From Malacoraja senta (Eukaryota): 64,000 bases of DNA. Of the stretch, positions 1 to 64,000 are shown in pieces. Position 1 is the stretch's first letter, and every line of letters begins with the position of its first letter. The DNA is taken from assembly GCA_038087875.1 (NCBI GenBank), contig CM075990.1, positions 8,682,001 through 8,746,000 of the forward strand, written 5' to 3'. The notes under the pieces were generated by a model, which searched no databases, was not told where the DNA came from, and saw nothing but the letters and a program-made list of their open reading frames with translations. A program made the position numbers and the translations under genes.

Positions 1-304
1 AACTCCATTGCTCCGCTCATCTGTGGAATAAGACCATGAGGCCCAGGGGCAGAATTTGGCCATTCAGCTCATCGCATCCTCTCTGCAATTCCATCATGGC
101 TGATCGGATAAATAAATGCTTTTCTCAGTGAAGAACCTCCCTGGGGGCCACAGGACACGTGGACCCGAGCAATGATGTCCAGAAAAGGTTGCAACTGGAG
201 AGTTAAATTGGAAGGAAACACACTCACAATTATATCGCATCTTTATGACCCTCAGGTTACCCAAAGTGCTTCACAGCCAACTGCGTATCTCCATAGTGTA
301 GTCA

Positions 305-640
305 GTAGGAAAGAACTGCAGATGCTGGTTTAAATTGGAGGCAGACACAAAATGCTGAAGTAACTCAGCAGGACAGGCAGCAACTCTGGAGAGAAGGAAT
401 GGATGACGTTTCGGGTCGAGACCCTTCTTCAGTCGGAAGCCGAGACAACACTTCCCCTCTCTCCCATCTACTTCCCCATCTCATGTTTGCAGTCGGAAGA
501 AGGGGCTCGACCCGAAGCGTCACCCATTCCTTCTCTCCAGAGATGCCGCCTGTCCCGCTGAATTATTCCAGCATTTTGTGTCTACCCTTCAAAGTGTTTT
601 ATTGACAGTGTAAACCAGCATCTGCAGTTCCTTCCAGCAC
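305..640. mobile_element. Penelope-derived short element, inverted dimer with a 52-nt captured insert
   Basis: Two inverted copies of the GGAACTGCAGATGCTGG...GACGTTTCGGGTCGAGACCCTTCTTCAG repeat. The same sequence forms the 3' end of the GIY-YIG-coding fragment at 54900-55469. Confidence 0.75.
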
Positions 641-997
641 ATGTAGTCAGTTGTGATAGGGCAAAGAGTAGCAAGCAACTTGAAAATAGCAAACTCCCTT
701 AAAGCATTTAGTCTGTTCTCAGAGTTTTGGCAGAAGGATAAGCAAAGGTAAGGATACCAAGTTGACAATTTAAGATAGGTTTATTTACTAAATTTGGTCA
801 CTATTTATAGACTCATGCCTACCCTTTTCTCTGATGCACTGGCCCTCGGTACTTTAACTCTTAAACGGAGAACTTCATATTCTAAACACTACCTGGCAAT
901 ATTCACTGCATCCATTGAAGCTGAGAATGGCAGATCTCAGTCAGCCTTTGGGGATCAGAATTAGAACCGGGAGAGGGACAGGTATTTAGTGTTTGAC

Positions 998-1219
998 GTG
1001 TAGGAAGGAACTGCAAATGCTGATTTAAACTGAAGATCGACACAAAAAGCTGGGGTAACTCAGCGGGTCAGACAACATCTCTAGAGAGAAAGAATAGGTG
1101 ACATTTTGGTTCGAGACCCTTCTTCAGACGAATGGTCTCGATCTGAAACGTCACCTATTCCTTTTCTCCATAAATGCTGACTGACTCGTTGAGTTACTCC
1201 AGCTTTTTGTGTTGATCTT
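998..1219. mobile_element. Penelope-derived inverted dimer (similar dimers at about 7023-7243, 13545-13727, 15883-16066, 61157-61308)
   Basis: Forward arm followed directly by its reverse complement, joined at the CCCTTCTTCAG / GAAACGTCACC motif. Confidence 0.75.
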
Positions 1220-1943
1220 GTTTGGTGTTAGATGCAGTACAGACTAAGTGTTAGAGAATGGCTGGTCCAGTGTAGTGGCGTTGTAATACTCGGATTAAAT
1301 GGTAAATGTGACAGGCTCAAATTCACCGGCTTGGGCTGATCCTGCAGCCCAGTGAAGTCACCCTGGCTTTAGCTGACAGCATGTCCATCACTGAAAGCTC
1401 TCGGCTGATCAAACACCACACATCTCTGCAGTTTGACCATGTCCTTGGTACTTACAACCTGGGAGGCATAATACAGATGGGAGTATTCACCTCCCATTGA
1501 CCTGCTGACTCCCAAAACTTTCTTGGCTACTTTGGAGTGATTTCATAAACGACTAAAGGTTGATATCTAAGACTTGATTCATTCCAACCACTGACCTTTC
1601 ATGGAATTATGTTGGAATCAGTTATGAATGATTCCCTCTGCAGTGTGAGGTTGTGACCTCCAGCTCCGCCTGTTTCAACATGAAGCTATGGTCCACGTTT
1701 ATCTTCTCCAGGTCGTCTGCTCATATCAGGCTCATTCTCAGTGGTTTCTTCCAAGGTTGAACAGCACGACTTCTCCAGCTTGTTTCAATCCACAACATTA
1801 TCCAGTGTTGCTAATCATAAGAGTCATACAGCATGGAAACAAGCGCCTTTGCCCAACTTTCCCACGCAACCACAATACTCCATCTACACTTGTCCCACCT
1901 GGCTGCATTTGGTCCATATTCTTCTAAATGTATCCAATCCATG

Positions 1944-2530
1944 TCAAGAGTCAAAAGTGTTTTATATGCCCCAGATAGGACAATGACATTCTTGCTTGCT
2001 GCTGCACAACAGAATATGCAAACATAGTACATAACGGGAGAAAAAAAGTTCAGTATGTGTAAATACACATGCACACATGCTCTATAAATATAGTGCAATA
2101 ATAATAATAATAGTCTGTTGTAGCTCAGAGCTTATTTGTTGTTGTGTTTAATAGCCTGATGGCTGTTGGGAAGAAGCTGTTCCTGAACCTGGACGATACA
2201 TTTTTCAGGCTCCTGTACCATCTTCCCGATGGCAACGGTGAGATGAGTGTGTGGCCAGGATGGTGTGGGTCTTTGAAGATGTTGGCTGCCTTTTTGAGGC
2301 TGCGACTTTGATAGATCCCTTCGTTGGTGAGGAGGTCAGAGCCAGTGATGGACTGGGCAGTGGTCACAACTTTTTGCAGTCATATCCGCTCCTGGACATT
2401 CAAGTTGCCGAACCAGGCCACGATGCAACCAGTCAGTATGCTCTCTACTGTGCACCTGTAGAATCCTCCTTGACATACCGACTCTCCGTAATCTTCTCAG
2501 GAAGTAGAGGCACTGATGTGCCTTTGTAAT
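1944..2530 (-). mobile_element. Rex1/Babar-like (L2-group) LINE 3' fragment
   Basis: Frameshifted ORF2 C-terminus (AHQCLYFLRRLRR; KKAANIFKDPHHPGHTLISPLPSGR...RFRNSFFPTAIRLLN) plus 3' UTR. Homologous to 16545-17100. Confidence 0.8.
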
Positions 2531-3624
2531 TGTATCAGTACCTGCCCAAGTCTTTTTCAAATGTTGTTATAGTACCTGGCTCAGTTACCTCCTCTGGCAG
2601 CTCATCCTATATACCTACCGATGGAGATTCTATTTTAATGTCTTTCAGCAACAGCGGTGAATCTGTGGAATTAATTGTCACAGATGGCTGTGGAGGCCAA
2701 GTCAATGGATATTTTTAAGGCGGAGATAGATAGATTCTTGATTAGTACGGGTGTCATGGGGAGAAGGCAGCAGAATGGGGATGAGAGGGAGAGATAGATC
2801 ATCTGTGATTAAATTGATGGGCCAAATGGCCTAATTCTGCTCCTATCACTTATGAACATGAACAACTGTGGCTGTATCACTTTTTACAACAAACTTCTGA
2901 CTCAATTACTTCAGTTCTCTTCTGTTGAACATTTCATCACAGTCAGGTACAGGGAAATATACAAGGCCTTTTAGACAGTGTGGTGTCTCTCCTTTTACAT
3001 TCATTTTGTGGATGCAAATTTTGTGGATACTCTATTGATTTTCCAGTTGATTCCAACTGCCTGCACAGTAACAGTTGTGATATTAATCCTATGTGTTTTT
3101 TAATCAGTATTTCCCCCACACTTCTCATCAATCCCAGCCAAGACAACACCTCCCCTCTCTCCCATCTACTTCCCCATCCCATGTTTGTATCCCAGTCGTT
3201 TACATATAAAACCTTCATATAGACACAAAATGCTGGAGTAACTCAGCGGGACAGGCAGCATCTCTGGATAGAAGATCCAGATCTCTGGATCTCTGGGTGA
3301 CGTTTCAGGTCGAGACCCTTCATCAGACTGAGCGTCAGGGGTGAGGGAGTGTAAGAGATCTAAAAAAAAATCTTAATTGTATCAGTTTTGTATCATGCAA
3401 GATAAAACATTCAATTGGTCTCATTAAGTCATAGTGTCCTCACGGTGACAATTTCAAGATTAAGAAATAGTTTGTTTGGAAATGGCAATATTTTGATCTT
3501 GCAGAATCATTCTTTAATCCAAACTGCTAGTCGATTAACAGCTTATAAAAATCAGCACTCATTTAATGATCAGAATCTTTATAATGCTTTGCCTGTCCTG
3601 GCTCATATAATAGCAACATATAAT

Positions 3625-4014
3625 AGTTGAAGGAATGTCGGCGAGCCCCCGGCAGGCCAAAGAAACGCTTCAAGGACAACATCAAGAACAGTCTGAAGAA
3701 ATTCCATATCACATCAAGCAACTGGGAGCACATTGCACTAGACAGGCGCTCCTGGAGGAAATCCGTGCAGGAAGGAGCTGCACTTGACGAAATGGAACTG
3801 CGCCGTGTCGCAGAGACAAAGCAACAGCACCGTAAGGAGAGAGAGAAGGGGGCTCGACGACTACCAACCACCGCCAGTCGCCACTGCCCACGTTGCAACA
3901 AGGTGTGTGGATCACAGTTCGGCCTCTACAGACATATGCAGACCCACAAGTCGATGATCCTATGGAGAGAACAGTCATACTCTTTTTGAGTGACCACTGA
4001 TGATGATGATGATG
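3625..4014 (+). mobile_element. RTE-clade LINE, 5'-truncated, with TSD
   Basis: C-terminal peptide GRPKKRFKD...DRRSWR...CPRCNKVCGSQFGLYRHMQTH and a (TGA)n tail. 16-bp TSD AATAGCAACATA(T/C)AAT at 3609-3624 and 4015-4030. Confidence 0.85.
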
Positions 4015-4619
4015 AATAGCAACATACAATGCTGAAAAGGTTCTGATGAATGGCCATTGATCTGAAATTGTAACTTTGTTTTTTTTTCTCTTCTATCAAT
4101 GCTGCCTAACTTGCAGAGTATTTTGAGCAGGTTCTTTTTTTCATGATTTCAGATTTCCAGGATGTGCAGTGCTTTGATTTTTTGCCTTTATCAGTCTGTC
4201 TCTGTTTTGTTCCTCTTTGGTTATAATATCAATTCTATTCCAAACCACAGAATCTCTCAGCTGTCTTTGATCTGTCAAAGTAGTGCAAACACTTTTCAAA
4301 TATTTATACCCTGAGCCAAATACCATGTATTGCTCAGGATTTGTATGCTTGGAGCCTTTTCAGTCCTGTGAGTCTGCGCTTCATTGATGCCACAGGTATC
4401 ATTGGTGTCATTGGTGTCAGGATATAGTTATTGGTTTATTATTTTCACGAGGGCTGAGATACAATGACAAATTTTGTTTGCATGCTATCGAGTCAGGTTG
4501 CACTGTACATGGGTATAATACACAATTACAACAGGTAGTATAAAGAAAATAATAAAAGTGCAGAATATAGTTTTACAGCCTTATAATGTTACAGATTGTG
4601 TTGACATTGGAGCATTATT

Positions 4620-4932
4620 ATTAGTTTAGTATAGAGATACAGCATGGAAACAGGCCCTTCGGCCCACCGGGTCTGCGCTGACTAGCGATCCCTGCACATT
4701 AACACTATCCTCCACCCACTAGGGACAATCTTTACATTTACCAAGCCAATTAACCTACAAACCTGTACGTCTTTGGAGTGTGGGAGGAAACCGAAGATCT
4801 CGGAGAAAATCCATGCAGGTCACGGGGAGAATATACAAACTCCGTACAGACAGCACCCGTAGTCGGGATCGAACCCGGGTATCCGGCGCTGCATTCGCTG
4901 TAAGGCAGCAACTCTACCTCTCTGCCGCCGTG
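4620..4932 (-). mobile_element. HE1/V-SINE-like tRNA-derived SINE (further copies at about 36044-36355 +, 38525-38815 -, 45525-45810 -, 54480-54778 -, 57810-58100 -)
   Basis: tRNA-like head (GGTTCGATCC B box), V-domain-like core GTCTGTACGGAGTTTGTA..TTCTCCCCGTGACC, CR1-like tail GGCCTGTTTCC, and (CTAAA)n end. Confidence 0.8.
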
Positions 4933-7717
4933 AATGTTCTGAGTTATGTTTATGCTTATGTTCCATATGTCTGTGGCCGTTCCCATCCACATCTATTAGA
5001 ATTTTGCATCAGTTGAGTGAAAACTTTCCTCTGCAACTGTGGCCTTGATTCAGACTCTGACAATACAATGAAAGTTACTCCAAATTGAACCCGGGTTACT
5101 ACAAAAATCTGCACAACTTGTTGTTATTCCTCATTTTTTTTTTCCATAAAGAGAACCAAAGGATGGTTAGGACTCTAAAGAGGTTTGAAGTGCCCGCGTG
5201 AATCATTCAATATGAAATTACTGACTGATACATCATGAGACGTCCATAACAACACCATATAATACACTGTAAGCTAATAAACAATAACACTTGTGTAGGA
5301 AGGAACTGCAGATGCTGGTTTAAACCGAAGATAGACACAAAATGCTGCAGTTACTCAGTGGGACAGACAGCATCTCGGAAAAAAAAGAATAGGTGATGTT
5401 TTGGGCCGAAACCCTTCTTCTAACAATTGATCATTTGAATGCTCTTTGCCTTTGCAGGGGTGATTGTTGTGATAAAAATCACTTGCTGAAGAAATCAGAA
5501 TTTAGCTTTAAGTATCACAGTATTTAGTGTTTTATCTGTTGGGTTCTTATTTGCCAGTGTTAGCATTTTATTTTAACAACCATTTACTGCAGATGGTAGT
5601 CACGGACTGGAGGGCTTTGATCAGCAATGTGGCCAAAGGAGCCAATGGAGATAGATGAAGCAAAATAATTCATGGGGCGATATTGATCGCTGGTTGAAGT
5701 GTGGGGGAGAATTGTGTTGATTACTGGTGGTAGCAGGCATCATCAAAACGTCAATGTATTGAAACGAGTTACGCCTCAATGCAATTGTCATCTCACTGCC
5801 TGTTGATCACTCTGCGGTCTTCCTTCCTATACATATTGTGATGAGCAAACACATTAGAAGGGAAGCTGCTGTCACTAATGAAGAAAAATCTCTTAAAGTC
5901 AATGAGCTTCCTGCAAAATAAAACGTGCAAGAAGATAATTGGTAGTCGGATAAGGATGGGCAACAATTAGAGAGTGAGTGCTGTCACTCATTGCAAAACA
6001 TGCCACATAAAATACATCATTAAACACGTTTAAGAAGCAATTACAAAATTATCTTGCAATTATGAATTGTAGAGATTATTTTAACCTTTACATTGGCAGT
6101 TCTGAGAGGAAGACGAATGAAATGAAAATTATAATATTTTAATAAAATATTTCCCCATATAATAAAATTAAAATTAAATTACTTCTGGACCTTATTATTC
6201 CTGCTGCTAGCACAAGATTTTTAGACGGGAGATCCAGTAATATGTCCATCAACTAAATGGTGCTCAGAATATCTATATCTATCTTTTAGAGCTGCGCAGC
6301 CTGCCTTTGGGATAATCACTGACTGATGCATCACAAGATGTCTATAACAATACCGTGCAATATACTGTAAGCTAATAAACAAAAGGAGCCTGCCATTGGA
6401 ATAAAGGAGATCACGGAGATTAATATGGCAAAGTTCAGTAAATAATCTAATTTGTGAAGCATACCGTAAGATCTAATGTTAACCAGTAATCATGAGGATT
6501 TTATTTGTTATGGTTCCTTGAATCATATTATAATCTCAAAATTAATTTTAGGAGTCAAGACTCGACACATGAGAATCAGACTTATGCTTGCAGATATGAC
6601 TAGAGGCTTAATGGGTTCATGTGGTCATCCTCTGTTCAGAATCAGTCCATCTATTTTTATGAGTTAATGCCGCTGCTAAATTGCAGAAAGGAAAATTCAT
6701 GTAAGCGCATTAAGTAGTTCTCCATTAAAGCCTTCTTCTCTGGCTGTTAGGCAGATCCTCTGACCCTATCATTTCAAATCCACTTTCTAACACTGTTCAT
6801 TCAAACATCACCCCGAGAAGCTGTGCAGGGAGGAACTGCAGATGCTGCTTTAAACCAAAACAGACATAAAAGGCTGGTATAACTCAGCATCCCTGGAGAA
6901 AAGGAATAGGTGATGTTTCGGGTCCAGACCCTTCTTCAGATCCCAAAAAGCTGCTTCTTTGCCCACTATTTGGGATTCCATAGACTCCCATCTCACAAAC
7001 CAGCATGGGTTAAAGCATATTGTTGGAAGGAACTGCAGATGCTGGTTTAAACCGAAGATAGACACAAAATGCTGGAGTAACTCAGTGGGACAGGCAGCAT
7101 CTCTGGAGAGAAGGAATGGGTGATGTTTCGGTTCGAGACCCTTCTTCAGACGTTTGGATCTTGACCCGAAACGTCACCCATTCCTTCTCTCCAGAAATGC
7201 TGCCTGTCCAGCTGATTTACTCCAGCATTTTGTATCTATCTTGGGTTAAAGCTTGTGTGCCCTACTATTGTAATTAGTCTTGCATTCTAGTTTGAAGGAG
7301 GTCACATTAAACATCCCCATTGTGGCTCCACCCTGAATTGCAATGAGAGTAACCAGACTTCAGGAATGATGGCAAGTTTTTGGGGAAGGTGTAGACGAGA
7401 TTTAGTGGAATGGCCCAAGAATTGAAAGACCATTGTGAAGAGTCTTCAGAAGCTAGGTTTGGCCTTCTTGTAGCAAAGAAATGCAAGGTATGATTTAATG
7501 GAGGTGTTCAAAGTTACTTTGATGAAGCATCTAAGGAGAAATAATTGCTATTGATGGGAAGCAATAACATGCTGGGAAATGAGGAGAATTTTACTTACAT
7601 CCTGTGATTTGAAAAGGGGGTGGTGGAACCAGGTTTGGTAGTAACTTTCAAAAGTCAATGGAAGATATTATGCAAAAGAAAACCAATTTGGGAGTGGGGG
7701 TGGGTCCTATGTCCATG

Positions 7718-8750
7718 AATGGTCCTTGATTACATTGGCTGCTTTCCCACATCAATGTGAAGTGTAGCTAGAGTTAATGGTGTTAAGGCTGGTTTGTGTG
7801 ATGGACTGGGTTGCATCCACAACTCTCTGTGGTCTTGGATGCGGCAGTTACCAAATCATGCTATGATACATCGAGATAGGAGAAGTGGTAACGATCATTG
7901 GAAACATGCTGAATTTGCTTAAGGGCCTGTCCCACTTTCACGACCTAATTCATGACCTCTGCCGAGTTTGCCCTTGACTCATACTCGCAGCATGGTCGTC
8001 ACGAGGTCGTAGGAGGTCGTAGGTAGGTCGTAGTAGGTCGTGATGCTAGTCGTAGGTACTCGTGGCATCAAGTAGGTCGGGGCGTTTTTTCTAGCCTGAT
8101 GAAAAATGTCCACGAGTAAAAAAGGTCGTGAATTAGGTCTTGAAAGTGGGACAGGCCCTTTAGTCTTCTGATGAGGTCACTGATGAAGTTGAGGCGTTGG
8201 TGTACTTTCTTGATTATAGCGTCAATGTGGTTGTACCAAGACAAATTGGTGGCGATATTTGCACCTCTGAACTTTAAGCTCTTGACTCCCTTCACTCTGG
8301 CACTATTGATACTGTTGTGTGAGGTTCATCTTTTGACAACTAGCTCCTTTGTTTTGTTGGCATTGTGGGACAGGTTGTTGTATTGACACCAGGTCACTAA
8401 GCTCTCTACTTCCTGTACTTTGTCTGGCCATTACTGGAGATCCAGCCCCCAACAGTGGCGTCATTTGCTAACTTGTAAAAGGTGTTGGAGCAGGAGTGTT
8501 GAGGGAATATCACAAAGGGCTGAAAACACAGCCTTGTGCCCCAGCATTGTACTCATTGTAGTAGTGTTGAGAATTTTCATGGAGGATATTTTGTCGCCAA
8601 CCAGTCCTTGTGTCGGGAAGTCAAGCATCCAAGGATTGGACAGGGGAGCAGTGAGCCAGAGGACCAGGAGTTTGGAGATGAATTTGCTTGGAGTTATGGT
8701 AGTGAAGGCAGAGCTATAGACAATGATGTGGGACTACCCTGCCCACTTTT
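7718..8750 (-). mobile_element. Degenerate Rex1/L2-group LINE fragment interrupted by a MITE
   Basis: Minus-strand translation KFRGANIATNLSWYNHIDAIIKKVHQRL. The LINE sequence resumes across the 7922-8159 insertion. Confidence 0.65.
7922..8159. mobile_element. PIF/Harbinger-type MITE, copy A
   Basis: TIR AGGGCCTGTCCCACTTTCA.GACCTAATTCA.GACCT and TTA TSD (7919-7921, 8160-8162). Confidence 0.85.
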
Positions 8751-9165
8751 GCTATAGGGCTTATATGGAAAGAATATCCATTGAACTCTGGGGCCTGGTG
8801 TTGGATCCAATCGCATTTGGTCATGAACCCACCCACTCTGCTTCCTTCCCACCAGACAACCCATCAGTTACACAACCTGCTTACTTTACATCCTATCTAT
8901 TGCACACTTTGTCCAGTTTTCATCCAAGCAGGCCCAATTTGACCATCATCCACCCTCCCCATTAGCCTACTATATCTCTTGTTTCTCTAATCCCTAACCA
9001 GTCTGAAGAAGGGTCTCAACCCGAAACGTCACCCATTCCTTCTCTCCAGAGATGCTGCCTGTCCCACTGAGTTGCTCCAGCTTTTTGTGTCTATCTTCAG
9101 TTTACTCCGGCATCTGAAGTTCCTTCCTACACATTTCGACTACCCACCATGTCTTCCCCTTGTTA

Positions 9166-9752
9166 TACAGTTGTACAGGGTCTTGGTGAGACCACACCTG
9201 GAGTATTGCGTACAGTTTTGGTCTCCTAATCTGAGGAAAGACATTCTTGCCATAGAGGGAGTACAGAGAAGGTTCACCAGACTGATTCCTGGGATGGCAG
9301 GACTTTCATATGAAGAAAGACTGGATAGACTCGGTTTGTACTCGCTAGAATTTAGAAGATTGAGGGGGGATCTTATAGAAACGTACAAAATTCTTAAGGG
9401 GTTGGACAGGCTAGATGCAGGAAGATTGTTCCCGTTGTTGGGGAAGTCCAGAACAAGGGGTCACAGTTTAAGGATAAGGGGGAAATCTTTTTTCAAGTTG
9501 AGGAAAACATTTTTCACACAGAGAGTGGTGCATCTCTGGAATTCTCTGCCACAGAAGGTAGTTGAGGCCAGTTCATTGGCTATATTTAAGAGGGAGTTAG
9601 ATGTGGCCCTTGTGGCTAAAGGGATCAGGGGGTATGGAGAGAAGGCAGGTACAGGATACTGAGTTGGATGATCAGCCATGATCATATTGAATGGCGGTGC
9701 AGGCTCGAAGGGCCGAATGGCCTACTCCTGCACCTATTTTCTATGTTTCTAT
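9166..9752 (+). mobile_element. CR1-clade (HER1-like) LINE 3' fragment
   Basis: ORF2 C-terminus LYRVLVRPHLEYCVQFWSP...RRLRGDLIE...FFTQRVV.LWNSLP, 3' UTR and (TTCTATGT) tail. Other CR1 fragments at about 2625-2860, 33045-33467, 34445-34935, 44170-44790, 47712-47965, 48240-48790 (-), 51443-51698, 62525-62900 (-), 63860-64000. Confidence 0.9.
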
Positions 9753-11170
9753 ACTCTGCCCCCCACACACATTGTCTGTTGCATACATGTCCACTCTTCA
9801 CACCTCTCACAAAATGCCTTGCCTATCGCCTATACCCCTATTATGTACCTACCTGTTATTCACACTCTGAGCACATCCACCAATGCCTATTTTACACACA
9901 CAGATTTTGCACATTGATGAATCGAAGGACTTGATCTTTGGACCAAGGACTTATATTGTGAAACTGTCACTAACTTGAACCCGTTTGGGAACCAAATTCT
10001 CAAGGCTATTTCGAGAATTGTTAATGCATGAAACGGGATGTGTTATTTTGGCAGTGACAGGTGCCTTTATGAGTCTGGGAGATAATATTACTGGCGGAGT
10101 GTGAGAAGTCTTTCCTGTGATGTTTTCTGTGTGGGCATTGATAAAATTCTCAGAGGTGAGATTGCACATAATTCCACAATTATGCCTTTTGAAATTGCAC
10201 AGACAATCACCTTTTAAAATTCGCTAGATGTTTCAGCCACTAGTTTTTAACTGGTTAATAGGCCTGGCTCACAAAGCTCCTCTATTTAATGACTGCCATT
10301 AAAAGATCGATTGTTCCATTTCAATGCTAAAGTCTGGAATCTTTCACTCTCGGTGAACGCTCCCCAACAAATTCCTCTCGGCCCCAAAATTTGGCAATTC
10401 CAAGCTGTGTGAAGTCAGATTAAGCCCTGGTGCTCAGTGGATCACCAGCATAGGCTTGTGGTACAATCCGAGATGCCCTTTGACTCCAACAAATACTAGA
10501 GAAGATTAAAAAGTTGCTGTCACGCTTTATTGATTTTTTTCCCACTTAAAACACAATTTCGAGTCCATTTATCGATGCGGTTCAAATACTAACATTCTTA
10601 CGATGCATTCCTGATAGAAACGAGCCTACATTTTAATTGTTCCAGCTTATTTGTACTTGGGCTGAAATTGAAAGAGATGAGTCATGCTTTAATGGGTAAG
10701 GAAACAGAGGAACAGCATTAATAGATAGGAGAGAGTTCTAATTTACTCTGGCTGTTATGAATAATAAATAAATGTTTATCCCTTTTGTCTCCCAGCCACG
10801 TCTTCTTTTTACGTTTATCTTTAATTCTAATTACTGGTCTGTTGTGATTCCCTTGGTGCTGAAGCAGTCTGTCACAAGGTGTACGAGCTCAGGGAAATAC
10901 AGCTGGTTAGTCGGGACACAGAAGTCAGACGGAGGTCTCTATTCTCTTGAAAAGGACATTTCATAATTACATAAATGGGCCTTAGCTGTCCAAAAGTACT
11001 GCAGAGTATCCACTTGGGGCATTGTGGCGTTGTGGTAGGGTTGATGCCTTGCTGTGACAAAACCTGGGTTTGATCCTGACTATGGGTGCTGTCTGTATGG
11101 AGTTTGTACGTTTTCCCCATGACCATGTAGGTTTTCTCCGGTTGCTCCTGTTTCCACCACACTCCAAAGA

Positions 11171-11794
11171 CAATAGACAATAGACAATAGGTGCAGGAGT
11201 AGGCCATTCGGCCCTTCGAGCCAGCACCGCCATTCAATGTGATCATAGCTGATCATCCCCCGTTCCTGCCTTCTCCCCATATCCCCTGACTCCCCTATTT
11301 TTAAGAGCCTTATCTAGCTCTCTCTTGAAAGCATCCAGAGAATCTGCCTCCACCGCCCTCTGAGGCAGAGAATTCCACAGACTTACCACTCTCTGTGAGA
11401 AAAAGTGTTTCCTCGTCTCCATTCTAAATGGCTTACTCCTTATTCTTAAACGGTGGCCCCTGGTTCTGGACTCCCCCAACATCAGGAACATGTTTCCTGC
11501 CTCTAGCATGTCCAAACACTTAACAATCTTATATATTTCAATGAGATTGCCTCTCATCCTTCTAAACTCCAGAGTGTACAAACCCAGCTGCTCCATTCTC
11601 TCAGCATATGACAGTCCCGCCATCCCGGGAATTAACCTTGTAAACCTAAGCTGCACTCCCTCAATAGCAAGAATGTCCTTCCTCAAATTAGGGCACCAAA
11701 ACTGCACACAATATTCCCGGTGTGGTCTCACTTGGGCCCTGTACAACTGCAGAAGGATCTCTTTGCTCCTATATTCGATTCCTCTTGTTATAAA
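11171..11794 (-). mobile_element. CR1-clade LINE fragment inserted into a V-SINE (SINE halves at about 11015-11170 and 11795-11940)
   Basis: ORF 11243-11746 is CR1 ORF2 C-terminus with a (CTATTGT)n tail. The SINE core reads continuously (CACTCCAAAGA | ...CAGGT.TGCAGGTTAATTGG) across the insertion. Confidence 0.85.
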
Positions 11795-12654
11795 GATGTT
11801 CAGGTCTGCAGGTTAATTGGCTTTGGTAAAGATTGTAAATTGTCCCTAGTGTGTAGGATAGACCTTGTGTATGGAGTGATCGCTGTTAGGTGCAGACGGT
11901 GGGCCGAAGGGCCTGTTTCCATACTGTATCTCTAAACTAAATGTCATTGAAACGAAGTGGAGTAGAAGTCTGAAGAAGGGTTTCGACCCGAAACGTTGCC
12001 TATTTCCTTCGCTCCATAGATGCTGCCTCACCCGATGAGTTTATCCAGCATTTTTGTCTGCTGTCATTGATATGAATACTACTCTCGTATTGGTCTTAAC
12101 TAATTTCTACACAGAATTAAGGTTATTTATCATGCAGATGTTCTAATGCTGTAGGATTACAATGCCAGGTAACCTTCTGGGCTAATGTCTCATCAGATAG
12201 TATGCTTCAAATAAACACTCTGCACGCTAGTTACCTGAACTGAATCCAGCTAGCCTGAATTATATTTGTTGATTAAACTCAAGTAAAGTACTTACCTTGG
12301 TTCTGACTAGTAGTATTTTCTGCACTTGGACTCCTTACCTGGAATGAGAACTGGGATCATGTAAACAGTTTGATTGGAGAATTTAAATGGAATATAGTTT
12401 CATCTCTGCCTCCTGAGAGGGTCCAGATTGTGCTTGCTGCAGCTTGCTTGCTGCAGGTGCTCAGCGGCAGTGCATCTCCTGCGACCGCACCTAACACCTA
12501 TGCAATCCGCAATCCTTGCAATGGACCTTATGGCCTAGAGTGGGCCACCAGAGTGAATGTGGTCCCCAGAGATTCTGTCACGTTGTGTTGGTCTTGTGCC
12601 TACTCCTTGCTGTTTCCACAAGGTACAAGGTTTTCATTGTACCTGTACCATGAC

Positions 12655-13216
<562 letters not shown>

Positions 13217-14825
13217 CCACAATAAATTACAGAGAATTATGAATGCAGCCCACTCCATCACACAATAAATAATTGTAACATTTAAAAAAATCATTTAATA
13301 AAAGGATCAAAAACATTAAGATTTAAAAACAAGGAAAACATTAGCAAAGCCAGTCCGCTCCCAACTTTTAACTCGGGGTGGAAAAAACCCCATTGAACGA
13401 AGAAGTCACAATGCTAAGTGCACTGCCCGATTCAGAATCCAAATGTGCCAAGACTTGATCTCCGGTTACAACACCCAGACTTGTCCCATGAACTGATGCC
13501 ACCGGTAATTCTCTGCATAAGCACCTGTCACAGATATGCAAAAGGTCACAAAAAGCTGGAGTAACTCAAAGCAGGCAGCATCTCTGGAGAACCAGATTCT
13601 GAGACTCAAAATCAGAGACCCAGAAGGACCTATCCATGTCCTCCAGAGCTTCTGCCTGATCTACTGAATTACTCCTACGCTTTGTGTCCTTGTGTGTATT
13701 AACCAGCACCTGTAGTTCTTTGTTTCAGCCACAGATACAAGCAACCCAGCCCAGTCACTGACTAACATGTTTCCCGAGCAGACCTGTTGGCTTTCAAGTG
13801 AGAGTTCAGGGACTTTGAGCAGATCTGATTTTTTTTGGTTTCACTTTCTGTCATACGTAGAAAGCTGTGTGCATTTCCAGAAGCCATTTGTGTAATAGGA
13901 GTGAAAAAAAATTATGCTGTGAGTTATATAAATGAAACTGCTCACTGAGCCGACATCTTATTGCCTGTCCCATTGAGCAATTATTATAGCAACTTGCAGT
14001 GTAACGCACAGTGTGGGGAACTAGCAGGCAGCAGCTAACGGCCTTCCTCATTGACCGCAAACTCAAACGGCAATGAATGAGAGTAAGCTCGTGTTTCTGC
14101 TTCACAACAGATCTGCAGGGGGAATGTTTTTTTCTCCATGAAGTGAAAGCATTTTGGAAATAAACTCTCCCCAACTATTGGCGCAGCCTGTGTGTATAGT
14201 GCTGATTAGTTCTGCCAGTGAAACAGATTTTGAGATGCGTCGCAGGGAAACCATTGCCAACTGAATTCAAAATAATGCAAGGTTAGGAGAAAGCGGATGA
14301 TGAGTTATTACATACAGTGAATTGAGCAAGCAATGGGGCATTAGGAACGCTAAATGGAAAGGTGCGGATGTCGTCTTGCTGCGAGGGCGAGTATAATTTA
14401 ACATTCTTTACAAAGAGAGCTGGTGGTGCCAAATCAGGAGCGTTGATGAAGGCATTTCGGAAGGATACCACTGTAATTTCAGCACGAAAACCTCAAAAAT
14501 CCACGTTACCCTGATTCTTCAAGTTGTACAGAGCGAGGCAGCAAGAAATCCGCCCAGAAGTAACGAAAGCATAAGGAGGGAAGTGGAACTCAAATTTAAA
14601 CCACATCGTAAAATGTACCGTGAGCTCAAAGATCTGAGATTGTACTTCGCAAATGGATTCATATCCTTTTCAACCTGTGACTTTTGGAGCAACACCTCTT
14701 TTCAGCAGGTGTGTGATAGGCAAAAGATCCCTTGGTTATACACACTTCCGGGGCTCCAAGCATGGTTCTGAAGGAAGCCTGTGAGTCTACTGCCGATGTC
14801 CCAGTTATAATTATCCAAACCTCGT

Positions 14826-14853
14826 CTGAGGAAGGGTCTCGACCCGAAACGTC
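14826..14853 (+). ncRNA. Putative minimal type I hammerhead ribozyme core in a Penelope-derived repeat (representative copy)
   Basis: CTGAGGA-A-GGGT(CTCG)ACCC-GAAAC-GTC: conserved core, stem II and a GUC triplet. Activity is not shown by sequence. Confidence 0.55.
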
Positions 14854-16544
14854 ACCTATTCCCTTTCTCCAGAGATCCTGTCTGACCCGCTGAGTTACTC
14901 TAGCCTTTTGTGCCTATCTTCTGATTTGGAAACCCTTCTGTTAATATCCAAATTTGCACTGCTGTGCTATTTAAGAACGTTGAAAAGGAGAAACCAGATA
15001 ATTGCTGGGACCATTTTGTCTAACATCTGCTGTCAGGCAATTACTAGAGTAAATGATTGAGCAGAGTAACTGAACTCTTTAAAAGCTTTCTGTCAACTAC
15101 AGAGATCAATATAGATTTATGAGGGCCAGGTCACATCTGGGAAGTGTGATTGAAAATTTTGAAGAGGCAGATGTGGTGGCCAGGGGAATGTTTCTGGATG
15201 TTATTTATATCGGTTTCCAATGATATTTGTGCAAGTCCTTCAGAGGAGAATGTTAAGGAAGGTTATCGCTCTGAAATTGAAGGCTATTTATGGGCCTTGA
15301 AAAATCACTGATTGGCAGAAATAGATTTGGGAAAATTGGTTCACCATATCTCCCATGGATTGGGGGGGTGCAGAATTATTCAATATATTTATAAACTGAT
15401 TAGAACTCAGAAAATCACAGGGGGTAATAAAGTGTAGAAGGAGGCTAGTCATCCCATTGGCTTTAGTTGAGTTTATTGTCACATGTACCGAGGTACAGTG
15501 AAAAGCTTTTGTTGCGTGCTAACCAGTCAGCGGAAAGACTACACATGATTCCAATCGTGCGATCCACAGTGAACAGATACAAGATAAAGGCAATAATGTT
15601 TAGTGCAAGATAAAGTCCTGAAAAGTCAGGTTAAAGATAATTCAAAGGTCTCCAGTAAGGCAAATATTAAGTCAGGACCACGCTCTAGTTGGTGAAAGGA
15701 TGGTTCAGTAGTCTGTTAACAGCTGGGAAGAAATTGTTCTTGAATCTGGTGGTGTGTGTTTTCACACTTCTGAACCTCTTATCTGATGGGGAAGGGAAGA
15801 AGAGGGAGTGTGAGACTTGTCCTTGATTACGCTGGAGGCCTTGCGAAGTTCAAGCTGATTCTCTGTATAATCAGCATACCGAAGTAGCTCAGTGGGTCAG
15901 GCAACATCCCTGGATGACATGGATGGACAACTTTCCAGGTCGGGACCCTTCTTCAGACTGACCCAAACACCGCCATGTCCACGTCCACCAGGAATGATGC
16001 CTGACCCGTTACGTTTCTCCAGCACTTTGTGTTTTACTCACGATTCCAGCATCTGTTGATCTTTGTGCATCAATGAGGTCAACCTAATCACTCCGATTTT
16101 CCCACAATTTTTCTGCAACGCTGCATTGTTTTTGCTTCCTCCTATCTATCAAACCCTGTTAAAAGCACACATGTGGAGGATGTTTAAATATTTGGAACTC
16201 CCAGAAATGATAATTCATGCAAGGTCAATCACTAACGTTAAATCTGAGATCGGTAGATTACTGTTATCCAAAGACATTGATGGATATGGAGGTGAGTCAC
16301 TGATCAGCCGATTTCTCATTTAATGTCACAACATGCCTGGAGAGTAGGGAACGGCTTATTCACTGTGTCCTTAAAGACAATGGTTTAGCAAACTCCTGGC
16401 CAATCCAGCAAAAAGGGACTAGCTGTTACCATGATAGCCAAGATGATAAGGAGTACTATTCATTACAAGGAGGGTGGCAAAGGAATTGCCTTTATGCACA
16501 GGCACGTTTCACTTTGTTGGAGGCAAAAAGGCAGATCTGATGTG

Positions 16545-16821
16545 GAAAAGACTGCAAAATGTTGTGAACACTGCCCAGTCCATCACCGACACTGACCTCC
16601 CCACCATCGAAGGGATTTATCGGAGTCGCTGCCTCAAAAAGGCAGCCAACATCATCAGAGCCCCACACCATTCTGGCCACACACTCATCTCAACACTGCC
16701 ATCGGGAAGAAGGTACAGGAGCCTGAAAACTGTAATGTCCAGGTTCAGGAACTGCTTCTTCCCTGCAGCCATCAGGCTATTAAACACTACAACCTCAAAT
16801 AGGCTCTGAACTACAATAGAC

Positions 16822-16888
<67 letters not shown>

Positions 16889-17100
16889 GCACTATTATTG
16901 TTTGTTTTTTGGGTATGTGTGTATGTGTATAAATATATGTGAGTATGTGTACATATACACACAGAACTTTTTTTTCTCTCTCTCGTTTATCATATTATTT
17001 ACAGTGTACGATGTTTACATATTCTGTTGTGCTGCAGCAAGTAAGAATTTCATTGTTCCATCTGTGACATATGACAATAAAACAATCTTGACTTGACTTG
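16545..17100 (+). mobile_element. Rex1/Babar-like LINE 3' end containing an (ATT)n microsatellite (related fragments at about 15465-15845, 24425-24660, 40810-41290, 61310-61830, all -)
   Basis: KRLQNVVNTAQSIT...LPSGRRYRSL...FFPAAIRLLN, then AATAAA and a (CTTGA)n tail. Confidence 0.8.
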
Positions 17101-17359
17101 AACGTTTGAAGAACCCTTTGTTAGATTTTTGATGCACCTCTCCATTGGTGGATAGACCATACGAAATACGTTACCAAGGATATGCCACGGTTCCCACTTT
17201 GGACTTCTACATTTTAGTTTTACATCTCACTTGATGAAGGTACCAACTGGATCCACAGTAATCTAACATGTAATCTAACATGTAATCTGCTATTTTAATG
17301 GAGTTGAGATTTGTTTACCTTCGATGGGTTGGCTCCAATAAAATGACAAACAGCTGAAG

Positions 17360-17770
17360 GCCCCTATCGGTCATGACTGACCATGGGTGATGCATCCTGG
17401 TCAGATGCAAGCCTGGGCGATGTCATATGGAGGACAGGCTGTTGCCCATGCAGCACGCCCCCCCCTCTTCATTGCGCTGATCGATCCAAAGGAACAGCAG
17501 GGCCATTACAGTTTGGCACCAGCGCCGTCGCAGGAGCTGCCAGAGCGAGGTTGTAGACAACGACGAACTGCCTTAGGGGCTTCGACTCCGGATTTTCTTG
17601 AGGTTTACTCCTGGATATGGCCACAAGGCAGTGGAGGTTTTAAATCAAAGTTTTCCCTCTCCTAGATGGACTGCCTTCCCAGGCTGAAGAGCCCCATCTG
17701 CCCGAGACTCGTGGGGGCGGGAGCGTCTACCTTCCCGTGCAGGGCTATAGCACCTGCCCACTGCCCATTG
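17360..17770 (-). mobile_element. Probable non-autonomous RTE/Vingi-type retroelement (5'-UTR-like sequence)
   Basis: GC-rich island. The minus strand contains GGGCTCTTCAGCCTGGGAAGGCAGTCCATCTAGGAGAGGGAAAACT, resembling a motif I recall from RTE/Vingi 5' UTRs. No TSD identified. Confidence 0.4.
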
Positions 17771-19553
17771 CCTATGTGCACCGTACAAACACTCCATTTG
17801 TTCATTGCCAAGGCCCAGCAGTGTTTCAAATGTCATCTCATTTCAGGATTGATAAATAATCTTCAGTTGTTCGTCAGCTTACTTAACTTTTACTCATGAC
17901 TTTTGGTGATAATGTAGTTGATCATTTAGAATTAGTTTTGCTCCAACGAGTGGTGCTTGATGTCAGCAGGAAAGGAGAATTGAAATGCCAGTTGTGGAGG
18001 CTGCTCATTGTTACATAGATGCTGTTGTGTTGATAAGGATCGTAATGTACACAACGTTGGGGCGGCACAATGACACTGCGGTAGAGTTGCTGCCTCACAG
18101 CAGCAGAGACCTGGTTTCGATCCTGACTACGGGTGCTGTCTGTACAGAGTTTTTCTCCAGAGATGCTGCCTGACCCGCTGAGTTACTCCAGCTTTCTGTA
18201 TCTGTCTTTTATTACTGTATGATTTTGTTTATCACATCCATAAACAATATTTTAACATTGTATTTTATGTGTTTTTGACCTAAATCTTTAAACCCAGGAA
18301 CACAACCAGAGTTTTTCCAATGAAACTAATTGGAAACACATTTACAGTTTATGTTTCCTCATTATGCAGTCTTTTTCCCCAGAATATAATTCCTGCATAA
18401 ATGGTTTGCAATCGCAGTGTATGTTGCTTGCCATTTCATTCTGTTTGCATAAGTCTTGACCCTACAGTTGGATGTGGCAATGGAAAAATCCAGATTCTGT
18501 CTATAACACAGACTGGTGCTTGAATATTTGTAACTCTGATTATGCAGCAACCTATTTAAGTTTAACATCGATGTACAATCAACCAGCAAGAGCATCACTG
18601 GAAAACCTTGATGTTAAGCTTGGATGGTGGCCAATGTTCAAGGGAAGAATTGCAGTCAGACTTGGAAGGTTTTTGTCAAAGTGCGACAAGATAACTGATA
18701 TAGAAGACCAAATCAAAAGCTCTGGTTATTTTATGAATTTGCTGAGTCCGTACATTCGCAGATGATGCTTCCTTTTCAAATTGTTTATTAATTCAGAGTG
18801 AGACGAAAATTACCTTTACATTGCTACATCCGAATTTTGTAAACTGTTAGCTGTGCGCTCTCAATTCGTTTAGGTACATTTGACAGAGAAATTACCTTCT
18901 GCAGAAGGAATCTGTTTGTGAGGTCCCAGTGGTACGGGATAATAATGGAAATCCTGTATTGGAAGTGAACAGAACATCTAGATTTATTGGCACTGACTGC
19001 AAGTGAGTAGAGACAGAGATGGAGAAAGTTACGGGAGTAAGTGTGAAAAAGCAGATGGCTGCAGAGAGAAAGCAAGCGTTTAACAGCCTGTACCTCCAAG
19101 TTCAGAGACCTGCCATCTTACCGGTCATTAAGATGACTCGAGGCAGCGATTGTTCTTTACAGGCAAGTCATTGCGTGTTCGCGCCAACTCAAATTGCAGG
19201 GCTGCCAAGGGTAGCTTGTGGCATAAATTCAGGTTTAAGTTGGTGATGTACTGAAGAGATTGAGAGATGACTGGAAGGAAAAGATAAGAAACCAACTTTC
19301 TTGGGAAGTTTCTTGGGAACTATTTATTGGGGAAAATAAAATTAGATTGGGAAAATAAATTCAGGTAAACAGTTTTTTTCTCCATTCTCTGGGAGGAAAA
19401 TTGCCTGTCCCAATAACAGAATTCTATAATTAGCTTGTCTTAAAACCTATGACCCATCATTCCGGAGCCAATTCAAAATGGTAATGTTGCTACTAAGGGG
19501 TGCAGCACATCGAGCTGCAGCCTCACTGCTCCAGTGAACCCAGGTTCAATTCT

Positions 19554-21425
19554 TTTTTTATTTTTTATATTTTTTATTTTATTAGAAGTATTGTACATTA
19601 CAGTAATCTGCAATAACGTAAGTTTATACTTTTCTTGTACCACTTCTTATTTTAAACTTTAATAAGAGAAAAGGATAGAAAGAGTTAGTAAAGATAGTAA
19701 GTGAGTGATTGAAAGAGTGGTCCAGGAACACCCATATGGACCTAAACCACAAGAAATAGTTTTAAAAAGAGAAAAACCAAAAGGAGGAAAAAGAAAAAAG
19801 AAAACATAAGATAAGGTAGGACACTATGAAAGGGATGTACTTACGTCATATCTCACCCCTCGCCAGTAAAGACTCACCCCTCGCCAGGTCCTGAAACCAT
19901 TTATTATCAACATTGTGTTGCACCCGATGTTTGTAATAAGTCGATAAATGGAGACCAACTCTTTAGGAATTGGTCTGGTTTACCTGCTAAGAGGAATCTC
20001 ATATCTTCTAGGTGTAACAATTCCGACATATTAGAAAACCACATTTTTGTTGTTGGCGTGGGAGCGTTTTTCCAAAATTTCAGAATACATTTTTTTGCCA
20101 TTATTAAGCCATAATTAAGAAAACTCCTTTGAAACAAAGTCAGCTCCAAACTTGCTTCTATTGTTCCAAAAATAATCAGTTCTGCATTCGGTTTCAGTTT
20201 TATTTTAAATAATTTAGTGAAAATGTCAAAAATGTAATTACAAATTTTTTGGATTTTTATACAAAAAACAAAAGAATGTGCTATAGTTGCTTCTTGGGTT
20301 AGGCATTTATCACAGATAGAAGAGGTATTTGGGTAAAATTTACTTAATTTAACTTTCGAATAGTATAATCTATGTAAAATGTTAAATTGAATTAGAGTAT
20401 GTCTTACGTTAATCGAGCATTTATGCACATATAACAGGTGTTTATCCCAACTCTCTTTCGAGATTTTTATAGCTAGTTCCTGTTCCCATTCTCTTCTAAT
20501 CCCATCAGATGATGGAATTTCTATGTTTAAAATGGAATTATACAGGTATGATATTAAATTAGCTGATTCCGCTTTTATATTTATTATCCCATCTAATAGA
20601 TCAGGACACATATTTTGATATTCTCGTGTATATTTTTTCAAATAGTCACGTATTTGAAAGTATTTAAAATATTGATTACTACTCAAGTTGTATTTAAGTT
20701 GTAGTTGGTGAAATGTTAAAAAACTTCTATTATCATACATATTGTGACGTCAGCTTATACACGGGCCACTTATGCTCGAACCCTCGTCCCAGACCCACAT
20801 GCAGTAGCCGCCCTCGACCATGCTATTCCTTCCGTCCGGCGGTTTCTGCATCGGTCCCCTCGCACCCCTCGGTACCTCGGGATCACCCACGCAGAGCGTT
20901 ACTGCGCCTGTGGGCCCTCCGTCCCGACCCACACCCGGGGTGTCCCAGACCCACATGCAGTAGCCACCCTCGACCATGCTATTCCTTCCTCCGGTTCTGG
21001 GGGGGTCCTGTGGCGTCAGCCTATACATGGGCCACTTATGCTCGAACCCTCGTCAGGAAGTACGAGGGCGGGCACGTGACGTCATGGGCTAGAGGGAGTG
21101 TCCTGGTACTTAAGGTCATCTCACCTCGAGACCTTAAGGTATTCAACCGGTAGCTGAGCCCGAGTGAACAACCTCGCTCAGCTACAGTAACACTGTTATT
21201 ATGGTTAGCACCAACCTAACGTGTCACTACTGAATAAACGACTCTTTGAACCGGCCTGATGTCTCACCTTTATTCACCACGTTTGGTGCCGCTATAATAT
21301 CTCCAAATGTTTTAATTCCTACTCTATCCCAATTTGTAAAAGATTTATCTATCATAGCATGGTTTAAACAAAGGGTTATTCATTATAGGTGAGAAAAGTG
21401 ATAGATTTCTTAATTTTAAAGTTAA
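19554..21425 (-). mobile_element. L1-clade LINE, 5'-truncated, inserted into a V-SINE
   Basis: ORF 19907-20740 is an L1-type ORF2 C-terminus with a CCHC-like motif (CDKC...HSFVFC). A-rich tail at 19554. Perfect 17-bp TSD AACCCAGGTTCAATTCT at 19537-19553 and 21426-21442. Confidence 0.9.
20743..21296 (+). mobile_element. Solo LTR inserted in L1 ORF2
   Basis: Starts TGT and ends ...GCTATA (probably decayed CA). 4-bp TSD ATAT at 20739-20742 and 21297-21300. GC-rich with internal direct repeats and AATAAA near 21233. Removing it restores the L1 frame (GIKTFGD|MYDNRS). Confidence 0.8.
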
Positions 21426-24400
21426 AACCCAGGTTCAATTCTGACCACAGATGCTGTCTGTGCAGAGTTTGTACGTTCCCCATGTGACCGCGTGGGATTC
21501 CTCCGGGTGCGCTCGTTTCTCCCCACATCCCAAAGATGTGTGGGTTGGCAGATTAATTTACTACATCAAATCACCACTGGTGTGTAGGTAAGTTGTCGAA
21601 TTTGAGGGCAGCTGATGGGAATATGAGGAGGTTGAAATGGATGAGAGTATTTGGTTGTCAGTGCAGACTCACTGAGCCAGAGAACATGATTCCATGCTGC
21701 ATTCTCTCTGTCTCTAATTGTAATTGTAATTGTAATTGTAATTCATTTATTAGCCAAGTAGGTAAAACATACAAGGAATTTGATTTGTCATGCAGTTATA
21801 CCAAAAAAGTAACAAGACACACAACTACATAAAAGTTAACATAAACATCCACCACAGCGGCTCCAAGATAATGTTTCAATATCTTGGCGTAGGTATGTAA
21901 AGAGAATGGGACAATCAGGAACTAAAGGCAGAACTAATGATTGCACAGATTGAATTAAAAGCTTGGAGAAAACACTAATAGAGATAGTGTTTTACAGTAC
22001 GGGAACAGGCTATTCCACCCAACTCGTCCAAGTCATTCATGATGCTCCATCTAGGATAGTCCCATTTGCCCATATTTGACCCATATCCCTCTAAAGCTTT
22101 CCTTTCCGTGGCCTTGGAGTAGTGAGGCTGCAGCTCGAGGTGCTGCACCTCTGGGCCTTCCCTTAGTCGCAACGTTACCATTTTTAATTGGCTCCGGAAT
22201 GATGGGTCAGAGGTTTTAAGACAAGCTAATTATAGAATTCTGTTATTGGGACAGGCAATTTTCCTCCCAGAGAAAGGAGAACAAAACTGTTTACCTGAAT
22301 TTATTTTCCCAATCTAATTTTATTTTCCCCAATAAATAGTTCCCAAGAAACTTCCCAAGAAAGTTGGTTTCTTATCTTTTCCTTCCAGTCATCTCTCAAT
22401 CTCTTCAGTACATCGCCAACTTAAATTTGAATTTATGCCACAAGTACATTTGTGAAATGAGGCAATATTTAAAAAAAGATCATCTCAAATATTTTCACAG
22501 AGCGATGTGGAATTGTTAAAGATAGTGGTGCACTATTGATTGAAGGATTGAGATGAGGTACCAGGGATTTTTGCTGAATTTACTAGCCCTCCAACTTAAT
22601 GCAGAATCAAGTTTAGTTTACTTTAGTTTAAAGATACAGCGTGGAAACAGGCCCCTTCGGCCTACCCTAACCACACGGACCAGTGATCACCGACACACAA
22701 GTAGCATTGATAGCACACAAAGAAGGTTTTTCACTGAATCTCGGTAAACATGCCAATAATAGACCAAAGATAGACACAAATTGTTGGAGTAACTCAGCAG
22801 GTCATCCAGCATCCCTGGAAAGAAGGAATTGGTGGCGTTTCGGGTCGAGACCCTTCTTCAGACTGAGAGTCAGAAGAGAGGGAGTCTAGACCATTACCAA
22901 TAGAGAGACCAATCCTGAGGTTGAAGGCTCACAAAACATCAACCCCGCTTCACCCTTCATCTCTGGGTTATTTTTGTTGTGGATGATGCAGTTGGCAAGG
23001 AGCCCAGTTCTCAACTGTTGCTCAGCAGTTGAGTTTTAATCCTGGGGCAGGAAATCTCATTCCACCTCCAGACACAAGCTGGAGTGATCGGTTGGAGAGC
23101 CCATCAAGCCCATCTTGTTAATAGATGCCAGGTTCTAGCTGCTAAAGATGGAGATTCAAGGACACTTGACTTTAATTGTTTTCCTATTCTGAAGCTCTCT
23201 GTGCCTCTGGAGATGGAGTTACTTTGCAATCAGGTAATTAGAAGTGAAAAAAGCAGAGGCAAAGCAATTAATATGCTATAGGAGAACACTTCTGAGATGT
23301 GGGCCAATATCTCTTGAGTTCAACTCCAGAAAAAAGGAATCAGAGTGGAATTCCCCCTTCTGTCGTGGGAGAGACTGACTCCTGCATCCCCAGATCTTTG
23401 CATATCCCCAATCCTTTCCACTCGTCACTTTAATTTCTTGTTTCATGTATCTTGTGTTTTATGACTGTTGGCAGCTCAATTTCCCTCCTGGGATAAATAA
23501 AGTTCTATCGTATCGTATTGTATCATAATTCAACAACTGCTTATTCAACTCATCAAATTTAACATTACAGGTAACATTACATTTCTGGTTCTTCCATATT
23601 GCTTAGATTAATTGCTTAAGTTTGAAGTTTACATTGTTAATGGTACTCTTTCTTGTTTACTTTCAATATTTACAAAGGTTTATTCCCGTTAATTTATTCA
23701 TGTTGGTCCTTTGATTTGGTTGAGCAGTCTCTTCCAGGCTCTTCTCCCATTCCATGGGCAATTTTATACCTGATTTACACTAGAAAACATGAGCTGGAAC
23801 ATACCACCTGGCCTATCAGGCTTGCCCCATTGTTTAGTAGGATTGTGGTTGATCTGTCTCGGGCATCAACGGTAGACACAAAATGCTGGAGTAACTCAGC
23901 GGGACAGGCAGCATCTCTGGATGGAAGGAATGGCTGACGTTTCGGGTTGAGACCCTTCTTCAGCAATATCCTATCTCAGGCATCAACTACTCCTCCCCAA
24001 CTACTGGGGGCAAACGTTTCAACAAAGTCCATTTTTTCTCAATACTTCGCACAGAGGATGGTGGATAAATGGGACAATCAGCCAGACAAAATGGTCGAGG
24101 CAGATGCAATAACAACATTTCAAAAGCATTTGTACAGGTACATGAATAGGAAAAGTTGTGAGGGATATGGGTCAAACATGGGCTAATGGGATGAGCTTAG
24201 ATATGCATCTTGTCCAGCATGGATGACTTGGGCCAAAGGGCCTGTTTCTGTGCTATTTAAGTTTATGGCTCTTTGACTTCAAATTCTTTGTAAATGGGAA
24301 ATGATAGCAAAGTCTCTGCATGTTTTATTCTTTTGTGGAATGTAGTTTGTTGACAAGACCTGCATGTATGACCAAATTCAAATTTCCCTTGAGCCACTTT

Positions 24401-25342
24401 CTTGACCTGCTGAATGTCATGGGAATCTGGAGGTGTGCGTTTTCACACTTCTCGACCTCTTGCCTGATGGGAGAGGGGAGAGGAGGGAGTGACCAGGGTG
24501 AGACTCGTCCTTGATTATAATGGTGGCCTTGCCGAGGTAAATGGAGTGAATGGAAGGGAGGTTGGTTTGTGTGATGGTCTGGGCTGCGTCCACAATTCTC
24601 TGCGGTTTCTTGCGGTCTTGGATGGAGCTGTTCCCAAACCATGCTGCGACGCATCCCGATTAGGGCTCTTTCTGAGCTGTTGAATGCTGTTTAGGTTCGA
24701 TAAAATGCTGCCACTTCCCCAGTGAGTCAAAGCAAACACGAAGCAGATAACAATAAATGAGAACATATACCTGGAGTAAATAATTCAACACTGACATAAA
24801 TGAGTTATTGCAATACAAACTGACCAGAAGCTCACAAACACCTGACTATAATGACTGACAAACACCCTGGATTGTAATCAGTTGAAAACACATGGTATTT
24901 AGTCTGAAGAAGGGTTTCGGCCCGAAACGTTACCTATTTCCTTCGCTCCATAGATGCTGCTGCACCCGCTGAGTTTCTCCAGCATTTTTGTGTACCTGGT
25001 ATTTACTGTCTTTGTACAAGGCTAAAACCCATTAAAATCCATTAACAATCGAGAGAAGTTTTGCTGCAACTTAAAACGATCACCGCGTTTTAGATGTGAA
25101 ATGATTTCTTTCTCATGGCTGTGTTTCCGTTACTTTATCTTTAACATTCCAAGTTATTGCTTGCTACTTAACCAGAATCAAATGAACAAACCTTTAGAAA
25201 TGAGCCATATCCCTTTACACACAGGAGTTTTTAAATATTTTTTTATTTGGAGTGTGCCTGTTAATGGCAAGGCCAGTATTTATTGCCCCTTCATTAATTA
25301 CTCTTGAGAAAATGATGGTAAGCCATCTTGTCAATTGCCACA

Positions 25343-26040
25343 GATAGACACAGAAAGTTTGAGTAACCCAGCAGGCCAGGTAGCATCTCTGGAGAAAAGG
25401 AATAGGTGACGTTTCAGGTTGAGACACTTTTTTCAGACTGAGAGTCAGGGGAAAGGGAAACGAGAGATAGAGATGGTGATATAGAGAAATATAGAACAAA
25501 TGAATGAAAGATATGCATTAAAAGTAACGATGATCAAGGAAACTGTCCATTGTTGGCTGTGGGCTAGACGTTAATGAGTTATACAGACAATGAAACTCAC
25601 CAGGATAACAGTGAAACTAGTACAATGACTAGGGTAGATGAAGGATGGAGAGAGAGGGGATGCAAGGGTTACTTGAATTTAGAGAAGTTAATGTGAGGAA
25701 CTGCTTTTGGGGGTGGGAGAGAACAAAAGAAGACCTTTGTTCTCCTTTCTTTGTAACTTTGTCAGAGCCCTTTATGTGGCGACTCTTTGCATACCTTGGG
25801 TCCTTCACCATGACTTGTCACATGTGACAATAAAGTATTAATTAATTAATTCATTCATTAATTCATTCATTCGGAAATCAATATTCGTATTGCTGGGTTG
25901 TAAGCTGCCCGAGCGAAATATGAGGTGCTGTTCCTCCAATTTGCTTTGGGCCTCACCCTGACAATGGGGGAGCCCCAGGACAGCAAGGTCAGTGTGGGAA
26001 TGGGAAGGGGAGTTAAAGTGTTTGGCAACCAGGAGATCAA
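25343..26040 (-). mobile_element. Penelope-like element 3' fragment, interrupted at about 25690-25870 by a short insert ending in (ATTC)n
   Basis: Same GIY-YIG C-terminal coding sequence and terminal repeat as 54900-55469. Confidence 0.75.
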
Positions 26041-26544
26041 TTGCAGCAGTCCCTCTGATAAAGATACTCTGACATGCATGTTAGCTTTGGGAATTATACC
26101 ATCTAGATTCAGTGACCATGAAGGAACCATGATATATTTCCAAGTTAGGAAATACTGTGCAGAGCAACTGTGCCATGGTTAAATGAGAGGTTGTATCGTT
26201 CTTCTATTTCAGTAGTGATCTTGGTACAATTGATCAGTGTATTGGGCTATTCCAGAGGGCACATTCCTACCTATGACCCAGGGAGGTGCCTCTACTTCCT
26301 GGAATGGGCATTATTTTCAGTTTGAGTGCATTTAACGGAATCTATAATTTGGCAGGTGTTGTGGTGGGATTTTGCCACAGAGCTCAGTATTTTTAGTCCG
26401 GGCATGGGTTTCCGAGCTGGGTTACTAATCGGGTTAGTGAACCACTGCACGCTGCAGGGCCAGCAAAAGCACACTGATCTGCATAAATGACCTGTAGTTC
26501 AGAGGGTGAACACGAAATGTCAAAGCAAGGAGTGCTCAATTGTT

Positions 26545-27620
26545 GAAGGGATGGTACTCAGGGCCTGCTGCACCGTGGAAGGGATAATACTGAAGGAACT
26601 CAGCACTTTAGGAAGCGTGCTACCAGATAGCATTGCAATGTCTGACGGACAATACTAGGGCAGTGTTGTTCTGCTGTGGGACAGTACTGTTGAAGTCCAG
26701 CTTTTGAGGAGGGACAGTACTGAGGGAGTGTTGCACAGTAAAGGGCCTGTCCCACGGGCATGTGACTCCATGTGGCAAGCGCGACCTAACCGCAAGCGGG
26801 GGCCGTGCTGGGGCCGCGCGGAGGTCGTGGGGCCGGTCCCACTTCGATCGCCGGAGCCATATGGAGTTGTGCGGAGCTGGGCTCCAAAAAACTGACACTG
26901 TTCAAAAATTCCGTGCGGCAACAGCCTGCCACCCCGCAGCCGCATCGAGGCCGTGCGCACCACCTCTACGCCGTACGCACCGTCTTGACGTCACTCGACC
27001 TCCGCGCGGCCCCTGCTTCCGGGTTGGTTGCGCTTGCCGCATGCTAGTGGGACCGGCCCTGTACGGGGATCACTCGACCTCCGCGCGGCACCCGCTTGCG
27101 GTTAGGTCGCGCTTGACGCATGGAGTCGCATGCCCGTGGGACAGGCCCTTAAGAGGGGCACTTCTGAGGGGGTGCTGCATTGTATAAGGGGGAAACCAGG
27201 GGAGCACTACATTGTAGGTGAGGCAGTACTAAGGGAGTACTACATTGTAGGTGAGGCAGTAATGATGGAGTGCTGTACTGCCAGAGGAAGTGTGCAGGAA
27301 GGAACTGCAGATGCTGGTTTTACACCGAAGATCGACACAAAATATTGGAGTAACAGCGGGTCAGGCAGCATCTCTGGAGAAAAGGAATAGGTGACGTTTC
27401 AGGTCGAGACCCTTCTTCAGACCAAGAGTCAATCTATCAGAGGAAGTGCTGAACTGTCAGAGAGGCATTACTGAAGGAATGCTGCACTGTCAGAGGGGCA
27501 GTATTAAGCCAGTGCTGTGCTGTAAAGAGTGGCAGTACTGAAGGATTGCTACATTGTCATCGGGATAATATTAAAGGAGTAACGTTCTATCAAGTGAGAA
27601 ATACTGAAAGGTTGCGGCAG
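26545..27620 (+). repeat. Degenerate ~33-bp minisatellite (CAGTACTGAGGGAGTGCTGCACTGTCAGAGGGG-like), interrupted by a MITE and a Penelope-derived repeat
   Basis: Recurrent CAGTA(C/T)T.AGGGAGT.CT.CA(C/T)TGT units at about 33-nt spacing. Confidence 0.75.
26742..27149. mobile_element. PIF/Harbinger-type MITE, copy B
   Basis: TIR begins AGGGCCTGTCCCACGGGCATG.GACTCCATG and extends imperfectly to about 100 bp. TAA TSD (26739-26741, 27150-27152). Confidence 0.88.
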
Positions 27621-28882
27621 TGAAAGAAGGACAATCTCAACAGAAATCATCGATGAGTAGTTCTTTCTCGCTCCTTCCAATCGATATCATGCATTCTATT
27701 TGTACTGAAGGAAGGACGTTTTGAACAGACATATGGTTTTGTATTTGATAACTGGAACGTCTGAATTCAGTTTTCCCACTGCAATCTGTAGATCTTGAAA
27801 TCAAGTCCTAGTTTTACCTAATCATGATTCCTCTTGTGCTGTGCCCAGTAAATTCCTCAAAGCTGTTCCCATTGGGGTTATTTTTAGGGTGCTTGGAGCT
27901 GGAGCTGTTTTGGGGGTTTAGCAGAGGAAGAGGGCAGGGGACGGGTGGGGATTGATATAGGGTTTTGTGATTTGGAGGACTGGGGTGAAGGTTAGCTGGG
28001 GCTGGGATATGTAGGTGAGGGGTGTTCATAATGTCATAAGTGATAAGGTCATAAGAATTAGGCCATTCGGCCCATCAAGAATACTCCGCCATTCAATCAT
28101 GGCTGATCTGATCTATACCATGCAAGACCAATAGAGGCATGGAAGTACATTTATTGGGGCATGAATAAGCAATCCCATCGTTGTGCATAAGTTCATCAGA
28201 GATAGGAGCAGAATTAGCCCATTCGGCCCATCATGTCTACTCCACCATTCAATCATGACTGATCTATCTCCCCCTGCTAACCCCATTCTCCTGCCTTCTT
28301 GCCATAACCTCTGACACCCGTACTAATCAAGAATCTATCACTGCCTTAAAAATATCCATTGACGGCCTCCACAGCCTTCTGTGGCAAAGAATAGAAAGAT
28401 TAAACGAGAACTTACCGTTTGAAGTTTGATCTTTATTTTATGAGAAGTTGAAGTGAGGGAATACGTGAAGAGCCCGCCAGCCCCCATGCGCGTCAATCTT
28501 CAGGGCAACTGTATGAAACCACAGACCAGTTGCAGAACTTAAACTATAGAAAGACTAACGAGACTAGAGTTACCGGATGATCTTTTATGAGAATCAGGGT
28601 TGGGAGTGGAGGGCACGTATTCCCTCACTTCAACTTCTCATAAAATAAAGATCAAACTTCAAACGGTAAGTTCTCGTTTAATCTTTCTATTTTATTTCGA
28701 AGTCACGAGAGTGACTACGTGAAGCCTTCAAAGCTATGTGGTTTTATGCAGTAACCCAATCTGTGTGTGAAACACTTAAACAGATAAAACCATAAATGGT
28801 AAAAAGACATGGGTTATTAACAACATGATGCTAACTTGCATACATGGCCATTGCTCTTAATTGGACCATAGTCCCTATAGAC

Positions 28883-31187
28883 CAGTGGTTCTCAACCTTG
28901 TTTGCCCCATGCACCTCTTTCACCATATGTCAGAATGTCATTCCCCCCCTCCTTTCCAAGATTGTCTGCCTCAAAAAGTGCATTCCAAATAATATGCATA
29001 TAATACTGAAAATCCTTTATTTTTTCCATATTAGTACATATACATTTACAATTTTACATGGATTATTTTTATAGTGGAGTTTTACAAATTAAATGCCAAT
29101 TGAAAATGTTGATGGATTTATAAAACTTGAATAAAAGTAAAATAGTTTTTTTAATATTTATAATGAATTACTTAACAGACCAAACTGAAGCATAATGCAA
29201 TAAACAAAAAGTTCAATAGAATACCAGGATATTGTAAATTTGTAATTAATTTTATTCAGATGAAGATTACAGTCAATGAGAAACCTGTGATTGTTTTTTC
29301 TTCGCCAATTCTGGCATACGCGGAGGAGTGCTTGAAAGGGCACAACACAGGTCATTTTCTACCTCTAATCTACTACGTTGCTTCGTTTTAATTTGCAACA
29401 GAGTTGAAAAGCCTGACTCACAAAGATATGTCGACACAAACGGAAGCAATGCACGGATAGCTCTTTCTGCCACTTTTGGGTAGGAATCGCACATCAAGGG
29501 CCAAAATTCTGTGATTGATTTCTCAACGAACATATCTCTTGCTCCCGAATCAGTTTTCAGCTCCAGAAATTCATCTTGACAATCATCAGGAACTTTTTCA
29601 ACTGACAATTTGAATGGATTTCGCACTAAATCCAACTCATCATCACTGAGTTCAGGAAAATATCGGCTGAATTCATTTTCCAGTGTTGTCAAATGCTGCA
29701 AAATTTCATTTTTTGCAAATTGTGGAAGCACCTTGTCTTCACCACCAACAACAAGAACGGATGACATTTTCTCAAACATTGCAACATTTTTTATATTGAC
29801 CTTTCTTTTCCAATTTTCCAGCTTGCTCATGAAAGCTTTCAAGGCATCCATGAATTTTATGATGTTTGTATTCCTTCCTTGCATCTGAAGATTCAGTTTA
29901 TTCAGCTGCTCAAAAATATCAACCAAATAGGCAAGGCGCATGATCCATTCCTCATCATCCAGCCAGGCAAAAAATACCATCTTACCCTGAACTTCAAAAA
30001 ATAATTTGAGCTCATCTCTAGTCTAACCTCAAATATTCGCTCAGTTACATTTCCTCTTGACAGCCATCGAACATTTGTGTGGAAAAGAATGATGTTCTGC
30101 ATCCATGATGGGCTGCATCCATGTCGGTACATAACTGCTTAAAAAGTTGTGAGTTGAGAGCTCCTCCTTTGACAAAATTCACAATTTGAATTGTTTGATC
30201 CAAAACCTTCCCTAGCGGAGCTGGAAGTGTTTTTGAGGCCAGTGCCTGACGATGGATCATACAATGAATGCCTTTCACTTTTGGAGCTTGCTTTTTCGCA
30301 CAAACTTGAAATCCTGATTTTGTCCCCAACATAGCTGGTGCTCCATCTGTACAGCACCCACAGATATTATCCCACAAAAGATTTTCTGATTCAAAGAAAG
30401 ATGAAACCTTTTCCAAAATATCCGAGGCCTAGGTAGTTGTTTCAAGAGGAGAACAAAAGAGAAACTCCTCTTTAAATGAACCTGTGAACATACCTTGCTA
30501 ACACCATCAACTGGGAACACGATGCCTCACGATGATGAAGTCGATTCATCAAGTTGAATTGAAAATAAGCCAAATGCTGAAGACTTGATCTCCTGCACAA
30601 CTTGATCCTTGATGTCAATGGCCATATCGCTGATCCTCCTTTGAACAGTACTGTTTGATAGTGGAACCGCTGCAAGTTTTTTCTCCAATCCATTTCCCAA
30701 CACAATTTCCACCATTTTGAGAGAGCAAGGTTTGATCAAATATTCCCCAAATTGTATGTGGTTTTTTCTGCTTTGCTATCTCCAGTGCTACGACATAAGA
30801 AGCTTCAGTAACCTTTTGGTTTGTTTCTGGTGGGGGTACTCGTGACAGGAGGCTAGGTCTAGGACTCTAAGCAAAGCGTAAGCTTTCGTAAGGGTACTTG
30901 CAGACGGACCACTCGGTGGCGCCTATGTCTTTCCTTTGTGGCAGCCCTGTCTATGGGTAATCTATTTTGATCCTTACAGTTCAGGAGCTTGTGGTGAACG
31001 GTTTGATAGGCTGCTTGCAGCAGGTAACCGATGCATACGGAATTTTGTGCCGCCCTGAGGAGCTCAAAGGCAATAAAAAGATCAACATTCTAACAGTTTG
31101 AGTTTGCTAATCTGTGGTCCCAATTCCCCCCCCTGAAAACCTGAAATCCCCCCCTAGGGGGAATTCCCCCCCTGGTTGAGACCCCTG
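28883..31187 (-). mobile_element. hAT DNA transposon, Buster/Charlie subgroup, internally deleted
   Basis: TIRs CAGTGGTTCTCAACC and (reverse complement) CAGGGGTCTCAACC. 8-bp TSD CTATAGAC (28875-28882) / CTTTAGAC (31188-31195) with the central TA typical of Buster targets. Confidence 0.93.
29273..30830 (-). pseudogene. Frameshifted Buster-type hAT transposase (ZBED5/ZBED8/SCAND3-like family); N-terminus missing
   Basis: Motifs across several frames: FSIQLDEST, TDGAPAM, HCMIHRQAL, VRWLSRG, STYLCESGFS, KKKQSQVSH*. Confidence 0.9.
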
Positions 31188-33467
31188 CTTTAGACAATAA
31201 CTCATGCAACCCTGTTCAGAATTCTATCTGCAAATATCCAGACATATTCAACCAAATTTTATAACTTCTGAACACGCAATATGTAAGCCTCTTGCTGTAT
31301 GATGAAAGGGAAATATCCATTCTATTGGCTGCTAATGAGTCATCAGAAATCTCTTAAGAGAGTATTAACTAACAATGAAGAAACTATCTTTTATCTCATA
31401 GGTACCAGCAAGCTCAGTGTACCTGTATACAGAATAATACCCCCAATCTCTGATCTGGTGGGTATGCTGTTAACTCCAAATGTACGCAACCATGCCCGTT
31501 TTGCTTTATGAGATAATTCCCATAACAAGCTACCCTAATGTCAGTTATGACCCAGACACCGCCGCGCCATGCGTCGACGTATTAACATGCATGCGGGCTG
31601 GCGGGTTCTTCACGTAGTCACTCATGTGACTTCGAAATAAAATTCTACAGATTCACCAACCTCCGACTAAAGGAATTTCTCCTCATCTCCTTCCTAAAAG
31701 AACGTCCTTTAATTCTCAGGCTATGACCTCTAATCCTAGACTCTCCTGCCTGGATATTTTTGGCTGGGACTGACAATCATTCTCATTGAGGAATGGAATC
31801 AGGCAGGCCTCGTGCTCATGGTGAATGCTCAGTGATCTCTGCTGGATGCCTGAGATAGCCATGTACCCTGTCAACTCAAATTGCAAGGATTACAACTAAG
31901 CATAGGTCCATGAGACCTGGGGGAGATATTATGGCCTGTAGAACGTAAGGTAAAAAGTCAAGGACAAGAAATTCCATATTAAAGCTTAATCTCTTTAATT
32001 AAGATAGTTCTGTCTTGGGGTCACTACCCGGTGGAAATTAATACATCACGCTTGTTGCCCTATACATCTGGTGAAGCGGAGCAATAAAAGACCCGGTGCA
32101 CCTTTGAACCATTATACGATCAGAACCATGCATGAAGCCCTAATCGCCTGTGATAAAGTTGTAATGTATAAGGTCAATGTGCCCACTTGTCCACTTCTCC
32201 ACCAGTCCATGGCAACCGTTTAAGTTTGCCACTTACAGAAAGTTTAACGGCAGTGCAGACAAAAGCAGGGAACTACAAAAATACATTGATTGATTCGCTG
32301 AGTGAGCGAGTGAGAAAAGCTGCAGCAAATGGTTTGAACTGAGGTGTGTTTGAGATTCATTCTGGAGCAAAAGAGGATTGATCTGAGTATTGCTAAGTGC
32401 ATAGCAGGGGAAGAAGCTTAGGGGTAATTGAACACAAACAAACATATATAGTGTTTAGATGCAAGAAGCAATTAAAAAAGTTAATGGATTGTCAACCTTT
32501 ATAAACCAATGTTGGATCTCATCTGAAATGCAGTGCAGATTCACCAGAATGTTGGCAGGCTCTTTAAGGTGCAATGATTGAGAGAATGCATAAACTAGAT
32601 TTGCATTTTCTAGAATCTAAAAGGCAAAGAGGTGATTTCATAGAGGTTTCATGATAATGGAAGCAATTTATTGCGAGGGAAAGAGAAACGTTTAATGCTA
32701 GTGTGGAGAAATCAGTCATATAGAGAAAAATAGCAAGTATTTAATTTCAAATAAGTAACTTGAATTGCAGAGTTTCTGCAAACAATGTGATGTATATGAT
32801 GATAATTTTCGAAGAGGAAGGATTCCTATTCCTGTTCCTTCCTATTTGAAAATTATATTGTATATTTGCATTCTTATCAATCTCTTTTTCCCAAGTCTCG
32901 CTGTCTTTATGAATTATTTTCTCCATTCTTTCTTTGCCTTTTTGTTAGCCCCATTCCATTTCTCTCTCTCTCTGACACGATTCTTCCTTCACTCTCTCCA
33001 TCTCTTTTTCATTCTTTCACCTCTATTAATTCATGCAGTATAATGTAGATACATGTGAGGTTATCCACTGTAGCGGAAAGAACAAGGAGGCAGATTATTA
33101 TCTCAATGGTGTCAGATTAGGAAAAAAGGAAGTGCAATGAGACCTGGATGTCCTTGTACACCAGTCACTGAAAGTAAACATGCAGGTACAGCAAGCAGTG
33201 AAGAAAGCTAATGGCATGCTGGCCTTCGTAACGAGAGGATTTGAGTATAGGAGTAAAGAGGTCCTTCTGCAGTTGTACAGGGTCCTGGTGAGACCACACC
33301 TGGAGCATTGTGTGCAGTTTTGGTCTCCTAATTTGAGGAAGGACATCCTTGCGATTGAGGCAGTGCAGCGTAGGTTCACAAGGTTAATCGCTGGGATGGG
33401 GGGACTGTCATATGAGGAAAGATTGGAAAGACTGGGCTTGTACTCACTGGAATTTAGAAGGATGAGG

Positions 33468-33882
33468 ATGTTTTGACCCGGGCGCCGTCGCACTCAAAGT
33501 CCGGCACCCGGGCCAAAACTCCTCAGCTGGCCTGCCGGCTGGGCTTTGTGTTCTGCTACACGCAAAGTCCGGCACCCCATCCAACTCATGAACCGATGAT
33601 CGGCCATGAGAAGGAGGGGTGGTGGTGTCGGCGCTAAGCGAAGGTCCGATGGTCGGGCTGCCGACCGATGGGGCCACGGGTGAGGGGCAGCTGCTGTACT
33701 CCATCGGCTGCACTACATCGGGACGGGTGAGGCAGGGCCAGACACGGCGCTCTGACCCAACAGTTCCCTCGACCCAAGTAGTAGCAGTCAAATACGAGAC
33801 AAGGGTGGTACCCGTACGGGACAAACCAATTTAGCCCAATATACGTGATGTCCCGGCTAATACGGGACAGTTTGCAACCCTA
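33468..33882. mobile_element. One end of a GC-rich non-autonomous hAT-like element fused to a 3'-truncated CR1
   Basis: Ends in ...ACGGGACAGTTTGCAACCCTA (TAGGGTTGC-type hAT terminus) with subterminal CGGGAC repeats. No matching left TIR seen. Confidence 0.5.
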
Positions 33883-36800
33883 GCTGTATGGGTTTTGTGT
33901 CAGGACGTTGGAGTCAGATCATGCTTGTTCAGAAGCAGGTGGTCGCATTCTCCAGTGAAAGCTCTGAAATAAGAACATAAGAAATGGGAGCAGGAGTAGG
34001 TCACCCAGCCCTTTTATCAATATCATGACTGATCTACAACTGCAACAATTTCCAGTACTAACACCACGTCCCTTGATACTTTTAACATCTAGAAATCTAT
34101 CATTCTCTGCTTATTAACTGAGCTAGCAGAACCTTCAGGCCTGGAAAGTTCTGAAGGTGGACTACCTTCTGAGTGGAGAGACTTTTAACTATCTGAGTCC
34201 TAAATGGTCTATCCCACATTCTGCGCTGGAACTGATGTCCTCAGTCAGGGCAAAAATTCCTCCCGACATACAGCCGATACAAATTTTCAATTTCAGTAAA
34301 TTAGAATGATATAAGGACTAATCAGGAGGAAATTTGAAACAGAGCACTTCAAGATCCCTGTTGTGTTTTGAAAATAGTTGTTAATCCAAAGGAATTTGGT
34401 ACAGGTGCAATGGGTGTTTATATAAGAACCATATCAAGTAGGAAGGAGTACAGGGAGGATTTACGAGTATGTTGCCAGGACTAGAGGGTACGAGCTATAG
34501 GGAAAGGTTGAGTCAGCTGGAACTCTATTCCTTGGAGCGCAGGAGGATGAGGGGTGATCTTATAGAGGTGTATAAAATCATGAGAGGAATAGATCGGGTG
34601 GATGCACAGAGTCGCTTGCCCAGAGTAGGTGAATCGTGGACCAGAACTCACAGGTTTAAGTTGAAGGGGAAAAGATTGAATAGGAATCTGAGGGGTAAAT
34701 TTTTCACACAAAGGGTGGTGGGTGAATAGGCTGCCGGAGGAGACAGTTGAGGCAGGGACTATCCCAATATTTAAGAAACAGTTAGACCGGTACATGGATA
34801 GGTCAGGTTTGGAGGGATATGGACCAAACGCAGGCAGGTGGGATTAGTGTAGCTGGGACATGTTGGCCGGTGTGGGCAAGTTGGGCCGAAAGGCCTGTTT
34901 CCACATTGTATCACTATGACTCTATGACTCTATCTATTGTAATGTTAACACTAATATTATGCTAACTAATTCAGAGTGAACATTGTGTATCTTGTTCCCC
35001 TGAGTATGAACAATAATCATGAGCTAGACACCAAAGGAGAGGAATAATAATTGCTCTGTCACTTACTTCTCGTTTGTTATTTTTATTCTGGGATGATTGA
35101 CAACCTACAAAGTAAGATTAAGGTTTTTTGCCAAGAGGCTTCATTCACAATTCTGTCTGAAGCCCGATCCATTCTTTGCCAATATTTGGCCAAGAATTTG
35201 AAAACCCTTAAATCTCCATGTAAACAAGGAAAGCAAGGCAGGTAAATATATACAAACATCAGTGGAGCAGGAATGGGAAATTCATAAAAACAACATCAAT
35301 TTTTGGACCGTGTGATGCACATGACTCTTGCACGTCAATTAGCTGTTCCCAATGGAGGTTTTTTTTAGATATAAAGGAGCTAGTGTGCATATTGTTCCTT
35401 GCTGTTGGTGACTATGGTGCACCATCGTCCTATAAGAAGACCAGATTGCCTGTCCATCCATTAATCCATAAATGTAACTTTTATAATTTAGAATTTTTTT
35501 AAGGAATGTAAAAAATTCTATAAATATTGACATGTAACTTTTTAGCGATGTCGGTGCACCATACCGATATGTACCATCACAAACAAACATGGCCCGCCGT
35601 GGATACAATTTTAGTATTAGAATTAAATTCACATCTGAGACTTGATTTAATCTGTCGTCCTTCCCTCTGCATGTCCAACAGGGTATGTAGTCTCACCACG
35701 ATTCCTCTTCGAAACAGAGAAAGTGATTCAGTATTTCAGTTTTTCAGAGAAAGTGTTCATCAACATTCTTCAGTGTCTCATATGTTCTTTCCCTCCTGAG
35801 CAGGATTTATAACAAGGCAACCAGCTTGAACCCTTTGATTGCTTTCACCACCTCCCATAAGAATCCCAGCCATCATTACAGCTGTATCTTTAGCCATCTT
35901 CCTGTCCAACCTGTATCATTATTAAAACAGATTGTGTTCAATTTAGTTGCTGTGTTTCGTGCACCACAACATCTCAGTGTCTACTCTATTGATCACATGC
36001 ACTTTGGGATATCTTAGAGTCACGAAAAGAATGACCCATTTAGGGGGCAACATGGTGGCGCAGCGGTAGAGTTGCTGCCTTACCGTGCCAGTGATCCAGG
36101 TTCGATCCTGACAACGGGTGCTGTCTGTACAGAGTTTGTACGTTCTCCCCATGACCACATGCTCTTCCTCTGGTGCTCCGGTTTCCTTCCACACTCCAAA
36201 GACGTACAGGTTTGTAGATTAATTGGGTTCATTAAACGATTGTAAATTTTCCCTGGTGTGTCGGATCATGCTAGTGTATGGTGATAGCTGGTGGGCGCGG
36301 ATTTGATGGGCCAAAAGGGCTGTTTCCGAGCTGTATCTCTAAATTAAACTAAACAAACTTGTAAATTGAAGTAGCTTTTGATTCCAACTTGCCAAGAGGT
36401 TACTAAACAGTAGCTGATGCATTTATTCAAGTAGTTGTTTCCTCGTGCAGTCAGTTAGTGATGGTCGCAAAGCTTGGAACTGATCCTGATCATGACTACT
36501 GGTGGCAAGCTCAGAACAATGACCCTGGCCATGGACTCTTGAATCTGCCGCTGGTCAATAGTCCTGCTCTGTCTCCGGTCAGCTGTAGCAACTCTCTCCT
36601 GCTATTTCAATACTTCCATTCAATCCCGAGTTCAATGATGTGGAATGCACTTTAATATCTCCAAATCACATGCAAAACTCAAACATCAGAGAAGTGCATG
36701 TAAACTTTCTACATGAATCAGAATTTGAAAACTCTTCCACAATGCACCACTCTGGATTGTGAGAATTGTCAGCAACAGGTTATTTTCCTTGAGTCGCAAA

Positions 36801-39051
36801 CATCTTTAAAGTTCAGGCAAACTAAATTTATTTTACAAATGAGGTCTGGCTGTGCAGAGTAAGGTGTGATCCAAAGTCACCAGGCTGTGATGTTGATACT
36901 TGCACTAAGGAGTTGAGAAACGACCACATGGGTCCCGACTCGAAACATCACCCATCCATGTTCTCCAGAGATGCTCCTGACCCGCTGAGTTGCTCCAGCA
37001 CTCTTGTGTGTTTATTTATAAAGCACCATCTGTAGTTCCTTGTGACCACATTACAAAGTGTGACATGCACTTTGTGGTGGAATTCATTATAGCCATTGAA
37101 CACCTCATTCCATTCCCTCTGAAAGTCTGGTGGTTTTGGAGAACCTGCTTGATGATCTTGCCTTAAGTCCGTTCTTGCTTATATTCTGCCAGTCCTGATG
37201 ACGACTCATCTTGGAGACTGGTGCAATTTTGCAAAGCTAGCTATCCTGCATCCAACACTGATTCCATTGCCATTTAGCCAGAACTTTGTTAAAAATGAAT
37301 CTTCTTGTCATGTCTCACTGAGTTTTCTAAATGCCCCTGAAAAAAAGATTGTTTAAAATTCCTCACCCAGTTTCACTGGCTCTTCCTTTCTGCCCCTGGA
37401 GGTCAATGATGTTCTTACCTTAGTTATTGATCTGAAGACTATCTTAGATGACCCAAAATCGATGAGTTAGCCAGCACATTAGCTGTGCGATTGAAAGGTT
37501 AGAAGCCAGATGCCATTATCATACCGATATAACTAATCTCATGATAATAGATGCCGTTGCTGAGAAGCAATATACAGATGAGGAAAAGGAATAACCAAGG
37601 AGCAAACAGCTTCTCAGGTGAAACAATAGCAAAGCTGTTAAGTGGGTTTTTCTGGATTTCGCAGCAGTGATACAAACGGAATAGGGAGCTATGTGCCGTA
37701 CAAGCCTGGCCATTGAACGATGCAGTATCTTCTCACTAAAGGACATCCAGTCACTTTAATTTGCCTCACAGCACCCCTGGGACCCGCGTTTCATCCTGAC
37801 CTCATGTGCCACCTGTGTGGATTTTGCATGTTCTCCCTGTGGCTACGTGGGATATCTCTGGGTGCTAAGGAATGGATGATAAAGTGGGATAACATAAAAT
37901 AGTTGGTCTGGTCTCGCTGGGCCAAATAACCTGTTTCTATACTGTATCTCTAAATTAAACTAAACTGGCCTAAACACAAGGGGAATTAATTTCAGAAATA
38001 AAATAATTCTATGCTTGGCCTAAGTTACTGAATTGGTTTCTTTCCATCAGTAATACATTTAAATCAGTCAGTTAAGATATTGTTTCTGTGACAATGGCTT
38101 TAGTAGAGCCCAGAGTGATTAATGCACTCAGTATACCGACAGTTTGCTTCTTTGAGATATTAGTAAAAAATCCTGTTTTAGCATTGCTGGTGAGATTTCT
38201 GCTCGATTGCTGGACTGTGACACAAACACAGTTTATGCAAAAAAAATCTTCTTTCACATTGACTCAGGAAGATCAAAGTCATCGTTCCTGACACAGTTCC
38301 TGAATGCCCCCACCCTGTCCATTGCTGCCCCCTCCCTGCCCACTGTCTGGGGATGAATTGGTCACTTTTGTGTTGCACCTCAAGCTGAACAGTAGCCTCC
38401 AAAACAAGGTACACATGTGGAACAATAACATTCCAGTAGTCTGCCACTCCTGCTAATCAGGCAACTAACATCCTTTAATCCAGAACGTGAGCCACAGATC
38501 CAGTTGGGGGTAGGAGGTTTTGTTTTTAGTTTAGTTTAGAGATACAGCGTGGAAACAGGCCTTTCGGCCCACCGAGTCCACTCTGACCAGCGATCCCCGT
38601 ACACTAACACTACCCTACACGCATTAGAGACAATTTTACATTTGTACCAAGCCAATTAACTTACAAACCTGTAAGTCTTTGGAGTGTGGGAGGAAACCGA
38701 AGATCTCGTAGAACACCCAAGCGGGTCACAGGGAAAACGTACAAATTCCGTACAGACAAGCACCCATGGTTAGGATCGAACCCGGGTCTCTGGCGCTGTA
38801 AGGTAGTGGCTCTATCAGCCTGCATGAGGGGGGGTTTTGGAGTACAGCCAGGACAAAGGTACCATCGAAGTGGTAATCACCGGGGTTATATACAGATACT
38901 TTTGTAATGTTTAAGAAACAGTTAATGTAGATGGGTATATGGATAGGACAGGTTTAGAGGGGAACGGTATAAAAGCCCTGCATTCATCACACCTGCTCCT
39001 GTGTGGCCGCCACATTGAGATTAATCAAACAATGTCAACTTTTAGATTGTA

Positions 39052-40310
39052 CTAGACATCAAATGGGAGGGCTGGTCCTCCAACGCAATATTCCACCTCT
39101 CAACCAATTCCAATATTGGCGGCCAGTGGGGGGGGGGGGGCTTTCTGGAGCGCTAGCATGGGTGTTGTGGGTTGATCGGACTGGTTTCCAGAGGGCTAGT
39201 ATGGACAGTGTGGGCCAAATGGATTCTTGGGCTGGCGGCTCACTCACTCAAGCCTGTTGTGCTGGCAGCTCAGTCACTCACGGCTGGTGGGCTGGCAGTT
39301 GACACGGCTATTCCTTGAAATTTCATTTCAAGCAGGGTGCAAAGCCACCAAATTCAAGTGCAGTTTCGTACCACTTCAAGCAGGGTGCAAGGCCACCAAA
39401 TTCAAATGAAGTTTCATACCATTTCAAGCAGGGTGCAAGGCCACTAAAGACAGCGAGTCGTGACCTCTCCCTCCTCCATCTTGCAGAGACTGAGCCACGC
39501 CCACACTTCTGGGTTTTATAATCCCTCCCCCCCTCCCACCAGAAGGGGCATGGCCTTCATGGCGTGATTGACAGGAGAGAGAATCTCAACATTTTTTAAA
39601 CACTAATAACTCTTTTATTTTTCATCGATGGGAAAAATCCTCGTCACCTGATGAGTGGAGGGGGACTCTGAGTAAGATGGCCAATAATCACAGCCGTACG
39701 TGGGAGCGTTTTTTCTAAAATCAATATAAATGCAAACAGAAAGTGGTCAAGATTAGACTTTTAATTATATAGAAGGCAAGGCAACTTTAATTAGGCAACG
39801 TAACTTTAATTATGCAACTTAACTTTAATTAGGCAACACAGCTTGAGCATTTCCAAACCAAAGGCAACACAGCTTTAGCATTTCCAAACCAAAGGCAACA
39901 CAGCTTTAGCATTTCCAAACCAAAGGCAACACAGCTTTAGCATTTCCAAACTATATTTTCAAACCACATTAAGGGCACTGACAGGTCAGTAAAACCACTC
40001 ACAGTTTAGTAGACATGTGTTCAGTGTTATTCACAGCTCAGACTGAGAGACGTGACCCTCTCGCTCCCCCATCTTTCAGAGACTGACTGGGGCACTCAAC
40101 ATTTCCGGGTTTTATAGTCACTCCGGAAGGGTCATGGCCTTCAGGAGAGAGAATCTCAACATTTTTAAAACATTAATAACTCTTTTATTTTTCATCAATG
40201 GGAAAAATCCTCTTGTCCTGGGCAGCGGAGGGGGACTCTGAGTAAGATGGCCAAAAATCACAGCCGTAAGTGGCAGCAACAGGAAGTGGTCAAGATCAGA
40301 CTTTTATAGA
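39052..40310 (-). mobile_element. Non-autonomous Helitron-like element
   Basis: Minus strand reads A|TCTATA... ...CTAG|T. A GGAGG-N6-CCTCC hairpin lies about 10 nt from CTAG. No TSD. Internal minisatellites. Confidence 0.65.
39833..39951. repeat. 31-bp tandem repeat (GGCAACACAGCTTTAGCATTTCCAAACCAAA) x ~4
   Basis: Directly visible tandem units inside the Helitron-like element. Confidence 0.9.
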
Positions 40311-40406
40311 TGATACATACATTAAACTTGAAGCTGAAATACCATGATTAATTAAAAATGTAAAAATAAGTGCTTATCATTTTAAAATTTCCTTTTGAGG
40401 AAGTTA

Positions 40407-40708
40407 AGGGCCTGTCCCACTTCAGCGACTGCCGGCACCCATCATAGTTCGCTGAAAAATTTCAATATGTTGTTGGCGACCTCAGAGCTGGCGACCTCTC
40501 ACGTCCATACAGGCGACCCCCTGGCGACATGCCTCTGGTGACACCCCGCGACATGTCGCCAGGGGTCACCTGTAGAGGTCTCCTAGTCACCCGAAGAGTC
40601 GTAGCGGCTTTCTGATCGCCGCTGAATTTTCAACATGTTGAAAATTTTCGCCGACCTATGACGGGTGCCGGCAGTCGCCGAAAAGGTCGCGTAAGTGGGA
40701 CAGGCCCT
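40407..40708. mobile_element. PIF/Harbinger-type MITE, copy C
   Basis: TIR AGGGCCTGTCCCACTT plus subterminal inverted GCGACTGCCGGCACCC. TTA TSD (40404-40406, 40709-40711). Confidence 0.85.
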
Positions 40709-41643
40709 TTAGAGTCCACACACACATTCAGTCTGAGGTTTCCTGGAATAAGAAGAGGTTCTACAGTGATGCAAATCTTTTCCTTTAATATGCTTGTTTT
40801 ATGTTCAGTTTATTTAGGTTATTTAGTTTATCGTCACGTGTACCGAGGTACAGTGAAAAGCTTTTGTTGCATGCTATCCAGTCAGCAGAAAGACAATACA
40901 TGTACCGAGGTACAGTGAAAAGCTTTTGTTGCGTGCTATCCAGTCAGCAGAAAAACAATACATGATTACAATCGAGCCATTTACAGTGTATAGATACATG
41001 ATAAGGGAATAACGCTGAGTGCAAGGTAAAGCCAGCACAGTCCAATCAAGGATAGTCCGAGGGTCACCAAAGAGGTAGATAGTAGTTCAGCACTGCTCTC
41101 TGGTTGTGTTAGGATGATTCAGTTGCCTGATAACAGCTGGGAAGAAACTGTCAATGAATCTGGTGGTGTGCGTTTTCACACTTCTATACCTTTTGCCCGA
41201 TGGGAGAGGGAAGAAGAGGGAGTGGCCAGAGTGCGACTCGTCCTTGATTATGCTGCTGGCCTTGCCGAGGCAGCGTGAGATATAAATGGATATATAACTA
41301 TTTATATTCAGCTGGTTGATCACAACTAAGGAATAAGCAACATCTATGGACTTTGAGAATATATTGGTTCATGCATCAATCAAATAATGAAAACATCTTT
41401 CTCTCTGTGGTTCTTTGGTTTGAGTTTAGATTGAGAATCAATGCAGTTGATGGATTTGAGTCTGACACAGTTTAGACTCACAATCTTTATTGAGGATCCT
41501 TGTCAATCATTCAGTTGTCTCACAAAAGCAAATCTGGGAATAGAAGATCTAATAAAGGATTTGACATTTCTCCTCTGCCTTGCTCACAGAAAACTAGCAC
41601 TGATTTATTTATCGATTGTTTCTTTTTATCATCTCCTCCGCAG

Positions 41644-41745
41644 CTGGCTGTTTGGGATCCAGTGATGGGTCTGAACGGGAGTCTCCAGGAGCGACGCTTG
41701 GAAAGTGACATGCAGGGAGTCATCCTGAAAGTGGTCACCATTCTG
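41644..41745 (+). CDS. GRID1: GRID1 (GluD1) internal coding exon, end of ATD / start of S1: LAVWDPVMGLNGSLQERRLESDMQGVILKVVTIL
   Basis: Pyrimidine-rich acceptor ...ctcctccgcag| and donor |GTAAAC. 102 nt, phase 0-0. Peptide resembles the delta-receptor GLNGSLQER...LKVVT segment and joins in frame to the next exon. Confidence 0.93.
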
Positions 41746-41971
41746 GTAAACAGAGATCTCCACATTAGTGTGATCAACTACTTAAAGAGTTCCAAGCCAG
41801 GTCCACTGCCCCACGAGATCTATCAGTCTCATCAATCCTACTCCACAACTCAAGTACTGTATTCCATCACTCCCAACAACCCCATCAGTCTTGTCATCCC
41901 CATCTCTCTCTTTGCTCAAGTCCATCATTCCCATCGCTTGAGCTCTCGATCACGTTCCAGTGACTTGACAA

Positions 41972-42445
41972 GTTTAGTTTACTTTAGAGATACAGCGCGG
42001 AAACAGACCCTTCGGCCCACCGAGATCGCGCCGAGCAGCGATCTCCGCACATTAACACTACCCTACACACACACATACACCAAGCCAATTAACCAACAAA
42101 CCTGTACATCTGAAGTGTGGGAGGAAACCGAAACTCCAAAGACGTACAGGTGTGAATGTTAATTAGCTTGGTATAAATGTAAATTGTCCCTCGTGTGTGT
42201 AGGATAGTGTTAATGTGCGGGGATCGCTGGTCGGTGCGGACTCGGTGGGCCGAAGGGCCTGTTTCCACGCTGTATCTCTAAATGAAACTAAAAATTATAA
42301 AAATCACGGAGAAAACCCACGCAGGTCACAGGGAGAACCTACAAACTCCGTACAGACAGCCCCCGTAGTTGGGATCGAACCTGGGTCTCCAGTGCTGCAA
42401 GCTCTGTAAGGCAGCAACTCTACCGCTGCGCCACCTTGCCACCCT
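41972..42445. mobile_element. Minus-strand V-SINE with an oppositely oriented SINE 3' half (about 42133-42292) inside it
   Basis: SINE tail (-), SINE tail (+), then SINE head (-). Confidence 0.75.
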
Positions 42446-43524
42446 GTCATTATATGGCCTTTCCAAGACTTCACTGCATCACAATTCACTGCAATATCAT
42501 GTTGCCTCATCTCCCTATCCTTCATGTTGATCTGTCGACCATGACCTCTTGCCTCTGGAGCCATACCTTGCTCACCTCCACCTCCACCTCCAACTAGCAA
42601 CCTTCAAAGGCTTGTCCCCTCATAGAGGTTGAAAGAAATGCCTTTTTTTGCCTCGTACGCAGTGTATGTGATTGAGCTGTCTTTCAGATCCAGCAGCTTA
42701 GGATATTTATCAGGGACCTAAAAAAGGGCTCATTATTCTTGGTTTACCTTTATTTTTATCTCCGTAACTCCTTAAAACCAGTTCAGAAACTGATTCATGT
42801 CAATCAAGGGGATAGCTAGGATATTAATGATCATGAAAATAATTTAAAAACTGCTGATGTTGCAAATCTAAAAACAGGAGATACTCGGAATACTTAGCAG
42901 GTCTGGCTGTGTCGGTGGGAAATGATAAAAGGTCTTTGAGTTGAAACGTCAACCCTTTCTTTTCTCACAGATACATAGAACATAGGAACAGGATCTCCGG
43001 CCCACAAAGTCTATAATAAGTCTATAATATTCCAAGTTAAATTAATCTCCTCTGCCTGTACAATATACATACCCCTCCATTACCAGTATTTCAATGATCC
43101 TATCCAAAAGTCTCTTCAATGCCACTATCTTCACTACCCCTGACAGCATGTTCCAGGCACCCACCATTCTCTGTGTAATGATGCCACCTCACCTGCTGAG
43201 TATATCCAGTACGTTCTGTTTTTATTTTAAAATTAGGTTTATATTCATACACATCAGTGGGGATTTGCTTCATGTTCCAGGCATTATTAACTCATTGGCA
43301 CAACATATATATTTTTCCAAAACCAATACACCAATCCAATAAAATAACCAAGGCCGAAACGAGATGTAAATAAATAATATATTGTATTGATGTTGGCCGT
43401 GAATGACCTGACATAGAGTGAGGAAGATTAGACTTCTTGTGAAACATCGGTTGGGCCCCAGGTGTAGCTCTTTCCTAGTTTGAAGGTGTTAATATTTAAT
43501 GCTGCCTGTATGCTCCTCAACCTT

Positions 43525-43812
43525 GCGTGTGTGTGTGTCTGTGTGCGTGTGTGTCTGTGTCCGTGTCTGTGTGTGTGCGTGCATGTGTGTGTGCGTTTGT
43601 CTGTGTCCCTGTATGTGTGCGTGCGTGCATGTGTGCATGCGTGTGTGTGTTTGTCTGTGTCTGTGTCCCTGTATGTGTGTGTGCGTGCATGTGTGTGTGC
43701 GTGTGCGTGCGTGCGTGTGCGTGCATGTGTGTGTGTGTGTGTGCATGTGTTTGTGTGCGTGCGTGTGTGCGTACGTGTGCGTGTGCGTGTGTGCGTGTGT
43801 GTGTGTGCGTGT
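43525..43812 (+). repeat. Complex (TG)n/(TGCG)n microsatellite abutting a GRID1 splice acceptor
   Basis: Directly visible; ends 8 nt before the exon start at 43821. Confidence 0.95.
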
Positions 43813-43820
43813 ACCCACAG

Positions 43821-44018
43821 GAGGAACCCTTTGTCATGGTCGCTGAAAACATCTTGGGACAACCAAAGCGCTACAAAGGGTTTTCCATTGATGTCCTGGA
43901 TGCCCTCGCAAAGAATCTTGGATTTAAGTATGAGATCTATCAAGCCACGGACCAGAAATATGGTAGCCAACTTCCTAATGGGTCCTGGAATGGAATGATC
44001 GGTGAACTCATTAACAAG
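43821..44018 (+). CDS. GRID1: GRID1 coding exon, S1 ligand-binding domain: [31 protein letters not shown]...[11 protein letters not shown]
   Basis: Acceptor cccacag| and donor |GTGAGC. 198 nt, phase 0-0. [26 protein letters not shown] is the GluD1-type sequence (GluD2 differs here, as I recall it). Confidence 0.96.
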
Positions 44019-47000
44019 GTGAGCACTCCTTTATTAACTCCTCTTGAATTTAATAATTGAATTTTACTGTTCATTTTCATTGTGGTCTGAGAATTTGATG
44101 AAACTCATGGACAACCCTAGGTTTACCATGCTGATATGGGCAAATTATCTGGTCTGGGACTGATCCAGTGCATATGGTATGCTTGCTTTCATAAGGTGGG
44201 ACATTGAGTGTAAGAGTCAGGAAGTCATGATACAGCTTTATAGGGCTTTGGTTTGGCTGCATTTGGAGTATTGTGTACAGTTCTGGCTGCCCCATTACAA
44301 GAAGGACGTGAAGGCTTTGAAAAGGGTGCAGAGGAGGTTTTCCACAATGATGCCTGGATTAGGGGGCATTAGCTACAGGGAGAGGTTAGACAGACTTAGG
44401 TTGTTTTCCGTTGAATGCTAGAGGATGCGGGAAGACCTGATAGAAGTATATAAAATTATAAGAGGCATAAATAGGGTTGACAGTCAGAATCTATTTTCCA
44501 GAAGAATCAAATAGGTCATAGTTTAAGGCAAGAGGGGCAAAGTTTAAAGGAGATGTGTGGGGCAGGTTATTTACACAGAGGGTGGTGAATGTCTGGAACA
44601 AGTTGTCAGGGGTGGTGGTTGAAGCAGATACGTTAATGGCATTTAAGAGACTTTTGGATAGGCATATGGATATGCGGGGAATGGGAGGGATATGGGTTAT
44701 ATGCAGGTAGATAAGTGATGGTCTTGGCAAAATATTCGGCACAGACATTGTGGGCCTTAGAGCTTGTTGGTGGACTGTACTCTTCTATATTTTAGATACT
44801 AGTGCTGATTGAGTGCTGCATTATTGCAGTAGAACAGGGTGTGGAGGCAGAAAGCAAGATGTATGATGATACAAACATGAAGGATAAGGTTGAGCTCCAA
44901 AGATCATAGCAACAGATGATCGGTCCTTGACTGAACGGAATGCGGGCTGGCTCATGACCAAAGTGTTGGAACAAGACCAAAAATGGGCCTGCACCAGTTA
45001 GTAGCAGGGAACACACAGTGCTGGAGTAACTCAAGTGATCAGGCAGCATCTCTGGCGAACATAGATCGGTGACAATTCTGTTCGGGACGTGTCTTCAGCA
45101 TCGGTTCCAGAGAATCACCACACAAAATTAAAGAAAGATTCTAGCAACGGCTAAAAAAAGGTAACAATAGGTTTAGGGCTCAAAGGTTGCATACATGGGC
45201 AGCTTGACTTTAGGGATAGTTATAATCCAACCCAAAAGAAAGGTGTGTGTGTGTGCATGAGTTTGAATGAAAGGGAGCTGCAGCTTCCAGTGTCATTATT
45301 ACCGTCTATCAGGCGGTTACCATCTTAGATACGGAGAGTGCTATGTGCTTGAGGTGAAGATAACAACAGCGCAGAGACAATGCAGATAGACTGATGCAGT
45401 GCTAAGAAGCAATACCAGGGGAATGGGGTGCTTGGGAAGGTCAAGCTGAGAAGGCCCAGAGCTGTCAGAGGAGCAGTGCACAGAAAGAAAGCAATCTTGT
45501 TATACAGGCATTACTGCACAATTTTAGTTTAGCTTAGTTTAGAGATAGAGCGTAGAAACAGGCCCCTCGGCCCACCGAGTCCGCACCGCCCAGCGATCCC
45601 CACACATTAACACTGTCCTACACACGAGGGACAATTTCACATTGATATCAAGCCAATTAACCTACAATCCTGTACATCTTTGGAGTGTGGGAGGAAACCG
45701 GAGATCCTGGAGAAAATCCATGCACTCGTCGTCAGGATTGAACCCGTAGTCAGGATTGAACCCAGGTCCTTGGCGCTGTAAGGCGGCATCGCTACCGCTG
45801 CGCCATGATGCCCCCCTATTCAATAATACGGAAGTGCTGACCCTCAGGATAGATAAAAAAACATTATTTCAGATCTTTTGTCACATGTTATTAGCAGAGC
45901 TGTGGAGAATCACAACCACTGCCCTTTACCATCAGAAGAAGTAATGAAGATTTATCTGTGATCTTCCTATGCATGAGCTGATGGCCACATAGTTGTCCAT
46001 GTGACATCAGTCCTGGAAACAGCAGGAGGCAACTCTATCCTGCATCCCTGTCTGCAGTTGGCTGAGACACTAAACAGAGGACTAAAGACAGGCACAGAGC
46101 AAGGGCAGGAGAGTTGGACATTTTCTTGACAATAAATTAACTGGAGAACTCCCCTTCTCAAAATGGAGTGGTGTCTATTTAGTAGAAAAGATAAATAATT
46201 TATGGTAGACCAACATTAATCTATGTCTCCATGAGTCGGAGTCATTTAGTGATGGGAAGGAGAACAGGTTATGGTTACCTGCATGGAATCATAGAAGAGT
46301 ATTTCTGGATGCTTCATGTCATTTGGTGGTGGGACTAGTTCTGCTGAAGCTTTCTCAGTGTTTTATTGCTTCTTAAGAGTTAGCAAGGACAGAAGAGCTC
46401 GATGCATCACAGCTACAGTATAATTCATCAGCTTAAAGGTCAATGTCAAAGTCAGCAGGCAACAGTTTTACATTTAAAGAAGAATGTTGAAAGGAGCTGC
46501 AGATGCTGGTTTATACCGAAGATAGGCACAAAGTGCTGGAGTAACTTAGCAGGTCAGGCAGCCTCTCTGGCAACATCTATCTAAAGAAGATACTGGCCTT
46601 TTGCATTTTTCTCAATTTTTCATTTATTTCCACGTACTCTTTGGAAAAAGTGTTTGCAGCTTTTCTTGTTCCTCTCCCCAAATACATTGCATTATTGATG
46701 ACTCCAGACACAGAAGGGTGGCAGACCACCTGCTGATCTCTCTCTGGAAACCATCAACTGATATGGTCCAAGAATGGTCTGACTCCCATTTTAATGGAGA
46801 AGCTGGGACTCTTACCTCGGACAGCAGAGATGCCACAGGCCTTTTGTCCAGAAGCCTCCGTCAACAGAGAAAATGTCCCATCAGAACTCCCCATCATGGC
46901 CAAACGTTGGAGATGAGAAATTGGAATCAGTGTGACAACTGTCACCGTTCGCTCAGAAATCCATGTGCCAATTAATTATCATTGTATAATTTCTCTTAAT

Positions 47001-49584
47001 GGAGCAGGGGGAAGAATTTCATATTAACACATTAAGCATTCATACCCTTAATGTTTGACGTTAAATTGAAGGCTGCAGTCCATTATAACATGATTTTCTT
47101 CATCAAATTACTTGAAACTAAGTTGTTTAAATCCATGGCCATCCTCTAATTACCAGCTCTCTGGAGTTTCAAATGTCATACGGTTAATGAGCCAACCCAA
47201 TGAGATTTTCACAATACCATAGTGAAATATTGGAGAATGTTTCATGCAACTTAAAATGTGCTTGTGGAGTATGAATATGGTAATCAGTACAGGCATGGGA
47301 TGTAACCAAGACAATTCTTTCTCATGATAGAGTCGCTGAGCAAATCCATGTAGGTAACACTAATTATTAGGGGAAAAGCCTGCATTTCGGAGCAACTTTA
47401 ATGTAATAAAAGGCTCTATAGCATTTTGCAGGAGCATTGTCAGATACAACTTTGAACCACGTATGGAAATAGCAAGATCAACAAATATAATCTAGGTTAA
47501 AGAGGTAGTGCTGCAGACAGTGTTTCAAGAGTCCAGTCAAGAGTGTTTGATTATCATATGTAGCAACAATTCAATTATTATTTGCCACAGCCTAACAAGG
47601 CTGCAAATGTAATACATTGGGAAATGATCTAAAAAATTAATTAGTAAATAACCGTAACACTAGGGCAACAAAAATCAAAGTAGTACTGCAACTAAGGACA
47701 CGTTGCACTGTATGATGAGGAGGAATTGCTTTCGTCAGAGGCTGGTGAATCTGTGGAATTCATTGCCACAGACGGCTGTGGAGGCCAAGCCAATGGATAT
47801 TTTTAAGGAGGGGATTGACGGATTCTTCATTAGTAAAGGAGTCAGGGGTTATGGGGCAAAGGCAGGAGAATGGGGTTGAGAGGGAAAGATAGATCAGCTA
47901 TGATTGAATGGCGGAGTAGACTTGATGGGTCGAATGGCCTATTTCTACTCCTAGATTGAATGAACATGAATTTGCATTGATGTTCACTGTTGCTGAGGTT
48001 AGTGTTGTGGAGTGTTCAAAGCCTGATGGTTTGTGGGAAAAAGTTATTCTTTAACCCTTCCCACAGGGGAGGAACTACCCTTCCCACAAGGTTCAAGTTT
48101 TCTCTTTAGCTCCTGCACCTTTTTCCCAGTAGTAGGAATGAAATCAAATGGCCGGGATTCTGTGAGTCTTTGATGATATTGGCTGAGAAGAAGAGAGAGG
48201 TGGTGTTGAAGGAGAGAATTAGAAGCTCACATGTTCAGTAGAATTAGGCCATTCAGCCTATCGAGTCTACTCCGCCATTCAATCATGGCTGATCTCTGCC
48301 CCCTAATCCCATTTTCCTGCCTTCTCCCCATAACTCTTGACACCCTTCTAATCAAGAATTTGTCTATCTTTGCCTTAAAAAATATCCACTGATGGCCTTC
48401 ACAGCCCTCTGTGGCAATGAGCTCCACAGATTAACTACCCTCTGACTAAAGAAGTTCCCCCTGATCTCCTTTTTAACATAACACCCTTTAATTCTGAGGC
48501 TGTGACCTCTGGTCCTAGACTCTCCCACCAGTGGAAACATCCTTTCCACATCCACTCTACGCCTTTCATTATTCTGTCGGTTTCAATGAGGTCCCCCTCA
48601 ACCTTCTAAACTCCAGCGAGTAGAGGCCCAGTGATGTCAAGTGCTCATCATATGCTAACCCACTCATTCCTGGGATCATTCTTAAAAACCTCCTCTGGAA
48701 CCTCTCCAAATCCAGCACACACTTCCCCAGATATGGGGCCCAGAATTGCTCACAGTACTCCAAATGCATACTGACCAGCGCCTTAGAGATCCTCCGCATT
48801 ACTCAGCTTGGCACCTTGGCAATGGATTACATGAGTGCCAATGAAGTAGCAATTATTATCAAGGATAATGCAGGACCTGGTCATTGAATAGGAGTCAAGT
48901 CAAGAGTGTTTTATTGTCATATGTCCCAGATAGATTGATGAAATTCTTACTTGCCAATAAACCCAAATGAACCAGAAGACAAGGACTTGCAGGATTGAAG
49001 AGAGAGGGAAGCAGTGAGGCCAGGGAGCGAGCTAAAAACTAGGGGAAGAAATTCAGACCCACACAAAGGGCAACTTCCAACTGCTTCCAAATTAAAAGTG
49101 GCAGAAGTATAATTGTATCAAAGTGGATTTATGCTTTCATTACAAGTGACTGCAAAACCATTATTTAATTAATAGTTTCAGGTGATATTTAATTCACAAC
49201 GATAAAGCTTGAATGCTTTCCAATTACTTTATCAAAATGACTGGTTTTAGATCTTGTCAGCATTTGTTTATTTAATTACATGCTTTCTTATGTGCCAGGC
49301 AGTTTGATGTTATTTGCCTCTCCCAGTGGCAACATCATCAGCATTTATTCCAGTTATTCCTTCATTCCCAGATTAATGTTGGCAAGTTCGTCCTTGGCTT
49401 AAACAACTCTAGGCTTAAAGACCAGCATCACACACGCAGCGTAGGTGGGTCCATGAATGTACCAGTGTATCAATGGAGTTCACGGCAAGGACATAATCCA
49501 GGAGCAGTGTCAGAGCACTCTTCAGGAGAGTTTTATTCCTTCATGTATCCCAGTCACAAAACTATCCATGAGATTACTGCAGAT

Positions 49585-50095
49585 ACAAGAAACTGCAGAT
49601 GCCGGTTTACAAGAAAGGACACAAAAAATAAATAGTTTCTATGTTTCTATGACACAAAGTGCTGGAGTGACTCAATGGGTCAGGCAGCATCCCTGGAGAA
49701 CATTGATAGGTGATGTTTCAGGTCGGGACCGTTCTTCAAACTGATTGTGGTGGGTGGGGGGAGAGAGGGTAGGAGAAAGCTGGATGGAGGAAGGGAAAGG
49801 CAGAGCGTGACAGGTAACAGGTGAACACAGGTGGGGGGGGGGGTGGGGGGGGTGGGGGGTGGGGGTTGATAGACAGATGATTGGACACAAAGGCCAGAGA
49901 TGAAATTACAGAAAGTGTGAGACAAATGGATTGAAGAACTGTGAAAGGTTGAGAGCAAAGGGGAGGGGAGAGATAGATGCAAGTCCATGCAGGGCACAGG
50001 GGAGGCGAGGAGAAGGGGGGGGGGTGTGGGGGGAGAAAGGGGTGTTTTGTGGGGAGGGATGTTTTGTTAGAGGCTACCTAAAATTGGAGAATTGA
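49585..50095 (-). mobile_element. Penelope-derived 3' terminal region with G-rich tracts
   Basis: Same terminal motif (GCTGGAGT.ACTCA...TGATGTTTCAGGTCGGGACC.TTCTTCA) followed by a purine-rich stretch. Confidence 0.6.
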
Positions 50096-50816
50096 ATTTA
50101 ATGAGATTATTGTGTTACAATCACTTCAAATGAAATTGTACACCAGTTTTGAAATTATATATATCTATCCACAGTAAAGGGACATAATGAAGACTGGTGG
50201 CTGCTCATTCAGTCAGGAATTTTAGGTGAAATTTCAACCATTGGGAATTTGGCTCAATATTTTTACCACAGATTATGTGCTGTAATCTGAGAGTGAGGTT
50301 TGAATTGCAAACTTTGGACGAGGTGAATGAACCATGTGGAACTGTATAACATAAAGGTAAAGACGTCAGCAATGATTGAATGGCAGAGTAGACTTGATGG
50401 GCCAATTGGCCTAATTCTTCTCCTATCACTTATGAATTGATGAAGACATAGCCGGCTCAGCTGCTTGGCAAGGTAATTGAGGAAAGGTCCTTTCCTTCAA
50501 TGAGAAATTCAGACCATCAATGAACTTGAACAAACAAGCTAATTCCCGGAAATACTGCGGTGTAAATAATTGTGATAATGTGGATGGTCGGCAACTAACC
50601 CTGAGGATCATAGACAGTTAAGATTGTAAATAGCAATTAATGTGTTAGAAGGGAGAAAATTGAGGGATATAAAAGAAGAAAGGGCAATTGCAATCAAGGA
50701 ACCAAGCTATAATGGCCGAGTGAGTGCAGGTAGTCAAGCTGAATGGTGAGACCTGGGCTTCTGATGCTAAAGTCCTGATATCAGGATAATAATTTTGCCT
50801 GTCTTCTTGTCCACAG

Positions 50817-51147
50817 AAAGCAGACTTAGCTGTGTCAGCAATAACCATCACTCCGGAGAGAGAGAGTGTTGTGGACTTCAGCAAGCGCTACATGGATTAT
50901 TCAATTGGCATCCTCGTGAAGAAGCCGGAAGAAAAGATCAACATCTTCTCAGTCTTTGCCCCCTTTGACCTTGCAGTGTGGGCCTGCATTGCCGCTGCCA
51001 TCCCGCTGGTGGGGGTCCTGATCTTTGTTCTCAATCGGGTGCAGTTGGTCCGAACGCAGACTCCAACGCACTCTCAGAGTCCGGCCTCCGCCTCCAACAC
51101 TCTGCATACCGCCATCTGGCTGGTCTACGGGGCATTTGTTCAGCAAG
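50817..51147 (+). CDS. GRID1: GRID1 coding exon, end of S1, M1 and M2 pore loop: [29 protein letters not shown]...[11 protein letters not shown](G)
   Basis: Acceptor tcttcttgtccacag| and donor |GTAACT. 331 nt, phase 0-1. iGluR motifs [12 protein letters not shown] and GAFVQQG. Confidence 0.96.
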
Positions 51148-52466
51148 GTAACTATTGAACATCTGCTCACTGTTTTAACTTGGAAATAGTGCGTGAATGT
51201 AGTGAATCCCATGGCCCATGAGCGAACAAACCAGGAACCAGTTTGTCTGCGTGAGGGAGAATTAAGAATTGCAGAGTAAGTGTCAGAGCGAGACACCCTG
51301 AGGGAAGGATGTCAAGTGAGAAGATAGTTGTGAATGGATGGAATTCCTCTACCTTTGAGGGCTGTAGATGCTGTTTTAGGCAGATACAGCAATGAAAGCA
51401 AGAACATTCCAGGTGTTAGAATCAGACAGTAACAGGTTGAGAGATTCACACAGAGAGTGGTGAATCTCTGGAACTCTCTGCCACAGAGGGTAGTCGAGGC
51501 CAGTTCATTGGCTATATTTAAGAGGGAGTTAGATGTGGCCCTTGTGGCTAAAGGGATCAGAGGGTATGGAGAGAAGGCAGGTACGGGATACTGAGTTGGA
51601 TGATCAGCCATGATCATATTGAATGGCGGTGCAGGCTCGAAGGGCCGAATGGCCTACTCCTGCACCTAATTTCTATGTTTCTATGTTTCTATGTTTCTAA
51701 TCCTGATCTAATTAAATGGCCAAACGGGTGTGAGGAGCCAAATGTCTTCATCCAGTTCCATTTCCTTATGTTCTAAGGCATGGGAACAAGGAGAGAAAAA
51801 AAATGTTTTGAAGGAACTGTTTGATTGATTATTAAGCAACATGCTTTATTAATTTAACATGCATAGTACAGCTAGCCCAAGGCCAACTTGGAGAACACAT
51901 TGAAGATTAATGGATAAGCCTGTAAATTAAATGAAGACCCTCAGACCACAGGAATAATAGACAATCAGAAGTGTATTTGGAACAAAGAAGTTTGCATTAG
52001 TTCCAGAGCCAAGAGTTGTGTTCCTGGCTACACTCCATCAAGTATTCCCCAATTCCCAGTAACATCAGCAGTAAGTGGCAAATACCAATGTTGGCACAAA
52101 GCCATTGCAGTCCACTAAGTTCACATCAGGCCGGTTACCAAGTAATACAGTCGTGTCCCAAGGCATCAAACATTCTGCAGTCTGCTCTCTCAACTCCTGA
52201 TTATTTTATGGAGAATGCAAGGTATGAATTTGGAAGCTGACTGTTACTTTCAGATCCTCGCTCACACAAAACAGATCTTTTATTTAAGACTTTTGGAACA
52301 ATGAGAAGCAGTTTTATTTTCAGATATGTATGCAATGCCCTGAGAATCTTAATCCCGCCTTTGAACACTGAGCTCCCCCCGCAGATACGGAGAAATCAGG
52401 GAGCCAGGTACAAAGGCACAAAAGTGTCACAGTGCTGTTTGCAGCAACATTAAGAAGTACCGTCCA

Positions 52467-52820
52467 AGTGTAGCTTGGACATGTTGGCCAGTGTGAGCAG
52501 GTTGGGCCAAAGGGCCTGTTTCTACCCTGTATCACTCTGCGACTCTTTGACTCAATAGAGTCATAGAGTGATACAGTGTGGAAACAGGCTCTTTGGCCCA
52601 ACCTGCCCACACTGGCTAACATGTCCAAGCTACACTAGTCCCACCTGCCTGCTTTTGATCCATATCCCCCCAAACTTGTCACATCCATGTACCTGTCTAA
52701 CTGTTTCGATGTTGGGATAGTCCCAGCCTCAACTACCTCCTCTGGCAGCTTGTTCCATACACCCTTTGTGTGAAAAAGTTACCCCTCAGATTCCTATTAA
52801 ATCTTTTCACCTTCACCTTG
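52467..52820. mobile_element. Two CR1 3' ends, tail to tail
   Basis: 52467-52546 is the approximate reverse complement of 52557-52636. Same subfamily as 34445-34935. Confidence 0.8.
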
Positions 52821-53354
52821 AAAATTGAAGGTAAACTGAGCTCATCACCTTTAACATTGACCTTTGCACTTTATTGATATTCACAAAGAAAGATACGAAA
52901 CAGCGGGTTGCTAATTACCTAGTGCCCACATCACCTTGTCTTCTGTTGTCGTACAACAGGTTAGTTAGGTTGACTTTATTGATTAATGTTTCGATGGGAT
53001 TCTGATCTCAAATAGAGAAAACCAGATCCCCTCTGGCGAATGGTTCAATAACCAGAAGCCAGATATTGAAAATCATTGACAAAAGAACTAAAGGAGGTCA
53101 AGAAAACTTCTTCCCCCTTAAAAAGTTGCTAAGATCTGAAACGCTCTCCTTGAGATGATGATGAAAACTGATCTATCAGTATTTTTCAAAGAAAATTGGA
53201 ATTGTGACCTTTGCCACAATGCGGTGAGGAGACAGTTTTTTCTATCAGGCATCACCCAGACAACAGTGATGCCTGATGCAAGTCAATAAAAACTATTTCC
53301 ATGGCTAAAAAAGACTTTTCCATGAAACTTGTGTTATAAATGAATTTTAAAAAA

Positions 53355-53826
53355 TATATATTTTTATTTTATTAGAAGTAAGTACAATTATATGGCACCA
53401 AAGTGCCTAATATATATTGACATAATACATTTTATGTACAGCTTCTTATTTTTTTTTATAATGAAAAAGAAAAAGAGAGAATAGATAATAGATAATAAAA
53501 GATTGAAAAACGTGTGATATATAGTGTGTGAGAAAGAAAAAAGGGTGAAAGAAGAAAAGTGAAGAAAAGAAGATAGAAAGAAAAAGAGTAGCAAGTAAAA
53601 GATTAAGGAGATCGTTATTTATAATCTTGACCATCCCTCACCCAGTCCTGGAACAGTTAGCTTCTACAATTGTGTTGCACCATATGCTTCCAAAAAGACG
53701 ACAAATGGAGACCAACTCGTTAAGAATTGGTCTGATTTATCTATTAGGAGGAATCGCATTTCCTCAAGATGTGCGGTGTCCAACATGCTTGAAATCCACA
53801 TTTTAAGCGTTGGTATAAATGCATTT
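53355..53826 (-). mobile_element. L1-clade LINE, short 3' fragment
   Basis: PTLKMWISSMLDTAHLEEMRFLL..SDQFLTSWSPF...GATQL* is homologous to the end of the 19907-20740 ORF. Similar 3' UTR end (TTTTATTTTATTAGAAGTA on +). Confidence 0.85.
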
Positions 53827-54899
53827 GTATAAGTATTTTTTATTTTGTAGGCTAAATTTAATTGTAGCCAGGGAGTTAATCTGTGCTCCAATGAATTCTA
53901 GGTTATTCAATTACCCAACGTTGAAAGTCTCATTGATCAGAGCAGGTGGAGGATTGAGAGATGTTCAAATTCATGATCCCAAGACAGGGACAGGGAGAAG
54001 CCAACTCTAATTTACATTAATGCATCTTATTAACATAATAGAAGTCATTTTTGCAAAAAACGAATCTGCCAGACTTTGAATTGTAAAGATAAGTCAATTT
54101 TGTAATTATCCTAATTGGTAGATGTAAATTAGTGATAATGTTGCTAATGTATCTAATTTGTGTATTGTGACTAGCTACAGTTTTCACAGAAGGAAATAAT
54201 TATTTCTTTAAATTATTCAGAAAACTTAAATCTGCATCTAATTTCCATTGTATAATCTCTCAATTTCATGATAGTTCTGCAGTATCCACAAAATGGAATT
54301 GCCTTTGAATTAAATAAAGTTTAATAGAATAAATACCGGTGTATAGCTGGGCTGACATTCTATACTCTATACACTGCTAGTGGGTGATTTCTGTATATCT
54401 CACTGGTACACTAAACTGGCACACACTGGTGTACAATGTTGGTGCACACACGCTGCTCATATACTATCATGGTAACCGTTTGGTTTAGTTTAGAAATAAA
54501 GTGAGGAAACAGGCCCTTCGGCCCACCGATTTCGCACTGACCACCGATCCCCGCACACTAATACTATCTTGCCTACTAGGGACAATTTACACTTTTACCG
54601 AAGACAATTAGCCTACAAACCTGTACGTCTTTGGAGTGTGGGAGGAAACCGGAGCACCCGGAGAAAACCCACGCAGATCAAAGGAGAACGTACAAACTGC
54701 GTACAGACATTACCCATAGTCAGGATCGAACCCGGGTCCCTGGCGCTGTAAGGCAACAGCTCTACCGCTGTGCCACCATTGTTGTGTGACACTGGTACAC
54801 CCTGTTGGTATTAGTACACTGCTGGCTCACAACCACTTCACACTCCTAGCGAACATTGTTGTCACAATAATCTGGTTCATAATGCAGGGGGACAATAAT

Positions 54900-55469
54900 G
54901 TGTAGGAAGGAACTGCAAATGCTGGTTTAAACCGAAGATAGACACAAAAAGTTGGAGTAACTCAGTGGGTTGGACAGCATCTCTGGAGAAAAGGAATAGG
55001 TGACGTTTCGGGGTGAGACCCTTCTTCAGACTGAGAGTCCGGGGAGAGGTAGACCAAGAGATAAGGAAGTTTAAGGTGTGAAAACGATATATCAAAGCGG
55101 ATGTAGATCAAGGAAAATGTAGAATAGATCATTGTTAGCTAGGAGAAGGTGACAACAAAGCATACAGAGATAATATTTAATCAGGGGGACAGTCAGGCTG
55201 GTGGGAGAATTAGGAAGGAGGAGGAATGGAGAGTGAGGGAAAGCAGAATGGAGAGAGAAGTCAATGTTCACACTGCTGGGGCGTAAGCTGCCCAAGCGAA
55301 ATATGAGGTGCTGTTCCTCCAATTTGCACTGGGCCTCACTCTGACAGTAGAGGAGGCCCAGGACAGAAAGGTCAGTGTGGGAATGGGAGGGGGAGTTAAA
55401 GTGTTTAGCAAGCAGGAGATTTAGGTTTAGGCCGACTGAGCGGAGGTGTTCAGTGAAACGATCGGCAAG
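54900..55469 (-). mobile_element. Penelope-like retroelement 3' fragment: GIY-YIG endonuclease C-terminus plus terminal repeat
   Basis: LADRFTEHLRSV...AKHFNSPSHSHTDLSVLGL...KLEEQHLIFRLGSL.P..VNIDFS matches the C-terminal half of PLE GIY-YIG domains. Confidence 0.85.
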
Positions 55470-55842
55470 TGCACAATACTGGTACGCATCAATTGTGTTT
55501 GTTGATGCCACTAATGGACTACAAAGTATGAATTTGCATTTCTTTCCCACTGAACAGTAGTATCTCATAGATAATTTTAGTTAAATATTTAATGAATGTT
55601 ACTAATCAACACAACTCCTTCACAAGAACAATCTTGGGAAGAAAGGTCAATTTCACTAACTATAGAACGTCCTTAAAAAGTTGAAGGCAGAGAGCAAGGC
55701 ATTTAAAGGAATCAGATATTCTGATCAGGAAGCAGAGATAAAATAAATGAATAAATCCTTCATTAAATCTATATTATTCCCCAATGTTACTTAGCTGATT
55801 AATATAAATAACATGGGAGAAATAATGATAAACTAATGATAA

Positions 55843-56135
55843 GGCCTGAAACATCGGGCCTCCGCTGCGGCGACTGTGGAGGCCTCAAATAGGCCCCGAC
55901 CATGGGTGAACATAGAGGAAGAGGACTGGACTTTTTATTGCTTTCCCTCACAGTAGAAACCATTGATTCCGCTGTGGGGGGGACGTTCATGTTAAATTAT
56001 ATAGTGTGTTGTGCTTTTCTTATTATTTGTATGGCTGTATGGCAACCCAAATTCTTCTATGTACAGCACTTTGGTTCAATGTGAGTTGACTTTAAATGTG
56101 CTATATAAATAAAAATTGATTGATTGATTGATTGA
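55843..56135 (+). mobile_element. Unclassified short retroposon with an L2-like tail
   Basis: GC-rich head and a 3' end GCACTTTGG...TGCTATATAAATAAAA(ATTG)n. Confidence 0.45.
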
Positions 56136-57186
56136 TAAGAGAAACGTTCAGATAAATGAAATCCGTGAGGCAAAGAATGTTAAAATTAATGGATTAAAAG
56201 CTGAAGTCTGCAATGAGGTAGATTGGAAGATGGAGACCTCACCCTAATTTAGAGGAAGACCAATCAGTAGTCTGACAACAGTGGGAACAATAGACCAGCT
56301 CGCCTGAAATGGACTGGCAACAAAATGCTAGAATTCAATGTAAAGGATGTGGTAACAGAACATTTATCAAATCGTAGTAGGATTATTAAGAACCAAGGTG
56401 ACTTTTGTTTAATTAAATCAAGTTTGCCAAATACTGTAAAATAAAGCTTTATGAGGATGTTGTTAACTGGGTGGATAATGGCAAGCTGATGATGCAAATC
56501 TGAATATTATAAAAGGCATTTGAGAAGATATTTCACAAATGTTTGTCCCATAGAATAAAGGCTCGTGGAATTGCAGAAATAAATTGTAAATAAATAAATA
56601 AATAGAGTATTAGTTAAAAGACTAACTCGGGGAGTGGGAATAAACAAATATTTTTCCGGGATGCATGCTATTTTTCCAGAAGTGCGACAGAGACTGGTAC
56701 CAGTTTAATTAATGAACTAGTGAGAAGGGTGTGAGGCCTCTCTCAAGATTAGCCCGCGTTAAGTCAAAAGTGAGCTGTGACATTCAGATCAGGTAGTGCG
56801 CTATGAGGAAAATATAATGTGGTAAAGGCAGTTGGAGAAAATATCAAGTGATGGGTAAGATTGGCAGATAGAATGTAATATATGGAATATATAGGACAGC
56901 AATACGAGTTGAGATGAGGAGAAATATCTGACCCAGAGGTTTTGAGTCTTTAGACTGTTTGGTCCCAGGTTGGGGCTGTTCCATCAGTGATGATATTGGA
57001 GGCTGGGATTAATAGGTTTTTGGCAGGTGAGGGAGTCATATAATGGGGAGATTGAACAGTAAATAACAGGATCAGCTCTGATCTTATTGAGTGACGGGGC
57101 AGGCTCGAGGGACCACGCAGCCTGCTCTTGATGCCATTTGACATCTTCTTACCATCACAACACTTCAATGAATGTTCTGCTTGCAG

Positions 57187-57325
57187 GTGGAGACTCGCCC
57201 ATGAACTCATTTGCCATGCGGATTGTGATGGGTAGCTGGTGGCTCTTCACTCTCATCGTGTGCTCCTCCTACACTGCCAACCTGGCTGCGTTTCTGACCG
57301 TGTCCAGAATGGATAACTCCATCCA
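57187..57325 (+). CDS. GRID1: GRID1 coding exon, M3 gating helix: [45 protein letters not shown]
   Basis: Acceptor ctgcttgcag| and donor |GTAAGT. 139 nt, phase 1-2, matching the phase of the previous exon. Contains the invariant SYTANLAAF motif. Confidence 0.96.
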
Positions 57326-60300
57326 GTAAGTGATACCAGCGGAAGCTTCAGGACAAAATTGGACAAGCTATTGGGATGTTTCCATTTTAAGAAATGCCTT
57401 GCTTAATCTCTCTCAGTAGAAGCTGTGCTCGCACTTTGTCTCGTTTAATGCTTCTTGATTAATCTGACTCATCAGGAGGAAGATTATTGCAGTCTCAAGT
57501 TTAACATTTGCAGCATCTGCCTTGTCATTTACAAATCATCATCGATCACTATCTCCAACGCATGATTAATGCCCAGGTCTTAGCTTCAGCTGCGTTCCTG
57601 TCTCTCTGTAACACCTTTAATCAAAACTACTTTCTCATTCAAATATGCAACAACTTTGCCCTGAGAAAGATATTGAACAAATTTGCGGCACGTGTAAGAT
57701 TTGAAAATATCAACCTAACATTGTTTCCTTTCTCATATTTATAGGTTAGACACTTAGAAACTTAGCCTCTCAGAGGCACCAGGAATCTCGAGTAAATGTA
57801 GTTTGAGTCAGTTTAGTTTAGTTTAAAGAATACAGCGCGGAAACGTTGTAAGTCCGCGCCGACCAGCAGTCCCCGCACACTTACACTAGCCTCCACACAC
57901 TAGGGACAATTTACACTTACACCAAGCCAATTAACCTACAAACCTGTATGTCTTTGGAGTGTGGGAGGAAACCAGAGATCCTGGAGAAAACCCATGCAGG
58001 TCACAGGGAGAACGTACAAACTCGGTACGGACAGCACCCATTGTCAGGATCGAACCTGGGTCTCTGGCGCTGTAAGGCAGCAACTCTGCCACTGTGTCAC
58101 TGTTGGTTAGAATTTTTTTTTCAATATAGTGCTGTGGTGGAGACATTATCTCAGAGAACCTTTTCAGTGAGAATTCAAATCTAGTTTCAGATTAAATATA
58201 TCATGGTTAAATTTACCTTTGTCAGAATTGAATGCACAGTTCCCCTGATTTACTGGCATGTCAGGGCGATGTCTGTTCTGGTCGGCTGTTGGAGTGTGAT
58301 ATATTGTGCCTTAGGGAATGCTCCAGGCAGAGTCTTGCTCACTCAAATAATCCTTCTAAATTCCAGGCACTGTGACATTCAAAGGATGGGGAGAGCACTT
58401 TACTGCAAGGAGATAACCTCTAGTTTTGTGATAAACTACCCATCTGTGGAATATTACATCCTGGGTCTTTTGCGACTGTTAAATAATTCATACACTTCTA
58501 CCTTTAGTGGAAACCGCTGAGTAGTGTTTTGCCGTAACTCAACTTGTCACTGGTTAATAAGAAGGTAAGAAGTAGGAGGAGGAGTAGTCTCGCAGGCTGC
58601 TGGAGCTTGGAGATTCAATCAAATTCAATAAGGCTAAACTGACAGCTGCCCTCAGTTCCATTTTCCTGCCTTGTCTCCCGAGACCAGTCTGAAGAAGGGT
58701 CTCGACCTGAAACGTCACCCATTCCTTCTCTCCAGAGATGCTGCCTGTCCCGCTGAGTTACTCCAGCATTTTGTGTCTATCTTGTGGATGATCAGCCATG
58801 ATCACATTGAATGGCGGTGCTGGCTTGAAGGGCCAAATGGCCTACTCCTACGCCTATTGTCTATTGTCTCCCATGACCCTTGATTTCCCTTCTTACAATT
58901 TATTTTATCTCAACCTAGAACACACTGGTTCCATGTTTAGTACTCAAGATGCATTCTCAGGAACAGCAGCTCATAAGTTATAAAAGCAGAATTAGGCCAT
59001 TCAGCCCATCAAGTCTACCCCACCATTCAATCATGGCTGATCTATCTTTCCCTCTCAACCCCATTCTCCTGCCTCCTCCCCCCACCCCCCCCATAGCCCC
59101 TGTCAGCCGTATGGAACCGATCAGATTCATGAGATTTTTAATCTTGAGACCGATTAGTTTGCTTAGCAATATTCCCCTTGGTATTAAGATTGTATTAAGT
59201 TCCACTCTCTCTTTTGCCCTTTATTTCCTACACTTTTGGCATACTTTAAATTTGTTCACAGGTGCAACATGTTAGTTTAACATCTCTGACATTTCCTTCC
59301 CCCGCTGTTACTAATTCCCGGAGCAGCTTCCAAAAGAACAGTGTTTACTTTTGCTACTTCATTCCTTGTACAAAGCTCGTACTGTTTTCATATTGCTTGC
59401 CAGTTCTTTCCCATATTATATTTTCATCCATTGTTCTCATATTATATTTTCACCCCTTCATCGATTTTCTTTTAATTAGCCTTTGTTGGTGTGGAAAATT
59501 TCCCTCGATATTCAAAGCTCTACTATTCTTTGTGATGAAATGTCTCCTTTAACTTCTTACAACTTAAGTTTTTCAATCTGTGTCATATTATGATCACTTT
59601 TGCCCAGACGACTGGTTACTGGAAATTCATTAATTGCACACAAATGAATCAAAAATAGCCTGATCGCTGACTGGGCCTCCAATGTACTGTTCTGTAACAC
59701 TGTGTTGATTGTATTCCATGAACTCATCCCCGAGGCTATCTTAACCAATGTGATTTGCACAATCTTTGTGAAGATTAAAGTCACCCATGCATTACACCTT
59801 TGTAACAACCCCCACCTTTTGACTCTCCACCTCTTCCTTTCATCTTCCCATCCCCCCCCCCCCCCATCCACCACCCACACATCAGTCTGAAGAAGTGTCT
59901 CGACCCGAAACGTCACCTATTCCTTCGCTCCATAGATGCTGCTTCACCCACTGAGTTTCTCCAGCATTTTTGGTCTACCTCCCACCTTTTGAATGATACT
60001 TTGCCCAAAGGCATTGCCATGATAGAGATCTGAAAACTACTTCCATTGATTCCTTTGACATTGTTTCTTATCTCTTTCCAAACTAATTATATTTCCAGAT
60101 TTTCCCATGTCTCACCATAATCCTTTTCTAACAGAGGTAGTCCACCTGGTCACCTTGCAACCATGCCTTTGTAATGGCTGTGATGTTACAATCATCTATC
60201 ATTATTTGTGCTACTCATTTATTTATTATGTTGGAATGCTTCATGCATTCAGATACAAAGTTTTAAGAAGCCTATAATTTTGATTTTACACCATTGTCAC

Positions 60301-63300
60301 TCCTTTGACCCTGGTCACTATCACATTCTTATTCCTTTGCTATGGCCTGAAGAACTCCCATTCATTTAACCATAGTGCTACTCAGTTCTGAAATGTTATC
60401 CTTTCTCTTTAATATCCTAAATTTCTCTTTACCTAAACCCTTACATCCACTATTTAGTTTAAAGCCCTGCGTTCATTCTAGTTATTCGATGCACTGAGAC
60501 ATTGGTCCCAGACCATTTAAAGTAAAGCCTTTCTGAATGGCTCTAATGTCAAAGTGTCAAGTGTCATTGATTTATTTGGGTTAGTGTTGGCATTTTGCCT
60601 GAGTTGGATTATTGAGCTGAGGGAAGCATAATTGGCCCAGGGCCAGATTTTTAATTTAAGTGCTGCTTAAAATCATTTAGTAAGAATGTTTTGCATAGGT
60701 CCAATATATTGCCGTAATATCAACCTTCAACTTGAAATGCAAGTTGTTGCTGGAATGTGATATTCAGACAGATTTTGGGTTCTAATACATGAATTACTAA
60801 AAGTTAGCCTGCAGCCACTGCAACCAATTAGCAAACCAAATGGTGCATTTCCCTTTGCAGTTATTAAATTAAGGAAGTCTTGCTATAATTATAAAGGAGC
60901 TCTTTGTGACTGTACCTTAAGTTGATGCCATGTAGGGACATGTTTCTTTGCCCAAGGAAGGTTTGTCTTCTAGGGAATGTAACAAAGGTTTCATAGGGTG
61001 CACTACTGGGGTGAAAGGGCTACTGTGCAGATATTTGAGTAGAGTGGGCCTATATTCTTTGGAATTTTGAAGTACGAGAGGCAATAGATTGGAGCTATTT
61101 AAAATACTCAGAGGATTTTGTAATGCTTCTTGAAGTGAAGCTTAGATACTGTTCGATAGACACAAAATGCTGGAGTAATTCAGCAGGCCAGAAGGTATCT
61201 CTGGAGGGAAGGAATGGGTGATGTCTGAAGAGGGTCTCGACCTGAAACATCACCCATTCCTTCTCTCCAGAGATGCTGCCTGTCCCGCTGAGTTACTTCA
61301 GCATTTTGAATTAAATTGAATAAATTTTATTAGCCAAGTATGAAAACATACAAGGAATTTGCCTTGGTGCTTTGCTCACAAGTAACAACATGATATACAG
61401 TAAACAATTAAGAATAAAACATTATAATTTAAACATATGAAGAATGAAATAAAATGCCAGAGCAAAAGGAGGCTACAGACTTTTGGTTATTGAGTAGAGC
61501 TACTGCTCGTGGAAAAAATATGTTTTTATGTCTGGCTGTGGCGGTTTTGACAGTCCGGACTCCAGAGGGAAGTGCTTCAAAGAGTTTGTGGCCAGGGTGA
61601 GAGGGGTCAGAGATGATCTTGCCTGCTCGCTTCCTGGCCCTTGCAGTGTACAGATTCATCAATGGAGGGAAGGTTTCAGCCAATAACCTTCTCAGCTGAT
61701 CGAACGATGCGCTGCAGTCTCCGGATGTCATGCTTGGTGACTGAGCCAAACCAGACCATGATGGAGAAGGTGAGGACAGACTCTATGATGGCAGTATAAA
61801 ACTGGACTATCATTGCCTGCGGCAGATTGTGTTACCCGGAAGTTAATGTGTGGTCAGACACCAATTCAGACAGTATTCCATGCATGACAAAGATCCACCT
61901 CAACTCTTCAGAGGTGTTTTCTGTGTCATACATGTACTGACTTTAATTCATTTTGAGTGCGTGTAAATGAACACAAGGAAGTGGTTAACAAAAGATGACA
62001 TGGACATTGGGATAGTCAAGTTAACCACCTACATGGCTGTAATGACATTGTCAACAAATAATCTGCTGAAGCAACTCAGCGAATGCGGCAGCAAGCCTGG
62101 AGGTAACTGGACAATCGACCCTTCCTCTGTACTGAAAGAGCGGAGGGGAGAAAAACGGATCAAAGAGGAGGAGGGAAAGGTGGGGCAAGTGTTGGCACGA
62201 GAGGGGTATCCAGGAGGAGAGGGATGGATTGGTGAAGAGAGTCAGGTGGGGGAGAGAGTGGTGGGGATAACAGCAGAGGCTGGGGCAATGTTTGGTGGAA
62301 TTAACTAGGGGCTGAGGATGATAGAATCTGATGGGCAAGGGATGTGAGACAAAAAAAAGGGGGAGAGAAGTACAATGAGAGGGGAATGTGAAGGGGGGAG
62401 TAAAGATCAACTGCCTTAGATTCAGCCAGTCCGAAGAAGAGTCCCGGCCCAAAACATCTCTGTCCATTTCCTTCCATAGATGCTACCTGCCAAAACAAAG
62501 ATGTGTTCATAAGATCATAATATCATTAGTGATAGGAGCAGAATTAGGCCATTTGGCCCATCAAGTCTACTCCGCCATTTAATCATGGCTGATCTATCTC
62601 TCCCTCCTAATCCCATTCTCCTGCCTTCTCCCCATAACCTCTGACACCCGTACTAATCAATATCTATCTCTATCTCTGCCTTAAAAATATCCACTGACTT
62701 GGCCATCACAGCCTTCTGTAGAAAGAAATCTGAAAAAAACCCCACCATCTGACTAAAGATATTTTTCCTCATCTCCTTCCTTAACAAATGTTCTTTAATT
62801 CTGAAACTATAACCTATAGTCCTTGGCTCCCCCACTAGTGGAAACATCCTCTCCACATCCACTCTATCCAAGACTTTCGCTGTTCTGTACATTTCAACGT
62901 TCCTCCAGCAGTTTGTATTTCGCTCAAGATTCCGGCATCTGCCGCGTCTTGTTGCTGCCCTACATGTCCCTAAGGTTTCTCTCTTTCAATTACTGTTGGA
63001 GCCTGTTCATCCCATGTGTCCGTTAACAGCAAGTGAGGGAGTTAGTGTTGAGAATTCACTGCTGGAGCCTGAGACCGTTTAAAACAAGAAGAAAGATATT
63101 CTTTAAAAAATTACAGTTCTAGACGCATTGAGTGTTTACTTGTATCATCAAGTCATTTCTTGGAATTCCCTCATCTCATCTCCCTTCCCTGCCTCACGGG
63201 TTGCGAGCCTGCTGTGAATTAGTGTTTAAGGACGTGCAGTCCTAGCTTTTCGTGAAAGGCAAGTCACTTGGGGATTTTAGTTTTGTAAACATTGCTTGTT

Positions 63301-64000
63301 GACACTGCCTTTATTACCAAGGCATTATATTTTATTCCTTTTCCTTCTGTGGCGCACACCCAATGCACATCGCAGCTCTAGCATATACTGCTGCTTTCAG
63401 TCTAATGATATTCCTTCCTCGCTGGTACAGTGTTAGTTATTCCGCTCTCCAGAATTGGAATCTCAGTGATGTTCCCATCTATCGCCTTGTGCAAGCATGG
63501 CTGAATCCGCCCCATGCTCTGAATTTCTAACTGCCAGAGGGATTTAATTTGCTTTCAGAATGAAATGTACATACTTCTGACCTCCCCAGGACACCGAGAG
63601 GATTGATCCATTAGACTATAAACACTAAAAAGAGCGAAGCTGAGCCCTGCGGTACTGTATGGAACAACATCAGGACTTGTCAAACTCACTGGGCTGATGA
63701 GAGTCTGGAGCTAGAGTTAGAAATTATTTTCCATGTCATTAAGATTTCAATTGCCCCTTTTCTTTTCAATTTGCGCACATTGTTATGCCCTCAGAATGAG
63801 AGAGTTCCAGTGCAATCTATGAACTTACCATGGTCCAGGGCTTTCCTGACCTGTATTAAGAATAGGGGTATTACATTTAGGACTGAGATGAGGAAAAACT
63901 TTTTCACCCAGCGAGTGTGTAGGAATCTGTAGAATTCTCTTCCACAGAAGGCAGTGGGGGCTAATTCACTGGATGTTTTCAAGAGAGAGTTAGATATGGC

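What the first reader, a model, noticed from the sequence alone, without database searches (positions are those of the whole stretch)
28390..31643. Miniature non-coding DIRS1-type element whose ICR records the circle junction and the AAT crossover used for integration
Seen: 28390-28467 is perfectly inverted at 28614-28691. The adjoining 28689-28724 is inverted at 31608-31643 (2 mismatches). 28462-28497 and 31581-31616 are imperfect ITRs. The ICR reverse complement reads ...CGAAATAA-AAT-AGAAAG..., i.e. the two element ends joined through AAT. The genomic junctions are CAAAG-AAT-AGAAAG and CGAAATAA-AAT-TCTACAG, and the empty CR1 site is CAAAG-AAT-TC. Established: an ITR + extension + ICR layout and integration of a circular intermediate by a tyrosine recombinase define DIRS1-like retrotransposons. 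Inference: without the hAT this is only ~0.95 kb with no gag/RT/YR ORF but intact cis-signals, so it may belong to a trans-mobilised mini-DIRS family integrating by crossover within a 3-nt core.
Basis: partly seen in the sequence, partly recalled or inferred. Interest (0 to 1): 0.8.

Follow-up and report, generated by a model that had tools for sequence, protein, structure and literature searches.

The report
Deleted copy of gene-dead DIRS retrotransposon
This is a one-off shortened copy of a widespread jumping-gene family whose own genes are broken and which likely borrowed enzymes from intact relatives, so it is not a miniature family of its own, though the family's insertion sites show a longer target preference than the known three-letter core.

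Summary
The repeats, the ICR and the AAT/ATT junctions are exactly as described. The mini-DIRS family is not there. The deletion junction occurs twice in the 1.94-Gb genome: here and in a 99.5%-identical segmental duplicate 78.5 kb away. Of 84 other copies with both ends, 45 are 4.4-5.1 kb and the shortest is 1.85 kb. The element is a 941-bp private deletion derivative that still carries a recombinase remnant and was later hit by a hAT. Its parent is a non-autonomous DIRS1-like family of at least 199 copies. The copies are about 92% alike, share six stops in the recombinase frame (27-32 of 30-33 copies), and have termini 90-100% identical to coding DIRS elements. The ATT core is the commonest known DIRS1 junction (PMC3266345). 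Less expected: targets prefer AA-N6-ATT-WWA-N4-A, the main features replicating in a second set, and core mismatches point weakly to an A/TT crossover. This scan noted a protein-less DIRS1-type element before, in another genome (unchecked).

The parts
31641..31643 (-). ATT core at the 5' end of the element
   Evidence: sequence; ATT in 87 of 94 family 5' ends
31562..31643 (-). 82-nt 5' terminus of the DIRS element, including the left ITR
   Evidence: 90-94% identical to the first 82 nt of full-size copies
31581..31616 (-). left ITR, the part shared with the right ITR
   Evidence: 31 of 36 against 28462-28497
31561..31562 (-). private deletion junction; about 3.6 kb of the parent (gag, RT remnant, YR start) is missing
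   Evidence: L062 1-82 joined to L062 3688; junction 22-mer found twice genome-wide
31196..31561 (-). decayed tyrosine-recombinase sequence; lacks an 86-nt segment that, by position, held the HSTR box
   Evidence: tblastn E 5e-8 to YRs of L103 and L104; gap against L208 4092-4177, shared by 14 of 28 copies with both anchors
31188..31195 (.). hAT target-site duplication, right copy
   Evidence: 7 of 8 identical to 28875-28882
28883..31187 (-). nested hAT DNA transposon with a broken transposase
   Evidence: terminal inverted repeats; Pfam PF05699 E 3.9e-6 in 29276-30022
28875..28882 (.). hAT target-site duplication, left copy
28689..28724 (-). left ICR, complementary to the first 36 nt of the element
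   Evidence: 34 of 36; pairs in the co-fold
28689..28691 (-). circle-junction triplet where the two ICR halves overlap
28614..28691 (-). right ICR, complementary to the last 78 nt
   Evidence: 78 of 78
28462..28497 (-). right ITR
28390..28467 (-). right extension and 3' terminus, ending in ATT
   Evidence: identical at 76-78 nt to the ICR and end of the YR-coding element L083/L103; ATT in 107 of 118 family 3' ends
28115..28389 (+). host repeat, left part, interrupted at its AAT
31644..31746 (+). host repeat, right part, resuming in register

Best explanation
The element is a single, internally deleted copy (82 nt of 5' end joined to about 860 nt of 3' end, later interrupted by a hAT transposon and duplicated with its flanks) of a roughly 4.7-kb DIRS1-like family whose genes are broken, and which was likely copied and inserted by the reverse transcriptase and tyrosine recombinase of coding DIRS elements with the same ends. 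Shown: the terminal layout; uniqueness of the junction; a parent family of at least 199 copies; stops shared by nearly all copies, so the source element was already dead when it spread; termini shared with coding DIRS; one ATT in the empty site and one at each end; flanks unchanged beyond the core; an extended target preference. Inferred from the published model: an RNA copy is reverse transcribed, the ICR templates and aligns both ends into an rE-ATT-lITR junction, and the recombinase crosses this junction over with a genomic ATT. Inferred from this work: the crossover likely falls after the A (A/TT), and the recombinase likely reads about 20 bp of target. Not settled: whether the deletion arose during reverse transcription or after insertion.
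For: The junction 22-mer (up to 2 mismatches) has 2 hits, control 0. The second hit shares flanks and hAT at 99.5% over 8,992 nt. 38 of 40 scored 5'-end hits stop at query 80-84. A family-internal 22-mer has 199 hits, control 0. Lengths of 85 distinct copies with both ends: 45 at 4.4-5.1 kb, 17 shorter, 23 longer. The 12 short copies mapped each have their own breakpoints. Six YR-frame stops occur in 29/30, 27/33, 29/33, 32/32, 30/32 and 32/32 copies; median pairwise identity is 92% in 34 copies. No open frame over 119 aa among the 150 best of 5,910 candidates for the YR remnant. The methyltransferase-bearing frame hits 2 of 65 copies, both chimeras with coding DIRS. Termini are 90-100% identical to L103, L104 and L105. 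RT, MT-like and YR domains are present in L104, and long RT and YR frames in L108. DIRS-1 RT acts in trans and the ICR is required (PMC7192593 passages).
Against: The three coding elements with the closest ends (L103-L105) are themselves frameshifted or deleted. The one element with unbroken RT and YR frames among the five whose frames were listed (L108) has ends only 76-86% alike, so the actual helper was not identified. Only 145 family loci were fetched, and 60 were dropped or lacked an end inside the stretch, so a small mini family with another junction is not excluded. The window's own target fits the core and +8 A but not WWA or the -8/-7 AA. The crossover position rests on Fisher p 0.02-0.05, with about as many mismatches as later mutation would give, and one empty-site case (L181, one homolog) goes against it.
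Confidence: 0.85

Rival explanations
1. The 0.94-kb form is a member of its own trans-mobilised mini-DIRS family.
For: All terminal signals are intact, with rE and right ICR 78 of 78. A second copy exists. The parent family shows that mobilisation in trans works here.
Against: The junction occurs only in this insertion and its flank-sharing duplicate. None of 84 other two-ended copies is under 1.85 kb.
Confidence: 0.04
2. The parent family was autonomous when it spread, and every copy decayed separately afterwards.
For: gag-like, RT and YR remnants remain in the right order. Copies are 5-12% diverged, so all are old.
Against: The same six stops sit in nearly all copies. The MT region is absent from 63 of 65 copies. 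YR identity to coding elements is about 30% while copies are 92% alike in DNA. No intact close relative among 150 scored hits.
Confidence: 0.05
3. The deletion arose during retrotransposition: a stalled cDNA jumped to the 5' terminal segment, so the copy was inserted already short. This is a sub-case of the best explanation; the alternative is microhomology-mediated deletion after insertion.
For: Left breakpoints of several short copies lie just inside the 5' end (57, 62, 82, 115, 118, and 61 in coding L105). In one search, 4 of 11 large deletions start at or before 125 against 1.4 expected (P 0.005). The two breakpoint flanks here share a 7-of-8 microhomology.
Against: The 125 cut-off was chosen after seeing the data, and the window copy is forced into that class by its size. 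Microhomology fits repair after insertion equally well. Other deletions are scattered.
Confidence: 0.4

Closest known systems
DIRS1-like retrotransposons (Piednoel et al. 2011, PMC3266345; passages and Table 3 seen)
   Same: ITRs, right extension, two ICR halves overlapping on a 3-bp circular junction, NTT ends (ATT the most frequent), recombination with an identical genomic triplet.
   Different: No open gag, RT or YR frame. The parent family has shared inactivating lesions and lacks the MT region; this copy has lost about 3.6 kb more.
Dictyostelium DIRS-1 (Malicki et al. 2020, PMC7192593; passages seen)
   Same: ICR complementary to both ends; many fragmented copies; RT shown to act in trans; single-stranded cDNA.
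   Different: Here dispersed at ATT sites, and a gene-dead lineage amplified to hundreds of copies. In the passages seen, YR specificity is said to be untested.
TOC1 of Chlamydomonas (PMC9940879 passage) and SIRE of Trypanosoma cruzi (PMC6681497 passage)
   Same: Non-autonomous members of the DIRS order.
   Different: SIRE derives from VIPER, which has split direct repeats; that TOC1 has split direct repeats is recalled. This family is of the ITR/ICR type and keeps 4.7 kb of dead coding sequence.
Integron attC x attI and CTX phage integration (PMC4792948 passages)
   Same: A tyrosine recombinase, a conserved triplet giving microhomology at the crossover, and a folded single-stranded substrate; the DIRS ICR can also make the junction double-stranded by folding.
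   Different: Analogy only. No homology was tested, there are no extrahelical bases in the 74-bp rE/ICR stem, and single-strand exchange is unproven for DIRS.

Membership tests
DIRS1-like retrotransposons | imperfect ITRs plus right extension | tested here: met
DIRS1-like retrotransposons | ICR complementary to both ends, halves overlapping on 3 bp | tested here: met
DIRS1-like retrotransposons | NTT triplet at both ends matching the junction and the empty site | tested here: met
DIRS1-like retrotransposons | descent from a gag-RT/RH-MT-YR element | tested here: met
   YR remnant in this copy; gag-like, RT and YR remnants in the family; domains named in coding relatives
Autonomous DIRS1-like element | intact gag, RT/RH, MT and YR frames | tested here: not met
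   no YR or RT Pfam hit in 60 of the 100 frames listed for family copies; shared stops
Non-autonomous DIRS family (parent) | many dispersed copies that share inactivating lesions and keep termini matching coding elements | tested here: met
Non-autonomous DIRS family (parent) | mobilisation in trans by a named helper | not testable with these tools
   inferred; no intact element with identical ends identified
Mini-DIRS family (TRIM- or SIRE-like) | the same short structure at several independent sites | tested here: not met
Named Repbase or Dfam family | match to a curated consensus | not testable with these tools
   these libraries are not held
hAT DNA transposon (nested insert) | short terminal inverted repeats, 8-bp duplication, hAT transposase | tested here: met

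The most novel reading that the evidence does not exclude
The DIRS recombinase recognises a bipartite target of about 20 bp (AA-N6-A/TT-WWA-N4-A), with AA and TT framing a 7-bp spacer. It integrates the ICR-folded single-stranded cDNA by one strand exchange at A/TT that is resolved by replication, as integron integrases and CTX phage do. Gene-dead ITR/ICR families of several kilobases would then be a regular, undescribed class of DIRS passengers in vertebrate genomes.
Probability: 0.2. Interest if true: 0.7.

Novelty: new member of a known kind. Interest (0 to 1): 0.3.

Why it matters
The finding as posed does not matter much: it is one deleted copy, and its AAT junction is textbook. Two by-products have some value. 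First, a family of at least 199 copies that spread after its RT and YR were dead is genomic evidence that the whole DIRS cycle, integration included, runs in trans; PMC7192593 showed this only for reverse transcription. Second, about 110 independent insertion sites give a target motif and a candidate crossover point for a eukaryotic tyrosine recombinase whose specificity that paper calls untested. That makes an in vitro or cell-based integration assay easy to design.

Tried and rejected
A genome-wide pattern for any short element (left ITR within 1.5 kb of a left ICR) could not be run, so mini families with other junctions were tested only by sampling. Public runs: no RNA holder listed. Contigs of four runs break inside the repeats and cannot show whether another individual or species has an empty or full-length allele. 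Splicing as the cause of the deletion was rejected: the 5' breakpoint is followed by GAATC, not a donor GT. L279, which lies at the same host-repeat nucleotide, was rejected as an undeleted duplicate of this insertion: it has no long flank match and is 91-92% alike. Transfer of element bases into the right flank, as coupling sequences would give, was not seen: 0 of 36 informative positions at +1 to +5 in 14 sites; on the left, 2 of 12 at -1 and 1 of 11 at -5 matched the element. T at +5 did not replicate (12 of 29, p 0.23), and no mirror-image preference appeared at -9 to -22. Rfam gave no match in the window. Pfam on 10 window frames gave only the hAT domain above cut-off. The first end-finding scripts failed (one search found no 5' ends; one search timed out). 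PMC8498967, PMC4350176, PMC9210276 and PMC8969392 (passages) showed nothing on non-autonomous ITR/ICR families. No earlier notes exist for this genome.
Full report
Observation. All stated repeats are present. 28390-28467 is the exact reverse complement of 28614-28691, and 28689-28724 matches 31608-31643 with 2 mismatches. The ITRs match at 31 of 36. The element reads on the minus strand as ATT, left ITR, body, ICR, right ITR, right extension, ATT. Co-folding the two ends as DNA pairs the ICR with both termini side by side: 74 bp with the 3' end and 19+16 bp with the 5' end. The host repeat is interrupted at a single triplet: 22 of 23 other copies read AAT once at this place. Its label CR1, and the look of a shark or ray genome, are recalled and come from no call. 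The insert at 28883-31187 is a hAT with 8-bp duplications and a Pfam hAT domain. The DIRS part is 941 bp.

Is it a mini family? No. The genome (G000, 1.94 Gb) holds many relatives of the 3' part (40 of 2,545 candidates scored). A query across the 5' junction is matched end to end by 2 of 40 scored hits, and the other 38 stop at position 80-84. A 22-nt pattern across the junction, with up to 2 mismatches, has 2 hits genome-wide and the control has 0. The second hit lies 78.5 kb away and shares flanks and hAT at 99.5% over 8,992 nt, so it is a segmental or assembly duplicate of one insertion. I examined 145 family loci, chosen by parts that the short form also has (105; 40). I dropped 3 segmental duplicates, 11 loci with a foreign, eroded or tandem end, and those lacking an end in the fetched stretch; 85 remained. 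Of these, 45 are 4.4-5.1 kb, 23 are longer (nested insertions in those inspected) and 17 are shorter. Apart from this copy the shortest is 1,854 bp. The 12 short copies mapped have different breakpoints with up to 12 nt of overlap. This copy is the extreme case of a common private deletion, having lost about 3.6 kb.

The parent. A family-internal 22-mer has 199 hits, a lower bound. Full-size copies have no YR or RT Pfam hit in 60 of the 100 frames listed. They keep gag-like, RT and YR remnants in order, the YR at about 30% identity with stops and shifts. In 34 aligned copies, median identity 92%, six YR-frame stops are shared by 29/30, 27/33, 29/33, 32/32, 30/32 and 32/32 copies. The frame that carries the weak Dam hit in L104 (E 6e-4, below cut-off) finds 2 of 65 copies, both chimeras with coding elements. 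The 150 best of 5,910 candidates for the YR remnant have no open frame over 119 aa. The source element was therefore dead before it spread. The window copy keeps a YR remnant and lacks an 86-nt segment that by position held the HSTR box; 14 of 28 copies with both anchors share this gap. The genome has many YR-coding elements (95 of 2,538 candidates scored). L083/L103 has an identical right extension, and L104 is 90% alike at the 5' end and 93% over the last 355 nt. These closest elements are broken too. L108 has unbroken RT (1,051 aa) and YR (332 aa) frames but ends only 76-86% alike. The helper is thus inferred, not identified. Within copies, the right ICR and right extension differ at 4.2% of bases (42 of 52 copies usable), so activity is old. 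Pieces of the family also occur in contigs of two other organisms.

Integration. ATT stands at 87 of 94 5' ends and 107 of 118 3' ends. Beyond the core, positions found in a first set were tested in a second, against 17,834 background ATT sites and with repeated hot spots counted once. WWA at +1..+3 was 42/83 and 14/29 (background 10.5%). A at +8 was 41/83 and 15/29 (29%). AA at -8,-7 was 18/65 and 7/22 (9.3%); the two single positions came from set 1, and the dinucleotide was framed after both sets were seen. G at +1 was 0 of 112. T at +5 did not replicate. Among 16 3' flanks of YR-coding elements, 5 read WWA (read off). Insertions recur at the same nucleotide of host repeats with different elements: this site and L279; L080, L294 and L305. 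The window's own target fits only the core and +8 A. Repeat-rich targets may bias the logo.

Crossover point. For 14 of 86 sites an empty homolog was found in the local data. None of 36 informative positions at +1..+5 carries an element base. A GTT target gave GTT at the 5' end and ATT at the 3' end (L296, 1 homolog). An ATC target gave ATT and ATC (L297, 9 homologs). L181 (1 homolog, GTT giving ATT and ATT) goes against. Over all ends, position-1 mismatches are 6 at 5' and 3 at 3'; position-2 and -3 mismatches are 1 at 5' and 9 at 3' (Fisher p 0.02, or 0.05 counted by site). This favours a crossover after the A, but later mutation could account for most mismatches.

How it likely works. Following the model in PMC7192593 (passages), an RNA from a family member is reverse transcribed, the ICR restores and aligns both ends, and a YR recombines the junction with a genomic ATT. 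That paper shows the ICR is required, the cDNA is single-stranded and mostly linear, and RT acts in trans; it could not show full retrotransposition in trans. The shared-lesion family is genomic evidence for that last step (inference). Whether the substrate is a duplex circle or the folded single strand is open. The triplet homology, the unchanged flanks and the folded duplex junction resemble attC and CTX integration (PMC4792948 passages). This is an analogy; a five-term search for it returned one general review, seen only as a listing. When the deletion arose is also open. Left breakpoints cluster near the 5' end in some copies (4 of 11 against 1.4 expected, post hoc cut-off), but microhomology repair after insertion fits as well.

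Novelty. Non-autonomous DIRS-order elements are known (TOC1; SIRE). Searches for non-autonomous ITR/ICR families and for DIRS target preference listed no paper describing either, judged from listings and the passages read. The library lacks most subscription papers, the Poulter and Goodwin reviews were not read, no supplements were opened, and Repbase and Dfam are not held, so absence from print is not shown. This scan noted a protein-less 5.3-kb DIRS1-type element in another genome (unchecked). Verdict: observation confirmed, mini-family reading refuted, a new member of a known kind with a useful target-site by-product. Interest 0.3.

Noticed in passing
G000:C14:8631896-8635130 (L079) versus window 27823-36813: A direct duplicate 78.5 kb upstream, 99.5% identical over 9 kb and including the DIRS copy and the hAT; a tandem segmental duplication or an uncollapsed haplotype.
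   Followed up: partly
window 26742-27149: A 408-bp GC-rich element with perfect 21-nt terminal inverted repeats flanked by TAA on both sides; it looks like a PIF/Harbinger-type MITE (label recalled).
   Followed up: no
window 27195-27592: An imperfect 33-nt tandem repeat.
   Followed up: no
window 28875-28882 and 31188-31195: The hAT target duplication lies where this copy is about 12 nt shorter than other family copies, so a small deletion seems to have formed the site before or at hAT insertion.
   Followed up: partly
L105 (G000:C4:70508500-70517500), and L284, L292: The left ITR is joined to internal sequence exactly where the ITR homology ends (57-62 nt), as expected if a truncated cDNA rebuilt its 5' end from the right ITR.
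   Followed up: partly
L214 3' flank; L285 5' flank; L078: Family copies abut the ends of other DIRS elements through a shared ATT, and L078 has two 5' termini; the element's own junction may be a favoured target.
   Followed up: no
L108:3328-8112: A 4,785-bp DIRS1-like element with an unbroken 1,051-aa RT-bearing frame and a 332-aa YR frame; several coding DIRS families share the first 37 terminal bases at about 90%.
   Followed up: partly
L080, L294, L305, L281; L207, L211; L077, L118: Different family copies sit at the same or nearly the same position of abundant host repeats, which looks like insertion hot spots.
   Followed up: partly
L062-type versus L066-type copies: At least two subfamilies, 78-88% alike in the body, with different 5' rearrangements and internal repeats.
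   Followed up: no
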